A DNA stretch of 36,013 nt from a virus. Positions within the stretch are counted from its first letter, which is position 1. Every line of letters begins with the position of its first letter. This document shows positions 1-36,013 of the stretch, in pieces. The notes beneath the pieces are model-generated. The model was not told the DNA's origin. It made no database searches and was given only the letters and a program-made list of their open reading frames with translations. The DNA is taken from UHGV virus genome UHGV-0124616. One strand, 5' to 3'. The position numbers and the translations under genes were made by a program.

Positions 1-108
1 TGCGCAAGAGGAACAGTGCTCAAGTACAACCGAGACAGCAAAGGCGAGCGTCACGTAATAGTTAACGGCGTCCTGATGGTCAAACAAGGCAAGAGGGGAA
101 GACGATGA
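1..108 (+). CDS. ninH: NinH-like protein, 3' partial gene (C-terminal 35 codons present)
   Basis: Frame 1 reads ...CARGTVLKYNRDSKGERHVIVNGVLMVKQGKRGRR*, resembling the C-terminus of lambda NinH as I recall it. Stop TGA (106-108) overlaps the Q ATG (ATGA coupling). Confidence 0.45.
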   Translation, partial: CARGTVLKYNRDSKGERHVIVNGVLMVKQGKRGRR

Positions 109-593
109 GCATAAGAGAACTAAACCTCACCAAAGAGCAGCACGAGTGGCTGAATGGCTGGCTTGAACTGTGGGGCGCATGGGTTTATTCAGGTCGTCTG
201 GAAAAGCGCATGAGCAGCGTAATAGCGAAGTTCATGGAGAGCGTAGAGCCGGGAAGAGTTATGACAAGGGCAATGTGTAATGATGATGATGGAATGTTGA
301 TTTCTCGGGTCGTCGATTCCGTCATGTACATTGACAAGAAAGCCTTTGGAATCCTCCTCAGCTACTACGCTCATGGCTCTTCCAAGCACGCCATTGCATC
401 TTACTATCATCGCGTCGCAAGACCTCGCAAGATGTTATGCCGTGGCGGCGGGCGCATTCAAAAACCATCGCTCGCAACCTGTCGACGGGAAGTTGACGAA
501 ATCCTTAATGCCTCGTTGTTTATGATTTACCCGGTTCTGGATAGTGCGTTTAAAAATCGGAAACGTGTAGAGAAAATTAAACATGTAGCATAG
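105..593 (+). CDS. Late-gene antitermination protein Q (933W/H-19B-type Q family, not lambda-Q type)
   Basis: 162-aa ORF immediately upstream of the lysis cassette, after a nin-region gene. WGAW and CNDDDGM motifs resemble the 933W-type Q as recalled. RBS GAGGGGAAG upstream. Confidence 0.7.
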   Translation: MSIRELNLTKEQHEWLNGWLELWGAWVYSGRLEKRMSSVIAKFMESVEPGRVMTRAMCNDDDGMLISRVVDSVMYIDKKAFGILLSYYAHGSSKHAIASYYHRVARPRKMLCRGGGRIQKPSLATCRREVDEILNASLFMIYPVLDSAFKNRKRVEKIKHVA

Positions 594-599
594 AACGTG

Positions 600-684
600 T
601 TGACATCATTGAGCAAATGAGCAACACTATTGGCATAAGCTGCCGTTAGTGACTCTTAAGTTGCAACGGTGGCTTTTTTTATTT
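600..684 (+). promoter_or_regulatory. Candidate late promoter / Q-utilisation region (pR'-like) with a T-run
   Basis: Consensus -35 hexamer TTGACA at 600-605 directly after the Q stop. Partially palindromic segment (GTTGCAAC) followed by GGTGGCTTTTTTT at 662-680. No convincing -10 found, so the exact promoter is not resolved. Confidence 0.3.
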
Positions 685-759
685 GGGTCAGTCGTATAAA
701 GGTCATTACGGAAGGCTGTTAACCTTCTTATCGTGGTTCGAGTCCACGCTGTCCCGCCA
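685..759 (+). tRNA. tRNA-Asn (anticodon GUU), possibly degenerate
   Basis: Hand-folded cloverleaf: perfect 5-bp anticodon stem GAAGG/CCTTC with loop CTGTTAA; T-arm CGTGG-TTCGAGT-CCACG; 3' GCCA. The acceptor stem GGGTCAG/CTGTCCC has one central mismatch and the D-stem is only 3 bp. Confidence 0.55.
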
Positions 760-764
760 AATAT

Positions 765-840
765 GCTGGTTTAGCTCCAATGGTAGAGCAGTCGCCTTGT
801 AAGCGAATGGGTAGCGGTTCAAGTCCGTTAACCAGCACCA
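765..840 (+). tRNA. tRNA-Thr (anticodon UGU)
   Basis: Hand-folded 76-nt cloverleaf: perfect 7-bp acceptor stem GCTGGTT/AACCAGC; D-arm GCTC-CAATGGTA-GAGC; anticodon loop CTTGTAA; T-arm AGCGG-TTCAAGT-CCGTT; discriminator A plus CCA. Confidence 0.7.
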
Positions 841-1082
841 TAACTGAGCCGTAGCCACTGGCTATCCTGAACTCATCAGTGATAGTTACGCTGCGGCCTT
901 CTACACATGATCTTCGTGAAAGCGGGTGGCAAGAGGCTGCGCTAACAACCTCCTGCCGTTTTGCCCGTGCATATCGGTCACGAACAAATCTGATTACTAA
1001 ACACAGTAGCCTGGATTTGTTCTATCAGTAATCGACCTTATTCCTAATTAAATAGAGCAAATCCCCTTATTGGGGGTAAGAC

Positions 1083-1406
1083 ATGAAGATGCCAGAAAAA
1101 CATGACCTGTTAGCCGCCATTCTCGCGGCAAAGGAACAAGGCATCGGGGCAATCCTTGCGTTTGCAATGGCGTACCTTCGCGGCAGATATAATGGCGGTG
1201 CGTTTACAAAAACAGTAATCGACGCAACGATGTGCGCCATTATCGCCTGGTTCATTCGTGACCTTCTCGACTTCGCCGGACTAAGTAGCAATCTCGCTTA
1301 TATAACAAGCGTGTTCATCGGCTACATCGGTACTGACTCGATTGGTTCGCTTATCAAACGCTTCGCTGCTAAAAAAGCCGGAGTAGAAGATGGTGGAAAT
1401 CAATAA
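1083..1406 (+). CDS. S: Holin, lambda S type (class I)
   Basis: 107-aa ORF with the Met-Lys-Met dual-start motif (MKMPEKHD...) and near-identity to lambda S as recalled. Upstream leader 841-1082 also matches the lambda S upstream region as recalled. Confidence 0.95.
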
Positions 1407-1866
1407 TCAACGTAAGGCGTTCCTCGATATGCTGGCGTGGTCAGAAGGAACAGATAACGGACGGCAGAAAACCAGAAATCACGGTTATGATGTTATTGTC
1501 GGTGGCGAGCTGTTCACTGATTACTCCGATCACCCCCGCAAACTTGTCACGCTAAATCCGAAACTCAAATCAACAGCCGCCGGACGTTACCAGCTTCTTT
1601 CCCGTTGGTGGGATGCCTATCGTAAGCAGCTTGGCCTGAAAGACTTCTCTCCGAAAAGCCAGGACGCTGTGGCATTGCAGCAGATTAAAGAGCGTGGCGC
1701 TTTACCGATGATTGATCGCGGTGATATTCGTCAGGCAATTGACCGTTGCAGCAATATCTGGGCTTCACTGCCGGGCGCTGGTTATGGTCAGTTCGAGCAT
1801 AAGGCTGACAGCCTGATTGCAAAATTCAAAGAAGCAGGCGGAACGGTCAGAGAGATTGAGGTATGA
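1390..1866 (+). CDS. R: Endolysin, lambda R-type lytic transglycosylase
   Basis: 158 aa, [39 protein letters not shown]..., near-identical to lambda R as recalled. Overlaps the S stop. Confidence 0.95.
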
Positions 1867-2300
1867 GCAGAGTAACCGCGATTATCTCCGCTCTGGTTAT
1901 CTGCATCATCGTCTGTCTGTCATGGGCTGTTAATCATTACCGTGATAACGCCATCTCCTACAAAGAGCAGCGCGATAAAGCCACATCCACAATCGCTGAC
2001 ATGCAGAAGCGTCAACGTGATGTAGCAGAACTTGACGCCAGATACACAAAGGAGCTTGCTGATGCTAACGCGACTATCGAAAGTCTCCGTGCTGATGTTT
2101 CTGCTGGTCGTAAGCGCCTGCAAGTCGCCGCCACCTGTGCAAAGTCAACGACCGGAGCCAGCGGCATGGGCGATGGAGAAAGCCCAAGACTTACAGCAGA
2201 TGCTGAACTCAATTATTACCGTCTCCGAAGTGGAATCGACAGAATAACCGCGCAGGTTAACTACCTGCAGGAATACATCAGGACGCAATGCCTTCGATGA
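1863..2300 (+). CDS. Rz: Spanin inner-membrane subunit Rz (i-spanin)
   Basis: 145 aa with an N-terminal TM segment ([17 protein letters not shown]) and coiled-coil remainder. ATGA overlap with R. Synteny S-R-Rz. Confidence 0.9.
2062..2247 (+). CDS. Rz1: Spanin outer-membrane lipoprotein Rz1 (o-spanin), embedded in Rz in +1 frame
   Basis: Internal ATG at 2062 with RBS GGAG 7 nt upstream. Signal peptide [20 protein letters not shown] with lipobox-like VSAC, followed by a proline-rich mature part. Lies entirely inside Rz. Confidence 0.8.
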
Positions 2301-2474
2301 TAGCGATAATTTTACTCATCATCCTTCACATCTGGCTCTGTAGACAGGGTGGTGATCACTTCTGGAGTGAATCCAGATTAAACATCTCATTGCTGATGCT
2401 TGATATTGAGCATCTGGCGCGCAGTAAGGGGCTGCGTTGAGATAAGAGCCAGTTCATTACAAATACCAGGATTT

Positions 2475-2498
2475 AGCCTCGCATTCGCGGGGCTTTTT
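2475..2498 (+). terminator. Rho-independent terminator downstream of the lysis cassette
   Basis: Hairpin GCCTCGC-ATTC-GCGGGGC followed by TTTTT. The same 16-nt core recurs inverted at 23457-23472. Confidence 0.5.
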
Positions 2499-2642
2499 AT
2501 ATCTGAATTTCACAGCGCATCTCACGCGCATATTAACGAGAGCCTTTCAGTAAGCGAGCCTGAGAAATGCCGTTATAGGTGGCGACCTCTCTCGGGCGGC
2601 TTTTCTGTGAGACAGGCTCACTTTCTAAAAGGTAAAGACGCT

Positions 2643-3167
2643 ATGAATAATCATTCAGTTATTCCAGCCTTCGACTTCCGAGAAATGGTGCAAGCCAAAA
2701 ACGGAGAGGTCGTTACCACATCCAGAAAAATTGCCAAGTACTTCGGCAAGCGACACGGTGATGTTCTCAGGAAAATCGAGCAGGTTAAGGCTGATTGCTC
2801 GCGTGAGTTTAGCCAACGCAATTTTGCGTCGGCTGATTATATCGATGAGCAGGGCAAGGTTCGCCCGATGTACAGCCTGACGAAAGATGGCTGGATCATG
2901 GTTGTGATGGGGTTCACCGGGAAAGCTGCTGCGGCAATCAAGGAGAGCTATATCGCAGCATTCAACTGGATGGCAGAGCAACTGAGCCGCCGCATGGCAA
3001 TTGGCGAAGAAATGCAGCACCGCTACGCCATCAAAGAAACACGCTCAAAGCTGAAAGGTACGATCGGCAGTCGGTTAATGAACGAACGGAAGAAAGAGAA
3101 GCGTGTCCTGGCTGTCGAGCATGAATACATCTTGCAGGTGACGCAGCCCGAATTGCTGATTAATTGA
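2643..3167 (+). CDS. rha: Rha family phage regulatory protein (antirepressor-like)
   Basis: 174 aa from the internal ATG of ORF 2400..3167. Motif SRKIAKYFGKRHGDVLRKIE is typical of the Rha N-terminal domain. The upstream 81 codons of the track ORF are regarded as non-coding leader. Confidence 0.75.
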   Translation: MNNHSVIPAFDFREMVQAKNGEVVTTSRKIAKYFGKRHGDVLRKIEQVKADCSREFSQRNFASADYIDEQGKVRPMYSLTKDGWIMVVMGFTGKAAAAIKESYIAAFNWMAEQLSRRMAIGEEMQHRYAIKETRSKLKGTIGSRLMNERKKEKRVLAVEHEYILQVTQPELLIN

Positions 3168-3397
3168 AGATGCCATCACAAAGCCCATCTACGGGTGGGC
3201 TTGATAATGAAACCGGAATTTATTCTGGGCAACCAGTTACGGCAGTACAGCGAAACAACCCAAGCCAGTAAGTGGGGAAATAACACTGTCAGCCACTGAA
3301 AGATGAACCTCCAGCCTTATGGCAAAAAAGATTCTTTGTGGTGGCGGACTGATGGAAAGACATCCTAATCAAGCAACCACTCTACAGGGTCATAATT

Positions 3398-3769
3398 ATG
3401 AACGACCAGCAAATCGAAAAAGAAATCGTTGAGAAAGGCAAAACGGCACCGCGAGTTACGCCAGACCATATCGAAGGAATTATTGCTCAGGAGGCATATT
3501 TCACAGCAGAGGATGGTGCCTTTGGCAAAGCCATAAAAGAGAAACATACTGGCGGAGAGGTAAACTACCAGCCGCACGAATCACTTTCTCTGCTGACGTT
3601 CTGCGTCCTGGTGCTGCGCAACGGCTTCACCGTCACCGGAGAGAGTGCCTGTGCAAGTCCGGAAAATTTTGATGCAGAAATTGGTCGGAAGATTGCCCGG
3701 CAGAATGCTGTAAACAAAATCTGGATGCTCGAAGGTTACTTGCTGAAGCAGAAGCTAAGCGAACAGTAG
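3398..3769 (+). CDS. Hypothetical phage protein (possibly Sf6 gene 66 / N4 gp49 family)
   Basis: 123-aa ORF in the lysis-to-terminase accessory slot. Family assignment is from memory of the Sf6 gene order and is unverified. Confidence 0.45.
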   Translation: MNDQQIEKEIVEKGKTAPRVTPDHIEGIIAQEAYFTAEDGAFGKAIKEKHTGGEVNYQPHESLSLLTFCVLVLRNGFTVTGESACASPENFDAEIGRKIARQNAVNKIWMLEGYLLKQKLSEQ

Positions 3770-3872
3770 TTATTACAAAAGCCATTCCTTACTGAGTGGC
3801 TTTGATAATGGCTTATACCCTACACGGGATAACTTAACTGATATCCCTTTTAACGGATAAACGGAGCCAACA

Positions 3873-4115
3873 ATGGCAGAGATTATTCCCATGACTGAAG
3901 AACAGAAATTCCAGTTAGAGATTTACAAGCTGGTCATGAACCAGAACGCAGCCGCAGAAGAAGCATTTCAGTTCATTGGTACTGACGAGCTGAAGCTTGA
4001 GCTATTCAAAATTCACTTCCAGTCAGGCGGCGCTAATTCAGATATCACGACCCGCACTATCGAAGCGGTGCGTAAATCGAAGGAAGCGTTAGACCTGTTC
4101 ACCGCTGGAGTGTGA
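3873..4115 (+). CDS. Hypothetical protein (80 aa), first gene of a tightly coupled 3-gene cassette
   Basis: RBS GGAG 7 nt upstream. Stop at 4113-4115 is 1 nt before the next ATG at 4117. Confidence 0.5.
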   Translation: MAEIIPMTEEQKFQLEIYKLVMNQNAAAEEAFQFIGTDELKLELFKIHFQSGGANSDITTRTIEAVRKSKEALDLFTAGV

Positions 4116-4116
4116 T

Positions 4117-4506
4117 ATGGCTAAGGCCAAATGGCACAAACTCCCGGCGTTCACCATTCCGCTGTTTCAAAGTGCACACGTCTACCTCGCAACAACCAGA
4201 GAACAGTTTCAGCACGCTGATAAATTCCTTGGCGGCAGCGGGGATGAGAAGCCATTCAATCTTGGGCTTGCAAGCAGCTATGAAAACACTGATACGGGTG
4301 AGCGATGCTATCTGATTGGAGTATTCGATCAGCAGATCGCTACGCTCGTTCATGAGTGCGCCCACGTCTGCTTTTACGTTTGCTCTGATGTCGGCGTGAC
4401 GACAAGGCCTGAAGATGCCAACGAGACGTACTGTTACATGCTGGACAGGATGGTTAATCACTTCCTGCCATTCATTCAGGAGAAACAAGATGCATCACTG
4501 GAATAA
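4117..4506 (+). CDS. Hypothetical protein with HExxH motif (HECAH); possible small zinc metallopeptidase-like protein
   Basis: 129-aa ORF with RBS GGAG. Contains ...IATLVHECAHVCFYVC..., a zincin-like HExxH signature. No recognizable homolog from memory. Confidence 0.5.
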   Translation: MAKAKWHKLPAFTIPLFQSAHVYLATTREQFQHADKFLGGSGDEKPFNLGLASSYENTDTGERCYLIGVFDQQIATLVHECAHVCFYVCSDVGVTTRPEDANETYCYMLDRMVNHFLPFIQEKQDASLE

Positions 4507-4684
4507 TCAATCCCCTTATTGCCAATGCCAACGCTGCCCGTGCTGCGGGAAGATTGTTAACCAATTTACTGGCAACAATTTCTTCAAGACTGGTTATGGA
4601 TATGGTGTTGCGGGTAGCATTAATTGCTCTGGGGCTGCTGCTGAAACGACATCAAACACAGGCAAGCAGGAAGGAGCTAAGTAA
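4490..4684 (+). CDS. Small Cys-rich protein (64 aa), putative zinc-ribbon
   Basis: Internal ATG of ORF 4415..4684 with strong RBS AGGAG 7 nt upstream. CQCQRCPCCGK motif. Overlaps the 3' end of the HExxH gene by 17 nt. Confidence 0.4.
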   Translation: MHHWNNQSPYCQCQRCPCCGKIVNQFTGNNFFKTGYGYGVAGSINCSGAAAETTSNTGKQEGAK

Positions 4685-4778
4685 TGGTAATCAACGTTTG
4701 TTCAGGCTCTCAGGGCTTCGACAACCCATCCAAATTCCGCGATGAATGGGATAAGCAAGCAGAAGGGAAATAATCAAT

Positions 4779-5267
4779 ATGGCAGCACCAAAGGGCAACC
4801 GATTTTGGGAGGCCCGCAGTAGTCATGGGCGAAATCCTAAATTCGAATCGCCTGAGGCGCTGTGGGCTGCTTGTTGTGAATACTTCGAGTGGGCTGATGA
4901 TAACCCGTTATGGGAGGGTAAGGTATTTTCATATCAGGGAGAAATAATTAAGGCTAATGTCCCTAAGATGCGAGCCATGACTATTTCAGGATTGTGTACC
5001 TTCCTTGATATCACCAGGCAAACATGGGGAACCTTCCGGTCAATGGAAGGTTTTTCTGACGTCACATCACGAGCGGAAGACATCATCTACGACCAGAAAT
5101 TCTCTGGCGCAGCCGCTGACCTTCTCAACGCTAACATCATCGCCCGTGATTTGGGCCTCAAAGAGCAGTCGCAAGTTGAAGACGTGACACCTGATAAGGG
5201 AGATCGCGATAAGCGACGCTCTCGTATCAAGGAGCTATTCAACCGTGGAACTGGACGCGATTCTTGA
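4779..5267 (+). CDS. Terminase small subunit (P22 gp3-like)
   Basis: 162 aa, same length as P22 gp3. Lies immediately upstream of and overlapping the large terminase. Confidence 0.85.
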
Positions 5268-6744
5268 TAACCTGAGCGACGAAGAGCAAATCGAATTGCT
5301 CGAGCTACTCGAAGAAGAAGAAAACTACCGGAACACACACCTGCTATATGAATTTACGCCATACAGCAAACAGCGTGAGTTCATCGACGCCGGGCATGAC
5401 TATCCAGAGCGATGTTTTATGGCTGGTAACCAGCTTGGTAAGTCATTTACTGGTGCTGCTGAAGTCGCGTTTCACCTTACCGGGCGTTATCCGGGCACAA
5501 AAGGCTATCCTGCTGATGGTAAATATGGCGGTGAGTGGAAAGGTAAGCGTTTCTATGAGCCTGTTGTCTTCTGGATTGGCGGCGAGACAAACGAGACTGT
5601 AACCAAAACGACTCAACGCATCCTGTGCGGTCGTATCGAAGAGAATGATGAACCTGGCTACGGTTCCATACCGAAAGAAGACATCATTAGCTGGAAGAAG
5701 TCTCCTTTCTTTCCGAACCTTGTTGATCATCTTCTGGTTAAGCATCACACGGCTGATGGCGTTGAAGATGGCATTTCAATCTGCTACTTCAAGCCATACT
5801 CGCAAGGCCGTGCTCGCTGGCAGGGTGACACAATCCACGGCGTGTGGTTTGACGAAGAGCCACCATACAGCATTTATGGTGAAGGTCTTACACGTACCAA
5901 CAAATACGGGCAATTCTCAATTCTGACGTTTACCCCGCTGATGGGGATGTCTGACGTTGTTACCAAGTTCCTGAAGAATCCCAGCAAGTCGCAGAAAGTG
6001 GTCAACATGACCATCTATGACGCTGAGCACTACACCGACGAGCAGAAAGAGCAAATCATCGCATCCTATCCTGAGCATGAGAGAGAGGCGCGTGCTCGCG
6101 GTATTCCTACGATGGGTAGCGGGAGAATCTTCCAGATACCGGAAGAGACGATTAAGTGTCAGCCGTTCGAGTGCCCTGATCACTTCTACGTAATTGGCGG
6201 GATGGATTTCGGATGGGATCACCCACAGGCGCAGGTTCAGCTTTGGTGGGATAAGGACGCAGACACAATCTACGTTTCACGCGTGTGGAAGGCGAAAGAA
6301 AAAACAGCCGTTCAGGCATGGGGAGCCGTTAAATCATGGGCGCATAAAGTGCCAACCGCATGGCCTCATGACGGAAACCAGCATGAGAAGGGCGGCGGTG
6401 AGCAGCTCAAAGGGCAGTATGCCGACGCTGGTTTTATGATGTTGCAGGAGCATGCGACATGGCCTGATGGCGGTAACGCTGTTGAGCCTGGCATCACTGA
6501 ATTGCGAGACATGATGCTCGACGGTCGCTTCAAAGTATTCAACACCTGTGAGCCATTCTTTGAGGAGTTCCGCCTCTATCACCGTGATGAAAACGGGAAA
6601 ATCGTCAAGCTTAACGACGACGTGCTATCCGCCGTTCGCTATGCATACATGATGCGCCGCTTCGCAAAAATGATGCGCGACATCAAAAAGCCAAAAGAGA
6701 AAAAGATACCAGCCCCAATCAGGCCCATCGCACGGAGAACTTAA
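5245..6744 (+). CDS. Terminase large subunit (P22 gp2-like)
   Basis: 499 aa, same length as P22 gp2, with acidic N-terminus [26 protein letters not shown]. Synteny TerS-TerL-portal. Confidence 0.95.
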
Positions 6745-8910
6745 ATGGCCGACGAAAACAGACTCAATTCCATTCTGTGTAAGTTTGACGCAGACTGGAT
6801 GGCGAGCGATGAAGCCAGAACCGAGGCGACAAATGACCTGTATTTTAGCCGAGTGTCGCAATGGGATGACTGGCTATCAAACTACACCACCCTGCAATAT
6901 CGCGGACAATTCGATGTTGTCCGCCCGGTGGTCAGGAAGTTGGTCGCAGAGATGCGCCGGAACCCTATCGACGTTCTCTTCCGACCAAAAGACGGTGCTA
7001 ATCCTGATGCAGCCGATGTGTTGATGGGGATGTATCGTACTGATATGCGCCATAACACGGCAAAAATTGCCGTTAACATTGGCGTTCGTGAGCAGATAGA
7101 GTCCGGCGTTGGTGCATGGCGTCTGGTCACGCAGTACGAAGACAACGATCCAACAAGCAACAATCAGGTAATTCGACGCCTGCCAATTCATGAAGCCTGC
7201 TCACACGTCATATGGGACGCCAACAGCAAGCAGATGGATAAGAGCGACGCTAAGCACTGCACGGTGATTAACGCCTTGTCGCGCAATGGCTGGAAAGAGT
7301 TTGCAGAGGATTACGGTATTGATCCGGACACCTTGCCATCTTTCCAGAATCCGAACGATACATGGCTGTTTCCGTGGGTATCGAATGATGTCGTCTACGT
7401 CGCTGAGTATTACGAGGTCGAAGAGAAGAAAGAGAAAGTCTTCATCTACCGCGACCCGCTGACAGGTGAGCCGGTAAGCTATTACCAGCAGGATATCAAA
7501 GACGTCATCGACGACCTGGCTAATCGTGGATTCATTAAGGTAGCAGAGCGCAAGGTGAAGCGTCGGCGTGTGTATAAGTCGATCATCACCTGTACGCAGA
7601 TACTGAAAGACCGCGAGAAGATAGCCGGAGAGCATATTCCAATCGTTCCAGTGTATGGTGAATGGTCATTCGCTGGTGACAAGGAGTGCTACGAAGGAGT
7701 GGTAAGGCTGACGAAAGACGGTCAACGCCTTCGTAACATGATCATGTCGTTCAACGCCGATATTGTTGCTCGTTCACCGAAGAAGAAACCGACCTTCTTC
7801 CCTGAGCAAATCGAAGGCTACGAATACATGTACGGTGGAAATGATGACTATCCGTACTATCTGCAGAACAGGACCGATGAAAACGGTAACGACCTGCCGA
7901 TTGGTCCAATCTCCTACATGGAAAACCCTGAAGTGCCGCAAGCCAACGCTTACATGCTTGAGGCTGCCACCAACGCAGTGAAAGAGGTGGCTAGTCTTGG
8001 CGTGGATGCGCAGGCAGCAAACTCTCAGGTCGCTTTCGATACTGTCAATCAACTGAACATGCGAGCAGACCTTGAGACATATGTGTTTCAGGATAACCTG
8101 GCTACCGCAATGCGACGTGATGGCGAGATTTATGCCTCAATGGTCAACGATATTTATGACGTTCCTCGTCATGTAACGCTGACACTTGAAGATGGTAGCG
8201 AGAAAGACGTTCAACTCTACGCGCAAGTTGTCGATTACCAGTCCGGTAATGTGGTCACACTCAACGACATTCGCGGTCGCTATGAGTGCTATACAGACGT
8301 TGGACCATCCTTCCAGAGTATGAAGGAACAGAACCGCGCAGAGATTCAGGAGTTACTCACCAAGGTTCCACAAGGTACTCCAGAGTTCCAGATGCTGATG
8401 CTGCAATACTTCACGCTGCTTGATGGTAAAGGCGTCGAGATGATGCGAGAGTACGCGAACAAGCAACTGGTGATGATGGGGCTGAAGAAACCAGAAACAC
8501 CTGAAGAGATGGAGATGGTACAGCAGGCTCAACAGCAGCCGCAGCAGCCATCAGCAGAGCAAATTCAGGCGCAGGGTATCCTTCTGCAAGGTCAGGCTGA
8601 ATTGCTCAAGGCAGAGAACCAACAGGCGCAGATTCAGGTTGAAGCCGCCAAGGTTGAAGCCCAAAACCAACTCAACGCCGCGAAGATTGCGGAAATCTTC
8701 AACAATATGGACCTCGACAAGCAGGCAGAACTGCGTGAGTACCTCAAGCTCGTAGGTCAATTCCAGCAACAGCGCAGCAAAGATGCTCGTGCTAACGCTG
8801 AGCTGCTTCTTAAAGATGCAGACCAGACTCATTCACAACGCATGGATTTCGCGAATCTTATGCGTCAAGTTCAAATCCCCTCCGGCGGAGTAGCCGAGAC
8901 ACCTCAATAA
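6745..8910 (+). CDS. Portal protein (P22 gp1-like)
   Basis: 721 aa with a Q-rich C-terminal coiled-coil barrel region. Position between TerL and scaffold. Confidence 0.95.
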
Positions 8911-8923
8911 GAGAGAGTTAACC

Positions 8924-9835
8924 ATGGACCAAACCACCGACATTCAGGCTTCTGAAGAATTAACCCTGCCCGGCAATCATGCAGCGGCATCTGCTGATGG
9001 CTTAGTTGTCGATAATGCCAACGACAACGCAGGTCAGGAAGAAGGCTTCGAGATTGTCCTGAAAGACGATGAGAAACCAAAACAAGACCCGGCAACTAAT
9101 GCTGAATTTGCCCGTCGCCGCATCGAACGCAAACGCCAGCGTGAGCTTGAGCTGCAGATGGAAGCGGTTAAGCGTGGAGAGTTGCCGGAGCACCTGCGGG
9201 TGAACCCTGAGTTACCAAAACAACCAGACCCTAACGATTATCTTTCCGAAGATGCACTGGCTAAGTACGACTATGACCAGAGCCGCGCACTGGCTGCCTT
9301 CCAGCAAGCAAACAGTGAATGGCAGATCAAGGCTATGGACGCACGAAGCCAGGCTGTCGCCGAGCAGGGTCGCAAAACTCAGGAGTTCACCCAGCAATCA
9401 GCGCAATACGTCGAGGCAGCCCGTAAGCACTACGACGCAGCGGAAAAGCTCAATATCCCTGACTATCAGGAGAAAGAGGATGCATTCATGCAACTGGTGC
9501 CGCCAGCAGTCGGTGCCGACATCATGCGCCTCTTCCCGGAGAAATCCGCTGCTCTCATGTATCACCTTGGTGCTAATCCTGAGAAAACACGCCAGTTGCT
9601 GGCGATGGACGGGCAATCCGCACTGATTGAACTCACTCGACTGTCAGAACGTTTAACTCTCAAGCCTCGAGCCAAGCCTGTTTCAGAAGCCCCGTTACCT
9701 GATGAACCCATTCAGGGACATGCTGTTGCTGCAAATATCTCTGCGATTGAAAAGCAGATGGAAGCGGCAGCAAACAAAGGGGATGTAGAGACGTACCGCA
9801 AGCTCAAGGCGCAACTGAATAAAGGAATTCGATAA
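8924..9835 (+). CDS. Scaffolding protein (P22 gp8-like)
   Basis: 303 aa, same length as P22 gp8. Highly charged and helical. Sits between portal and coat. Confidence 0.9.
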
Positions 9836-11130
9836 TGGCATTAAATGAAGGTCAACTGGTCACGTATGCTCTGGATGAAATCATCGAAACCGTCCAGAAC
9901 CTGACGCCAATGGCGTCCAAAGTGACAAAATACACCCCTCCGGCAGAATCCATGCAGCGTTCAAGCAACACCGTGTGGATGCCTGTTGAGCAGGAAGCGC
10001 CAACCCAGACTGGCTGGGATTTAACTGGCAAGGCAACCGGGATTCTGGAGCTTTCCGTGAAATGCAACATGGGCGATCCGGATAACGATTTCTTCGAGCT
10101 TCGTGCAGATGACCTGCGTGATGAGCGTTCTTACCGTCGCCGCATCCAGGCATCCGCCAAAAAACTGGCGAATAACATTGAGTCAGCGATTGCCAAACAG
10201 GCAACTGAAATGGGCTCGCTTGTTGTTCACGATACCCGCGCAATTGGTCCATCTACTGGCCTGTCTGGCTGGGATTTTGTGTCTGATGCAGAGCGCCTGA
10301 TGTTCTCCAGAGAACTCAACCGCGACATGGGCATCAGTTACTTCCTGAACCCTGACGATTACCGCAAAGCAGGCCGTAACCTGGTAGATGGTGACATCTT
10401 CGGTCGCGTTCCTGAAGAAGCGTATCGCAACGGTACTATTCAGCGTCAGATTGCTGGCTTTGATGAAATTCTTCGCTCACCGAAACTTCCGGCAGTTACC
10501 AAGTCAACCGCTACTGGTGTAACTGTTTCTGGTGCGCAGAAGTTTAAGCCGCAGGCATACACCCTTGATACCGATGGTAACAAAGAGAACGTCGACAACC
10601 GTGTTGCAACGGTGACCGTATCTTCCACCACCGGATTTAAGCGCGGCGACAAAATCAGCTTCACTGGTGTGAAATTCCTGTCTCAGATGGCGAAGAACGT
10701 GCTGACTGATGATGCTACTTTCTCAATCACCCGTGTGATCGATGATACTCACATCGAAATCACGCCGAAACCGATTGCACTGGATGACGCTTCACTGACA
10801 AAAGAAGAGAAGGCTTACGCTAACGTAAACACATCTCTTGCTAATACCACTCCGGTAAACGTTCTGAACGTGGCAACAGCCACCGCTAACGTGTTCTGGG
10901 CTGATGACTCAATCCGCCTGCTATCTCAGCCGATCCCGGTAACCCATGAACTGTTTGCTGGCATGAAAACGTCTTCCTTCAGCATTCCTGGTATTGGTGT
11001 TAACGGCATCTTCGCAACGCAGGGTGATATCAACACTCTGTCTGGTAAGTGCCGTATTGCTGTGTGGTATTCAGCATGTGCTGTACGACCAGAGGCAATT
11101 GGTGTTGGTCTGCCTAACCAGACTGCGTGA
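9835..11130 (+). CDS. Major capsid (coat) protein (P22 gp5-like)
   Basis: 431 aa, [36 protein letters not shown]..., closely matching P22 coat as recalled. Confidence 0.97.
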
Positions 11131-11137
11131 TAACCAG

Positions 11138-11160
11138 AGGGAGCTTCGGCTCCCTTTTTT
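11138..11160 (+). terminator. Rho-independent terminator after the coat gene
   Basis: Hairpin AGGGAGC-TTCG-GCTCCCT followed by TTTTTT, 8 nt after the coat stop. Confidence 0.7.
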
Positions 11161-11174
11161 ATCTGGAGACAAAC

Positions 11175-11406
<232 letters not shown>

Positions 11407-11429
<23 letters not shown>

Positions 11430-11907
11430 TTTAGTTCTTGCGGCATTACGTAAGCTCGGCGTGGCATCAAATGCCACGTTAACCGATGTCGAACCGCAGT
11501 CTATGGAAGACGGCATCAACGACCTTGAAATGATGATGGCTGAATGGCTTGGCGGTGATGCGTCACCTGGTATCAACGTTGGCTACATTTTTGCTGATGC
11601 AGATGTTGCTCCGGATCCGGGCGATGAGCACGGTTTATCAAATAACGCTATCAATGCCGTCATTTTCAACCTTGCCTGCCGCATTGCTCCGGATTATGCG
11701 CTGGAAGCGTCAGCAAAACTTATAACTACTGCCAGATACGGGAAAGAGCGACTCGTCAAACTGTCTGCAATGGACAGAGCAAAAGCCGCTAAATGTAAGT
11801 CCGGTTATCCAAACCGTATGCCTGTTGGTAGCGGTAACCAGTTGGCGAAGTGGAATGGTTGGAATTACTTCCACCGAAAGGAACCTTGCGATAACGGGAG
11901 CGAATAA
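11407..11907 (+). CDS. Head-to-tail adaptor / tail accessory factor (P22 gp4-like)
   Basis: 166 aa from the internal ATG of ORF 11314..11907. [29 protein letters not shown]... matches the P22 gp4 N-terminus as recalled. The track's QSQSQS extension is the repeat read in another frame. Confidence 0.9.
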
Positions 11908-13326
11908 ATGCCTATTCAGCAACTTCCGCTTATGAAAGGTGTCGGCAAAGACTTTCGAAACGCCGACTATATCGACTATCTGCCAGTGAATATGTTGGCT
12001 ACACCCAAAGAAATCCTTAACAGCAGCGGATATCTTCGTTCATTCCCGGGCATTGCCAAACGTTCTGATGTGAACGGAGTATCGCGAGGCGTCGAGTACA
12101 ACATGGCGCAGAGTGCTGTTTATCGCGTGTGTGGTGGCAAACTGTACAAAGGAGAAAGCGAGGTTGGTGATGTTGCCGGAAGTGGTCGCGTATCAATGGC
12201 GCATGGTCGAACATCTCAGGCTGTAGGCGTTAATGGTCAACTGGTTGAGTATCGCTATGATGGCACGGTTAAAACCGTCTCAAACTGGCCTACAGGCAGC
12301 GGATTCACGCAGTATGAGTTAGGTTCAGTTCGCGACATTACGCGCTTACGTGGGCGTTATGCGTGGTCAAAAGACGGCACTGATTCATGGTTTATCACTG
12401 ACCTTGAAGACGAATCACATCCTGACCGATACAGCGCACAATATCGTGCCGAGTCTCAGCCTGACGGTATCATCGGCATCGGAACATGGCGAGACTTCAT
12501 TGTCTGCTTTGGTTCATCAACGATTGAATATTTCTCCCTGACTGGTGCAACCACTGTTGGTGCTGCTTTGTATGTCGCACAGCCATCGCTGATGGTGCAG
12601 AAAGGCATTGCCGGAACTTACTGCAAAACGCCGTTTGCTGATTCCTATGCGTTCATCAGCAATCCGGCAACAGGTGCGCCGTCTGTATACATCATCGGCT
12701 CCGGTCAGGTGTCACCAATCGCCAGCGCGAGCATTGAGAAAATCCTCCGCTCCTACACTGCTGATGAACTGGCTGATGGCGTGATGGAATCGTTGCGGTT
12801 TGATGCTCATGAGTTGCTGATTATTCACCTGCCGCGCCATGTTCTTGTTTACGACGCATCTTCAAGCGCCAATGGTCCGCAATGGTGTGTGCTGAAAACA
12901 GGCTTGTATGACGATGTGTACCGCGCTATCGACTTCATTTACGAAGGCAATCAGATAACGTGCGGCGATAAGCTGGAATCGGTGACCGGGAAATTGCAGT
13001 TCGATATCAGCAGTCAGTATGGGCTTCAACAGGAACACCTGCTGTTTACTCCACTGTTCAAAGCGGATAACGCCAGATGCTTCGATCTGGAGGTGGAATC
13101 ATCCACTGGCGTAGCTCAGTACGCCGACCGCCTGTTCCTCTCTGCAACCACTGACGGCATCAATTACGGGCGTGAGCAGATGATTGAGCAGAATGAACCG
13201 TTCGTTTATGACAAACGTGTTTTGTGGAAGCGAGTCGGGCGCATCAGGAAAAATGTCGGCTTCAAATTGCGCGTTATCACGAAGTCACCTGTCACTCTGT
13301 CTGGCTGCCAGATAAGGATTGAGTAA
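11908..13326 (+). CDS. Tail accessory factor / head completion protein (P22 gp10-like)
   Basis: 472 aa, same length as P22 gp10. Synteny gp4-gp10-gp26. Confidence 0.9.
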
Positions 13327-14174
13327 TGGCGGATTCGAATCTCAATGTGCCGGTAATCATTCAGGCTACACGACTCGACACATCAGTCCTTCCGCGTAAT
13401 ATCTTCTCGCAGTCATATCTGCTGTACGTTATTGCACAGGGTACTGATGTTGGTAATGTGGCTAACAAGGCCAACGAGGCCGGACAGGGCGCTTATGACG
13501 CACAAGTCAGGAACGATGAGCAGGATGTGATTCTCGCTGACCATGAGCAGCGAATTTCTGCTGCGGAAGCAACGCTTGTTAATCATGAGGAGCGAATCAG
13601 CCAGGCAGAATCAACTCTTCAGGAACATGAAACGCGAATCGCTCAGAATGAAAGCGATATTGCGTCGCTTGATACCAGAGTTCAGTCGCTGGAATCGCAG
13701 GTTTCAGACCATGAAACGCGCATCGATGCTCTTGAGTATGCCACTACGCGCAAGAAGTCAGAGGTTGTTTACTCTGGCGTATCTGTAACCATCCCGACAG
13801 CGCCGACCAACCTTGTTAGCCTGCTGAAAACGCTCACGCCGTCATCCGGCACGTTGGCACCATTCTTCGATACCGTTAACAACAAGATGGTTGTGTTCAA
13901 CGAGAACAAAACCTTGTTCTTCAAGCTGTCGATCGTCGGGACGTGGCCCAGCGGAACCGCCAACAGGTCAATGCAGCTAACCTTTTCCGGCTCTGTTCCT
14001 GACACACTGGTAAGCAGTCGCAACTCGGCGACAACGACCGATAACATCCTGTTAGCTACGTTCTTCAGCGTGGATAAAGACGGCTTTCTTGCCACAAATG
14101 GCAGCACGTTAACCATTCAGTCGAATGGTGCGTCGTTTACTGCCACAACCATCAAGATAATCGCGGAGCAGTAA
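13326..14174 (+). CDS. Tail needle protein (P22 gp26-like) with C-terminal knob extension
   Basis: N-terminus [43 protein letters not shown] matches P22 gp26 as recalled, followed by coiled-coil heptads. At 282 aa it is longer than P22 gp26 (about 233 aa), with a non-coiled C-terminal domain. Confidence 0.85.
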
Positions 14175-14629
14175 TGATTCAGTTCAAACCAACGCGAAAT
14201 ATCGACCTGATCGAAGCAGTCGGAAATCACCCTGACATTATTGCCGGAAGCAACAACGGTGATGGATACGACTACAAGCCTGAATGCCGTTACTTTGAGG
14301 TTAACGTGTACGGTCAGTTTGGCGGCATTGTTTACTATCAGGAGATTCAGCCTTTGACATTCGATTGCCACGCCATGTACCTGCCAGAGGTTCGTGGCTT
14401 CAGCAAGGAAATCGGGCTGGCGTTCTGGCGATACATTCTGACTAACACCACCGTTCAGTGCGTCACATCGTTCGCCGCACGCAAATTCCGACACGGGCAG
14501 ATTTACTGCGCAATGATTGGCCTTAAGCGTGTCGGAACCATCAAGAAATACTTCAAAGGCGTGGATGACGTGACTTTTTACAGCGCCACACGCGAAGAAC
14601 TAATCGACTTCCTGAATCACGGGAGATAG
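14174..14629 (+). CDS. Virion/assembly protein (P22 gp14-like, positional)
   Basis: 151-aa ORF in the gp14 position between tail needle and ejection proteins. Assignment is mainly by synteny. Confidence 0.6.
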   Translation: MIQFKPTRNIDLIEAVGNHPDIIAGSNNGDGYDYKPECRYFEVNVYGQFGGIVYYQEIQPLTFDCHAMYLPEVRGFSKEIGLAFWRYILTNTTVQCVTSFAARKFRHGQIYCAMIGLKRVGTIKKYFKGVDDVTFYSATREELIDFLNHGR

Positions 14630-14631
14630 CC

Positions 14632-15324
14632 ATGTTATATGCATTTAAGCTGGGCAGAAAGCTGCGCGGCGAGGAACCTTATTGCCCTGAAAAAGGCGGG
14701 AAAGGTGGCAGCTCTGATAAAAGCGCAAAGTATGCAGCAGAAGCTCAGAAGTATGCCGCAGACCTGCAAAATCAGCAGTGGCAGACGATCATGAAAAACC
14801 TTGCTCCGTTCACGCCGCTTGCGGAGCAGTATGTTAACCAGCTTCAGAATCTTTCCAGTTTAGAAGGTCAGGGGCAGGCACTTAATCAGTATTACAATTC
14901 TCAGCAGTATAAAGACCTTGCAGGTCAGGCTCGTTACCAGAGTCTTGCTGCTGCGGAGGCGACTGGCGGACTTGGTTCGACAGCTACAAGCAATCAACTG
15001 GCCACGATTGCCCCGACTCTCGGTCAGTCGTGGTTGTCGAACCAGATGAGCAACTACAACAATCTGGCAAACATTGGCCTTGGTGCGCTGCAAGGTCAGG
15101 CGAACGCCGGGCAGACATACGCCAACAACATGAGCAGCATTGCGCAGCAAAGCGCAGCACTTGCCGCTGCTAACGCCAATAAACCATCAGGCCTTCAGAC
15201 AGCAATTAGTGGCGGAACGTCTGGTGCGATTGCCGGTGCAGGTCTTGCCAGCCTTTTGGAAACATCAACACCTTGGGGCGCTGGCATTGGTGCTGGTATC
15301 GGATTGCTTGGCTCGTTGTTTTAA
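14632..15324 (+). CDS. Ejection (internal virion) protein, P22 gp7-like
   Basis: 230 aa (P22 gp7 is about 229 aa), Q/A/G-rich. Assigned by synteny. Confidence 0.8.
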   Translation: MLYAFKLGRKLRGEEPYCPEKGGKGGSSDKSAKYAAEAQKYAADLQNQQWQTIMKNLAPFTPLAEQYVNQLQNLSSLEGQGQALNQYYNSQQYKDLAGQARYQSLAAAEATGGLGSTATSNQLATIAPTLGQSWLSNQMSNYNNLANIGLGALQGQANAGQTYANNMSSIAQQSAALAAANANKPSGLQTAISGGTSGAIAGAGLASLLETSTPWGAGIGAGIGLLGSLF

Positions 15325-15333
15325 GGGGTAATC

Positions 15334-16629
15334 ATGGCTACTTGGCAAGGATCAAATGGCGGATTGTTAGCTGGTATCGGCGGCGTCAACTCAAACGCTC
15401 CGAGCGTAAATGACATCGGCAATACGCTTCAGCTTATCAGGCAGAACAATGATATTGAGCGTTCAGGCGCTAACAATGTTGGGCTGACTGCTTTGCAAGG
15501 TCTTTCAGGTATTGCAGGGGTGTTTCAGCAGGAAAAGCAGGCTCAGCGGCAGAAAGAATTTCAGCAGGCGTACGCTAATGCTTATGCGTCTGGTGATCGC
15601 GGAGCTTTGCGTCAGTTGGCTACTCAATATCCAGACCAGATTGAATCCGTTCGTAAAGGCATGGGATTCATTGATGAAGATCAGCGTAATTCTATCGGCA
15701 CCTTAGCGGCTGGCGCACGCCTTGCGTCATCGTCTCCAGAAGCAATGCAATCATGGCTGCAAAACAACGCCAATGAGCTGGCGCGCGTCGGTGTTGACCC
15801 TAATAACGTTGCTCAGATGTATCAGCAGAATCCTTCAGGATTTGGTGAGTTTGTTGATCACCTTGGAATGGCTGCTCTTGGTCCGATTGATTACTTCAAT
15901 GTTCAGGACAAGATGGCTGGTCGTGAAATTGACCGAGGCAGGCTGGCAGAGACAATCCGCAGCAATCAGGCAGGTGAAGCACTAACAGCTCGAGGTCAGG
16001 ACATCCAGATACGTGGACAGAACATCAGCGCACAGAATGCTGCTCTTTCCCGAGAAATACAAAGAGCAGAATTACAAGAAAAGGCTCTGGACAGACAGAT
16101 AGCCAGAGAAAGCAATCAGTTAAAGCTTGAAGAGCTAAAACAGAAACAGGCAGATGTTCGGCAAAAGGCTGACATAGCCCGCGCTGACAGGCAGGCCGCC
16201 GCTCAGGGTGCAGTTGATACGTTCAGCACCGCGCTTGATTCTCTCAACGAGATAGAGCAAAGCCCCGGCCTTTCAAAAGCAGTAGGAATTCGCTCAGCGT
16301 TTCCGACAGTTCCTGGCTCTGATGCGGCTAACTTTGAAGCAAGGCTCGACACCTTTAAAGCTCAAACATTCCTTCCTATGGTGCAGTCCCTGAAGGGTAT
16401 GGGTGCTCTTTCAGATGCTGAGGGTAAAAAATTATCCGATGCGGTTGGTGCCCTAAGCCCCAAAATGAGTGAAAAGGCTTTTCGTGACTCTATCGGAAAG
16501 ATTAGAAATCAGCTTGAAAGCAAGTTGAGCACTGTTAAAAAACAGTTTGATTATCAGGAGCCAGTACAGAATACGCCAGCGCAACAACCTACTACTGGCA
16601 GTAATTTTTCTTCACTATGGGGTGATTAA
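15334..16629 (+). CDS. Ejection protein, P22 gp20-like
   Basis: 431 aa. Assigned by synteny between gp7 and gp16. Confidence 0.8.
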   Translation: MATWQGSNGGLLAGIGGVNSNAPSVNDIGNTLQLIRQNNDIERSGANNVGLTALQGLSGIAGVFQQEKQAQRQKEFQQAYANAYASGDRGALRQLATQYPDQIESVRKGMGFIDEDQRNSIGTLAAGARLASSSPEAMQSWLQNNANELARVGVDPNNVAQMYQQNPSGFGEFVDHLGMAALGPIDYFNVQDKMAGREIDRGRLAETIRSNQAGEALTARGQDIQIRGQNISAQNAALSREIQRAELQEKALDRQIARESNQLKLEELKQKQADVRQKADIARADRQAAAQGAVDTFSTALDSLNEIEQSPGLSKAVGIRSAFPTVPGSDAANFEARLDTFKAQTFLPMVQSLKGMGALSDAEGKKLSDAVGALSPKMSEKAFRDSIGKIRNQLESKLSTVKKQFDYQEPVQNTPAQQPTTGSNFSSLWGD

Positions 16630-18626
16630 TGGCTAAAGCATGGAAAGATGTTATCGCCTCTCCACAGTATCAGGCGTTAGCACCAGAACAAAAAGCGCAA
16701 GCTCAGGAGCAATACTTCAATGAAGTCGTGGCCCCGCAAGCCGGAGAAAATGCAGAGCAGGCTAAGCAAGCTTTCTATGCTGCCTATCCATTGCCATCTG
16801 TACAGCCAGTGGAGACACAGCAACCAGTAGCACAGCAACAACCACAGCAAAGTGGATTTATGTCTGATCTTGGCGAAGCAGTAAAAGAGACTGGTCGCGG
16901 ACTGGTGCAGGCTGGCGTGAACGTGGCAAATATACCTGCATCAGTTGCCGATGCTGTAACAAGCGCGGCGGCTTGGGCTGGCGGTAAACTCGGCATTGGC
17001 GATGGTACATATCAACCAGCGCCACGAGTAACAACGCAGGGATTAGAGCAGGACTTTGGCCTTCAGCAAGGCGCGCTGACTCCACAAACGACAGAGGGAA
17101 GGGTATTTGCTGAAGCATTGCCTTACCTCACTCCTGCTGGCGTTGAGAGAGCGGCGGTACAGGCACCAACACTTGCTGGTCGAATTGCTCAGGGGGCAAC
17201 TCGCCTTCTAGCAGAAAACGCAGTTGGATCACTTGCTGCAAATAGTGCGAAAGATGATGCGGAAGCACTCGCCACCGATTTAGGCGTTGGTGTACTTGCT
17301 GGCGGTGCTATTAACGCTGCTGGACGTGGATTAGGTGCTGCTTATCGTGGCGTTCGTGGTGCTATCGCGCCAGAAGCGCAGCAGGCTATCAGATTTGCAG
17401 AGCGTGAAGGAGTTCCTCTGCACACCACAGACCTGTTACAACCGACTTCCCGCATCGGTAAAATGGCGCAAACGACAGCAGAAAATATCCCCCTGGCTGG
17501 CACAAGCGGAATGAGAGCAACGCAACAGGAAGCGAGAAGCCAGTTGGTTCAGAGATTTGCTGATAAATTCGGTGAGTATGATCCAGCGGTTGTTATTGAC
17601 AGCCTTAAAGCGAAAACATCAGGAATTCGTCGCGCTGCAGGAAATCGACTGGAGCAGGTTCAGAATGCTATGGCGGGAATAAACATTCAGCCTGCAAGAG
17701 CAATTCAGCAGATTGATACAGAAATATCTAACCTGCAGAAGCTTGGTAAGGTTGCTGATAACGAGACTATTTCAAAACTTCAGTCCTATCGTGATGAGCT
17801 TGTTCGCAATGCTGGTCCTGATGGTCCGGTAAATCTGGATTTGAAGCAATTAAGCGATCTGCGCAGCCAGTTCAGAATGGACGTAAAGGGTGAGCGACCA
17901 GTGTTACCAAACCGTTCCGATGCTGCCATTCAGCGCGTTTACAAGGCAATGACCGACGATATCAATGGTGCCATTGGTCAGAATCTTGGCAACGATACTC
18001 TACGTAAATATCAGCAGGCCAATGCCGTCTACGCTGACGAAGCAGCGAAATTAAAGAATACAAGGCTGAAGAATGTTCTCATGAAAGGCGACCTGACGCC
18101 GGAAGTTGTCAACAACATGCTATTCAGCAAGAACAAATCGGAAATTAAGACGCTGTATAACTCAGTTGGTCGTGTTGGTAGGGCGCAAATGCGCAATGGC
18201 ATCATTGGGAAGGCGATGGAGAAATCAGGTGGATCCCCTGACCAGTTCCTTCAACAGCTTAACATCCTGCAAAACCAGACTGGCATCACATTTAAGGGGC
18301 AGGACGCTGCTTATCTGAAAGGATTAAAAAACTATCTGCAATCCACGCAGCAGGCTGCAAAAGCGGCAGTAACAACACCAACAGGGCAGCAAACCATCCC
18401 GTTCATTATCGGGTATGGTACGGCAATGAACCCGGCGACAACTGGAGCAGCAGTAAGCTACGGACTTCTTGCTCGCGCCTATGAGAGCGAGCCATTCAGA
18501 AATGCAATGCTCCGAATGGCAAACACATCACGCGGATCAACAGCGTTTGAGAAAGCCATGCAGCAGGCGCAAAAGGCCATTAACGCCCTGACTCAGGGTG
18601 CCAAGTCTGATGCGTTGTCAGAATAG
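16629..18626 (+). CDS. Ejection protein, P22 gp16-like
   Basis: 665 aa. Last gene of the ejection-protein trio, by synteny. Confidence 0.8.
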   Translation: MAKAWKDVIASPQYQALAPEQKAQAQEQYFNEVVAPQAGENAEQAKQAFYAAYPLPSVQPVETQQPVAQQQPQQSGFMSDLGEAVKETGRGLVQAGVNVANIPASVADAVTSAAAWAGGKLGIGDGTYQPAPRVTTQGLEQDFGLQQGALTPQTTEGRVFAEALPYLTPAGVERAAVQAPTLAGRIAQGATRLLAENAVGSLAANSAKDDAEALATDLGVGVLAGGAINAAGRGLGAAYRGVRGAIAPEAQQAIRFAEREGVPLHTTDLLQPTSRIGKMAQTTAENIPLAGTSGMRATQQEARSQLVQRFADKFGEYDPAVVIDSLKAKTSGIRRAAGNRLEQVQNAMAGINIQPARAIQQIDTEISNLQKLGKVADNETISKLQSYRDELVRNAGPDGPVNLDLKQLSDLRSQFRMDVKGERPVLPNRSDAAIQRVYKAMTDDINGAIGQNLGNDTLRKYQQANAVYADEAAKLKNTRLKNVLMKGDLTPEVVNNMLFSKNKSEIKTLYNSVGRVGRAQMRNGIIGKAMEKSGGSPDQFLQQLNILQNQTGITFKGQDAAYLKGLKNYLQSTQQAAKAAVTTPTGQQTIPFIIGYGTAMNPATTGAAVSYGLLARAYESEPFRNAMLRMANTSRGSTAFEKAMQQAQKAINALTQGAKSDALSE

Positions 18627-18715
18627 CTTCGCAAACACCAGGAACGTGCAAAAACCAAATATGTAGAACGCAATATTCAGCATATCTCTTTGCATAAATC
18701 CTCCGTAACTGATAG

Positions 18716-18976
18716 TTAGCTGCTGTCTTTTTTATATAGCTCTTTGAGCGTATCAAAGACAATTTTCTTAACCATATCAGATTGTTGTTCTGCCATACGC
18801 TCTGCATCGTCAATGTAAACTGATGCAGAGCTTTGTTTAGCCAATGATTCTTCAATCGCTGCAATTATCTCTGAGTTCAGAGACCTGTTATTCATCTTCG
18901 CACGCTGTTTAATTTTCGCGTGGAGTTCATGCGGAAGTCTCAAGTGAAACTGCGCCTCGTCGTATTTGCTGCACAT
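18716..18976 (-). CDS. mnt: Mnt-like repressor (Arc/MetJ ribbon-helix-helix family)
   Basis: FHLRLPHELHAKIKQRAKMNNRSLNSEIIAAIEESL...MVKKIVFDTLKELYKK parallels P22 Mnt as recalled. Start taken at the internal ATG with RBS GGTGAGG. Confidence 0.8.
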   Translation of the reverse strand: MCSKYDEAQFHLRLPHELHAKIKQRAKMNNRSLNSEIIAAIEESLAKQSSASVYIDDAERMAEQQSDMVKKIVFDTLKELYKKDSS

Positions 18977-19050
18977 CCTTGATGCCTCACCAGTTGGGTG
19001 GAATTGCATCGTAACCTACTGGATAAATACTCAATAGTACCATTTCGGTA

Positions 19051-19071
19051 TGCAATCACATCATGATTGCA
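19051..19071. promoter_or_regulatory. Perfect 8-5-8 inverted repeat TGCAATCA-CATCA-TGATTGCA; candidate operator
   Basis: Seen directly in the mnt/tailspike divergent intergenic region, about 27 bp upstream of the tailspike ATG. Confidence 0.45.
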
Positions 19072-19097
19072 TCATATCATTCGTCTGGAGCAATGAA

Positions 19098-21008
19098 ATG
19101 TCAGATATCACCGCAAATGTTGTGGTAAGCATGCCTTCGCAACTCTTCACTATGGCTCGTTCTTTTAAAGCCGTAGCCAATGGCAAAATTTATATCGGTA
19201 AAATTGACACTGACCCGGTAAATCCTGAAAACCAGATTCAGGTTTATGTGGAGAACGAAGACGGCTCTCACGTTCCTGTTTCGCAACCAATCATCATTAA
19301 CGCTGCTGGATATCCGGTATATAACGGACAGATTGCCAAGTTCGTAACTGTGCAAGGCCATTCTATGGCTGTTTATGATGCATATGGTTCGCAGCAGTTC
19401 TATTTTCCGAATGTGTTGAAGTATGATCCTGATCAGTTTCGTCAGGAACTGGCAGGTAATAGTGGTGCGTCACAGATTGGTTCCTCATCAGGGAATACTG
19501 TTCAACAAGAAATAGATCGTCTAAATAATTTTGGTTATGCTTATGGTGTTAGATTAAGCGCGTATATGCATGAAAGCGACCCCTTAACAAGCGCCCTGAC
19601 TGCATCACGGGAAAAAAGACTACCACTTGTCATTGATTGTGATGCGACATATAAAACTTTAGTGGTTTACAGTAATGACAGAATAATTGGCTGCGGTGAT
19701 CATACATTAACAAAATCCGGTAATGATAAGCCATCCATTCCACCGGCACAACAACCAGAACGCCCTTCTGGTTCGATGACTAATTTTAGTGAAATTGATG
19801 CAGGTATCGTTATTGTTCACCCTGACAATGGGTCGGCAACCAATATTATTATTTCAGGGTTTAACCTCGCGACTAACTCACATTGCGACTATGCGATACA
19901 TTGCTCTTTCATGTCTTTTACAAAAATAGAAGATATGAAGTTCAACGGGTACAAGCGTGGGATTAAATGGTACAACGCCTATGGAAATCAGCTATCCAGA
20001 ATATTTTCACTTTACTACTATTCTGTCACTGATGTTTTTTCAGACTATATTTGCTACGATTTTTCTGACGGTAACTACCCATCAGGCACATCAAATACCC
20101 TAACAAACGTAACATGCACCAACTATAAGAAATGCTATTACGTAGCAAATCTAAACTACTCTACATTTACCAATTGTGGTGGTGAAGGAGTAGAGTCACC
20201 AACACCAGTATCCACAGGAAACATCCCACAGACCTTCGAGTTTGTTAATTGCCCTAATATTGTTTTAAACACTCCATATACCGAAAATTTAAAAGGTGGT
20301 TTTATCAGAGCAGTTAGTGATGCTTCAGGTGTTTTTAGTGGTGCTTCTACAATAGTTATTAATGGGCCAGAAGCTGTTGTTGGTATAGCAGGGACAACTG
20401 CAGATGTTGGGGCTAAGTTGTTAGACATTCGCGGTTCTGTTAACTGTGTAATAAATGGCGGGTACATGACAGGTGCGGCGAGCGGGTATTTCCTTGAGTT
20501 TGGCGGGGCATCGGATGACGCAACCCTTACGATAATAGGGATGGAAATGCGCAATGTATTAGAACAAATACGAAGCCACTTTGGCTATAACGGAATTAAC
20601 TCTATAAAAGGGTTAAGGCCTATGCAGTTACTAAGAAAAGGTATAAGTGATGCAACTGGAAGTGGAATTGTTAACTGGAAAAGTGCGTCTATAGACGATT
20701 ACTTTATGAATGCTGGTAATTATACAAAAACAGCGCTTGGTGGATTTTATAAGATAGAAATTACGTTACCCATAGGATCTTCCGCATCAGGCGGAGAAGT
20801 TCAACTCTTGCTGTCAGATACGGATACAGACAATGGAGTTATAATTTCACAATGCTATGTTCCTCCAGTGTCAAGCGGTAAGTTTACTGCCTCCATAAGC
20901 TACGAGGGTAGATTGCCAGGTGGAAAGTTTCTTTATGTAAAAACTAATAATGCCAATTGGTCATCTGGATACGATCCAGACTCAATATTTAATGTTGTTC
21001 TGAAATAA
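19098..21008 (+). CDS. Tailspike protein: P22 gp9-like head-binding domain fused to a divergent receptor-binding domain
   Basis: Start at the internal ATG with RBS GGAG. The first ~110 residues ([43 protein letters not shown]...) match the P22 tailspike as recalled; the remainder is unrelated and visibly AT-richer. Confidence 0.9.
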
Positions 21009-21327
21009 CAATATTTATAATGATGCACGCAAAGCTTTGTACTGGATTGCAAGGCTTTATGTCATTCGATAGTTAAGGTGGGTCACTCCACCTTCCCATC
21101 AAGCCAGTCAGCCCACCACTGCATCATTTCTCTGCATTTATCGTAGTTGATGCGTCACTATCACACTGTAATAGCTTATTACTGGTTTGCAGACAGGTAG
21201 TCATTAACAGATACCTGCGCATGAAGACGGAACTAGTCCAGATGTGATATTTGTGGTGATCACATACATCATCAACGATGCTCGTTATGGTGAGTTTGAT
21301 GACTACCCACTGAGGTGAAAATTGTGT

Positions 21328-21623
21328 TGTGTACCAAATTGCGTACCAAACTAAAATCACAAATCATGAAACCCTTGTTCATGGCGGTTCTCAGGGGTGT
21401 TGCGCGTAATCGTGAAAGAGGAAGGTAGGTTGTTTATCTGTGTCTGTCATTGTCTAGCATTGTCCACTGTAGTTAATTAACTGTATGTTATAACTCGAAA
21501 AACAACCTTTTTTTAACCTGAGTATGTCTACGAACGTCAAATATAGTTGTTTACTGTGCGCTGTTGTCCATGTGATATTGTGTACCAGATGTGTACCAAA
21601 CTATTAATTCTGAGCGTACCAAA
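21328..21623 (+). promoter_or_regulatory. Candidate attP region: five direct copies of G(T/C)GTACCA(A/G)A, putative integrase arm-type sites
   Basis: Copies at 21329-21338, 21341-21350, 21581-21590, 21591-21600 and 21614-21623, in two clusters flanking about 230 bp just upstream of int. Confidence 0.4.
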
Positions 21624-21631
21624 TATTATTT

Positions 21632-22810
21632 ATGGCTATAAGCGACACAAAACTGCGTACTATTTATGGTAAACCATATTCGGGCCCACAAGAAGTGGCT
21701 GATGCCGATGGCCTCAGCGTACGAATTTCACCGAAGGGGGTCATCCAGTTCCAGTACCGCTATCGCTGGCATGGCAAGCCTAATCGACTTGGGCTTGGTC
21801 GATACCCATCCCTGTCTTTGAAGGATGCCAGACAGATCACTGCTGACTTGCGAAAGCTCTATTTCTCAGGAACGGATCCACGCACTTATTTTGAAGAGAA
21901 GGTGGAGAACTCCATGACGGTCGCCCAGTGTCTCGACTACTGGTTCGACAACTACGTCTCTACAACTCTCAGAGAAAAGACCCAGGCACTTTACCGATCA
22001 ACGGTTATGAAGCGCATGCATGACGCCTTTCCTAATCGTCCGGCATCTTCTATCACGGTTAAGCAATGGGTTGACCTGCTTACCGAAGAAGAAAGAGATA
22101 ATCCACGCCGAGCAAGGCAGGTGCTAAGTCAACTAAGATCAGCAATAAGTTGGTGCATGCGGCGCCAGTTGATAGATAGTTGCGCAATTATGAGCATCCA
22201 GCCAATGGACTTCGGCTCCCGCGCTGAGGTAGGGGATCGGGTACTGTCGTATCACGAACTGGCTAAGATTTGGCTTGCTATTGAAAGAAGCCGTGCGTCC
22301 ACGTCAAACAAGCTCCTTCATCAGATGCTTATGCTGTGGGGGGCGAGGCTCTCAGAGCTTAGGCTGGCAAAAAAGACAGAATTTGACCTGCTGGAAAACG
22401 TATGGACCGTACCGAAAGAGCATAGCAAGATGGGTAATGTTATCCGCCGTCCAATCTTCGAACAAATTAAGCCTTTCCTCGAAAAGGCCATGACAACGTA
22501 CAATGATGTTCTTTTCCCTGGAGAAGACATAAACAAACCGATCAGCATCGCTGCAGCCAACCGATTCGTAAATAGAATAAGGGGAGGGATGGATCTAGGT
22601 TACTGGCGAACACACGATTTCAGAAGAACGCTTGTTACACGTCTGTCCGAGATGAATGTCGAGCCTCATGTTACTGAGCGAATGCTCGGTCATGAACTTG
22701 GCGGGATAATGTCCGTATACAATAAACACGACTGGATAGAGGCTCAGCGCAAAGCGTATGAGCTTCACGCTGATAAATTGTTCTGGCACATCAGGAGCAT
22801 TTCTGATTAA
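21632..22810 (+). CDS. int: Tyrosine integrase, P4-like subfamily
   Basis: 392 aa. N-terminus ISDTKLRTIYGKP...GLSVRISPKGVIQFQYRYRWHGKPNRLGLGRYPSLSLKDAR is typical of the P4-type arm-binding domain. C-terminal HDFRRT motif. Confidence 0.9.
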   Translation: MAISDTKLRTIYGKPYSGPQEVADADGLSVRISPKGVIQFQYRYRWHGKPNRLGLGRYPSLSLKDARQITADLRKLYFSGTDPRTYFEEKVENSMTVAQCLDYWFDNYVSTTLREKTQALYRSTVMKRMHDAFPNRPASSITVKQWVDLLTEEERDNPRRARQVLSQLRSAISWCMRRQLIDSCAIMSIQPMDFGSRAEVGDRVLSYHELAKIWLAIERSRASTSNKLLHQMLMLWGARLSELRLAKKTEFDLLENVWTVPKEHSKMGNVIRRPIFEQIKPFLEKAMTTYNDVLFPGEDINKPISIAAANRFVNRIRGGMDLGYWRTHDFRRTLVTRLSEMNVEPHVTERMLGHELGGIMSVYNKHDWIEAQRKAYELHADKLFWHIRSISD

Positions 22811-22982
22811 CGCCACCGTTAAGAATCCACCCTTCAACAGCTTCACGAAGGTATGATTTGGGGTGGGTTCTGACTGGCTTCGGAAATCCGTGCCGTTTGG
22901 TATAGTTCCAGATTGTCTGACGTGATGAAACACCGAGCTTGTTCATCACTTCTTTCTCAGGAATCAGACTGGTATCGGTCAT
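22791..22982 (-). CDS. AlpA-family DNA-binding protein, probable excisionase/regulator
   Basis: 63 aa with ...LIPEKEVMNKLGVSSRQTIWNYTKRHGFPKPV..., consistent with the AlpA/Xis winged-helix family. RBS GGAG. Convergent with int and overlapping it by 20 nt. Confidence 0.65.
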   Translation of the reverse strand: MTDTSLIPEKEVMNKLGVSSRQTIWNYTKRHGFPKPVRTHPKSYLREAVEGWILNGGVNQKCS

Positions 22983-23059
22983 CTTAATTCTCCAGGCAAA
23001 AAGAAACCGCCATATAGCGGCTCTATCAGATATGTACAGGCCTCATCGAGTGTGAGGCG

Positions 23060-23404
23060 TTAGTCCTTGCGTAGCTCGCTGATTCTTCTGTAAGTCTCTG
23101 GTGCTTTGTTTCCGTGTATCTTCATTTCAGACTTCAACAGAGCAACGAGGGAATCCCATTCGTTGAGGATGCCTTTGAATGCCGGAACGCGCTTTGCAAC
23201 CTTGTCGAATGAATCTCTGATTTCTGGAATCTGCTCAACAAGCGCAACGCATCGCCGGAAGTCTGCTGCGTCATGTGGAGCACCGAAGCTATGACCATAG
23301 ATATTCTTTTTCAGTCCACATGCGATTGAGGCAAGAGTTGCGCTACTGATGCCGACATCGCCAGTCGATTGCCATTTCAAAACCTTCATAGCCAAATCTG
23401 ACAT
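23060..23404 (-). CDS. Hypothetical protein (114 aa), distal gene of the leftward operon
   Basis: RBS GGAG 6 nt upstream of the ATG. Bounded by terminator-like hairpins on both sides. No recognizable family. Confidence 0.5.
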   Translation of the reverse strand: MSDLAMKVLKWQSTGDVGISSATLASIACGLKKNIYGHSFGAPHDAADFRRCVALVEQIPEIRDSFDKVAKRVPAFKGILNEWDSLVALLKSEMKIHGNKAPETYRRISELRKD

Positions 23405-23453
23405 TTCTTGTCTCCATAAAACAAAACCCGCCGTAGCGAGTTCAGATAAAATA

Positions 23454-23472
23454 AATCCCCGCGAATGCGAGG
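23454..23472 (-). terminator. Terminator-like hairpin on the minus strand (CCTCGC-ATTC-GCGGGG plus ATTTATTTTAT)
   Basis: Reverse complement of 23457-23472 is the same 16-mer as the + strand terminator core at 2476-2491. Confidence 0.4.
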
Positions 23473-23476
23473 ATTG

Positions 23477-23761
23477 TTATTCATTGCCGATATTCACCTT
23501 TATCGCGAACACCTTTACCGGTTTATCTCCGAAGTGTGGATGTGTGATTGTCTTCACTTCATATCCGCCATACGGGACGTCAATTCTGCGACTGGAATCG
23601 TCGCGCTTCGGATATCCCTTTGTGATAATCAGGCGGTCATACTCGCGGAACATAATTCGCTTATTCCAGTAGCCATTGCACAGGCGATACTCTTCCGTTT
23701 TCTCTCCGCGAATCATGGCATCGAAGTATTCACCTTTGACGGCAAGTTGCAGGTTAGCCAC
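23477..23761 (-). CDS. Hypothetical protein (about 95 aa, GTG start); possibly ASCH-like fold
   Basis: GTG at 23761 with RBS GGAGG 6 nt upstream, 2 nt after the upstream stop. The track ATG at 23836 would overlap the upstream gene by 83 nt. Domain guess is weak. Confidence 0.4.
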   Translation of the reverse strand: MANLQLAVKGEYFDAMIRGEKTEEYRLCNGYWNKRIMFREYDRLIITKGYPKRDDSSRRIDVPYGGYEVKTITHPHFGDKPVKVFAIKVNIGNE

Positions 23762-23972
23762 GGTTAACCTCCTGCGCCGTTTTGATGATTGCTGCCAGAC
23801 AATTCTTGCAAGGAACAAGCAGCGGTCCCTGCTCAATGCTCAATAGCGCATGCTGAGCACCATGAAAAAGCCATTCGAATGACCCAGGCCGATGACCGCA
23901 CCATGTCTCAATCTCGTGCTTAGGGAGTTTAACTCCCTCTCGATAGTCATATTTGATGATGTGCTTGCTCAC
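23754..23972 (-). CDS. Hypothetical protein (72 aa, GTG start)
   Basis: RBS GGAGG upstream. Translationally coupled to both neighbours. Confidence 0.4.
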   Translation of the reverse strand: MSKHIIKYDYREGVKLPKHEIETWCGHRPGSFEWLFHGAQHALLSIEQGPLLVPCKNCLAAIIKTAQEVNRG

Positions 23973-24160
23973 GACTTCACCTCCTGTTGAGCAGAAACCT
24001 GATTTTTGAGTGATTCAGAAATATTCCTGCAATACCTAGCGGATTCATCGTCGAAAATGCTTTCGAAATACTCAGCAATCCAGCCGAACACAACAACCTG
24101 CTCATTGCTTGGATTTGCACTTTGATTGAAGGCGGTTATTAGTGATGCACTCATACTCAC
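23969..24160 (-). CDS. Hypothetical protein (about 61-63 aa)
   Basis: RBS AGGAGG upstream. Start is ambiguous between GTG at 24160 and ATG at 24154. Confidence 0.4.
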   Translation of the reverse strand: MSMSASLITAFNQSANPSNEQVVVFGWIAEYFESIFDDESARYCRNISESLKNQVSAQQEVKS

Positions 24161-24717
24161 TTAACCTCCTGTTTTGGGGCTGCTGGAAGTGGCATCCAGT
24201 GGGTTATGATTACTTCGCGAGGATTGCAGTCGTCCTCTACTGGCTGCCACTCCGTCCATCCATTGGTTTTATGGACAAAGAAATAAGCAGGAATGTAGTC
24301 TGGTTCATCTCCTTCAAAATATGTTCCCCAGCAAAGATACAAGCAATTGCTATCAGGCATTCGCTCACTACAGCTTATCCAACCATCCGGAGTTCCCGGA
24401 GAGTTGCCATTTACATCGAAGTTTGGCTCTGCGTCCTGAACCAGGAGGATGTAACCATTCTTGGCTGTATCAAGTTCTAACGCCTCGGTGACGGTGCCGA
24501 AATAGCGATTACCTAAATCAGCATCACAAGTGCTTACATCAATGGAAACTTCCATGCCTTCGATTAATTCTGGCAAGTTGTAAGTTTGGCTTACAGGCTC
24601 TGCTTCCAGCGATGCCAGTGCAATTCGTGCCAGTTCCATTTGTTCGCCACGGGTAAGCCCGTTTTCAAGCGGGGATTTAATGAACAATTCGATACGTTCT
24701 TTAGTGATAGTGCTCAT
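24157..24717 (-). CDS. DUF551-domain phage protein
   Basis: Internal ATG at 24717 with RBS AAGGAGAG, 1 nt after the upstream stop. C-terminus ...NGWTEWQPVEDDCNPREVIITHWMPLPAAP resembles DUF551 ends as recalled. Confidence 0.55.
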   Translation of the reverse strand: MSTITKERIELFIKSPLENGLTRGEQMELARIALASLEAEPVSQTYNLPELIEGMEVSIDVSTCDADLGNRYFGTVTEALELDTAKNGYILLVQDAEPNFDVNGNSPGTPDGWISCSERMPDSNCLYLCWGTYFEGDEPDYIPAYFFVHKTNGWTEWQPVEDDCNPREVIITHWMPLPAAPKQEVK

Positions 24718-24718
24718 A

Positions 24719-25417
24719 TCACTCTCCTTTGATGCGAATGCCAGCGACGCATGGCACATTAACTTCCACGATGCGCACAGTTGGTTTGTACATCTCAATC
24801 GCTGTCAGCCAGTCAGCGCCAGTCATGCGCTTTTCTGCATCGCCATTAGTCCACTTAACCGGTACACCAATAGCCTTCATCGCGATTTCTATTTCCCCGG
24901 CGATGGCGCTTTTTCCGCAACCAGTAAAACCAGATACAACGACCAGAACTTCACCTTTGGCTGGTTTTATTTCCCGCGCTTCCAGTTCTGCTATGCGCTT
25001 ACTTCCATCCGAGATAACACCTTCGTAATACTCACGCTGCTCGTTGAGTTTTGATTTTGCTTCCTCAAGCTCAACTCTCAGCTTCCCTACCGTTAACGCA
25101 ATATCCTCGTTCTCCTGGTCGCGGGATTTGATGTATTGCTGGTTCCTTTCCCGTTCATCCAGCAGCGCCAGCACGGTAGCTGGACTGGCTGCGGCGATGA
25201 ATTCAGCATTGGCCTGCTGTTCCATTTGGAAATCTTCATCGAAACCGCTTTCAGGATGCGCTCCTTCAATTCTGCAAATGGGAATATATCCAGCAGCCTC
25301 GCGATGAATTAGCGCATCATCACAATCAAATCGGCTCTCTCCATATTCGAGCGACCATACACCACACGTTGCTTTTTCTGCCTTGGCACGCAGTGCCTCA
25401 TAGTCAATCTTGCTCAC
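24719..25417 (-). CDS. Ea22-like family early protein
   Basis: N-terminus [26 protein letters not shown]... is typical of lambdoid Ea22-like proteins as recalled, with a central coiled coil. GTG start with RBS AAGGAGG. Confidence 0.6.
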   Translation of the reverse strand: MSKIDYEALRAKAEKATCGVWSLEYGESRFDCDDALIHREAAGYIPICRIEGAHPESGFDEDFQMEQQANAEFIAAASPATVLALLDERERNQQYIKSRDQENEDIALTVGKLRVELEEAKSKLNEQREYYEGVISDGSKRIAELEAREIKPAKGEVLVVVSGFTGCGKSAIAGEIEIAMKAIGVPVKWTNGDAEKRMTGADWLTAIEMYKPTVRIVEVNVPCVAGIRIKGE

Positions 25418-26016
25418 TGGTTGCCTCCTTTGCGAATCTGTTCAGCGATATCTTCGAGAACACCATCAGAGAATGAGCGGTCAAAATCGCCTTCCGGCGC
25501 ATTAGCCATAAACTCAGTAGAGGTAAGAATCATCCGGGCAATATCCGCGGCGTTCTTCGCAGTATCATCAATAAAACCAGCTTCCCAGGCAGCCAGCATT
25601 CTGTTCGCCACAAAGTAAGCTCCCTCCTTGCGTGCTTCAGTCTTCACTTCAGCCAGGAAAGCATCGGTGGCTGGTGTTTGCGGCATCCCTCCATCTGTTG
25701 CGCAGATATACGCATCAGATATTTCATCCTGCTCGCCATCAAACACGTAGCAACTCTGTGCGATAAATTTATTCAGCCCAGCATTCTCCGCTGCCAGCGC
25801 TGAAAACTTCTCGTGTGCCAACTTAACAGCCGAATCAGCCTGCTTAATTGACTCAATCGCTCTCTGCTGGTCTTCGGCCAGCGCCGAAATCTTGGCCTCC
25901 GCTTCAGCAAATTTACGCACCAGATATTCAGCGTTTGTTTCGTTAACCTTTAAATCACATGGGATGCATTTACCTTTCAGAAATCCATCCATCTCAATTA
26001 GTGACATTTGTTTCAT
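25414..26016 (-). CDS. Hypothetical early protein (about 200 aa)
   Basis: ATG at 26016 overlaps the upstream stop (ATGA coupling). N-terminal coiled coil. No recognizable family. Confidence 0.45.
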
Positions 26017-26177
26017 TTCTTCCCACTCCGCCACATCGCATTCAGATATTTGTTGTCATTAACAGAACCGAAACTCTCTCGCTTAAGTAATTCCTCTCTC
26101 GATGGCATTGGCTTTACGCGCTGGCGAATAATCATTTCTGCCGGAAGAATTCCGGGATTGTATGCAAGTCCTCTCAT
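26013..26177 (-). CDS. Hypothetical small protein (about 54 aa)
   Basis: Internal ATG at 26177 with RBS GAGGA 7 nt upstream. The start is uncertain. Confidence 0.3.
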
Positions 26178-26187
26178 GGTAAATTCC

Positions 26188-26484
26188 TCAGTCATTACTG
26201 ATAGCGCCATAGCGTGAGCGGTAATTACGCAGGCGCGGGTCGATATATTCAGGGAATTGGGTATATGTGGCTTTGCGGAATGGTCGGATTGATGTCTGGT
26301 AAATTCGCTCTCGTTCTTCTTTCTCTGCAAGCCATATACAATGGCGAAATTCCTTTTCCTCTTTCGTTTCCTGCGGTAGCGACATTATCCGATCGTAGTT
26401 TTTTCTGAATTTATCCAGCACCTCCGATACGGAATTGCCGGAACAGCGGCGCGCGTCATCCGCACCATACAGAGGCGCTGGCAT
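26188..26484 (-). CDS. Hypothetical protein (98 aa)
   Basis: RBS AGGAG 6 nt upstream of the ATG. No recognizable family. Confidence 0.45.
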
Positions 26485-26500
26485 GGTTTTCTCCTGTTGA

Positions 26501-27049
26501 TTATTTAGCTAACTTTTTCCAGATCGCTGAAACGTATTTGGCTTGGTGAATGGCATCATCAAGCGCGTTGTGGCGAGTTCCTTTGAATGGCATATCTCGC
26601 TTAGGGTCGAATCCTATTACCTTCCCAAGTTCGACGATTGTTCTTACGTCGCGGTCATTCCACCACTTCCACGGAACTGGCTGCCCTGTCAGCGAATAAC
26701 TGTTTCGGAGAATAACGCAGTCAAATGATGCTCCATTCCCCCAAACCTGAACGAATTTGTGGTTAGCGTTCTTTATGATGAATTCAGATAACCATGAAAG
26801 AGCCGTTGAAAGCTCCTGAGTGTTGCTGGTTAGCGATTTTCTGGCTTCTTCACTCTGTTCCAGCCACCATAAAATCGTTGAAGCGTCAGGACGCGCTCGA
26901 TATCGCATTGATGATTCAAGCGAGATATTTACCGAGAACTCTTCTCCTGTTTCTCCGGTATTCGGGTCAAAGAATACCGCCCCAATAGAAATAACTGGCG
27001 CGTATGGCCCGTTGCCCATTGTTTCAAGGTCAACCATCAAGTGATTCAT
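26501..27049 (-). CDS. DEDDh-type 3'-5' exonuclease (DnaQ-like fold)
   Basis: 182 aa with acidic motifs placed as in DEDDh exonucleases: VDLETMG near the N-terminus, FDCVIL mid-protein, HNALDDA near the C-terminus. RBS AAGGA. Confidence 0.7.
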   Translation of the reverse strand: MNHLMVDLETMGNGPYAPVISIGAVFFDPNTGETGEEFSVNISLESSMRYRARPDASTILWWLEQSEEARKSLTSNTQELSTALSWLSEFIIKNANHKFVQVWGNGASFDCVILRNSYSLTGQPVPWKWWNDRDVRTIVELGKVIGFDPKRDMPFKGTRHNALDDAIHQAKYVSAIWKKLAK

Positions 27050-27057
27050 GTAAGTCC

Positions 27058-27573
27058 TTAAATTGCGTGAATAGCGTGACGAGGGAAGGGGAGAGTTACT
27101 GGTGCAAAGGGGATATCGTCGTCAAAATCCATAGGTGGTTCGCTGTGATTTCCCTGCTGCTGAGGTTGCTGTCTTTGTTGCTGACCATTATTTCGCTGAG
27201 GTGAAGACTGTTCATTGCCTCCTTGCTTGCCACCAAGCATTTGCATGGTTCCACCAACGCCCACGATGACTTCGGTAGTGAACCGATCCTGTCCGCTTTG
27301 ATCCTGCCATTTTCTTGTCCGCAATTTGCCTTCAAGATAAACCTCAGAGCCTTTTCGCAGATATTCGCTGGCAATTTCTGCCAGTTTCCCGCTCATTACC
27401 ACGCGGTGCCACTCCGTCTGCTCCTTTTGCTCTCCAGTTTTCTTATCACGCCATTGTTCTGACGTAGCAACGGTAAGGTTTGCAAATGCCGTTCCTGATG
27501 GTGAATATCTGATTTCTGGATCATGCCCAAGGCGACCAATAATGATCACCTTATTTACGCCTCTGCTTGCCAT
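27058..27573 (-). CDS. ssb: Single-stranded DNA-binding protein
   Basis: 171 aa. OB-fold N-terminus ([44 protein letters not shown]), G/Q-rich linker and the canonical acidic tail DFDDDIPF. Confidence 0.95.
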
Positions 27574-28281
27574 TTATGCCGCCTGTTTTAGCTCTTTAAC
27601 TCTGATGTTCATTACCTGAACGCATTTAGCCTGCGCCTCCTCGTTTCCAGCCATTAATTGCCAGTCATGCTGATAACGCTCGATGAGTTTTTTCTTGTCA
27701 GTTTCTGTCGCTGCATAATCGCTGAAGTCTTTCAGGATTTGTTCGCAGTCAACCGATGGAGATTTCTGGTTGGTATTTTCTGGTGATGGTTTGTTATCTG
27801 ATGCTGGGATTGCCCAGCCCGGCAGCGATGGAGGGAGCCAGTAAAATCCTGTTCCATCCTTGAGTTTTGCCCTGTGCCATCCCTGCTTTTTGTCGAGAGA
27901 TGTTTGTGCGAAACCTTCCTCAAGGTTATACAGATACCGACCGATTCCCCACTGTACGGCAGCGCGCTTCATTGCACCGGAACGACCACCTTTGACGGCT
28001 TCTACCTGCGTGTTTTCAGCAGCATCCCATTTGGTTACCCATTCGGAATCAATCCTGATTGATATGCCGCATTCAACGCCGCCGTTGTTAGGAATATCGC
28101 GGTATTCATTGCGCCATCCTGCTTTGCCACAAACATCGTCCAGGCGTTTCATGATTGCCCGGTTCGTGACATAAGCCAGCACCATAGCCCACACTTTGCC
28201 ATCGCGTGTTTTACCGCTTTGCTGTATTCGCCATTCGATATCTTCAGGGCTGAATGGCTCATCGAATTTGTTCAAATCCAT
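27574..28281 (-). CDS. Rad52/Rad22-like single-strand annealing protein (Sak/Erf-type recombinase)
   Basis: 235 aa directly upstream of ssb. Motif GAMKRAAVQWGIGRYLYNL resembles the Rad52-family annealing core as recalled. RBS GAGGTGA. Confidence 0.6.
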   Translation of the reverse strand: MDLNKFDEPFSPEDIEWRIQQSGKTRDGKVWAMVLAYVTNRAIMKRLDDVCGKAGWRNEYRDIPNNGGVECGISIRIDSEWVTKWDAAENTQVEAVKGGRSGAMKRAAVQWGIGRYLYNLEEGFAQTSLDKKQGWHRAKLKDGTGFYWLPPSLPGWAIPASDNKPSPENTNQKSPSVDCEQILKDFSDYAATETDKKKLIERYQHDWQLMAGNEEAQAKCVQVMNIRVKELKQAA

Positions 28282-28289
28282 AATTCACC

Positions 28290-28460
28290 TCAGAATGGAC
28301 ACGGCCCAAGGAAATAACGCTGATTTAATACTTCGACTCGGGACAAATTAAGGCATACCCGCATTCCTTCGCGGTCGCCATTATGGCGATACCAGAGAGC
28401 TTTCTGCGTGTACATGCGTCTCTGTAACTTGCTCTCCTTCACTGTGGTTGCAAGTGACAT
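28290..28460 (-). CDS. Small ORF (56 aa) in the kil-equivalent position
   Basis: Hand-translated MSLATTVKESKLQRRMYTQKALWYRHNGDREGMRVCLNLSRVEVLNQRYFLGPCPF with strong RBS AAGGAGAT 5 nt upstream. Below the track length cut-off. Function unknown. Confidence 0.35.
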   Translation of the reverse strand: MSLATTVKESKLQRRMYTQKALWYRHNGDREGMRVCLNLSRVEVLNQRYFLGPCPF

Positions 28461-28672
28461 GAATATCTCCTTCGTTACCGATTAATTCTTTCATCTGACG
28501 AATGAATTCTTCGTCTGACCAGTTATCTGTAAAACTCATTTCCTGCGATACCACGGAAGGTTGATAGCTGATTTCATCGCTTTATTTGCTTCAAGCCACA
28601 TTTTTGAATCACCAATAAATCTGGCTATTACTGCTTTGTTTTGTGCAGCACGAAGCATCTGGTGATTGATGG

Positions 28673-28807
28673 CTATTTCATTGCGCATAACGCCTCCAGT
28701 TGTTTCTTTGCTGCTCTGATTAATTGTTTAACTCGGCGTGATAATTCAGATTCGTGCGGGTAGAAAGCGGACATGACGCCGCTACCCGCGAGCTGAAAGT
28801 GCATCAT
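28673..28807 (-). CDS. cIII: cIII-like protein (FtsH inhibitor family)
   Basis: 44 aa from an internal ATG with strong RBS AAGGAG 6 nt upstream. ...ESELSRRVKQLIRAAKKQLEAL parallels the lambda cIII central helix as recalled. Confidence 0.65.
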   Translation of the reverse strand: MMHFQLAGSGVMSAFYPHESELSRRVKQLIRAAKKQLEALCAMK

Positions 28808-28889
28808 GGGTAACTCCTTCTGTTTGATTGCATAACGAAAATGCCTCTCGTGAAGCATTATTGGTATGCGGTAAAGCCGCGCTTGGCGG

Positions 28890-29138
28890 CTACTCTATTT
28901 CTTCTTCGAATGATTTTATTAGTCGGTCAATAACATCATCCGTTTCAATATCATTTCCGTCTGATTGCTTTAATACATCTATTGATTCTGCAGCGGTAAA
29001 TTCCATCGCTGTGAGAAACTCGACAATTGCACACTCAACGACATATCGTTCTTCATCTGTACGACATGAGATAAAAGAGCATTTAATTGCTGTTATTACT
29101 TTTTGTTTAAGCTCTGCAGGGTAATCAGTTTTTATCAT
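28890..29138 (-). CDS. Hypothetical acidic protein (82 aa)
   Basis: RBS GGAG 5 nt upstream. Sits directly downstream of the tL1-like terminator. Confidence 0.45.
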   Translation of the reverse strand: MIKTDYPAELKQKVITAIKCSFISCRTDEERYVVECAIVEFLTAMEFTAAESIDVLKQSDGNDIETDDVIDRLIKSFEEEIE

Positions 29139-29151
29139 CGTTTACTCCGTC

Positions 29152-29180
29152 AAAAAAAACTGCCCTCACATTGGAGGGCA
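29152..29180 (-). terminator. Rho-independent terminator in the leftward operon (tL1-like)
   Basis: On the minus strand, hairpin TGCCCTC-CAATGT-GAGGGCA followed by eight T. Confidence 0.65.
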
Positions 29181-29315
29181 AAGAAGATTTCCAATAATCA
29201 GAACAAGTCGGCTCCTGTTTAGTTACGAGCGACATTGCTCCGTGTATTCACTCGTTGGAATGAATACACAGTGCAGTATTTATTCTGTTGTTTATGCCAA
29301 AAATAAAGGACACCA

Positions 29316-29567
29316 TCAGGCAGCCTTGTTGTAAATGTTGCAGGTATCAAGTAAGTAATTAGATGGAGCGCCATAAATTATGAATTCATCGTTTGTCGGG
29401 TCCATCTCCATCTCTTGGCCTATTGCCATTCTTGCGTCAGTGTCATCAGCGGCGAAGCATAAAACAGCCCACGCACCCATTGTTTTAAAAAGAACTGCAA
29501 TTGGCTGTGGTTTTACTGAATTTGCGTTAGCGCGAAAATCACAAATCGCACTTTCATGAAATTCCAT
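29316..29567 (-). CDS. Hypothetical protein (83 aa)
   Basis: RBS GAGGTG 5 nt upstream of the ATG. No recognizable family. Confidence 0.45.
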   Translation of the reverse strand: MEFHESAICDFRANANSVKPQPIAVLFKTMGAWAVLCFAADDTDARMAIGQEMEMDPTNDEFIIYGAPSNYLLDTCNIYNKAA

Positions 29568-29629
29568 ATATCACCTCAAATAAGTGGTTTGCTGCCAAAA
29601 CAATGAACCATCAGGAAATTCCAGATAGT

Positions 29630-29854
29630 TCATAATTCACTCTTCAATACTTCCAACTTACTAATCGCCGATAGATATCCGCGCTGATAGGGCATCATCA
29701 TTCCTTCGAGCTTGCCACTTCTTAACTCCTCCCTGAGCAATTGTATTGCTTGATCAATAACCTCTGCCTTAGCGTCCTTTATGGCTTGCTTGCGGGGCTT
29801 TGCTTTCTGCTTTGGCAGATTTCTCAAGTATGATGGAATGTATGTCTGATTCAT
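29630..29854 (-). CDS. Hypothetical protein (74 aa) immediately downstream of N
   Basis: ATG at 29854 with RBS GAGG, 3 nt after the N stop. Occupies the ral-equivalent position but is not recognizably Ral. Confidence 0.45.
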   Translation of the reverse strand: MNQTYIPSYLRNLPKQKAKPRKQAIKDAKAEVIDQAIQLLREELRSGKLEGMMMPYQRGYLSAISKLEVLKSEL

Positions 29855-29857
29855 CAC

Positions 29858-30166
29858 TTACCTCGCTGTCAGTTGTTTTGATTTCCGGTAGCCTGCCGCG
29901 TAAATGGCTACGTTTGGCAGGCAAATACTTCCACTGCATTCATCTGCCTTCTTGCAGCGAATGCTTCCGAGTGATATTGCTTTTTCAGAAAGGCTTAAAC
30001 GCTTTCTTGGGGCTTCCTGAACAGGTTCCTCACTGTCTGTGCCGAAGATCGAATCGATGATGTTGCAGATGGAATCACGCTCGATAGCCAGCTTTCTGCG
30101 CCGCTCATGACGGCGAGTTTTGGCATTTCCTGCAAATGTTGATTTTCCGTACACGATTACCGTCAT
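29858..30166 (-). CDS. N: Antitermination protein N, P22 gene 24 type
   Basis: 102 aa from an internal ATG with RBS GAGGA. N-terminal arginine-rich motif GNAKTRRHERRRKLAIERD; sequence resembles P22 gp24 as recalled. First gene downstream of pL/nutL. Confidence 0.85.
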   Translation of the reverse strand: MTVIVYGKSTFAGNAKTRRHERRRKLAIERDSICNIIDSIFGTDSEEPVQEAPRKRLSLSEKAISLGSIRCKKADECSGSICLPNVAIYAAGYRKSKQLTAR

Positions 30167-30285
30167 GATGTTTTCCTCATGTGAAATGGCTTTGGTGGTG
30201 ATGCGCCAGATGCTGATCTTCTGGTTGCTGTCGTTGCAGCTGCAATTCACATCACCGCCAAACCCATCTCGTTTGGTATCTGTTT

Positions 30286-30320
30286 GCGCTTTGTCAGCGC
30301 CCCATCGAAGTTAAAGAGCA
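30286..30320 (-). promoter_or_regulatory. nutL site (boxA TGCTCTTTAA, boxB GCGCTGACAAAGCGC) on the leftward transcript
   Basis: Reverse complement of 30311-30320 is the boxA-like TGCTCTTTAA. Reverse complement of 30286-30300 is the boxB hairpin GCGC-TGACAAA-GCGC (P22-type GACAA loop). Confidence 0.8.
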
Positions 30321-30365
30321 TGCCAATCTGTTCCGTTTGGCTTCCAGCTTCCTGCTGATGTGTTT

Positions 30366-30428
30366 AGTATCACCGCTAGTGGTATGTGTGTCAACACCGC
30401 CAGAGATAATTTATCACCGCAGATGGTT
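30366..30428 (-). promoter_or_regulatory. Lambda-type left operator oL1-oL2-oL3 with pL
   Basis: Three 17-bp lambda operators: TATCACCGCTAGTGGTA (30368-30384), CAACACCGCCAGAGATA (30392-30408), TATCACCGCAGATGGTT (30412-30428). On the minus strand -35 TTGACA and -10 GATACT with 17-nt spacer. Confidence 0.9.
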
Positions 30429-30583
30429 ATATGTATGTTTTTTATATAGATTTATTTTTTGCCGGGGTGTGTTGCTGTGGTGGTGTGATCGAGAGATCAG
30501 AATTGCGATGTTTAGTGAGTTGTATCTATTTATTTTTCAATAAATACAATTGATTATGTTTTTTATGTGGACGATCGTGAGGC

Positions 30584-30610
30584 AAAGAAAACCCGGCGCT
30601 GAAGCCGGGT
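30584..30610 (-). terminator. Terminator ending the cI operon (tIMM-like)
   Basis: On the minus strand, hairpin CCCGGC-TTCAGC-GCCGGG followed by TTTTCTTT, 7 nt after the 290-aa gene stop. Confidence 0.55.
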
Positions 30611-30616
30611 TGTATA

Positions 30617-31489
30617 TTATTTAATTTCTTTTTCCGGTAAATACATTGTCATTTGAACAGGTTTCTTTCCATAGTGTTGAGCTACTCGACTTCTTAGCTC
30701 ATGCATGGTGTCGCATGTTTTTGCGACCCCAATAACCTCCCAGCACCTTGATACAAGCTGCCTTACACCTAGGTTCTCGGTTAACTGTCTATGCCAGTGA
30801 ACTCCTGCCGCAGGCTTGTTTTCTTTAAGATATTTAGCCACATCTTCGTCAAGAGTGTCATAAATTAACTCTATAACTAATTTCCCCCACCATTTGGGCC
30901 TTGATTGCAATGGGGTGCTCCATCCTGTCAATCTACCAAATTCTTCCCATAACTCATCAGGAAATGTTTTTTCCCATGCTCTTAGTTCCTCAGCGATGAA
31001 CGCCCTGAGTTTTACTTGGAGAGCATCCTCTGCGCGCTCATACTGATACCCAGTAGCCTCATCAATTAGAGCATCTAACCCAGTCCTAGTTAAACCCGCT
31101 GTTAATACAGCGCATTTAATTGCTATTTCTCGCTGTCTATCTGTCAATGGCGCGCCTTTGTATAGCGCCTGTACATAGCCGCGACAAATCAATTCAAATT
31201 GCTCAGTCTTAAGTCCTTGGCTCTTAAATTGGGTTCCTGGTATGGAAAACTCTATGAGTTCGGCCAGGACTAAGTCTTTGTCTATAAAGCCATTAAGTGA
31301 GCTAACGCCAATAAATTTAGCCAGGTCTCCTGACTCCGCATTGGCAATTGCTTTTACAGTTGCTCGCAAAGCTATAACACGATGTCCAGTGTCAAGCACA
31401 TAGCAATCAATACTTTCACCACCTAAGTCGATCTTCCCCTTCCATTTTGCGAATGGGGATGGTAATTGCTGTAAATCATCATGTTCCAT
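30617..31489 (-). CDS. Uncharacterized 290-aa protein in the rexAB slot; candidate lysogen-expressed exclusion/defence gene
   Basis: Same strand as cI, starting 32 nt after the cI stop (internal ATG at 31489) and ending 7 nt before the terminator. No Walker, HExxH or other motif I can recognize. Confidence 0.6.
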   Translation of the reverse strand: MEHDDLQQLPSPFAKWKGKIDLGGESIDCYVLDTGHRVIALRATVKAIANAESGDLAKFIGVSSLNGFIDKDLVLAELIEFSIPGTQFKSQGLKTEQFELICRGYVQALYKGAPLTDRQREIAIKCAVLTAGLTRTGLDALIDEATGYQYERAEDALQVKLRAFIAEELRAWEKTFPDELWEEFGRLTGWSTPLQSRPKWWGKLVIELIYDTLDEDVAKYLKENKPAAGVHWHRQLTENLGVRQLVSRCWEVIGVAKTCDTMHELRSRVAQHYGKKPVQMTMYLPEKEIK

Positions 31490-31520
31490 TAATTGAATTA
31501 CCCTTTTTCGCTGCGTTGAA

Positions 31521-32237
<717 letters not shown>

Positions 32238-32240
32238 TTA

Positions 32241-32309
32241 AATCTATCACCGCAAGGGATAAATATCTAACACCGTGCGTGTTGACTATTTTACCTCTAG
32301 CGGTGATAA
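32241..32309. promoter_or_regulatory. Lambda-type right operator oR3-oR2-oR1 with divergent pRM and pR
   Basis: TATCACCGCAAGGGATA (32245-32261), TAACACCGTGCGTGTTG (32268-32284), TACCTCTAGCGGTGATA (32292-32308). pR -35 TTGACT and -10 GATAAT on +; pRM -35 TAGATA and -10 TAGATT on -. Confidence 0.92.
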
Positions 32310-32334
32310 TGATTGCATGTACTAAGGAGGTTGT

Positions 32335-32535
32335 ATGGAACAACGCATAACCCTGAAAGATTATGCAATGCGCTTTGGTCAAACCAAGACGGCTAAAGAT
32401 CTCGGCGTATATCAAAGCGCGATCAACAAGGCCATTCATGCAGGCCGAAATATTTTTTTAACTATAAACGCTGATGGAAGCGTTTATGCGGAAGAAATAA
32501 AGCCCTTCCCAAGCAACAAAAAAACAACTGCATAA
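32335..32535 (+). CDS. cro: Lambda-type Cro repressor
   Basis: 66 aa, [38 protein letters not shown]..., matching lambda Cro as recalled. RBS AAGGAGG. Confidence 0.97.
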
Positions 32536-32542
32536 GTAACAC

Positions 32543-32577
32543 CGCTCTTTATCAATCTGCACCGCCGACAACGCGGT
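32543..32577 (+). promoter_or_regulatory. nutR site (boxA CGCTCTTTA, boxB ACCGC-CGACAAC-GCGGT)
   Basis: boxA at 32543-32551 and boxB hairpin at 32561-32577, immediately downstream of cro. The boxB loop carries the GACAA core also seen in nutL. Confidence 0.7.
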
Positions 32578-32590
32578 AACTAATTAAGCA

Positions 32591-32620
32591 CTCATCGAAA
32601 GATGAGTATTAGTGATTATT
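32591..32620 (+). terminator. tR1-like weak terminator between nutR and cII
   Basis: Hairpin CTCATC-GAAA-GATGAG followed by the U-rich stretch TATTAGTGATTATTT. Confidence 0.4.
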
Positions 32621-32641
32621 TACCTATGGAAATAGTAAGAA

Positions 32642-32938
32642 ATGGAACAAACAAGTTACAGCAAACTATCACAGCGCGACGTTGATCGCGCAGAAACAGA
32701 TTTACTCATCAACCTGTCAACGCTTACCCAGCGCGGTCTGGCAAAGATGATTGGCTGTCATGAATCGAAGATAAGCAGAACGGACTGGAGATTTATTGCT
32801 TCGGTCTTGTGTGCTTTTGGAATGGCATCAGACATCAGTCCGATTAGCAGGGCTTTTAAGTATGCGCTTGATGAAATCACAAAGAAAAAATCCCCGGTGG
32901 CCGCCGGGGACTCTAAGCAAATTGATATGCAATTCTGA
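32642..32938 (+). CDS. cII: cII-like transcriptional activator
   Basis: 98 aa in the cII position. ...[15 protein letters not shown]... and C-terminus [18 protein letters not shown] parallel lambda cII (QISRWKRDWIPKF..., KKRPAATERSEQIQMEF) as recalled. Confidence 0.75.
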
Positions 32939-32970
32939 GGGAATTACTGGATCAATCCACAGGAGTCATT

Positions 32971-33117
32971 ATGACAAAACAACTCAGTCCTTACCAGGAC
33001 AAAATTCACAAACACATACTACGTGATCGCTTCCTGTCCAGCTTCAAGCAGCCTGGTCGATTCCGGGCTGAGTTGGAAAAAGTGAAGCTGATGCAGAAGG
33101 AGAAAGGTCATGAGTAA
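32971..33117 (+). CDS. Small basic ORF (48 aa) between cII and the O-like gene
   Basis: Hand-translated [48 protein letters not shown] with strong RBS AGGAG 5 nt upstream. Its stop overlaps the O-like start by 8 nt. Below the track cut-off. Confidence 0.35.
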
Positions 33118-33970
33118 TCTTGCAACCGTAACACATTTAAGGCCTTCACAACGGCCTGTGGAGCGTCGTGTGGCAGAAGTTGAATATGGTTATACCCGTC
33201 TTGCAAATGCCCTGTATGAAGAGCTTATCGGCGCAGATTTAACGAAAAATCAGAGCAAGGTTGCCCACGCCATATGCCGTAAAACATACGGCTACGGTAA
33301 AAAGATGGATCGCATCTCTGATAGTCAGTTAGCTCAAATTACCAGGCTGCCAAGACAGAAGGTAAACAAGGCCAAGAATGAGCTTATCGCGATGAAGGTT
33401 ATCCTTCGCGAAGGCCAGCAAATCGGGCCTAACAAGAACATCGAGGAATGGCAAATAGAAGGGTGTCACTACTCTGGTGATAATGTCACTGCATTGGTGA
33501 CAAAAAGTGTCACCAAAACGGTGACAGCGCTGTCACCAAAACAGGGACACACAAAAGAAACTATTACAAAAGAAAAAAGAAATAATAAAAACACTATGTC
33601 CGAAAGTGTTCGGACGGAGTGTGAAAAATCACCTGACCGTCACGAAGAAACCGACAAGGCATTCGAGGAAATATTCTGGTGTGCAGGCATGCGGAAGGCC
33701 GGGAAGAAAAACGCAGCTTCGGCATTCAGAACACAGTTCAGGGAATGGCGTAAAACTACAAGGGGTACGGCAAGCGAGTTTGCCACGATGCTGGCAGAAG
33801 ACATCGCATGCAGGAATGGTAAGCAGTTCGGATTCGACAGGTTGTTACCATCGAGCTACCTGAACGGTCAGCGCTGGAACGACGAGAAGCCAGAAACCAT
33901 TCAACCACAATCCAAACCATCATCCGCAATCACCGTATCGAAAACTGGCTACGTGTTTTTCGACAGGTGA
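33110..33970 (+). CDS. Replication initiator, lambda O-like N-terminal domain
   Basis: 286 aa. Residues about 20-120 ([14 protein letters not shown]...[40 protein letters not shown]...GPNKNIEEW) parallel the lambda O N-domain as recalled. Divergent C-terminus. Confidence 0.8.
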
Positions 33971-34077
33971 ACCATGAAATCAAAAATCAAATCGCTACTG
34001 GTCGCTGGTTATAACCACGGCTGGTTAAGTATTTCGTTTGTCGATTTCTGGTTTAAAAATCTCAATCTGAGGGAATC

Positions 34078-35958
34078 ATGACACCAAGTGAACTTAGCGA
34101 CCTGCTTTGGGCGCAGGTTGACAGGGTGGCTCCGCACCTGTTGCCAAACGGCAAGAAAGAGGGGCATGAGTGGGTTGCCGGTAACGTCAACGGTGACAAG
34201 GGAAACAGCCTTAAGGTCAACCTTAGCGGCAAGAAAAAATGGGCTGATTTCGCTGAGGGAGACGGCGGTGACATGCTTGATTTGTGGATGGCATGTCGTG
34301 GAATTAACCTGCATCAGGCTATGCAGGAAGCGAAAGCCTTTCTCGGAATCAAGGATGACGATCACCATTTCGATGCCAAACGTGAGAAGAAATTCTCCAG
34401 ACCTGACCGCAAGAAAATCGCCCGCTACGTTACCAGAACAGAATCCCATCTTGAGTACCTGCAATCGCGTGGCATATCGCCAGAAGTCGTAAAGCGCTAC
34501 GAGGTTGTCAGCGGCAAGGTGTGGAATGGAGAACGAGAACTTGATGCACTGGTGCTTCCGTACAAACGCGATGGTGAGTTGTTGCAGGTCAAGCGAATCA
34601 GCACTGAGCGCCCGGACGGGAAGAAAGTCATTATGGCAGAAGGTGATTGCGAACCTTGTCTGTTCGGATGGCAGGCTCTGGACGCTGGCGTGAGGGCGGT
34701 TGTGCTTTGCGAAGGCGAAATTGATTGTATGAGCTATGCGCAATACGGCATCTCGGCGTTATCCGTGCCGTTTGGTGGCGGGAAAGGCGCTAAGCAACAG
34801 TGGATTGAGTTTGAGTATCACAACCTCGACAGGTTTGAGGAAATATTCATCTCGATGGACGTTGATGATGTTGGTCGTGAAGCCGCAAGGGAAATCGCAA
34901 GCCGACTCGGTGAACATCGTTGCCGTCTTGTTACTCTGCCGTACAAAGACATCAACGAATGCCTGATGAACGGTGTTACCGAGGATGAAATCTGGCAGTA
35001 CATCGGCACGGCATCCTACTTCGATCCTGAAGAACTCTACAGTGCGCGAGAGTTTTACCAGGACACTATCAACGCTTTCTACGGCAAGCAGCAGTATCTG
35101 TTTAATCCACCGTGGGAATCTCTGGCAGATAAATTCCAGTTCCGTGAGGCAGAGTTGACGCTGGTCAATGGTGTGAACGGTCACGGAAAAACGGAGGTTG
35201 TCGGGCATATGGCACTTGAGGCAATGCGTCAGGGTGTGAAGACGTGCATCGCGTCACTTGAGCTGAAGCCTGGTATTCTCCTTAAGCGCCTTACCCGTCA
35301 GGCGACGTGCTGCAAGATGCCGCCAGTGCTGGAAATTGACTCTGCATTTAAATTTTATGACGAAAGACTTTGGGTGTTTGGCCTGACCGGAACGGCGAAA
35401 GCCGACAGGCTGATCGAAATATTCGACTACGCTCGCCGCCGATACGGCATCCAGTTATTCATCATCGACAGCCTGATGAAATGCGGCATAGGTGACGATG
35501 ACTATAACGGGCAGAAAGCATTTGTTGACTCGATTTGTGACTTCAAAAACAAAACAAACTCCCACGTCATTCTCGTTACTCACTCCAGAAAAGGAGATAG
35601 CGAAGAAAAACCAACCGGGAAAATGGACGTAAAAGGCTCTGGAGCGATAACAGACCTGACAGACAACCTTTTCATCATCTGGCGTAACAAGGCTCGCGAG
35701 AGAGCGTTACAGAGAGTTCAGAGTGGTGAAAAGATGTCAGAGAAGGACGAACAGCTACTGGCATCTCCGGCATCTGTTTTGATGCTTGAAAAGCAACGTA
35801 ACGGCGAAGGTTGGGAAGGTGGTGTCCCGTTGTTCCTTGACGAGCAATCGCACCAGTTCCTGCAACTTGAATCAGGATCGCCTTATAGCTACATCGCCAA
35901 TATGCCGAAATCGGAATATGACGAGGCGTGGCGACAGGAAAACGTGACGGAGTATTAA
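34078..35958 (+). CDS. Bifunctional DNA primase/helicase (Toprim primase domain plus DnaB-like SF4 helicase)
   Basis: 626 aa. Toprim-like acidic motif VVLCEGEIDCMSYAQYG, then Walker A LVNGVNGHGKT and Walker B-like LFIIDSL. Follows the O-like initiator. Confidence 0.85.
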   Translation: MTPSELSDLLWAQVDRVAPHLLPNGKKEGHEWVAGNVNGDKGNSLKVNLSGKKKWADFAEGDGGDMLDLWMACRGINLHQAMQEAKAFLGIKDDDHHFDAKREKKFSRPDRKKIARYVTRTESHLEYLQSRGISPEVVKRYEVVSGKVWNGERELDALVLPYKRDGELLQVKRISTERPDGKKVIMAEGDCEPCLFGWQALDAGVRAVVLCEGEIDCMSYAQYGISALSVPFGGGKGAKQQWIEFEYHNLDRFEEIFISMDVDDVGREAAREIASRLGEHRCRLVTLPYKDINECLMNGVTEDEIWQYIGTASYFDPEELYSAREFYQDTINAFYGKQQYLFNPPWESLADKFQFREAELTLVNGVNGHGKTEVVGHMALEAMRQGVKTCIASLELKPGILLKRLTRQATCCKMPPVLEIDSAFKFYDERLWVFGLTGTAKADRLIEIFDYARRRYGIQLFIIDSLMKCGIGDDDYNGQKAFVDSICDFKNKTNSHVILVTHSRKGDSEEKPTGKMDVKGSGAITDLTDNLFIIWRNKARERALQRVQSGEKMSEKDEQLLASPASVLMLEKQRNGEGWEGGVPLFLDEQSHQFLQLESGSPYSYIANMPKSEYDEAWRQENVTEY

Positions 35959-36013
35959 ATGACCATCTACATCACTGAGCTAATAACAGGCCTGCTGGTA
36001 ATCGCAGGCCTTT
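35959..36013 (+). CDS. 5' partial ORF (hydrophobic N-terminus MTIYITELITGLLVIAGL), function unknown
   Basis: ATG 1 nt after the primase-helicase stop; the ORF runs off the window end. Confidence 0.3.
   Translation, partial: MTIYITELITGLLVIAGL

Follow-up and report, generated by a model that had tools for sequence, protein, structure and literature searches.

[quoted passage not shown] The locus spans positions 594–1,082 of a 36,013-nucleotide viral sequence (UHGV virus genome UHGV-0124616; the window hereafter means this whole stretch), whose genome backbone is P22-like. The two genes are real. Sequence comparison resolves the locus into a three-part mosaic, comprising a phage 21-type control region (594–684), the tRNA cassette (685–840) and a lambda S leader (841–1,082). 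Taken as a whole, it probably combines 21-type control, cleavage-resistant tRNAs that also supply codons, and lambda-type lysis. The pair itself is already known from phages 21, Sf6, SfI and HK446; it entered the literature with the sequences of phage 21 and Sf6 and was discussed in print for SfI (2013) and phage L (2020). The locus thus has small discovery value, the pair being routinely annotated, and serves as context for phage tRNAs that counter tRNA-cutting immune nucleases. The first-pass annotation of this DNA left out what is the best-supported function of the tRNA-Thr, the replacement of a host tRNA cut by anti-phage nucleases.

A phage 21-type late control region adjoins the tRNA genes

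The following features were assigned from Q to S:

105–593, plus strand: Q antiterminator gene, phage-21 allele (Q21, 162 amino acids), by PDB, Pfam and PHROG matches
600–628, plus strand: predicted late promoter pR′(21), −35 TTGACA at 600–605 and −10 AACACT at 623–628, by homology to phage 21
608–623, plus strand: predicted Q-binding element, direct repeats ATTGAGCA/AATGAGCA between −35 and −10, identical to the phage 21 annotation
635–642, plus strand: predicted transcription start A635 and sigma-dependent pause element TAAGCTG (636–642), by position-for-position identity with the phage 21 annotation
637–684, plus strand: predicted intrinsic terminator tR′, hairpin 637–675, U-tract 674–680, then AUUU, by RNA fold and homology
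685–759, plus strand: tRNA-Asn, anticodon GUU at 718–720, discriminator G, CCA encoded, by ARAGORN and Rfam
760–764, plus strand: inter-tRNA spacer AATAT, 5 nt
765–840, plus strand: tRNA-Thr, anticodon UGU at 798–800, discriminator A, CCA encoded, by ARAGORN and Rfam
841–1,082, plus strand: lambda-type late leader upstream of S, structured RNA, by identity to lambda
1,083–1,406, plus strand: holin/antiholin S, lambda-type, dual start Met1-Lys2-Met3, by Pfam PF05106 and phrog_126

The Q protein is identical at 159 of 162 residues to crystallised Q21 (PDB 6JNX, 6P18) and matches Pfam PF06530 (E = 3.6e-24) and phrog_943, and its gene shares 98% DNA identity with phage 21. An earlier description of Q as 933W-like holds at the family level only. 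Both proteins fall in PF06530, named the 'Q21/Q933W family' in the literature (bioRxiv 10.1101/651190), whereas the allele reads as Q21 itself and shows 30% identity to 933W Q over 79 amino acids. The gene boundaries stand as first given, with the Q stop codon (TAG) at 591–593 and the S start (ATG-AAG-ATG) at 1,083.

Between 594 and 684, 90 of 91 positions are identical to phage 21, a span that includes the −35, the Q-binding element, the −10, the start site, the pause element and tR′. Phage 21 elements were mapped onto the window by a constant offset of 1,096. The first-pass annotation had suggested an alignment of the late region to lambda and 933W; here, pR′ and the Q-binding element were located through their identity to phage 21, whose late regulatory region was reportedly described by Guo, Kainz and Roberts in 1991. 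The pR′ assignment is based on homology to this experimentally studied region. For tR′, it is based also on direct folding of the RNA, which gave −20.2 kcal/mol (z = −4.37), with none of 200 shuffles folding as well. A terminator is annotated at the counterpart of tR′ in both phage 21 (PMID 1704887) and Sf6. A generic promoter and terminator consensus scan of 500–1,150 returned zero matches and missed pR′ and tR′ themselves, the features behind these misses being the weak −10 (AACACT) and a terminator stem that contains an internal bulge and extends into the T-tract. The same scan found no promoter-like site between tR′ and the tRNAs, and tR′ adjoins the 5′ end of tRNA-Asn with a gap of zero.

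The Q protein, Q-binding element, pause element and nearby terminator that make up a Q21-type antitermination cassette are therefore all present here. Q-dependent read-through is established for phage 21, by a mechanism described previously (bioRxiv 10.1101/651190), and the near-identity of the two regions suggests that it operates in this phage as well.

Both tRNAs are structurally complete and conserved

Using ARAGORN, we found exactly two tRNAs in the whole 36-kb window, both on the plus strand. The Rfam tRNA model (RF00005, Infernal; gathering score 29) gave the same coordinates and anticodons, scoring tRNA-Asn at 55.3 bits (E = 1.6e-10) and tRNA-Thr at 61.5 bits (E = 3.3e-12), in exact agreement with the earlier folding by hand. 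Asparaginyl-tRNA synthetase recognizes G34, U35, U36 and G73, and the threonyl enzyme recognizes G1–C72, C2–G71, G35 and U36. Accordingly, tRNA-Asn carries the GUU anticodon and G73, and tRNA-Thr carries G1–C72, C2–G71, G35 and U36; these elements are invariant or near-invariant among variants. With a cloverleaf above threshold, compensated stems and synthetase identity elements, both genes have the characteristics of bacterial elongator tRNAs.

The acceptor-stem mismatch and short D-stem noted earlier in tRNA-Asn are indeed there, as a single U4·U68 mismatch (gene coordinates) and a 3-bp D-stem with U13·U22. The suggestion that this gene is possibly degenerate is contradicted by its conservation: 13–14 of the 14 distinct variants keep the mismatches, three stem pairs have changed at both positions in a compensatory way among these variants, and nucleotide diversity is the lowest in the region (π = 0.0058). 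The tRNA-Thr, described as a clean cloverleaf, is nearly that; one conserved mismatch, G27·A43, tops the anticodon stem and is kept in 19 of 19 distinct sequences. Three of its stem pairs also show compensatory double changes across homologues.

Overall, 90.1% (tRNA-Asn) and 94.5% (tRNA-Thr) of stem cells are paired, compared with 22–52% in slid registers, and these slid-register controls contain no compensatory pairs for tRNA-Asn and at most one for tRNA-Thr. Diversity in tRNA-Thr is 0.0121 and that in the adjoining non-coding leader 0.043, which places the two tRNAs 3.5–7 times below the leader. Variation is absent or almost absent at the anticodon, U33, T-loop, discriminator and CCA of both. 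The compensatory stem pairs, together with the lower diversity, indicate that both tRNAs are under selection. We also considered a derivation of tRNA-Asn from a glyT-thrT-like tandem, in view of its resemblance to glyT (69% identity, with a similar D-arm) and of a shared layout of 75 nt, spacer and 76 nt. Against a background of 40 tRNAs, whose mean is 57.5 ± 7.8, the similarity is higher by just ~1.5 SD, and we make no claim of such an origin.

A lambda-type leader and holin follow the cassette

Downstream of the tRNAs, window positions 838–1,082 match lambda 44942–45185 at 234 of 245 positions (95.5%), which bears out the statement in the first-pass annotation that 841 to S matches the lambda S leader. 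The RNA of this leader is strongly structured (841–1,082, fold z = −5.35), with a hairpin at 848–897 and a CCCC/GGGG stem just 5′ of the S start. Positions 841–902 are common to phage 21 also. Sf6 and lambda carry the same S annotation.

The sole open reading frame between the tRNAs and S lies at 879–1,031 (50 amino acids, GTG start). Of 40 variants, 39 keep it intact, and it matches phrog_22751, a PHROG family of unknown function. We rejected it as a hidden gene and treat it as non-coding, since its variation shows no third-position excess (14/5/13 by codon position) and its sequence has no obvious Shine-Dalgarno; the lambda annotation has no gene at its counterpart. The locus accordingly has no toxin or other cargo gene after the tRNAs, as had been stated.

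The tRNAs differ from host tRNAs at nuclease determinants

The P2 Old nuclease kills by cutting host thrU at paired CNG motifs, and the phage 21 'tRNA-Thr21' protects cells and resists Old cleavage, with Site 1 nearly fully resistant (PMC12445682). HK446 Thr(UGU) brings back plaquing on Old+ cells (bioRxiv 10.64898/2026.07.10.737580). Over-expression of host tRNA-Thr(UGU) gives no rescue from Old, whereas the phage version rescues, and one tRNA alone suppresses Old toxicity partially (PMC12445682; bioRxiv 10.64898/2026.07.10.737580). Both of these Old-countering tRNAs share 100% identity with the window tRNA-Thr, so the published rescue and in vitro resistance concern sequences identical to it; the HK446 and phage 21 rescue studies assayed tRNA-Thr alone, from plasmids. 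Plasmid rescue by an identical tRNA-Thr implies ACA decoding.

The PARIS nuclease AriB has host Lys(UUU), Thr(UGU) and Asn(GUU) as substrates and cleaves them at U36-A-A-U39-C40↓A41, a site where U39A abolishes cutting and A41C lowers it (PMC12409363). Among host tRNAs, the UGU tRNA is the principal target of Old and a prime target of AriB, and the GUU tRNA serves Old as a substrate and AriB as a secondary target. Comparison of the CNG motifs at 28–30 and 40–42 and of the AriB site at U39/A41 gave the following determinants (arrow, cleavage position):

Host thrU: UAAUC↓A, with CUG/CAG
Host asnT: UAAUC↓C, with CGG/CCG
Window tRNA-Thr: UAAGC↓G, no CNG, G27·A43 mismatch
Window tRNA-Asn: UAACC↓U, no CNG

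The resistant pattern is kept in all 18 natural tRNA-Thr variants. By contrast, paired CAG/CUG is regained in 6 of 13 natural tRNA-Asn variants via a compensatory C28–G42, which argues against strong Old-driven selection on CNG loss. Phage Thr tRNAs are reported to have a shortened anticodon stem; tRNA-Thr shows this feature and tRNA-Asn, with the full 5 bp, does not. The anticodon loops (CUGUUAA and CUUGUAA) are identical to those of the host. Taken alone, this identity would leave evasion of anticodon nucleases unsupported, a reading rejected because the Old and AriB determinants sit in the anticodon stem.

Phage T5 needs its Lys, Thr and Asn tRNAs against PARIS (PMC11464382, PMC12409363). 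These tRNAs have host-like anticodons and substitutions at the 40↓41 cleavage site or close to it, and in this the window pair is similar. They differ from it in having unrelated sequences and in lying within a cluster of about 24, in a virulent phage and under early promoters. The window cassette contains no tRNA-Lys(UUU), AriB's prime target, and therefore cannot neutralise PARIS alone. Moreover, putting the host cleavage site back into T5 tRNA-Lys does not restore AriB cutting (PMC12409363), and the presence or absence of the motif is therefore an imperfect predictor.

The phage also encodes Abc2 (anti-RecBCD) and an anti-restriction protein, function types that such guard systems sense. 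The locus raises a question of timing, with the tRNAs behind a late terminator and the defences triggered early. The tRNAs made from the late operon may arrive too late against Old and PARIS, which early functions trigger, unless a basal amount comes from read-through of tR′. ACA codons occur in Q and N themselves. The authors of the HK446 study noted that its tRNA may instead reflect a temperate lifestyle, and treated HK446 as encoding a single tRNA (bioRxiv 10.64898/2026.07.10.737580); its tRNA-Asn partner appears to have been overlooked. We tentatively propose, as a possibility short of an even chance, that tRNA-Asn(GUU) is a second counter-defence tRNA and that Asn and Thr together form a minimal 'anti-Toprim-nuclease kit' swapped as a unit by temperate coliphages. 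If true, this would account for the recurrence of exactly these two anticodons.

The cassette moves among lambdoid late regions

Phage 21 (GenBank OL657228) is 98.7% identical to the window over 594–902, with all annotated elements aligning position for position. Past 902, it has its own S21 pinholin leader, whereas the window has the lambda-type leader and S105/S107 holin. Sf6 shares the tRNAs, tR′, lambda-type leader and holin of the window (94.9% over 600–1,082). Its Q, however, has diverged (84% amino acid identity), its Q-binding repeat is TAGCC-type rather than GAGCA-type, and its homology to the window starts at 636, in the pause element, not further upstream. SfI carries the Q21 allele, like the window. 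The same tRNA pair is annotated in Sf6, SfI, BTP1 and SPN9CC, which are P22-like or lambdoid. Phages 21, Sf6 and HK446 have both tRNA genes at 100% identity to those of the window, and over 685–840 the sole difference from phages 21 and Sf6 is in the spacer at 760–764 (AATAT here, AACAT there).

In HK446, the cassette lies behind a lambda-type Q/pR′/tR′, in contrast to the 21-type of the window, and it is found behind 21-type, Sf6-type and lambda-type terminators alike. Its edges are mosaic joints in JEP4, HK446, 2851 and phage 21, and it is absent from the close relatives lambda, JEP4 and P22. ST64T holds a decayed copy in which ARAGORN no longer calls the second tRNA, and in the Stx2c phage 2851 tRNA-Asn is reduced to its first 24 nt.

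The first-pass annotation had likened this arrangement to that of Stx phages, an analogy that is loose. In 933W and other Stx phages, the lambdoid late leader also carries tRNA genes after Q, pR′ and tR′, and Stx2c phages carry the Q21 allele, as the window does. The tRNAs of 933W and 2851, however, are Ile/Arg/Arg (ileZ-argN-argO in 933W) and lie several hundred bases past tR′, followed by stx. The 933W tRNAs have their own promoter, annotated as putative pT, and the start site for the Stx tRNA promoter was mapped by dRNA-seq in an EHEC Stx2a prophage (PMC7547250). The window cassette has other anticodons, leaves no space for a promoter and is not followed by stx, which sets it apart from the 933W type. 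Its true counterparts, as the identities above indicate, are those of phages 21, Sf6, SfI and HK446.

Of 5,426 complete E. coli genomes, 347 carry the pair as annotated tRNA genes. Their taxonomic range, as sketched here, takes in Escherichia, Shimwellia and Phytobacter from a contig scan and Salmonella, Shigella and Klebsiella from phage records; the contig scan used a 16-mer query, too short for 596 Gb, and 6 of the 120 matches listed were genuine. The Asn(GUU) and Thr(UGU) combination recurs in the unrelated coliphages P1-like RCS47, N4 and T5. Carriers of the proposed kit would be 21, Sf6, HK446 and P22-like phages, with other versions in P1 and N4, and with the cassette placed behind any late terminator.

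Proposed model and alternative explanations

In the model that we propose, constitutive pR′ would initiate at A635 and RNA polymerase would pause at the sigma-dependent pause element. Without Q, transcription would terminate at tR′ and leave a leader RNA of ~45–50 nt. Q21 would bind the direct repeats at 608–623 and load onto the paused polymerase, allowing read-through of tR′. Because the cassette starts at the first base after the T-tract, the tRNAs would be made solely by pR′ read-through, ahead of every other product of the late transcript. They would be freed by host RNase P and by 3′ trimming, with CCA already encoded; excision of such tRNAs from late mRNA was explicitly left open in a previous study (PMC8022706). 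The lambda-type S leader and the lysis genes would come third. The tRNA-Thr(UGU) would serve as a cleavage-resistant stand-in for host thrU, the sole ACA decoder with a UGU anticodon. The tRNA-Asn(GUU) would most likely replace host tRNA-Asn in the same manner, because it lacks U39, A/C41 and both CNG motifs, features that are all present in host asnT. As a second benefit, both tRNAs would raise decoding of ACA and AAC/AAU, which are over-used in late genes.

This second benefit might be the only one, with decoders for ACA and AAC/AAU supplied to an AT-richer phage and nuclease resistance incidental, as favoured in the SfI and phage L papers. The codon-usage check suggested by the first-pass annotation was run and lends this some support: among Thr codons, the phage uses ACA most often (29.6%), at 17.2 per thousand in late genes versus about 7.1 in the host, where thrU is a single-copy gene. 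Asn codons are also frequent in late genes (52.6 per thousand; early genes, 36.7), and of the 24 in the coat gene, 21 are AAC. The ACA fraction, however, is equal in early and late genes (0.296), and the bias is therefore genome-wide and not late-gene-specific. E. coli has four tRNA-Asn genes (asnT, asnU, asnV and asnW), which makes Asn limitation unlikely. In SfI, where ACA stands at 17.3 in the phage and 7.1 in the host, the authors likewise found no codon bias accounting for tRNA-Asn (SfI 2013). Many close relatives do without the cassette. Furthermore, the failure of excess host tRNA-Thr(UGU) against Old, where the phage version works, shows that sequence differences matter, and the differences between host and phage fall on 39, 41, 27:43 and the CNG motifs. 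Codon supply as the whole explanation is thus unlikely; as a part of it, it is compatible with counter-defence, and the two benefits are not exclusive.

The remaining alternatives to cleavage-resistant stand-ins are far less probable. The cassette could act in cis, as RNase P/RNase E signals that free the pR′ leader and set the 5′ end of the late mRNA, or as a recombination joint. Its exact position between the T-tract and the conserved leader, its edges at mosaic joints and the highly structured leader downstream would suit such a role. We nevertheless hold it very unlikely, as a processing signal has no need of conserved anticodons or synthetase identity elements, tRNA-less relatives express the same lambda-type lysis genes, and tRNA-Thr acts in trans from a plasmid. 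It is highly improbable that one or both tRNAs are non-functional relics hitch-hiking with the Q21/terminator module. The acceptor mismatch and weak D-stem of tRNA-Asn, and the decayed copies in ST64T and 2851, fit that idea, but the retained mismatches, compensatory pairs, low diversity and near-invariant functional positions all oppose it, the pair moves independently of the Q21 module, and tRNA-Thr works in vivo in published rescue assays. Finally, the HK446 authors raised the possibility that a phage tRNA makes up for a host tRNA gene that prophage integration has disrupted (bioRxiv 10.64898/2026.07.10.737580), and many P22-like phages do insert in tRNA genes such as thrW or argU. This explanation has a vanishingly small probability here: integration rebuilds the target gene, the targets of the relatives are thrW or argU, and Asn(GUU) and Thr(UGU) genes are not among the reported attachment sites. 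The anticodon of thrW is CGU, not UGU, and tRNAs placed behind a late-operon terminator are ill suited to steady expression in a lysogen.

Two tRNA genes in a phage-21-type late region

ARAGORN, applied to the whole 36-kb window, called exactly two tRNA genes, and both scored well above the 29-bit threshold of the Rfam tRNA covariance model:

685–759, + strand: tRNA-Asn, anticodon GTT (ARAGORN; Rfam model 55.3 bits)
765–840, + strand: tRNA-Thr, anticodon TGT (ARAGORN; Rfam model 61.5 bits)

The first-pass annotation, folded by hand, had given the coordinates and anticodons of both genes exactly to the base. Both genes encode the 3′ CCA. The tRNA-Asn fold has a single U.U acceptor-stem mismatch and a D-stem of three pairs, the two irregularities already seen by hand, while the tRNA-Thr, described as a clean cloverleaf, is nearly so, its one departure being a G27.A43 mismatch in the uppermost pair of that arm's anticodon stem. 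The Q stop (593) and S start (1083) were also read correctly, S having the lambda-type Met-Lys-Met dual start.

The window is an E. coli phage or prophage of the P22-like (Lederbergvirus) type. Its Q had been likened to the short 933W type; this holds for the family, as the 'Q21/Q933W family' of Yin et al. takes in both, but the allele is that of phage 21, and identity to 933W Q is only 30%, over 79 residues. Positions 594–902 are 98.7% identical to the phage 21 late region, whose curated record (OL657228) annotates every control element.

Q gene and late control elements; those from 600 onwards are mapped from the phage 21 annotation
105–593: Q gene, phage 21 allele, 159/162 identical to crystallised Q21 (PDB 6JNX, 6P18); Pfam PF06530
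600–605: -35 element, TTGACA
608–623: Q-binding element, ATTGAGCA/AATGAGCA
623–628: -10 element
635: transcription start, A635
636–642: sigma-dependent pause element
637–684: terminator tR′, also from its RNA fold

Because a generic consensus scan detected neither pR′ nor tR′, both were assigned from the phage 21 region, which is nearly identical and has been characterised by experiment. The tR′ RNA folds at -20.2 kcal/mol (z = -4.4) and is followed by U7AUUU; the 5′ end of tRNA-Asn is the base directly after it. Without Q, pR′ should yield a terminated leader RNA of ~45–50 nt (635–684), the counterpart of lambda 6S RNA and of StxS, a small RNA from Stx phages. The window Q also conserves, at 398–430 (- strand), the antisense promoter paQ of the phage 21 annotation, together with its CII-binding site (TTGC-N6-TTGC, reverse complement of 417–430).

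Q protein and binding element co-vary. The Q21 allele accompanies GAGCA-type direct repeats (608–623), whereas Sf6 and L, with a Q allele of 84% amino acid identity that diverges after residue ~94, have TAGCC-type repeats at the same place (~1475–1492 in Sf6 locus L001). The mosaic joint with the Sf6/L module is the transcription start (window 636). This pairing was also noted in the phage L paper (PMC8022706).

Between 838 and the S start, identity to lambda 44942–45185 is 95.5%, which confirms the lambda S leader named from 841 onwards; phage 21 shares only 841–902 before diverging to pinholin genes. The leader contains no hidden gene, in line with the earlier statement that no cargo gene follows the tRNAs. 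Its sole ORF, 879–1031, stays open in 39 of 40 variants and matches phrog_22751, but lacks a coding signature, with no third-position excess of variation. The leader RNA (841–1095) has very strong structure (-87.9 kcal/mol, z = -5.35). A long hairpin at 848–897 is common to lambda, 21 and Sf6.

Conservation and origin of the tRNAs

The two-tRNA feature is already known, and the tRNA-Thr has been functionally characterised by others. Phages 21, Sf6 and HK446 carry both tRNAs at 100% identity; these are the true homologues that the first-pass comparison with Stx phages had missed. The 2004 Sf6 record annotates pR′, qut, tR′, tRNA-Asn and tRNA-Thr as 'similar to phage 21', and the phage L paper describes the pair again (PMC8022706). 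In the phage collection, 176 records match part of 594–1082 and 60 hold at least 80% of the pair; it is present in 347 of 5,426 complete E. coli genomes, and is PGAP-annotated among the matches listed.

We scored cloverleaf conservation on 14 different sequences of tRNA-Asn and 19 of tRNA-Thr. Compensatory double changes occurred at three pairs in each (Asn 6:66, 7:65 and 28:42; Thr 3:70, 5:68 and 6:67), against none (Asn) and at most one (Thr) in slid-register controls. Anticodons, T-loops, discriminators, CCA ends and synthetase identity elements were invariant or nearly so. Nucleotide diversity was 0.0058 for Asn and 0.0121 for Thr, versus 0.043 in the adjacent non-coding leader. The suspicion that tRNA-Asn is degenerate thus fails: its mismatches are conserved, with compensatory pairs and low diversity. 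The first-pass observation was correct and its interpretation largely so, except for the Q allele, the suspected degeneracy and the missed homologues.

Neither tRNA was recently captured from the host: tRNA-Asn is 62% identical to host asnT, and tRNA-Thr is 70% identical to host thrU and thrT but 87% to the N4 and 81% to the P1-like phage tRNA-Thr. The window and N4 tRNA-Thr have the entire acceptor stem in common; the tRNA-Asn lineage differs from that of the N4 and P1 genes. tRNA-Asn is closer to host tRNA-Gly(UCC), glyT (69%), than to host tRNA-Asn, with a nearly identical D-arm, although this is only ~1.5 SD above a 40-tRNA background. The host glyT–thrT tandem has the same 75 + spacer + 76 layout as the window pair.

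An exchangeable cassette

Judged by genome comparison, the pair is a discrete, exchangeable cassette. JEP4 has the same Q21/pR′/tR′ followed by lambda-like filler and lacks the tRNAs, whereas HK446 has a lambda-type Q/pR′/tR′ followed by the identical pair, with the joint within the terminator T-tract. In the Stx2c phage 2851, the Q21 module and pR′/tR′ lead into a stump of tRNA-Asn, its first 24 nt (~3076–3099 in L008), and then into Ile/Arg/Arg tRNAs and stx2c; the stump resembles a scar left by recombination within the tRNA gene. Stx phage tRNAs have their own promoter, annotated as putative pT in the 933W record and seen as a dRNA-seq start site in an EHEC Stx2a prophage, whereas the window has no room for one. 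In ST64T (L010, 981–1052), an identical tRNA-Asn precedes a second tRNA with a 4-nt deletion and altered anticodon arm, which ARAGORN does not call and the phage L paper reads as Leu(UAA) (PMC8022706); it is either decaying or remoulded.

Cassette compositions in 98 IMG/VR loci carrying the window-type tRNA-Asn
Asn-Thr: 79 loci
Asn-Gly(UCC): 6 loci
Asn-Phe-Thr-Arg(UCU): 4 loci
Asn-Phe-Thr: 2 loci
Asn-Thr-Arg: 2 loci
Asn only: 2 loci
Asn-Phe-Thr-Arg-Gly: 1 locus

Cassette membership thus varies among loci L012–L131 (examples are L016, L020, L091, L095 and L098), with Phe(GAA) inserted in seven cassettes and Arg(UCU) appended in seven. Cassettes lie behind 21-type, lambda-type and other terminators. 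Gly(UCC) is a reported target of the P2 nuclease Old; read by eye, the phage-borne Gly(UCC) has the anticodon-stem sequence of host glyT.

Proposed roles: codon supply and counter-defence

Codon supply, the classical explanation, is supported by codon usage. Among Thr codons of the window phage, ACA is the most frequent (29.6%), and in late genes it stands at 17.2 per thousand, in agreement with the SfI paper (17.3 in phage versus 7.1 in host); Asn codons reach 52.6 per thousand in late genes versus 36.7 in early genes. For tRNA-Thr, recent experiments by others make counter-defence the sharper answer. Old, the nuclease of classic P2–lambda interference, is lethal because it cleaves host tRNA-Thr(UGU) at paired anticodon-stem CNG motifs; cells are protected by phage 21 tRNA-Thr ('tRNA-Thr21'), which withstands cleavage because its CNG motifs are altered and its anticodon stem is shorter (PMC12445682). 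On Old+ cells, plaquing is restored by the Thr(UGU) of HK446 but not by host tRNA-Thr(UGU) (bioRxiv 10.64898/2026.07.10.737580). The window tRNA-Thr is identical to both phage versions. Cleavage by AriB, the tRNA-cutting nuclease of PARIS, is abolished by a U39A change (PMC12409363).

Published cleavage determinants read from the sequences (positions 36–41; CNG motifs at 28–30 / 40–42; anticodon stem)
Host thrU, tRNA-Thr(UGU): UAAUC/A; CUG / CAG; 5 bp
Host asnT, tRNA-Asn: UAAUC/C; CGG / CCG; 5 bp
Window tRNA-Thr: UAAGC/G; none; G27.A43 mismatch (4 bp)
Window tRNA-Asn: UAACC/U; none; 5 bp

The only new point, a modest one, is that the partner tRNA-Asn looks, from these determinants, like a second resistant tRNA, and we infer a counter-defence role for it too. 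The resistant pattern is kept in 18/18 natural tRNA-Thr variants; paired CNG motifs are regained in 6/13 natural tRNA-Asn variants. Motif presence predicts AriB cleavage imperfectly (PMC12409363), and the main AriB target, tRNA-Lys, is absent from the cassette. Timing is a caveat: Old and PARIS respond to early triggers, but both tRNA genes sit downstream of a late terminator; Q itself has an ACA codon. Asn(GUU) and Thr(UGU) recur together in unrelated coliphages: P1-like RCS47 (L132, 625–778, in tandem), N4 (L133, 437–686) and T5 (L254). Genes for the anti-RecBCD protein Abc2 and for an anti-restriction protein are also present in the window phage (26188–26484 and 28890–29138, both - strand); anti-RecBCD functions are known to trigger the RecBCD-guarding Old, and anti-restriction functions PARIS. 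Both the recurrence and these genes fit counter-defence. Several early-left ORFs of unassigned function (24157–26034) could encode defence triggers or inhibitors. The HK446 preprint mentions a single tRNA in that phage (bioRxiv 10.64898/2026.07.10.737580); ARAGORN calls both tRNA-Asn and tRNA-Thr there (JQ086372; L255, 711–785 and 791–866).

What the first reader, a model, noticed from the sequence alone, without database searches (positions are those of the whole stretch)
2476..2491. Same 16-nt terminator hairpin core at two distant sites in opposite orientation
CCTCGCATTCGCGGGG occurs on the + strand at 2476-2491 (followed by TTTTT, after the lysis cassette) and as its exact reverse complement at 23457-23472 (so on the minus strand it is again hairpin plus ATTTATTTTAT, upstream of the 114-aa gene 23404..23060). 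A 16-mer is unlikely to recur by chance in 36 kb. It may be a portable terminator module marking moron boundaries or a recombination linker.
Basis: seen in the sequence. Interest (0 to 1): 0.45.

Follow-up and report, generated by a model that had tools for sequence, protein, structure and literature searches.

The report
Shared terminator hairpin at phage module junctions
Two copies of one small hairpin in this P22/Sf6-like phage look like ordinary transcription stop signals, each pointing along its own operon and each sitting where neighbouring gene cassettes are swapped between related phages; the first copy is also the constant front end of a folded RNA leader, absent from the RNA-family library searched and from the papers I could search, that precedes antirepressor-like genes.

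Summary
CCTCGCATTCGCGGGG lies at 2477-2492 (+) and 23457-23472 (-); shuffles expect 0.02 matches. Both copies have the anatomy of intrinsic terminators, co-oriented with the late operon (+) and the PL operon (-). A G·U pair weakens each on the opposite strand. No termination data exist.

Site 2 is the homologue of a terminator already predicted in lambda's exo-xis region (t3, followed by t4). Most relatives carry loop ACTC, so the exact 16/16 identity here rests on a minority loop variant.

Both sites are common in E. coli prophages. Both sit on mosaic junctions: six different right-hand neighbours at site 1, at least ten left-hand neighbours at site 2.

The same 16-mer plus T-run also occurs as a terminator in unrelated bacteria, so convergence is not excluded. 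A shared tail, TATCTGAA, favours common descent only moderately.

By-product: site 1 is the 5' border of a roughly 120-nt pseudoknotted leader with strong covariation and no Rfam match. It precedes Rha, KilA-N or ANT genes in many phages, including P22.

Verdict: ordinary, real terminators. "Portable boundary module" is partly supported; "moron" is not shown.

The parts
2475..2498 (+). Site 1 intrinsic-terminator-like hairpin. The core 16-mer is 2477-2492, the stem extends to A2475-T2494, the loop is ATTC, and the T-run is 2494-2498.
   Evidence: -15.3 kcal/mol on the sense strand against -10.7 on the antisense strand; top-ranked site: 8 pairs, 6 G-C.
23441..23475 (-). Site 2 first hairpin. 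The core 16-mer is 23457-23472, the stem extends to 23454-23475, and the tail ATTTATTTTATCTGAA runs down to 23441. It is the homologue of the predicted lambda terminator t3.
   Evidence: lambda sequence; t3 lambda in PMC4195576.
23418..23443 (-). Site 2 second hairpin, CTCGC-TACG-GCGGG (23427-23440), plus TTTTGTTTT (23418-23426). It has the same stem as the 16-mer, one pair shorter, and is the homologue of the predicted lambda terminator t4. It runs directly into the ribosome-binding site GGAGA of the 114-aa gene.
23004..23023 (-). Third terminator-like hairpin, after the 114-aa gene and before the xis/AlpA-like gene.
23060..23404 (-). 114-aa gene bracketed by the hairpins. It is the homologue of HK022_32, annotated there as an 'N15 early protein homolog'. 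It has no Pfam match.
2288..2440 (+). Sf6 gene-65-like small ORF. Its 3' end plus a 36-nt spacer form the conserved left flank of site 1.
2515..2632 (+). Structured leader between site 1 and rha. Small hairpin GCGC-N7-GCGC at 2515-2529. PK: 2537-2542 with 2589-2594. P1: 2543-2550 with 2625-2632, which includes the ribosome-binding site. P2: 2556-2562 with 2613-2619. P3: 2563-2572 with 2597-2606.
   Evidence: (covariation; no Rfam match).
2643..3167 (+). rha gene (Phage_pRha, PF09669). It is the cargo downstream of site 1 and the leader.
2464..3182 (+). Segment holding terminator, leader and rha. It is present here and absent from Sf6, and is bounded by the direct repeats CATTACAAA (2455-2463) and CATCACAAA (3174-3182).

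Best explanation
Both copies are Rho-independent (intrinsic) terminators, each serving the operon it lies in. On the + strand, site 1 follows the lysis cassette (holin, endolysin, Rz/Rz1, gene-65-like ORF) of the late operon. On the - strand, site 2, with a second hairpin of the same stem 14 nt further on, lies in the distal PL (exo-xis type) region between an ASCH-like gene and a 114-aa gene, upstream of xis. Inferred mechanism: unmodified RNA polymerase pauses on the U-tract, the hairpin forms and the transcript is released. Q-modified late polymerase and N-modified early polymerase read through. The downstream cassettes (rha; the 114-aa gene and xis) would then be expressed only from antiterminated transcripts, and stray transcription would be confined. 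The U·G pair in the stem becomes a C·A mismatch on the other strand, and no U-tract follows there, so each terminator works in one direction only. These hairpins are the only sequence shared by otherwise unrelated neighbours, so they coincide with the joints of the mosaic: cassettes to the right of site 1 and to the left of site 2 differ between relatives. The two copies most likely belong to one family of lambdoid terminators with stem CCUCGC/GCGGGG and a free loop. Site 1 is in addition the constant 5' element of a portable unit made of terminator, pseudoknotted leader and an antirepressor-like gene. Shown here: sequence, fold, orientation, conservation, junction positions and leader covariation. 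Inferred: termination itself, readthrough by antitermination, common descent of the two sites, and any role in recombination.
For: Exact match and chance level.

Folds: -15.3 and -14.0 kcal/mol on the sense strands against -10.7 and -9.7 on the antisense strands, z = -3.5 and -4.4.

Rank: among the best-scoring terminator-like sites on the correct strand.

Operon directions: Q, tRNAs, lysis genes and rha are on +. The PL-like promoter at 30394-30366 and the recombination and ea-type genes are on -.

Lambda carries the site-2 element with 15 of 16 core bases identical and near-identical downstream sequence. These were predicted as terminators t3 and t4 by ERPIN/RNAmotif in PMC4195576. HK022 has the exact 16-mer.

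Prevalence: the site-1 region matches in 1978 and the site-2 region in 1649 of 5426 complete E. coli genomes.

Junctions: of 121 loci anchored on the left flank of site 1, 97 have the hairpin, followed by 6 unrelated sequences that start right after TTTTTAT, and 24 lack it. Of 125 loci anchored on the right flank of site 2, 97 have the hairpin, preceded by at least 10 unrelated gene ends; homology starts at the stop codon, with TAACAAT in 65.

Family character of the stem: 95 of 96 distinct leaders have a terminator upstream. 80 of them have stem CCTCGY/GCGGGG, with 19 different loops. P22 has GCCTCGC-AGAT-GCGGGGC after gene 15. The second hairpin of site 2 has the same stem.

Shared tail TATCTGAA at a 1-nt offset: third-best of 741 pairs among independent contexts of the same 16-mer.
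Against: No transcript 3' ends were available and no mapping study was found for these sites; the lambda sites are predictions only.

The U-tract of site 2 is interrupted (AUUUAUUUU), so it may be a weak terminator.

In lytic growth both operons are transcribed by antiterminated polymerase, so the benefit of terminators here is inferred, not shown.

The exact 16-mer followed by a T-run occurs in about 35 of 120 sampled hits in bacteria of many phyla, and in Pseudomonas and Vibrio phages. Identity of the core alone therefore does not prove common descent.

Most site-2 homologues have loop ACTC (about 70 of 125; ATTC in at most 11, and that count is inflated by how the loci were fetched).

Overall tail similarity ranks only 32nd of 741.
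Confidence: 0.78

Rival explanations
1. Convergence. The two sites are unrelated terminators that share the core because strong, short, one-directional terminators occupy a small sequence space. The exact 16/16 identity in this genome is helped by a chance C-to-T change in the loop of site 2.
For: The identical 16-mer with an extended stem and a T-run occurs in very different bacteria, including Chitinophaga, Vibrio, Morganella, Shewanella, Clostridia, Fibrobacter and Flavobacteriaceae, and in Pseudomonas and Vibrio phages with unrelated flanks. Loop ACTC is the majority form at site 2. The coat-gene terminator at 11136-11157 also has a tail TTTTTTATCTGGA, so 'T-run + ATCTG' is not unique to the pair.
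Against: The stems are identical, including the position of the G·U pair. The tail shares TATCTGAA, third of 741 pairs. The same stem recurs a third time at 23427-23440, and at the homologous position before the leader with 19 different loops. That pattern suggests a family kept by descent within the lambdoid gene pool.
Confidence: 0.3
2. Active recombination linker. The 25-30 nt of hairpin plus T-run, shared by many cassettes, is itself the substrate at which phage Erf/Red-type or host recombination swaps the neighbouring modules. On this view the junctions are caused by the element rather than merely tolerated there.
For: Breakpoints fall within a few bases of the element on both sides. The hairpin is linked to the gene-65 flank without the leader, and to the leader without the gene-65 flank. 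Two further joints in the window lie at short repeats: CAT(T/C)ACAAA around the rha cassette, and T-run+AT(T)GGAGA around the missing HK022_33 homologue. The window encodes its own recombination genes in the PL operon (by similarity with Sf6).
Against: Illegitimate recombination followed by selection for intact genes and signals gives the same picture. No chimeric hairpin with a marker loop linking different flanks was looked for. 16-30 nt is at or below the usual minimum for efficient homologous exchange (established knowledge). None of the 'boundary sequences' annotated in Sf6 coincides with either site.
Confidence: 0.3
3. RNA processing or stability element. In the long antiterminated transcripts the hairpins do not terminate. 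They act as 3' barriers to exonucleases after cleavage in the A/U-rich tail (UUUUAUAUCUGAAUUU) and so set different half-lives for neighbouring cassettes.
For: Both operons are read by antiterminated polymerase in lytic growth, so a role that does not depend on termination is attractive. The tail ATCTGAA is conserved beyond what a U-tract needs.
Against: There is no direct evidence. The anatomy is fully accounted for by a terminator. This role would be additional rather than alternative.
Confidence: 0.15

Closest known systems
[quoted passage not shown] 2014, PMC4195576)
   Same: Site 2 and its second hairpin are the same element. Lambda reads TAACAAT-CCTCGCACTCGCGGGG-ATTTATTTTATCTGAACTCGCTACGGCGGGTTTTGTTTTATGGAGA between ea8.5 and lambdap35. 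Strand, operon and position upstream of xis are the same.
   Different: The loop is ACTC in lambda and ATTC here. The window lacks the small gene (lambdap35 / HK022_33) and the t5-type hairpin that follow in lambda and HK022. Integrase here is on the opposite strand. The lambda sites are software predictions, not mapped ends.
Classical lambda terminators overridden by N and Q (tL1-tL3, tR1-tR2, tR')
   Same: Intrinsic terminators inside antiterminated operons, read through by modified polymerase (established knowledge). Sf6 annotates tR', tL2A, tR1, tR2 and t-coat in the same way.
   Different: No sequence relationship was tested or claimed. Neither site is annotated in the Sf6, P22, lambda or HK022 records seen.
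'Boundary sequences' (bsq) annotated in phage Sf6, and the older linker idea of modular phage evolution
   Same: A short conserved sequence at the joint between non-homologous neighbouring modules.
   Different: Neither site coincides with an annotated bsq. The nearest, bsq7, lies inside Rz (1932-1979). Here the shared sequence is a functional signal, so selection rather than recombination targeting may explain it.
Morons of lambdoid phages (extra gene with its own promoter and terminator; Juhala et al. 2000, cited in PMC2629481)
   Same: Variable cargo genes bracketed by terminator-like hairpins. The 114-aa gene has hairpins on both sides. The rha cassette is present or absent between relatives.
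   Different: No promoter consensus precedes either cargo, and the terminator lies upstream of rha rather than downstream.

Membership tests
Rho-independent (intrinsic) terminator | G+C-rich stem of about 5-12 pairs with a short loop | tested here: met
   Site 1: 8 pairs, 6 of them G-C, loop of 4. Site 2: 9 pairs, 5 of them G-C, loop of 4.
Rho-independent (intrinsic) terminator | U-tract immediately 3' of the stem | tested here: met
   Site 1: CUUUUUA. Site 2: AUUUAUUUUAU, which is interrupted and so possibly weaker. The second hairpin at site 2 has UUUUGUUUU.
Rho-independent (intrinsic) terminator | Intergenic position, co-oriented with the transcription unit | tested here: met
   Site 1 lies 37 nt after the stop of the gene-65-like ORF on +. 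Site 2 lies 4 nt after the stop of ORF 23477..23836 on -.
Rho-independent (intrinsic) terminator | Transcripts end there in vivo or in vitro | not testable with these tools
   No RNA data. No mapping study was found.
Lambda exo-xis predicted terminators t3/t4 | Sequence homology including flanks and the same genomic position | tested here: met
   15 of 16 core bases plus about 50 nt of near-identical downstream sequence in lambda. Exact core in HK022.
Moron | Own promoter upstream of the cargo gene | tested here: not met
   No sigma-70-type consensus between the hairpins and rha or the 114-aa gene. Only 20 nt separate the second hairpin from the ATG. A consensus scan cannot exclude weak or non-sigma-70 promoters.
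Moron | Cargo present or absent between otherwise collinear relatives | tested here: met
   The rha segment 2464-3182 is absent from Sf6. The HK022_33 homologue is absent here.
Sf6-type boundary sequence | Conserved short sequence flanked by non-homologous DNA in different phages | tested here: met
   6 right-hand contexts at site 1 and at least 10 left-hand contexts at site 2.
Sf6-type boundary sequence | Identity with one of the annotated bsq features | tested here: not met
   bsq2 to bsq7 in NC_005344 lie elsewhere.
Any curated RNA family (Rfam 15) | Match at or near the gathering score | tested here: not met
   Only two tRNAs reach threshold in the window. Around both sites the best hits score 14-22 bits against thresholds of 35-114 bits. 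At site 2 they are mostly leaders and sRNAs overlapping the hairpins.

The most novel reading that the evidence does not exclude
The CCUCGC/GCGGGG terminator at site 1 is the fixed 5' border of a portable regulatory unit that is not in Rfam 15 and that four full-text searches did not turn up. The unit consists of the terminator, a small GCGC hairpin and a roughly 120-nt leader RNA with three nested helices and a pseudoknot that buries the ribosome-binding site. It controls translation of interchangeable antirepressor-like late genes (Rha, KilA-N, ANT) in P22-like and other lambdoid phages, P22 itself included. The terminator stem doubles as the homology at which such units and their neighbours are exchanged, and the exo-xis terminators (lambda t3/t4) are offshoots of the same stem family.
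Probability: 0.4. Interest if true: 0.6.

Novelty: new member of a known kind. Interest (0 to 1): 0.3.

Why it matters
In themselves the hairpins are routine: two more intrinsic terminators in a lambdoid phage, one of them already predicted in lambda. They have value in three respects.

1. They give a clean, countable case for the old question of how phage mosaics are joined, by shared linker sequences or by random joints filtered by selection. One short functional signal sits at the joint of many different cassette pairs in thousands of prophages.

2. They show that exact repeats found by eye in phage genomes can be terminator cores that recur by convergence across bacteria. This is a useful caution for repeat-based screens.

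3. Site 1 led to a covarying, pseudoknotted leader upstream of Rha, KilA-N and ANT genes. The leader is absent from Rfam, present in P22, and directly testable with existing genetics. It also implies that the annotated start of P22 rha lies inside non-coding RNA.

Tried and rejected
- Rfam, at gathering threshold on the whole window and at E<=10 around both sites, gave only tRNAs and sub-threshold terminator-type hits.
- Consensus promoter scans gave no promoter next to either cargo. I also looked by eye for a -10/-35 pair around the GCGC hairpin. Some relatives have a perfect TATAAT, but the only -35-like hexamer is 20-21 nt away, so I do not claim a promoter.
- attP, cos/pac and an inversion substrate were considered and rejected. 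Integrase and its likely att region lie at 21.0-21.6 kb. The repeat is too short, and an inversion of the 21 kb between the copies would break both operons.
- A dispersed-repeat family of REP type was rejected: there are only two exact copies and one stem relative in 36 kb.
- Four literature searches found nothing on mapped 3' ends at these sites, a described rha leader or a described boundary sequence here, beyond the lambda predictions. The Henthorn and Friedman 1995 rha paper is not held.
- MAFFT alignments of the leader (A1-A3) misplaced indels in the helices. RNAalifold on A1 recovered only part of the structure. I therefore cut the helix strands out by fixed anchors and counted pairs on a gapless block alignment. 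No covariance model was built.
- I did not test whether the ATTC loop at site 2 arose by gene conversion from site 1. That needs both sites from the same contigs.
Loci fetched with the 16-mer itself inflate the share of ATTC loops in pooled counts.

Full report
**What the window is.** The window is a P22/Sf6-like lambdoid phage genome.
- On the + strand it carries a Q-like gene (105-593), two tRNAs (685-837), then holin, endolysin, Rz/Rz1 and a small gene-65-like ORF (1083-2440, the same coordinates as in Sf6). After these come rha, a gp66-family gene, a DUF2560 gene, terminase, portal, coat and tailspike.
- Further along are an integrase on + (21632-22810) and an AlpA-like xis on - (22791-22982).
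- On the - strand lies an early-left operon that starts at a PL-like promoter near 30394.

**Observation.** CCTCGCATTCGCGGGG occurs exactly twice, at 2477-2492 on + and at 23457-23472 on -. The finding's first coordinate is one base too low. There are no further copies even with two mismatches. Shuffled sequence gives 0.02 matches on average. The described tails are correct. The repeat extends to 20 nt with one mismatch.

**Anatomy.**
- Stem and loop: each copy folds, with its flanking bases, into a 7-9 bp stem with a 4-nt loop and one U·G pair, followed by a T-rich tail.
- Stability: the sense strands fold to -15.3 and -14.0 kcal/mol (z = -3.5 and -4.4). On the antisense strands the U·G becomes a C·A mismatch, stability drops to -10.7 and -9.7, and no U-tract follows.
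- Rank: both are among the best terminator-like sites found by the scan, on the strand of the local operon.
- Second hairpin: fourteen bases beyond site 2 lies CTCGC-TACG-GCGGG with TTTTGTTTT. Its stem is the same as that of the 16-mer, one pair shorter. It runs straight into the ribosome-binding site of the 114-aa gene.
- Third hairpin: another hairpin follows that gene, before xis.

**Site 2 is a known element.** Lambda carries, between ea8.5 and the small ORF lambdap35, the sequence TAACAAT-CCTCGCACTCGCGGGG-ATTTATTTTATCTGAACTCGCTACGGCGGGTTTTGTTTTATGGAGA.
- Bloch et al. 2014 (PMC4195576) list these two hairpins as predicted terminators t3 and t4 of the exo-xis region, and the next one as t5.
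- HK022 has the exact 16-mer at the same place.
- In 125 related loci anchored on the second hairpin, about 70 have the lambda loop ACTC. At most 11 have ATTC. A quarter have another hairpin or none.
- The 16/16 identity in this window therefore depends on a minority single-base loop variant. The general resemblance between the two sites is 15 of 16, with identical stems.

**Both sites are widespread.** Ninety bases around site 1 match in 1978 of 5426 complete E. coli genomes. Eighty-six bases around site 2 match in 1649. No feature is annotated there in the top-ranked genomes listed. Hundreds of phage records match as well.

**Both sites sit on mosaic joints.**
- Site 1: the left flank (end of gene 65 plus spacer) is constant. 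Of 121 loci anchored on it, 97 carry the hairpin. Just after TTTTTAT it is followed by one of six unrelated sequences. The other 24, Sf6 among them, lack the hairpin and continue with a different hairpin element.
- Compared with Sf6, the window has an extra 719 bp (2464-3182) made of terminator, leader and rha, bounded by CAT(T/C)ACAAA repeats.
- Site 2: the right flank is constant and the left is not. 97 of 125 loci have the hairpin, preceded by at least ten unrelated gene ends. Homology begins at the stop codon, with TAACAAT in 65 cases.
- The window also lacks the HK022_33/lambdap35 gene. The joint lies between two copies of the T-run plus AT(T)GGAGA ribosome-binding motif.
- None of the 'boundary sequences' annotated in Sf6 coincides with either site.

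**Same origin or convergence?** The two readings each have support.
- For convergence: the exact 16-mer occurs in more than 20 different contexts in viral contigs, nearly all followed by a T-run, including Pseudomonas and Vibrio phages. In a scan of one genome per bacterial species, about 35 of 120 sampled hits are clear terminators in very different phyla. The rest are chance matches in G+C-rich coding DNA. This core is therefore a recurrent generic solution.
- For common descent: the stems match exactly, including the wobble position. The tails share TATCTGAA at a one-base offset, third of 741 pairs among independent contexts, although only 32nd by overall tail alignment. The stem appears a third time in the window. 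The same stem with 19 different loops occupies the homologous position in front of the leader described below.
- I put common descent within the lambdoid pool somewhat ahead of convergence, without a decisive test.

**What site 1 belongs to.** Between site 1 and the rha start lies a leader that recurs behind unrelated upstream genes, always beginning at the hairpin.
Pooled with the loci already held, this gave 137 instances.
- 95 of 96 distinct leaders have a terminator hairpin and T-run upstream. 80 have the CCTCGY/GCGGGG stem.
- The leader has a small GCGC hairpin, three nested helices (P1, P2, P3) and a pseudoknot. P1 includes the ribosome-binding site.
- I built a gapless block alignment of 32 distinct leaders. 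Strands were cut out by fixed anchors, except the 3' strand of the pseudoknot, whose register was chosen by best match.
  - 91.3% of cells pair, against 80.8% in shuffles (0 of 500 reach the observed value).
  - 17 pairs show changes on both sides.
  - The covariation score is 0.290 against 0.123 (0 of 500).
  - Sliding the partners by 1-3 columns gives 28-48% pairing.
  - P3 covaries at 8 of 10 pairs.
- A cognate versus swapped-partner test agrees.
- The genes that follow belong to different families: Rha, KilA-N, ANT, T5orf172 and others. The leader's 3' end is therefore another joint.
- There is no Rfam match, and four literature searches found no description.
- P22 has the unit after gene 15, as GCCTCGC-AGAT-GCGGGGC followed by the leader. 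Its annotated rha GTG start lies inside the leader. An ATG 70 nt downstream, with a proper ribosome-binding site, fits the other family members.

**How it most likely works.**
- Shown: sequence, fold, orientation, conservation, junction positions and covariation of the leader.
- Inferred from established knowledge of lambdoid gene control: unmodified polymerase terminates at these sites, while Q- or N-modified polymerase reads through. On this reading rha on one side, and the 114-aa gene and xis on the other, are expressed only from antiterminated transcripts. The wobble pair keeps each signal one-directional.
- The coincidence with mosaic joints has two possible causes. Recombinants may survive only when they keep genes and signals intact. 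Or the shared 25-30 nt may itself serve as recombination homology. The data do not separate these.

**Verdict.** One is already predicted in lambda. The other is unannotated in the records seen, but of a standard kind. The 'moron' label is not, because no promoter was found. The most interesting result is the by-product: a covarying pseudoknotted leader, absent from Rfam 15 and from the papers I could search, for which site 1 is the constant front end.

Noticed in passing
window 2515-2632 (+): Conserved structured leader upstream of rha, with a GCGC hairpin, helices P1-P3 and a pseudoknot; P1 covers the ribosome-binding site. It covaries strongly across 32 distinct versions, has no Rfam match, and precedes Rha, KilA-N, ANT or other genes in many phages.
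   Followed up: partly
L494 (P22, NC_002371) 660-850: P22 carries the same terminator stem (loop AGAT) and the leader after gene 15. The annotated rha start (GTG, record position 39575) lies inside the leader. An ATG 70 nt downstream (locus position 846) with GAAGG in front fits the other family members, so Rha would be about 178 aa rather than 201 aa.
   Followed up: partly
window 2464-3182: The terminator + leader + rha segment is an insertion relative to Sf6, or a deletion in Sf6. It is bounded by 9-bp direct repeats CATTACAAA and CATCACAAA.
   Followed up: yes
window 3178-3209 and 3775-3810 (+): A second hairpin family with conserved flanks and different stems: ACAAAGCCCATCTACGGGTGGGCTTGATAATG and ACAAAAGCCATTCCTTACTGAGTGGCTTTGATAATG. 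The same type follows the 16-mer directly in many relatives and replaces it in Sf6. No T-run follows, so it is probably not a terminator. Its function is unknown.
   Followed up: no
window 23405-23420 (-) compared with L123 (HK022) 2570-2795: The small gene present in HK022 (HK022_33) and lambda (lambdap35), with its following hairpin, is missing here. The joint lies between two near-identical motifs of T-run + AT(T)GGAGA + CAAGAAATG/TGATAAATG, which suggests deletion by recombination between the ribosome-binding regions of adjacent cassettes.
   Followed up: partly
window 11136-11167 (+): The strong terminator after the coat gene (AGAGGGAGC-TTCG-GCTCCCTTT) has the tail TTTTTTATCTGGA, which resembles the TTTTAT(AT)CTGAA tails of both 16-mer sites. 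A motif 'T-run + ATCTG' may be a common feature of terminators in this phage group.
   Followed up: no
window 21632-22982: The integrase is on the + strand and overlaps, tail to tail by 20 bp, an AlpA-like excisionase gene on the - strand. Integrase is therefore not part of the PL transcript, unlike in lambda and HK022.
   Followed up: no
window 30368-30397 and 32279-32308: A 30-nt inverted repeat (80% complementary) coincides with the best promoter-like sites on opposite strands. These are presumably the OL/PL and OR/PR operator-promoter regions flanking the repressor gene.
   Followed up: no
window 11320-11361 (+): Tandem hexamer CAGAGC, about seven copies, at the start of ORF 11314..11907. 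It would encode a short Gln/Ser/Glu/Pro-rich repeat.
   Followed up: no

Follow-up and report, generated by a model that had tools for sequence, protein, structure and literature searches.

Phage P22 carries the immI region (sieA-mnt-arc-sar-ant) between gene 16 and the tailspike gene, with mnt oriented leftward. In the corresponding 'ant morons' of ST64T, ST104, L, ST160, SE1 and Gally, mnt is the sole remaining immI gene, and such lone mnt genes have already been described for ST64T, ST104 and L (PMC2629481; PMC8022706). The role of Mnt in antirepressor-less P22-like phages is an acknowledged loose end (PMC2629481; PMC8022706): Villafane et al. 2008 proposed a possible influence of Mnt on tailspike expression (PMC2629481), and Zaworski et al. 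2021 raised the possibility that mnt of phage L is a remnant (PMC8022706). In Gally, a prophage with a lone mnt, the mnt operon is up 50-fold, the tailspike gene is up and the late structural genes are down (bioRxiv 10.1101/2022.10.28.514194), which points to independent transcription of this prophage end. The papers on Sf101 and Kapi1 do not discuss mnt.

We analysed a viral DNA of 36,013 nucleotides (UHGV virus genome UHGV-0124616; hereafter, the window) that carries a lone mnt gene at the same position. Like P22 immI, the locus has the Mnt fold with its tetramerisation domain, the location between gene 16 and the tailspike gene, the leftward orientation and the Pmnt architecture, including a 17-bp dyad one base from the Pmnt −35 element. 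It differs from P22 immI in lacking arc, ant, sar and sieA, in having unrecognisable Pant hexamers, in its Pmnt spacer, and in its Mnt recognition strand and operator. The loci of ST64T, ST104, L, ST160, SE1 and Gally are similar in that mnt diverges from the tailspike gene over ~135 bp and an operator-like dyad adjoins Pmnt, but they have another recognition strand and operator, a P22-type leader hairpin (CCGTAGC-CAY-GCTGCGG) and other small genes separating gene 16 from mnt. The closest relatives are Sf101, IME10 and related E. coli and Shigella prophages, with ~97% identity from gene 16 through mnt to the tailspike start, operator and inverted repeat included; in Sf101, the common G at the site matching 19066 makes the palindrome imperfect, residue 2 of Mnt is Tyr in place of Cys, and the C-terminal part of the tailspike is different. 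The gene 13–gene 14 interval of Sf6 shares the sequence after gene 16/13, including a 25-codon ORF, a similar tailspike 5′ end and a hairpin 11 nt before the Shine-Dalgarno sequence, but it lacks mnt, Pmnt and operator, and the hairpin there reads CCGGACA-N10-TGTCCGG, unlike that of the window.

Phages Sf101 and IME10 share the mnt layout, which also recurs in 254 of the 5426 complete E. coli genomes (~5%). The window locus is thus not unusual but a typical member of a common and published arrangement. Our analysis favours, as the probable reading, a reduced P22 immI comprising mnt, Pmnt and a cognate operator, beside which a 9-5-9 inverted repeat would be a separate tailspike-leader element.

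mnt is the only immI gene in the interval and is under purifying selection

An Mnt-like gene divergent from the tailspike gene had been proposed in this interval, and database matches bear this out (Table 1). Specifically, the protein contains an N-terminal ribbon-helix-helix (Arc-like) domain (Pfam PF03869, Arc/RHH, 7.5e-15) and a C-terminal tetramerisation helix (PF11423, Repressor_Mnt, 3.4e-14), and matches PDB entries 1MNT (3.4e-19, residues 6–79) and 1QEY (1.6e-8). The RefSeq start is identical, and the recognition strand of the protein is QFHLR. The pN/pS of mnt is 0.144 overall and 0.044 for codons 1–45, the DNA-binding half. Because purifying selection acts on it, mnt has the look of a functional gene rather than of a decaying remnant.

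Table 1. Coordinates of genes and predicted elements at the mnt–tailspike junction of the window
Feature	Position	Strand	Basis or remark
25-codon ORF (MQRDMLNIAFYIFGFCTFLVFAKLF), unannotated, hydrophobic	18618..18695	−	ORF list; conserved
mnt, 86-aa ribbon-helix-helix repressor with Mnt C-terminal tetramerisation domain	18716..18976	−	Pfam, PDB, RefSeq
Inverted repeat CACC-N5-GGTG in predicted mnt leader, just 5′ of mnt ribosome-binding site	18988..19000	−	read from sequence
Predicted Pmnt	19008..19034	−	positional homology to annotated P22 Pmnt
Predicted Mnt operator, 17-bp dyad AGTACCATTTCGGTATG, core TACC-N5-GGTA centred on 19044	19036..19052		P22 homology, covariation
9-5-9 inverted repeat ATGCAATCA-CATCA-TGATTGCAT	19050..19072	+	arms 19050-19058, 19064-19072
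Tailspike Shine-Dalgarno CTGGAG	19085..19090	+	read from sequence; conserved across leader alleles
Tailspike gene, P22-type head-binding N-terminal domain (Head_binding, 2.6e-67)	19098..21008	+	ORF list, Pfam

The gene-16 homologue ends at 18626, and mnt lies 3′ of it, on the tailspike side, transcribed opposite to the late operon. This orientation away from the tailspike gene, which had been pointed out initially, is also that of P22 mnt. The reported absence of arc, ant and sieA holds: mnt is flanked by gaps of 89 bp and 121 bp, and the ORF list has no arc-, ant- or sieA-sized ORF in either. In particular, 18977–19097 contains no plus-strand ORF of at least 25 aa and leads straight into the tailspike gene. 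A search for the sar antisense RNA gave no Rfam match within 18400–19400 at E values up to 1, and ant, its pairing partner, is missing.

The view that only an Mnt-like gene is left in the interval is correct for the immI genes but overlooks a conserved 25-codon ORF beside mnt. This ORF starts 21 nt past the mnt stop, has a GGAGG Shine-Dalgarno sequence 4 nt 5′ of its ATG, and is probably co-transcribed with mnt. Across 30 distinct variants, its pN/pS is 0.23 in frame vs 1.3 and 4.6 in the other frames. The encoded peptide has no PHROG match, is absent from the protein collection and shows no similarity to P22 orf59a. Elsewhere in the window, a Rha/antirepressor-like gene is located within ORF 2400..3167.

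A candidate Mnt operator adjoins the predicted mnt promoter

The predicted Pmnt consists of a −35 hexamer TTGAGT (19034→19029) and a −10 hexamer TACGAT (19013→19008) with a spacer of 15 bp, vs 17 bp in most relatives; the annotated P22 Pmnt is TTGAGA-17-TATCAT. The generic promoter scan, whose spacer range is 16–18 bp, did not return the 15-bp-spaced Pmnt. The 17-bp dyad lies 1 bp from the −35 hexamer, the same offset as that of the annotated P22 mnt operator in the alignment, and is likely the Mnt operator. Across eight lineages with a QFHLR-type Mnt, TACCnAAAnGGTAC is invariant together with TTG of the −35 element, TACGATGC of the −10 element and AGGCAT, and the sequence past the operator is not conserved. 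The TACC-N5-GGTA core is invariant in seven of the eight, the exception having a mutated half-site and an mnt stop codon. The right half-site is mutated in 9/80 related loci, so the constraint is not absolute.

Furthermore, operator sequence covaries with the recognition strand of Mnt. HFNFR, the strand of P22 Mnt, pairs with operator GGTCCACnGTGGACC, QFNLR, that of the ST64T group, with AGACCACnGTGGTCT (AGACCAC class), QFNFR with ATATCACnGTGATAT, and QFHLR with TACC-N5-GGTA. The Mnt proteins of VSe13 and JEP4 are ~60% identical overall and have the N-terminal half and the operator in common. All Mnt-type operators in the comparison are compact dyads of 15–17 bp. The full operator has a single match in the window; a relaxed pattern gave four more matches with 2 mismatches each, none of them near a promoter or the Rha/Ant-like gene, and the TACC-N5-GGTA cores found at 8236 and 10845 are internal to the portal and coat genes.

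Lone QFHLR-type mnt genes, each with a matching operator, are found beside tail genes in Escherichia, Salmonella, Buttiauxella and Serratia. The retention of both in four genera makes an ant-independent role of Mnt plausible, for example in regulating itself or in controlling transcription where the locus joins the tailspike gene. On the rightward side, no plus-strand tailspike promoter was reported by the promoter scan, so Mnt may have nothing rightward to repress. A Pant overlapping the Mnt operator was likewise not found; where P22 has its Pant hexamers, the window reads TTGCAT and TAAATA, 14 bp apart, with ATGGCA in the consensus. A minus-strand promoter match, CTGACA-17-AATGAT (19104→19076), was set aside because its score (9/12) is within chance expectation and the other leader allele does not preserve it.

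Alternatively, lone Mnt could act in trans as an immunity factor, repressing the antirepressor promoters of phages with the same operator, whether superinfecting or co-resident, and thereby guarding the prophage from induction. Antirepressors work across prophages (PMC7380047). Mnt blocks Ant synthesis in P22, and the present mnt is under purifying selection with no target gene in cis. We nevertheless consider such a function unlikely: no QFHLR Mnt or TACC operator was found beside arc or ant in 80 IMG/VR loci, the phage collection or a species-level survey, and no further good operator match is present in the window, the region upstream of the Rha/Ant-like gene included.

The inverted repeat probably forms a stem-loop in the tailspike mRNA leader

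The perfect palindrome reported upstream of the tailspike gene exists, with arms of 9 rather than 8 bp around the 5-nt loop; its end is 25 nt from the tailspike ATG and 12 nt from the Shine-Dalgarno sequence. Four perfect inverted repeats of at least 9 bp with loops of 3–10 nt were observed in the window vs 1.55 expected. About 0.005 would be expected per 121-bp interval, which places the 9-5-9 repeat locally beyond chance. The perfect palindrome is a minority allele: only 6 of 73 related loci are perfect and 67 are imperfect as DNA, 58 of them carrying ATGCAATCACATCATGGTTGCAT (8/9 as DNA). No instance of the repeat was found apart from this mnt, as the mnt context accompanies 79 of the 80 IMG/VR loci that match the exact pattern, and the remaining one is an IS insertion; linkage alone therefore cannot separate the two elements.

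The pattern of variation in the repeat points to RNA. The repeat of the window folds at −9.6 kcal/mol (z = −3.2), and the consensus repeat at −8.5 kcal/mol on the plus strand vs −5.5 kcal/mol on the minus strand. The consensus contains a U·G pair, and one pair is seen in three states (U-A, U·G, C-G). All five stem transitions retain pairing (p about 0.05), and Escherichia sp. E1V33 shows a compensatory G-C to U-A change; a pair is broken in two repeat variants. Most stem variants pair only as plus-strand RNA and lose DNA symmetry, and the dyad symmetry is accordingly not conserved, with an asymmetric A/G position in 58/73 relatives. Statistically, the evidence for an RNA hairpin is weak: variation in the close family is all one-sided, and formal covariation statistics are uninformative on this family because all variants are singletons, as is the shuffle control.

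Consistent with a leader element, hairpins of other sequence are located 11–13 nt before the tailspike Shine-Dalgarno sequence in the P22/L/HK620/CUS-3 type, in Sf6 and in the Buttiauxella type; Providencia has no clear hairpin at this place. A larger leader fold (19030–19120) is not significant (z = −1.75), and the repeat has no Rfam match to a known RNA family. The terminator scan did not return the repeat, whose stem is A+U-rich and is followed by CAUAUCAUUCGU, rather than having the G+C-rich stem and U run of an intrinsic terminator. Taken together, these results make the repeat a probable stem-loop of the tailspike mRNA leader and a less likely Mnt operator.

The repeat could instead work as DNA, either as the binding site of another protein or as a recombination boundary at the junction of the variable region and the tailspike module. 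In particular, homology between alleles ends exactly at GGTATG, next to the repeat, IS and HNH endonuclease genes are inserted at this junction in relatives, a 'boundary sequence' is annotated here in the CUS-3 record, and the E1V33 change (G-C to T-A as DNA) keeps DNA symmetry too. With a consensus that is asymmetric as DNA, commonest changes that preserve pairing only as plus-strand RNA and no candidate binding protein identified, we hold this to be distinctly unlikely.

That nothing here is functional, with mnt a decaying immI remnant and the palindrome a product of chance or hitch-hiking, is improbable. The remnant possibility raised for phage L, the stop codons within mnt in one IMG/VR copy and in the Citrobacter copy, and the minority status of the perfect palindrome are compatible with decay, but they are set against the low pN/pS of mnt (0.14, with 0.044 in the DNA-binding half), operator and promoter blocks that are invariant across genera amid diverging flanks, and hairpins that recur at a fixed distance from the Shine-Dalgarno sequence.

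Most improbable of all is that the 9-5-9 palindrome, as initially suggested, is the operator through which lone Mnt represses a promoter of the tailspike gene, of mnt itself or of both: although it is perfect in the window, locally improbable, within the divergent intergenic region, always beside this mnt in IMG/VR and shares the last 3 bp of the predicted operator in its left arm, the position homologous to the P22 operator is occupied by the other dyad (19036–19052), which covaries with the recognition residues, its arms are dissimilar to the TACC/GGTA half-sites with centres 14 bp apart vs compact 15–17-bp Mnt-type dyads, it is imperfect as DNA in 67/73 relatives, the same Mnt and operator also occur with a different downstream segment that has no repeat, and no promoter was detected for it to occlude.

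Proposed roles of Mnt and the leader stem-loop

In the favoured model, the locus would have retained mnt, Pmnt and the cognate operator from an immI 'ant moron' and lost arc, ant, sar and sieA. An Mnt tetramer is predicted to bind the 17-bp dyad, not the 9-5-9 repeat, and the bound dyad would abut the Pmnt −35 element as the P22 Mnt operator does. Mnt would thereby set the level of a leftward transcript expressed by the prophage, carrying mnt and probably the 25-codon hydrophobic ORF, and could also impede rightward transcription into the tailspike gene in the lysogen. The earlier proposal that lone Mnt regulates itself or the tailspike is thus plausible, given selection on mnt and the operators retained across genera, but probably not through the palindrome. 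In the late plus-strand transcript, the repeat would fold as a stem-loop 5′ of the tailspike Shine-Dalgarno sequence, most likely as a structural or stability element that may, for example, shield the 5′ side of the processed tailspike message or free the ribosome-binding site from variable upstream sequence.

The analysis supplies a concrete candidate operator for one widespread Mnt class, whose mnt, kept by selection, is carried by about 5% of complete E. coli genomes, and a small natural table of recognition strand vs operator sequence for the ribbon-helix-helix family. Tentatively, lone Mnt–operator modules in general might be no leftovers but long-lived, ant-independent units, retained next to the tail gene in several enterobacterial genera, with their own specificity classes (QFHLR/TACC-N5-GGTA and QFNLR/AGACCAC), controlling transcription of the prophage right end (their own operon, including a 25-residue membrane peptide, and possibly the tailspike gene), with a structurally conserved leader hairpin tuning tailspike mRNA. 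Should Mnt govern how the tailspike end or the small membrane peptide is expressed in the prophage state, this would be a modest addition to the biology of lysogenic conversion.

A further inverted repeat is located in the predicted mnt leader (Table 1). In relatives its arms are kept and its loop is variable, and P22 (CACT..AGTG) as well as ST160 and L (CACTT..AAGTG) have counterparts of other sequence.

A lone Mnt homologue adjoins the tailspike gene

The window is the genome of a P22-like (Lederbergvirus) phage. The 86-aa leftward ORF encodes a true Mnt homologue: it combines an Arc-type ribbon-helix-helix domain with the C-terminal domain of Mnt, and against the solved structures of P22 Mnt it scores 3.4e-19 (1MNT) and 1.6e-8 (1QEY). 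The 89-bp and 121-bp gaps flanking mnt leave no space for arc, ant or sieA, bearing out the initial annotation of an mnt without these genes.

The arrangement itself is known and common. In P22, mnt likewise faces away from arc-ant-gene 9; the gene 16-mnt-tailspike layout is identical in phages Sf101 and IME10 (~97% sequence identity) and is present in 254 of 5426 complete E. coli genomes; the Mnt protein belongs to very large protein clusters; and an analogous lone mnt adjoins the tailspike gene in ST160, L, Gally, VSe13 and JEP4. The interval has been named the 'ant moron', ten types of which were distinguished among sixteen genomes; ST64T, ST104 and Para1 retain mnt alone, and Mnt and Arc have been suggested as possible influences on transcription into the tailspike gene (Villafane et al. 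2008, PMC2629481). In phage L, the solitary mnt was seen as possibly a remnant, or as a gene that may since have taken on a different function (Zaworski et al. 2021, PMC8022706). Our additions are modest: an operator class, a table pairing recognition strands with operators, a leader hairpin and a small ORF.

Coordinates of features in the window
Feature	Position	Strand	Remark
Rha/Ant-like ORF	2400..3167	plus	Likely start 2644
TACC-N5-GGTA cores inside portal and coat genes	8236..8248 and 10845..10857		TACCAGTCCGGTA and TACCACTCCGGTA
Candidate 25-codon hydrophobic ORF	18618..18695	minus	MQRDMLNIAFYIFGFCTFLVFAKLF; unannotated, directly after mnt
Gene-16 (DNA transfer) homologue	End at 18626
mnt	18976 to 18716	minus
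Residue 2 of Mnt	18972		Cys here, Tyr in nearly all relatives; minority variant
mnt-leader inverted repeat	18988..19000		CACC-N5-GGTG
Single-base minority variant	19005		T here, G in relatives
Predicted Pmnt spacer	19014..19028		15 bp
Predicted Pmnt −35	19034->19029	minus	TTGAGT; anchor for alignment to P22
Predicted Mnt operator	19036-19052		AGTACCATTTCGGTATG
Inverted repeat, arms	19050-19058 and 19064-19072		9-5-9
Upstream in-frame ATG	19050..19097		16 additional codons if used
Tailspike gene	Start 19098		P22-type head-binding domain
Other perfect 9-bp inverted repeats	29242, 32464, 33494

Mnt most likely binds beside the −35 element of its own promoter

The P22 record annotates Pmnt (TTGAGA-17-TATCAT), Pant and the Mnt operator (AGGTCCACCGTGGACCT), the end of which lies one base from the Pmnt −35. 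When the sequences are anchored on the −35, a 17-mer of the window with the dyad core TACC-N5-GGTA falls exactly at the P22 operator position. When eight lineages that encode this type of Mnt (E. coli, Escherichia sp. E1V33, Salmonella VSe13, E. coli JEP4, Buttiauxella, Serratia and Citrobacter) are aligned, no variation is seen in TACCnAAAnGGTAC together with the −35 TTG, in TACGATGC (−10) or in AGGCAT near the ribosome-binding site, while the sequence past the operator diverges throughout. The alignment supports the assignment, and Mnt would most likely bind at this predicted operator, the only good operator match in the window.

TACC-N5-GGTA cores occur three times in the window against ~0.6 expected, the surplus in the portal and coat genes probably being chance. 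The predicted Pmnt spacer is equally short in Escherichia sp. E1V33 and is 17 bp in VSe13, JEP4, other E. coli, Buttiauxella, Serratia and Citrobacter, the shorter form reflecting a 2-bp deletion (CGTAAAACC to CGTAACC). A conserved hairpin may form at the 5′ end of the mnt mRNA: the inverted repeat of the mnt leader has loops that vary among relatives, and P22 (CACT..AGTG) as well as ST160 and L (CACTT..AAGTG) have counterparts of other sequence.

Across phages and prophages, operator class tracks the Mnt recognition strand, and two cases fit this pairing. VSe13 and JEP4 Mnt share only their N-terminal half with the window protein (~60% identity overall) and have the same operator. In Citrobacter sp. 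(locus L209, 3001..3252), mnt carries a stop at codon 5 and one half-site of the operator upstream of it is mutated (AGTA for GGTA), consistent with joint decay of repressor and site. The differing positions His6 and Asn8 are among the residues reported in P22 work as determinants of Mnt operator recognition.

Mnt recognition strands and their operators
Recognition strand	Occurrence	Operator
HFNFR	P22, epsilon34, Pluralibacter, Pectobacterium	GGTCCACnGTGGACC
QFNLR	L, ST160, Gally	AGACCACnGTGGTCT
(listed with QFNLR)	Providencia	Partial, degenerate version of the AGACCACnGTGGTCT dyad
QFNFR	Phlomobacter	ATATCACnGTGATAT
QFHLR	The window and relatives	TACC-N5-GGTA

The inverted repeat is probably a tailspike leader hairpin

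The perfect inverted repeat of the initial annotation exists, but is 9-5-9 rather than 8-5-8. By chance, an interval as long as this one would hold ~0.005 such repeats; the whole window holds four, against 1.55 expected. Another of the four, at 32464, lies between the repressor and cro genes, where it may serve as an immC operator.

The repeat had been proposed as the Mnt target. No copy was found without this mnt, which accompanies it in 79 of 80 loci, the remaining one being an IS insertion. However, the same mnt, promoter and operator also occur joined to another downstream segment, the P22-type leader, the join falling exactly after GGTATG; on this comparison the palindrome is not tied to Mnt specificity and is unlikely to be an Mnt site. 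Among 73 related loci carrying the repeat, 58 have ATGCAATCACATCATGGTTGCAT, a sequence asymmetric as DNA whose plus-strand RNA forms a U·G pair; the perfect palindrome of the window is seen in only 6, and 2 have C-G at the same pair. The perfect palindrome is due to a minority variant at 19066 (A in the window, G in relatives).

We read the repeat as a leader stem-loop of the tailspike message; statistical support from the close family is weak. All five stem transitions retain plus-strand RNA pairing, while two transversions disrupt it; folding energies of the consensus are −8.5 kcal/mol for the plus strand and −5.5 for the minus strand; and in the homologous element of Escherichia sp. E1V33, ATTCAAT-N9-ATTGAAT, a G-C pair is replaced by U-A, a compensatory change. 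In other phages, the tailspike Shine-Dalgarno is preceded at a distance of 11-13 nt by hairpins unrelated in sequence: CCGTAGC-CAY-GCTGCGG in P22, L, HK620 and CUS-3, CCGGACA-N10-TGTCCGG in Sf6, and CCGCAG-N5-CTGTGG in the Buttiauxella, Citrobacter and Symbiopectobacterium type. Providencia has no clear leader hairpin, and the repeat matches no Rfam family. A terminator was rejected, as the element is not terminator-like in a terminator scan. The ATG with which the left arm opens is in frame with the tailspike gene but lacks a Shine-Dalgarno; the start annotated in RefSeq and in Sf101 is the equivalent of 19098.

A role for Mnt independent of ant is plausible

A pN/pS of 0.144 for mnt (55 distinct alleles), and of 0.044 in codons 1-45, shows that Mnt is kept by selection. 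In the most economical model, Mnt beside the Pmnt −35 would regulate its own leftward operon, and in the lysogen it may also keep rightward transcription from entering the tailspike gene. Neither a promoter scan nor comparison with P22 Pant detected a Pant-like or other rightward promoter 5′ of the tailspike gene. In macrophages, the lone-mnt prophage Gally shows a 50-fold rise of the mnt operon, with tailspike up and late structural genes down (bioRxiv 10.1101/2022.10.28.514194), which indirectly supports independent transcription of this prophage end.

Retention of lone Mnt to silence incoming antirepressors is a weakened alternative, since neither the phage collection, nor 80 IMG/VR loci, nor a survey at species level yielded a phage with the TACC-N5-GGTA operator type that has arc or ant. 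The window does have a late-region Rha/Ant-like gene between the lysis and terminase genes, its product matching PHROG 518 at 6e-78 and several anti-repressor PHROGs; no Mnt-operator-like site lies upstream of or near it. The initial observation is confirmed in part, and its interpretation is supported in part: the ant-independent role is plausible, and the assignment of the palindrome to Mnt is unlikely.

A small ORF follows mnt, and mobile elements occupy the tailspike junction in relatives

The 25-codon ORF starts 21 nt past the mnt stop, with a strong Shine-Dalgarno (GGAGG, 4 nt upstream of its ATG), and has a 9-nt overlap with the stop of gene 16 on the opposite strand. Its pN/pS of 0.23 in frame, versus 1.3 and 4.6 out of frame (30 variants), is a clear coding signature. 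The ORF, also present in Sf6, a phage without mnt, has one predicted hydrophobic helix, and its product is a candidate membrane peptide expressed by the prophage.

The junction between mnt and the tailspike gene appears to be a hotspot for mobile elements. In some relatives (E. coli VE-T9 locus L014, 3909..4367, and several IMG/VR loci), a reversed HNH endonuclease gene interrupts the tailspike ORF after 15 nt, equivalent to window ~19112, at ATGTCAGATATCACC/TAC..., and a second tailspike start comes after it; Kapi1 likewise has an HNH gene at this junction. One further relative (locus L173, 12151..13470) carries an IS (orfA of 136 aa and transposase of 301 aa) at GGTAT, where it precisely separates the predicted Mnt operator from the inverted repeat.

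Follow-up and report, generated by a model that had tools for sequence, protein, structure and literature searches.

The 2851-type attachment site is that of Stx2c phage 2851 and is also known from phages mEp234, HK544, HK140 and Sf101; it is already published, in the Sf101 paper, that both 2851 and Sf101 integrate at the sbcB 5′ end. More distant systems provide the mechanistic background. The attP of P4 lies immediately 5′ of int, as in the locus described here, its integrase likewise carries an Arm-DNA-bind_3 domain, and autorepression by P4 Int has been reported. For Phi24B, the published minimal attP measures between 350 and 427 bp with near-equal arms around a 24-bp crossover, IHF is reported not to be required, and the integrase-binding sequences are described as still to be identified. 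In the IntS/TorI system of KplE1 (CPS-53), the int promoter is located inside attL over the arm-type sites, Int represses its own gene, and the RDF is expressed separately; unlike the locus studied here, KplE1 targets the tRNA gene argW and has an integrase of another lineage.

We consider it highly probable that positions 21329-21623 of the window (the whole stretch of DNA that was analysed, 36,013 bp) make up a 2851-type sbcB attP in which five GYGTACCARA repeats serve as Int arm-type sites. The attP itself is not new, being published and annotated in GenBank as "2851-type"; the assignment of arm sites, their geometry across the integrase clade and the proposed rebuilding of the sbcB 5′ end would be incremental additions to it. 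An earlier note had called a candidate attP between the tailspike gene and int from sequence alone. This call is correct and concerns a real feature of a familiar type, but the target that the note expected, a tRNA or tmRNA 3′ end, is wrong. The locus resembles 2851 attP in its Int, its 13-bp core, its flanking DNA and its sbcB target and, unlike the 2851-type records, it resides in a P22-like podophage, after the tailspike gene and the remnant of an IntS-type integrase gene. From 21186 rightwards to beyond xis, the DNA shares ~98% identity with the integration modules of mEp234, HK544, HK140, Sf101 and APC_JM3.2, and ~98% identity from 21186 extends also to Stx phages 2851, 1717 and others. 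The main features of the module and its left neighbour are as follows.

19050-21008, ORF: P22-type tailspike gene (Head_binding domain, E 2.7e-67)
21405-21417, no strand: attP core, 13-bp identity with attB, CGTAATCGTGAAA (annotated core in relatives, and junctions)
21632-22810, plus strand: int, tyrosine integrase with an N-terminal arm-DNA-binding domain (Pfam domains)
22791-22982, minus strand: putative AlpA-like excisionase (RDF) gene, xis, a 63-aa ORF (annotation of homologues, and weak Pfam matches)

The position of the core is supported by annotation and by prophage junctions. GenBank records of mEp234 and HK544 carry a 13-bp "prophage attachment site (type 2851)" that aligns to 21405-21417, in Stx2 phage 1717 the identical 13 bp bear the annotation of an insertion duplication, and prophage-form records begin exactly at 21405. 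The DNA of the module is present in 670 of the 5426 complete E. coli genomes, typically split over two places. In these prophages, which carry the same module and are not lysogens of this exact phage, attL covers 21405-21631 and adjoins sbcB, while attR runs from 21186 to ~21434 and adjoins the sbcB 5′ region beside dacD. The three-way alignment breaks at the core, and strand exchange must fall inside these 13 bp. When attB was rebuilt from the two host flanks, it was 100% identical and uninterrupted in non-lysogens (intact in 4841/5426 genomes). The exact core is found upstream of a 2851-like int, with sbcB junctions in same-module prophages; it lies between the two repeat clusters, where the earlier note had predicted it, and the junction mapping which that note had proposed bears out the attP. 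Read from the minus strand, the core is TTT CAC GAT TAC G and encodes F-H-D-Y-E, codons 13-17 of the host exonuclease I gene, sbcB, the native N-terminus of which is MMNDGKQQSTFLFHDYETFG. The identity with host DNA inside 21351-21580 comprises 13 bp and is located in sbcB coding sequence rather than in a tRNA or tmRNA gene. As a separate observation, the chromosome of E. coli O157:H7 MB9-1 (NZ_CP040107.1, 2014984-2015429) contains an intact P arm, core, P′ arm and int; this attP-like sequence adjoins the end of an nleG7-carrying prophage, which indicates tandem prophages at sbcB.

Domain searches agree with the naming of tailspike and int as the neighbours of the region. Int contains PF13356 (Arm-DNA-bind_3, E 8e-18, aa 4-85), with 3JTZ (E 1.8e-11) and 3JU0 as PDB relatives of the N-domain, and PF00589 (Phage_integrase, E 1e-16, aa 204-366), and lambda Int (5J0N/1Z1B, E 4e-7 to ~1e-7) is also among its PDB relatives. 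It is 98-99.7% identical to Int of mEp234, HK544, 1717 and other 2851-type Stx phages. Its description as a P4-type integrase holds as to relatedness, but the relationship is distant, with only 24% identity to P4 Int over 326 aa (E 4e-13). The ORF assigned to xis has AlpA/HTH_17 matches below the Pfam cutoffs (17.8 bits vs 21), its homologues in mEp234, HK544 and Phi24B are annotated as AlpA family or excisionase, and its product is 44% identical to the Xis of phage 86 and the Phi24B type. The two genes are convergent with a 20-bp overlap of their 3′ ends (22791-22810), so that no common promoter is possible. A convergent int/xis arrangement is also present in the Phi24B-type module.

The five repeats, all found as exact pattern matches, are listed below with the arm-type sites that they very probably represent, an assignment based on sequence comparison.

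21329-21338, plus strand: P-arm repeat 1, GTGTACCAAA, putative Int arm-type site P1
21341-21350, plus strand: P-arm repeat 2, GCGTACCAAA, putative Int arm-type site P2
21580-21589, plus strand: P′-arm repeat 1, GTGTACCAGA, putative Int arm-type site P′1
21591-21600, plus strand: P′-arm repeat 2, GTGTACCAAA, putative Int arm-type site P′2
21614-21623, plus strand: P′-arm repeat 3, GCGTACCAAA, putative Int arm-type site P′3

A pattern search of the whole 36,013-bp window returned exactly these five GYGTACCARA matches, all on the plus strand, whereas dinucleotide-preserving shuffles contained 0.17 on average and at most 2 (five were reached in 0/100). Allowing two mismatches gave 69 matches where 80 were expected in the window, that is, without enrichment, and no extra copy in 21009-21631; because the relaxed search adds nothing, we take the five exact copies as the whole repeat family. 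The count thus upholds the earlier description of five direct copies of G(T/C)GTACCA(A/G)A in two clusters and in one orientation. The first cluster has the coordinates originally given, while the second starts at 21580 and not at 21581. Of the ~230 bp of AT-rich DNA said to separate them, the length stands (229 bp), and the AT-richness is confined mainly to the int side: GC content is 34-36% in 21418-21579 and 46% in 21351-21404, compared to 48% for the whole window. P1 and P2 have a 12-bp period, and 54 bp separate the end of P2 from the core. The core is separated by 162 bp from the P′ trio, which adjoins the start of int; P′1-P′3 occupy the 52 bp preceding the int ATG, and P′3 ends 8 nt before it.

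This layout is conserved far beyond the 2851 type. Relatives of Int were collected by tblastn (61% identity for Salmonella phage SEN34 and Klebsiella ST340-VIM1phi10.1, 56% for Stx2 phage 86 and Phi24B, and 49% for Cronobacter ENT39118), and further ones at 58-93% identity came from an IMG/VR scan. The P′ arm was compared in 16 non-redundant sequences and the P arm in 11 unintegrated genomes. Three GTAC-centred direct repeats upstream of int are invariant in 16/16 non-redundant relatives (49-100% Int identity), and across these 16 sequences the 12 GTAC columns are 100% conserved, whereas the other 70 upstream columns average 64%. All 11 unintegrated relatives also have two GTAC repeats, 12 bp apart in period, at ~300 bp before int, and at prophage junction loci host DNA stands in place of this pair. 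The GTAC offsets from the start of int are given below.

Window: P arm -301, -289; P′ arm -50, -39, -16
L037 (Int 73%): P arm -300, -288; P′ arm -49, -38, -15
L065 and SEN34 (Int 61-62%): P arm -302, -290; P′ arm -50, -39, -15
Phage 86 (Int 56%): P arm -296, -284; P′ arm -52, -41, -17
ENT39118 (Int 49%): P arm -280, -268; P′ arm -38, -27, -7

The common layout places two GTAC repeats to the left of the core, at ~55-75 bp, and three directly against the int start codon; for Int identities of 56% and above, the P′-arm offsets vary by no more than ±2 bp even as the intervening DNA diverges. L065 has another core and another target gene yet the same arm layout, which makes the layout independent of the target. 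In the Klebsiella relatives L062, L065 and L008 (Int ~61%), the arm-repeat layout is the same and the core differs (…GTAATCTTCGGCAAGG…), and the prophage form adjoins a host gene annotated "intracellular protease". Because this core differs and adjoins another coding gene, it appears that the clade was retargeted with its arm geometry retained. The bases flanking the motif vary by lineage and match between both arms of one phage, from GYGTACCAAA in the window to GTACA(A/T/G)A in L037 and (G/A)AGTACA in SEN34. The earlier suggestion that the repeats are arm-type sites is borne out by their presence on both arms, their single orientation, the preservation of their positions to 49% Int identity and their P4-like layout. 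We base the arm-type assignment on the conservation of this layout across relatives together with its match to the annotated plan of P4.

In P4, the annotated far-arm pair has a 12-bp period and a gap of 53 bp to the core, compared to 54 bp here; three arm repeats, two of them in tandem, are located at or overlapping the start of int, as here. The third P′ copy of P4 is inverted, unlike here, its repeat is GGGGGCAT vs GYGTACCA here, its core comprises 20 bp in a tRNA-Leu gene vs 13 bp in sbcB, and its gap from core to P′ arm is 112 bp vs 162 bp. Phi24B and Stx2 phage 86, with Int 56% identical, share the int/xis arrangement and the 2+3 GTAC layout, while the 24-bp core and primary target of Phi24B are unlike those here. 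The experimentally supported TTG start of Phi24B int aligns with the int ATG here; the Phi24B literature places the int transcription start "46 bp downstream of the expected start codon". If the Phi24B core begins ~219 bp before int, as prophage records suggest, a 350-bp construct would lose the int-proximal repeat; the minimal size of 350-427 bp fits a need for this repeat and is consistent with it without being proof. A search for the IHF site WATCAANNNNTTR or its relaxed form found none in 21300-21640, which is compatible with the IHF independence of Phi24B and proves nothing.

The arm sites of lambda attP, two in the P arm and three in the P′ arm (P1, P2 and P′1-3), are bound by a heterobivalent Int. 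Lambda Int is detectably homologous to Int here and the 2+3 arm plan is the same, whereas arm lengths and motif are different; also unlike lambda, int here is transcribed away from the core, with a candidate promoter of its own. The locus has a catalytic domain, an arm-binding domain, an attB-identical core with junctions, and repeats on both sides that are unrelated to the core, the components of a heterobivalent attP. In our model, a P22-like E. coli podophage would have acquired a 2851-type integration module by mosaic exchange. Int would recombine the core at 21405-21417 with the identical sequence in host sbcB codons 13-17 while its N-terminal domain binds the two P-arm and three P′-arm GYGTACCARA sites, so that an intasome joins arms and core as in lambda and P4. 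Occupancy of the P′ trio would moreover repress int itself, as with P4 Int and KplE1 IntS, and the DNA between core and P′ arm would supply sbcB with a new start and 12 codons so that it stays an intact ORF in the lysogen.

The alternative that survives best, which we nevertheless regard as unlikely, is that the GTAC repeats bind the AlpA-like excisionase or another regulator and that the true Int arm sites are elsewhere, for example at GTYCAY, a second conserved family of direct repeats in the P′ arm. Copies of this family in the window are listed here.

21377-21382, plus strand: GTTCAT, a GTYCAY copy in the P arm, absent at this place in the close relative L012
21462-21467, plus strand: GTCCAC, a GTYCAY copy at -170 from the int start, offset kept in relatives
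21566-21571, plus strand: GTCCAT, a GTYCAY copy at -66 from the int start, its last base being the first base of the -10-like element described below

Across 13 related loci, GTYCAY occurs 31 times forward and 0 times in reverse, clustering at ~-170, ~-100 and -66 from int. The -170 copy has the same offset in L012, L027, L037 and L040 and about the same in L009, and the -66 copy is found at -65 to -68 in 10/13 loci. That GTAC could be the excisionase motif is made conceivable by the resemblance between the GTAC and GTYCAY motifs in the SEN34 group (GTACAT), by the int-proximal action of the RDFs in KplE1 and P4, and by the divergence of the Xis sequence along with the GTAC motif; when the Int N-domain and Xis were both compared against motif flavour, both tracked phylogeny. 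RDF sites, however, are normally restricted to one arm, whereas GTAC repeats are found on both, and their 2+3 plan and 12-bp period match the annotated Int arm repeats of P4. The conserved GTYCAY copies, by contrast, are restricted to the int-proximal arm, as expected of RDF sites. The GTYCAY repeats may be sites for the AlpA-like excisionase or additional Int sites.

Much less probable still is the idea that the repeats are only operators controlling int and a leftward transcript, with no role in recombination. The P′ trio fits this idea in being bracketed exactly by a -10-like element and the int ATG.

21571-21579, plus strand: TGtGATATT, extended -10-like element, candidate int promoter (conservation)

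Because int is convergent with xis, it requires a promoter of its own in the P′ arm. The block GT(C/T)CATG(T/C)(G/A)ATATTG, which contains TGnGATATT, is kept in 14/16 non-redundant relatives immediately 5′ of P′1, and we conjecture that this candidate drives int. A sigma-70 consensus scan of both strands in 20950-21700 returned no promoter, the -10-like element scoring under threshold, and no terminators were found on either strand of the same interval; an sbcB promoter in the region is likewise conjectural, with no candidate nameable from the consensus scan. In KplE1 and P4, Int represses int from arm sites that overlap the int promoter, an arrangement with which the orientation here agrees. 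Since the P′ trio is here also placed between the -10-like element and the int ATG, Int at P′1-P′3 probably represses its own gene as well, by analogy to these systems. The P-arm pair, located 280 bp before int and downstream of a dead HumD remnant, has no explanation on this view: its spacing to the core is constant in every unintegrated relative, and in the prophage state the whole prophage separates it from int.

Finally, a classical P4-like attP aimed at a tRNA or tmRNA 3′ end, with its core somewhere in 21351-21580, as many integrases of this domain architecture are known from the literature to target tRNA genes, can for practical purposes be dismissed: ARAGORN found no tRNA-like element in the region, Rfam gave no match in 20900-21750 even at E<=1, and the core is within the sbcB coding sequence, to which junctions map in hundreds of genomes and in agreement with the literature. 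The only tRNAs that ARAGORN reports in the window are the adjacent tRNA-Asn(GTT) and tRNA-Thr(TGT) at 685-840 (plus strand).

Part of the DNA between core and P′ trio would serve as a replacement 5′ end for sbcB.

21418-21450, minus strand: phage-borne substitute 5′ end of sbcB (PGAP start in lysogen N50, and conservation)

The substitute start codon is at 21450-21448, followed in frame to give 11 codons (MTDTDKQPTFL) in 21450-21418, with the twelfth, F (TTT), inside the core. In translation the substitute N-terminus reads MTDTDKQPTFLF and joins host HDYE... in frame after integration. In lysogen N50, PGAP placed the sbcB start codon at the phage-borne ATG and called sbcB intact. An in-frame ATG, GTG or TTG is present 12-13 codons before HDYE in 12 relatives, in which the stretch (Q)(P/N/S)TF(L/Y)(F/I) is kept with differences almost only at third positions, and this bias argues for selection on the protein. 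We suggest that sbcB remains an intact ORF in the lysogen by means of the phage start and ~12 codons, and that it may be expressed in this form. In the literature, prophage occupancy of sbcB is usually described as disruption. The sequence indicates instead a gene rebuilt with a phage-encoded N-terminus, and this bears on the recombination and repair phenotypes of such lysogens.

The remainder of the 623-bp region between tailspike and int is likewise not empty spacer; the region holds two gene remnants and the short coding piece. Outside the integration module, the window represents a P22-like E. coli podophage with APC_JM3.2 and IME10 as close relatives. Immediately following the tailspike gene, at ~21078-21150 (minus strand), is the 3′ remnant of an IntS-type integrase gene ending ...REMMQWWADWLDGKVE*, which matches the end of intS beside tRNA-Arg in E. 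coli, with DNA similarity over 21022-21146. Judged from this match, the remnant of an argW-targeting integrase survives from a former integration module, since replaced by the 2851-type module. HumD/UmuD′ is a translesion-polymerase subunit, and a C-terminal remnant of such a gene (~35 codons; NF051876, E 4.5e-9) occupies 21186-21318 on the plus strand. Similarity begins at 21186 for mEp234, Sf101, EC.P3 and E212, and at 21248-21255 for APC_JM3.2, HK140 and HK544; from these alignments, 21186 is a mosaic joint, the left end of the imported module, and this joint is absent from every database record searched. Because the HumD remnant is the real coding signal and ends at 21318, the P-arm repeats are non-coding. 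An ORF on the minus strand (21124-21360, 78 aa) that overlaps the P-arm repeats has no Pfam match and is probably spurious.

The attP, the core and the sbcB target were already in the literature and in GenBank, and the present results confirm that reading of the sequence alone had located a real attP. The modest addition is a map that places five probable Int arm sites, in a layout kept throughout an integrase clade of medical relevance that includes the Stx2c phages at sbcB and the Phi24B-type Stx2a phages; arm repeats are neither mentioned in the Sf101 paper nor annotated in the 2851-type GenBank records, and the Phi24B papers are without defined Int-binding sequences. Taken together, that the GTAC 2+3 layout is the Int-binding architecture of the whole 2851/SEN34/Phi24B clade and that the replacement of the sbcB 5′ end has been selected is a tentative proposition, for which we would claim slightly less than even likelihood. 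If it is true, the 2+3 layout would explain the unusually long attP of Phi24B (350-427 bp), and lysogeny would not knock out exonuclease I but place it under phage-supplied expression signals, presumably including a promoter.

What the first reader, a model, noticed from the sequence alone, without database searches (positions are those of the whole stretch)
30584..31521. Unrecognized 290-aa gene in the rexAB slot between cI and oL, candidate anti-phage gene
The immunity region is lambda-type, but where lambda carries rexA-rexB there is one 290-aa ORF (31489..30617, minus strand). It sits on the cI strand 32 nt after the cI stop and ends 7 nt before a hairpin plus T-run terminator, with oL3 about 150 bp further on, so it should be expressed in the lysogen from pRM. 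This slot is a known hotspot for exclusion and abortive-infection genes in lambdoid prophages. The protein has no motif I can recognise from sequence alone.
Basis: partly seen in the sequence, partly recalled or inferred. Interest (0 to 1): 0.85.

Follow-up and report, generated by a model that had tools for sequence, protein, structure and literature searches.

The report
P63C-family cargo gene replacing rexAB
In this P22-like coliphage, lambda's rexA-rexB exclusion genes are replaced by one gene of the catalogued but uncharacterised P63C protein family, a highly conserved gene that travels on prophages and insertion sequences across bacterial phyla and is a plausible, untested candidate for blocking rival phages.

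Summary
A 290-aa ORF (31489..30617, minus strand) fills exactly the space where lambda has rexA-rexB. Lambda homology stops at the cI stop codon and resumes at the terminator hairpin.

The gene is not unrecognisable. It matches Pfam PF10546 (P63C) at E 2e-22. RefSeq annotates the same arrangement in 10 E. coli genomes as "P63C domain-containing protein". No function is known, there is no PADLOC hit, and no solved structure is related by sequence.

The AlphaFold model has two parts:
- an N-terminal Bro-N / Ski-Dachshund-like alpha/beta domain, a DNA-binding type of fold;
- an all-helical C-terminal domain with no structural match, carrying a near-invariant D-E-A-T-G-Y-Q..R motif.

Relatives sit directly downstream of, and co-oriented with, the repressor in Salmonella, Erwinia, Klebsiella, Pseudomonas, Delftia and Streptococcus pyogenes prophages.

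Unexpectedly, 47 of 157 sampled loci are passenger genes inside IS1595- or IS1-type insertion sequences. IS-borne and prophage-borne copies are up to 83% identical. The protein stays 77-90% identical across proteobacterial classes although synonymous sites are close to saturation.

Best reading: a lysogen-expressed, cytoplasmic, DNA-binding cargo protein that acts against competing mobile DNA, as BstA does in the same slot. This rests on position and fold only, so confidence is about 0.4.

The parts
30617..31489 (-). 290-aa gene for a P63C-domain protein, the cargo gene in the rexAB slot. Residues ~12-110 form a Bro-N/Ski-DHD-like alpha/beta domain. Residues ~111-275 form the all-helical domain that contains the Pfam P63C match (161-245) and the conserved D143-E144-A-T-G-Y-Q..R152 motif.
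   Evidence: ORF and sequence. Pfam PF10546, E 2.3e-22. PHROG 2384, E 1.3e-86. AlphaFold model, mean pLDDT 89. Fold matches. Conservation map.
31490..31520 (-). 31-nt spacer between the cI stop and the cargo gene start. It contains an AAGGG Shine-Dalgarno-like sequence (31505-31501) and no terminator.
   Evidence: Sequence read directly. No terminator-like site in this interval.
31521..32234 (-). cI repressor gene, lambda type. The 1030-bp block holding cI, oR and cro is 97.3% identical to lambda at the DNA level.
   Evidence: ORF. blastn against lambda 37226-38255. Lambda annotation.
30580..30611 (-). Intrinsic-terminator-like hairpin (stem 30611-30590, 8 pairs, 6 G-C) with a T-rich tail. It is homologous to the lambda sequence just downstream of rexB.
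   Evidence: Terminator scan. Lambda homology resumes at 30611 = lambda 35826.
30366..30428 (-). Leftward operator-promoter region: oL3 30412-30428, oL2 30392-30408, oL1 30368-30384, pL -35/-10 hexamers 30394-30366.
   Evidence: Sequence. Promoter scan, TTGACA-17-GATACT. 88.7% identity to lambda 35570-35826. Lambda operator annotation.
32235..32334 (.). oR / pRM / pR region between cI and cro, lambda type. This is the inferred source of the lysogenic transcript that would read through cI into the cargo gene.
   Evidence: Lies within the 97.3% identical block. pR-like TTGACT-17-GATAAT at 32282-32310. The role of pRM is inferred from lambda.
29858..30175 (-). N-like antiterminator gene of P22 type (GNAKTRRHERRRKLAIERD motif). 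It forms the far boundary of the variable slot.
   Evidence: PHROG 271, anti-termination protein N-like, E 1.4e-43. Translation.

Best explanation
What it is (well supported): a single-gene cassette for a P63C-family protein has replaced rexA-rexB between cI and the terminator upstream of oL. The host element is a P22-like coliphage with lambda-type immunity.

How it is expressed (inferred from lambda): the gene is transcribed in the lysogen as the distal part of the cI message from pRM, and from pRE during establishment. Transcription ends at the hairpin at 30611-30590.

What the protein is (modelled): a soluble cytoplasmic two-domain protein. The N-terminal Bro-N / Ski-Dachshund-like domain most likely binds DNA. 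The helical C-terminal P63C domain carries the almost invariant D-E-A-T-G-Y-Q..R motif and would be the effector or partner-binding module.

What it most likely does (inference from position, fold and mobility): it protects the lysogen, and so the prophage, by acting on incoming or replicating foreign DNA. It would block a competitor's replication or transcription in an exclusion or abortive-infection manner. This is what BstA does from the same position in phage BTP1. The same self-contained module would benefit the insertion sequences that carry it.
For: Position:
- Exact replacement of rexAB, no terminator after cI, and a lambda-type terminator after the gene.
- The slot holds proven abortive-infection genes in lambda (rexAB) and BTP1 (bstA) and is a known mosaic hotspot (BTP1 annotation).
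- Other lambda-immunity phages carry unrelated cassettes there.

Conserved synteny, even at low identity. The gene is co-oriented with the repressor. It lies directly downstream of it in most of these elements, and two small ORFs intervene in Pseudomonas and Delftia:
- Salmonella SI8, 90% identity, and SPN9CC, 27%.
- Erwinia Midgardsormr38, 61%.
- Klebsiella, Pseudomonas and Delftia.
- S. pyogenes Javan515, 31%, in the order repressor-P63C-integrase.
- Gordonia phage Petra has it in the integrase/repressor region.
- In IMG/VR, 19 of 30 loci with >=55% identity have a co-oriented repressor-like ORF within 1.5 kb upstream. Pfam finds 14 Peptidase_S24 and 12 HTH_3 proteins among the upstream ORFs.

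Autonomy: it is a single-gene passenger inside IS1595- and IS1-type elements, in either orientation.

Real function: 77-90% amino-acid identity across proteobacterial classes, while 51-61% of identical-residue codons differ.

Fold:
- Confident model, mean pLDDT 89.
- The protein has no transmembrane segment.
Against: - There is no experimental datum for any family member in the searched literature.
- PADLOC has no hit for the protein or for the P63C core of 54 relatives.
- BstA similarity is not significant (hhalign probability 2%).
- Only a handful of the 126 immediate neighbours in genomes hit defence models.
- Very strong sequence conservation is unusual for arms-race sensors.
- The distant homologues in 933W-type Stx phages lie in the nin region, which is transcribed rightward with the lytic genes and not in the lysogenic operon.
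- The protein is acidic (pI 5.9), and DNA binding is only inferred from fold resemblance with weak scores.
- The C-terminal domain has no structural or sequence relative of known function.
Confidence: 0.4

Rival explanations
1. A factor that serves the mobile element itself and is not an anti-phage gene. It would be a DNA-binding regulator or DNA-transaction accessory, such as a transcriptional modulator, an antirepressor-like protein, or a helper or regulator of recombination or transposition. It would promote maintenance, spread or control of whichever element carries it (prophage, IS or conjugative element).
For: - Bro-N-type N-domains are typical of phage regulators and antirepressors (BFVD matches include 'Repressor domain protein' and 'Ant-like antirepressor' entries).
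- 47 of 157 loci abut an IS1595 or IS1-type DDE transposase inside the terminal inverted repeats.
- Some relatives carry an extra N-terminal Cro/YdaS/HTH_3 DNA-binding domain.
- Homologues lie in the nin region of Stx phages next to roi and in a T4SS element.
- Conservation is very high, as expected for a protein that contacts a universal substrate or host machine.
Against: - In the IS1-like units the gene flips orientation between the small ORF and the DDE ORF. This looks like cargo and not an integrated transposition component.
- The prophage copies have no transposase nearby, so the protein works without one.
- An antirepressor constitutively co-transcribed with its own repressor makes little sense unless it targets other elements.
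- No Pfam Bro-N, ANT or KilA-N match.
Confidence: 0.3
2. A counter-defence or establishment factor. The protein would neutralise a host defence or a DNA-targeting host function so that the carrying element survives in new hosts.
For: - It is carried by several classes of mobile element across many phyla.
- An early-lytic (nin) location in Stx phages.
- The window also carries an anti-restriction gene in the early-left operon (28890-29138), which shows that this phage invests in such functions.
- High conservation would fit a conserved host target.
Against: - The dominant prophage position is the lysogenic repressor operon, which is not where entry-phase counter-defence genes usually sit.
- It is rare on plasmids: 20 of 72,556 records.
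- No similarity to any known anti-defence protein was seen.
Confidence: 0.12
3. A selfish mobile gene in its own right, comparable to a free-standing homing endonuclease. The DNA-binding N-domain would be joined to a new catalytic C-domain that uses the conserved acidic D-E pair, and the gene would insert itself into mobile elements without benefit to them.
For: - A precise single-gene cassette with clean borders.
- It occurs in either orientation inside IS units.
- A near-invariant D143-E144 motif.
- From my own knowledge of Iyer et al. 2002: Bro-N and KilA-N domains are fused to nuclease-like modules in other virus proteins.
Against: - Insertion contexts share function (after a repressor) but not sequence: the upstream repressors are different genes.
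- The strong, long-term purifying selection over the whole protein is not what I would expect of a homing gene, which I understand tends to decay once fixed.
- No nuclease fold was detected.
Confidence: 0.05

Closest known systems
BstA of Salmonella prophage BTP1 (Owen et al. 2021, PMC8585504)
   Same: A single gene of about 300 aa lies directly downstream of the repressor in a P22-like phage, ends at its own intrinsic terminator, and presumably shares the repressor promoter. The protein has two domains, with an N-terminal domain of the KilA-N / Bro-N class of virus DNA-binding folds. Homologues occur in alpha-, beta- and gammaproteobacterial prophages.
   Different: No detectable sequence relationship: hhalign probability 2% and no match to any PADLOC model at E <= 1. 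The C-terminal domain is the distinct P63C domain. No aba-like self-immunity element has been looked for. The phenotype is unknown. This family is far more conserved and also rides on insertion sequences.
RexA-RexB of phage lambda
   Same: It occupies the identical genomic slot with identical flanks: the cI stop on one side and the terminator before oL on the other. By inference it has the same lysogenic transcription.
   Different: One gene in place of two. There is no sequence similarity. There is no membrane protein: RexB is reported to be an ion channel, whereas this protein has no hydrophobic segment.
Pfam PF10546 P63C family, named after Myxococcus phage Mx8 p63; includes 933W L0095 / NP_049495
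   Same: A member by sequence: 79.8 bits against a cut-off of 26.1. The two-domain core is shared over residues ~12-285 with about 2000 clusters at the 50% identity level.
   Different: The family has no assigned function. The Stx-phage members are 28% identical, are longer (349 aa) and sit in the nin region, not the immunity operon.
Bro-N / KilA-N modular DNA-binding proteins of DNA viruses (baculovirus BRO, phage antirepressors with Bro-N + ANT)
   Same: The N-terminal alpha/beta domain resembles them structurally. The overall logic is the same: an N-terminal DNA-binding module joined to a variable C-terminal module.
Passenger-carrying insertion sequences of the IS1595 and IS1 families
   Same: Relatives 31-75% identical to the window protein lie inside about 2.0-2.4 kb units bounded by terminal inverted repeats, together with an IS1595 or IS1-type DDE transposase.
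   Different: The window copy has no transposase or inverted repeat next to it, because its borders are the lambda sequences themselves. That IS1595 members can carry passenger genes is from my own recollection of Siguier et al. 2009. I could not confirm from the library that P63C is a listed passenger.

Membership tests
Pfam P63C (PF10546) / PHROG 2384 | Sequence match to the family model above the curated threshold | tested here: met
   PF10546: E 2.3e-22, 79.8 bits against a cut-off of 26.1, residues 161-245 covering profile positions 2-93 of 93. PHROG 2384: E 1.3e-86 over residues 6-287. All 54 aligned relatives match P63C.
BstA abortive-infection family | Gene directly downstream of and co-oriented with the prophage repressor | tested here: met
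   31-nt spacer after cI, same strand, own terminator. Compare the BTP1 layout.
BstA abortive-infection family | Sequence homology to BstA | tested here: not met
   No PADLOC family at E <= 1. hhalign of the 54-sequence profile against BstA(BTP1) gives probability 2.3%.
BstA abortive-infection family | KilA-N(-like) N-terminal domain | tested here: inconclusive
   The N-domain model resembles Bro-N and Ski/Dachshund folds. One 'KilA protein' appears at E 0.15 and an APSES protein at E 3. There is no Pfam KilA-N match.
BstA abortive-infection family | Abortive-infection phenotype and a cognate anti-BstA (aba) DNA element at the start of the gene | not testable with these tools
   Needs infection assays and genetics.
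RexAB exclusion system | Two genes homologous to rexA and rexB, with RexB a membrane protein | tested here: not met
   A single ORF. blastn finds no lambda rex similarity between 30612 and 31519. The maximum 19-residue hydropathy is 1.13, so there is no membrane segment.
Any defence system in PADLOC-DB v2.0.0 | Match to a defence protein model | tested here: not met
   0 families at E <= 1 for the protein. Among 54 relatives, the only PADLOC models matched are HTH-type regulator models (mad1, HTH, RmrA, HTH_VI) in a few members, presumably via their extra N-terminal HTH extensions (extensions seen).
Bro-N domain proteins (PF02498) | Sequence match to the Bro-N model | tested here: not met
   No Bro-N hit at E <= 1 for the protein, nor at E <= 0.01 in 54 relatives. 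The resemblance is structural only.
Insertion-sequence passenger gene | Gene lies between the terminal inverted repeats of an IS, together with its transposase | tested here: not met
   Not met for the window copy, which has no transposase or IS end and whose flanks are lambda sequence. Met for relatives: L017 inverted repeats 2897-2920/4887-4910 and L023 2839-2878/4881-4920; L044 3408-3428/5845-5865 and L028 2786-2804/5175-5193. The transposases were confirmed by Pfam.

The most novel reading that the evidence does not exclude
P63C proteins are a previously unrecognised, pan-bacterial, single-protein system with a new effector fold that acts on foreign DNA as immunity against phages or other mobile elements. 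Two vehicles spread it: temperate phages, which wire it to the repressor promoter, and IS1595/IS1-type insertion sequences, which carry it as their only passenger. That would explain why it remains 55-80% identical from E. coli prophages to Acidobacteriota, Bacillota, Actinomycetes and Cyanobacteria.
Probability: 0.3. Interest if true: 0.8.

Novelty: new member of a known kind. Interest (0 to 1): 0.6.

Why it matters
The cI-N interval of lambdoid phages has already yielded two abortive-infection systems, RexAB and BstA. This cassette is a third, unrelated occupant.

It belongs to a family with about 2000 sequence clusters at the 50% identity level and no known function. Three properties make it a good experimental target:
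- The position downstream of the repressor is kept in both Gram-negative and Gram-positive temperate phages, even at 27-31% identity.
- The protein is under unusually strong purifying selection across phyla.
- It is a recurrent sole passenger of IS1595/IS1-type insertion sequences, which implies that it works alone in almost any bacterium.

If it is a defence gene, it adds a compact one-gene system with a new fold. It would also show that simple insertion sequences ferry immunity genes. If it is not, it is still a widespread function of mobile elements that nobody has explained. The test is cheap: one 0.95-kb clone and one clean deletion.

Tried and rejected
- PADLOC on the protein, on 54 relatives and on 126 neighbouring ORFs gave no useful hit.
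- NCBIfam gave only noise.
- PDB sequence searches with the single protein and with a profile found nothing significant.
- Profile comparison with BstA was not significant.
- I considered that D-E-A-T-G might be a Walker B / DEAD-type motif. I rejected this because the segment is helical in the model and there is no Walker A motif.
- I considered a tyrosine-recombinase-like T-G-x-R box. I rejected this because the spacing differs and no recombinase appears among the significant fold matches.
- I considered a membrane-acting superinfection-exclusion protein. I rejected this because there is no hydrophobic segment.
- I considered plasmids as a main habitat. I rejected this because only 20 of 72,556 records carry a homologue.
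- I considered the 322-aa ORF starting at 31585. I rejected it as an over-extension into cI.
- Literature searches for P63C, PF10546, the IS1595 subgroups and the lambda-immunity wild phages found no functional study.
Full report
1. THE OBSERVATION

The minus strand carries an ORF from the ATG at 31489 to the TAA ending at 30617, 290 codons.
- The cI stop codon is at 31523-31521, so the spacer is 31 nt. It contains an AAGGG Shine-Dalgarno-like sequence and no terminator-like site.
- Five bases after the stop lies an 8-bp, G+C-rich hairpin (30611-30590) followed by a T-rich tail.
- The three oL operators lie at 30412-30428, 30392-30408 and 30368-30384. The pL hexamers span 30394-30366.

A direct blastn against lambda defines the borders to the base:
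- Window 31520-32549 matches lambda 37226-38255 at 97.3% (cI, oR, cro).
- Window 30347-30611 matches lambda 35570-35826 at 88.7% (oL/pL and the terminator after rexB).
- The 908 bp in between replace rexB, rexA and their spacer (lambda annotation).

The 322-aa ORF listed by the ORF tool starts inside cI in another frame and is an over-extension. The 90%-identical gene of Salmonella phage SI8 is annotated with the same 290-aa start.

2. THE SETTING

The window is a P22-like coliphage or prophage.
- The structural half matches IME10 and APC_JM3.2 at about 96%.
- The early region matches Sf101, mEp043 and vB_EcoP-720R6.
- It encodes an integrase, Erf, an anti-restriction protein, an N protein with the P22-type arginine-rich motif, lambda-type cro and cII, an O-like initiator and a primase/helicase.

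The slot is hypervariable.
- The flanks occur in 1363 of 5426 complete E. coli genomes. Only 10 of these hold this cassette over at least 80% of the query.
- No phage record in the phage collection has the cassette at the DNA level in this slot. Lambda has rexAB there, ev099 has an NYN-domain gene, and HK542, HK544, mEp332 and CL707 have other hypothetical genes.
- This agrees with the description of the cI-N interval as a mosaic hotspot that holds rexAB in lambda and bstA in BTP1 (PMC8585504; BTP1 annotation).

3. WHAT THE PROTEIN IS

It is not unrecognisable.
- It matches Pfam PF10546 (P63C domain) at E 2.3e-22 over residues 161-245.
- It matches PHROG 2384 (unknown function) over nearly its whole length at E 1.3e-86.
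- RefSeq annotates the same gene next to the "LexA family protein" (cI) as "P63C domain-containing protein".

Other libraries give nothing:
- PADLOC has no match at E <= 1.
- NCBIfam gives only noise.
- No PDB chain is related by sequence, whether searched with the single protein or with a 54-sequence profile.

The family is large. 2702 proteins matched in the 90%-clustered database. 1987 clusters matched at the 50% identity level, and most cover residues ~12-285.

The literature library holds only three papers that mention the P63C domain of phages, and none deals with function. One of them noted that this protein is what links a Paracoccus phage to gammaproteobacterial phages in a protein-sharing network.

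4. STRUCTURE

An AlphaFold2 model built on a 54-sequence alignment spanning 28-89% identity is confident (mean pLDDT 89).

N-terminal domain (residues ~12-110): three strands, helices, then two more strands and a long helix.
- Foldseek against predicted viral structures returns mostly Bro-N / BRO family proteins, with E-values from 1e-3 to 0.1.
- Foldseek against the PDB returns only the SKI Dachshund-homology domain (E 0.02).
- I read this as a Bro-N-class DNA-binding fold. The scores are modest, and there is no Pfam Bro-N or KilA-N sequence match.

C-terminal domain (residues ~111-275): all helical, with no convincing structural neighbour.

Conservation across the family is concentrated in the C-terminal domain.
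- The strongest motif is A-L-x-D143-E144-A-T-G-Y-Q-x-x-R152.
- Other conserved positions are W172, F176-P177, R186-L187, R197-P198, Y210 and H233-Q.

The protein has no hydrophobic segment, and its pI is 5.9. It is therefore a cytoplasmic soluble protein, not a membrane-acting exclusion factor.

Some relatives add an N-terminal Cro/YdaS/HTH_3 domain or a basic K-G-G..A-R-W segment. These HTH-type extensions presumably account for the only PADLOC models (HTH-type regulators) that any relative matches.

5. CONSERVATION

Homologues from Pseudomonas, Delftia, Aureimonas, Klebsiella and Salmonella are 77-90% identical in protein. Yet 51-61% of the codons for identical residues differ.
- Synonymous sites are therefore close to saturation and the protein is under strong purifying selection.
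- The gene keeps a low G+C content (43-52%) wherever it sits. My recollection is that several of those host genera have genomes above 60% G+C, which would fit horizontal mobility. I did not check host G+C here.

Best-segment identities to the window protein include:
- Acidobacteriota, 69%
- Bacillota, 61-64%
- Saccharopolyspora, 58%
- Nostoc, 55%
- Planctomycetes, 49%
- Saccharibacteria, 36-41%

6. WHERE THE FAMILY LIVES, HABITAT ONE: THE REPRESSOR OPERON OF TEMPERATE PHAGES

The gene lies downstream of a repressor on the same strand. It is directly adjacent in most of these elements, and two small ORFs intervene in Pseudomonas chlororaphis and Delftia:
- Salmonella SI8-type phages
- Salmonella SPN9CC, only 27% identical
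- Erwinia Midgardsormr38
- Klebsiella prophages
- Pseudomonas chlororaphis
- Delftia
- Streptococcus pyogenes phage Javan515, 31% identical, in the order repressor, P63C gene, integrase

In Gordonia phage Petra it lies in the integrase/repressor block.

In IMG/VR, a home-made repressor HMM finds a co-oriented repressor-like ORF within 1.5 kb upstream in 19 of 30 loci with >=55% identity and in 5 of 45 loci below 40%. The HMM is probably insensitive for distant repressors. Pfam finds 14 Peptidase_S24 and 12 HTH_3 proteins among the 119 upstream ORFs.

Not all members are there:
- The 28%-identical, 349-aa homologue of 933W-type Stx phages is in the nin region next to roi.
- Others sit at prophage edges or in a T4SS element.
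- Plasmids are a rare habitat: 20 of 72,556 records.

7. WHERE THE FAMILY LIVES, HABITAT TWO: INSERTION SEQUENCES

This was unexpected. In the species-genome sample many copies abut a DDE transposase.

IS1595 type:
- Nineteen loci carry an IS1595-family transposase (Pfam DDE_Tnp_IS1595 plus Zn_ribbon_IS1595, E down to 1e-45) next to the gene, usually immediately upstream of it.
- Terminal inverted repeats enclose both genes. In Acidomonas methanolica they are at L017 2897-2920 / 4887-4910. A homologous pair occurs in a Rhodobacteraceae genome at L023 2839-2878 / 4881-4920.

IS1-like type:
- Twenty-one further loci carry a transposase of about 290 aa with IS1-type DDE matches. Eleven of the loci in the sample also have a conserved ORF of about 80 aa.
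- In these units the P63C gene lies between the small ORF and the transposase ORF, in either orientation.
- The whole unit, about 2.4 kb, is bounded by inverted repeats of the type GGTGGTGTCTCAGTTTGAA. Examples are L028 2786-2804 / 5175-5193 (100% complementary) and L044 3408-3428 / 5845-5865.

Over all 157 loci examined: 26 are IS1595-adjacent, 21 are IS1-like-adjacent, 24 are repressor-adjacent and 86 are other.

The contexts are not separate lineages. IS-borne proteins are up to 83% identical to repressor-adjacent ones (for example L027 and L120). The window protein is 75% identical to the Acidomonas IS passenger.

Caveats:
- Genes in these loci were called with my own longest-ORF script.
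- I could not consult ISfinder.

8. HOW IT MOST LIKELY WORKS

Shown:
- The cassette structure, family membership, two-domain model, conserved motif, purifying selection and the two habitats.

Inferred from lambda biology:
- Transcription with cI from pRM in the lysogen and termination at the hairpin.

Inferred from fold:
- DNA binding by the N-domain.

Inferred from position and analogy:
- A role against competing mobile DNA. The strongest argument is that synteny with the repressor persists down to 27-31% identity and across the Gram divide. This is the same architecture that was "strikingly conserved" for BstA, which aborts infection at phage replication sites.
- Being the sole passenger of simple insertion sequences, in either orientation, shows that the protein is self-sufficient and useful in very different hosts.
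- I therefore favour a lysogen-expressed, DNA-directed exclusion or abortive-infection protein, with confidence about 0.4.

Arguments against:
- No defence-database match.
- No significant similarity to BstA.
- Only a few defence-model hits among 126 immediate neighbours.
- Conservation that is atypical for arms-race proteins.
- nin-region relatives in Stx phages.
- An acidic pI.

Rivals:
- An element-serving regulator or DNA-transaction accessory (0.3).
- A counter-defence or establishment factor (0.12).
- A self-mobile homing-type gene (0.05).

9. COMPARISON WITH KNOWN SYSTEMS

- It is a member of the P63C family, by a sequence test that was met.
- It works from the same place as RexAB and BstA but belongs to neither family. 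There is no rex homology and no membrane partner, and BstA homology was tested and not met.
- Its N-domain belongs structurally, not by sequence, to the Bro-N / KilA-N class of virus DNA-binding modules. I recall that Iyer, Koonin and Aravind described these modules in 2002 and defined P63C at the same time. I did not read that paper here.

10. NOVELTY AND VERDICT

As an object, this is a new member of a known kind: one more accessory cassette in the known cI-N hotspot, from a catalogued domain family already annotated in RefSeq. What is new here is the family-level picture:
- repressor-linked synteny in phages of several phyla;
- recurrent capture by IS1595/IS1-type elements;
- unusual conservation;
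- a C-terminal fold without known relatives.

The anti-phage function remains a hypothesis that one clone and one deletion could test. Interest is 0.6.

Noticed in passing
L017 2897-4910; L023 2839-4920; L028 2786-5193; L044 3408-5865 (related loci): Relatives of the window protein (46-75% identical) are passenger genes inside insertion sequences. IS1595-type units of about 2.0 kb hold a transposase plus the P63C gene. IS1-like units of about 2.4 kb hold a small ORF, the P63C gene in either orientation, and a DDE ORF. Each unit is bounded by terminal inverted repeats. 47 of 157 sampled loci are IS-adjacent.
   Followed up: yes
window 30617-31489 compared with L004, L005, L007, L013, L002: The protein is 77-90% identical across alpha-, beta- and gammaproteobacteria while 51-61% of codons for identical residues differ. 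The gene keeps 43-52% G+C in all the hosts compared. This means strong purifying selection on a horizontally mobile gene.
   Followed up: yes
L025 4835-5086, L044 3468-3707 and nine other loci: A conserved ORF of about 80 aa with no Pfam match accompanies the IS1-like transposase. It keeps the transposase's orientation, not that of the P63C gene. It may be an InsA-like partner of the transposase.
   Followed up: partly
relatives P0054, P0078, P0102 (K-G-G..A-R-W segment); P0101, P0103, P0108, P0110 (Cro/YdaS-type HTH): Many relatives carry variable N-terminal extensions in front of the conserved core. These are either a Cro/YdaS/HTH_3 DNA-binding domain or a basic 'KGGxARAxxL..ExR..AAxARW' segment. 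The window protein has neither.
   Followed up: partly
window 29858-32549: The immunity region is mosaic. cI, cro, oR and oL are lambda-type (97% and 89% identical to lambda). The adjacent N gene has the P22-type arginine-rich motif, and the virion genes are P22-like (IME10, Sf101 relatives).
   Followed up: partly
window 28890-29138 (-): An 82-aa ORF in the early-left operon matches PHROG 14587, 'anti-restriction protein' (E 2e-48).
   Followed up: no
window 31490-31585 (-): The mechanical ORF list extends the gene to 322 aa from an ATG inside cI in another frame. Homologues and the SI8 annotation show this is an over-extension. My own greedy ORF caller made the same error in L101 and L116 and dropped cI there.
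   Followed up: yes
plasmid records CP099047.1 127301-128170 and CP098966.1 127014-127883: A 100%-identical copy of the protein is encoded on two E. coli records of about 165 kb classed as plasmids. This may be a prophage inserted in a plasmid, a phage-plasmid or an assembly assignment problem.
   Followed up: no
L001 3833-4882 (phage 933W, record coordinates 17532-18581): Stx2 phage 933W and its relatives carry a 349-aa P63C-domain gene (28% identical) in the nin region, between a DNA methyltransferase gene and roi. This places it on the rightward, lytic transcript and not in the repressor operon.
   Followed up: partly
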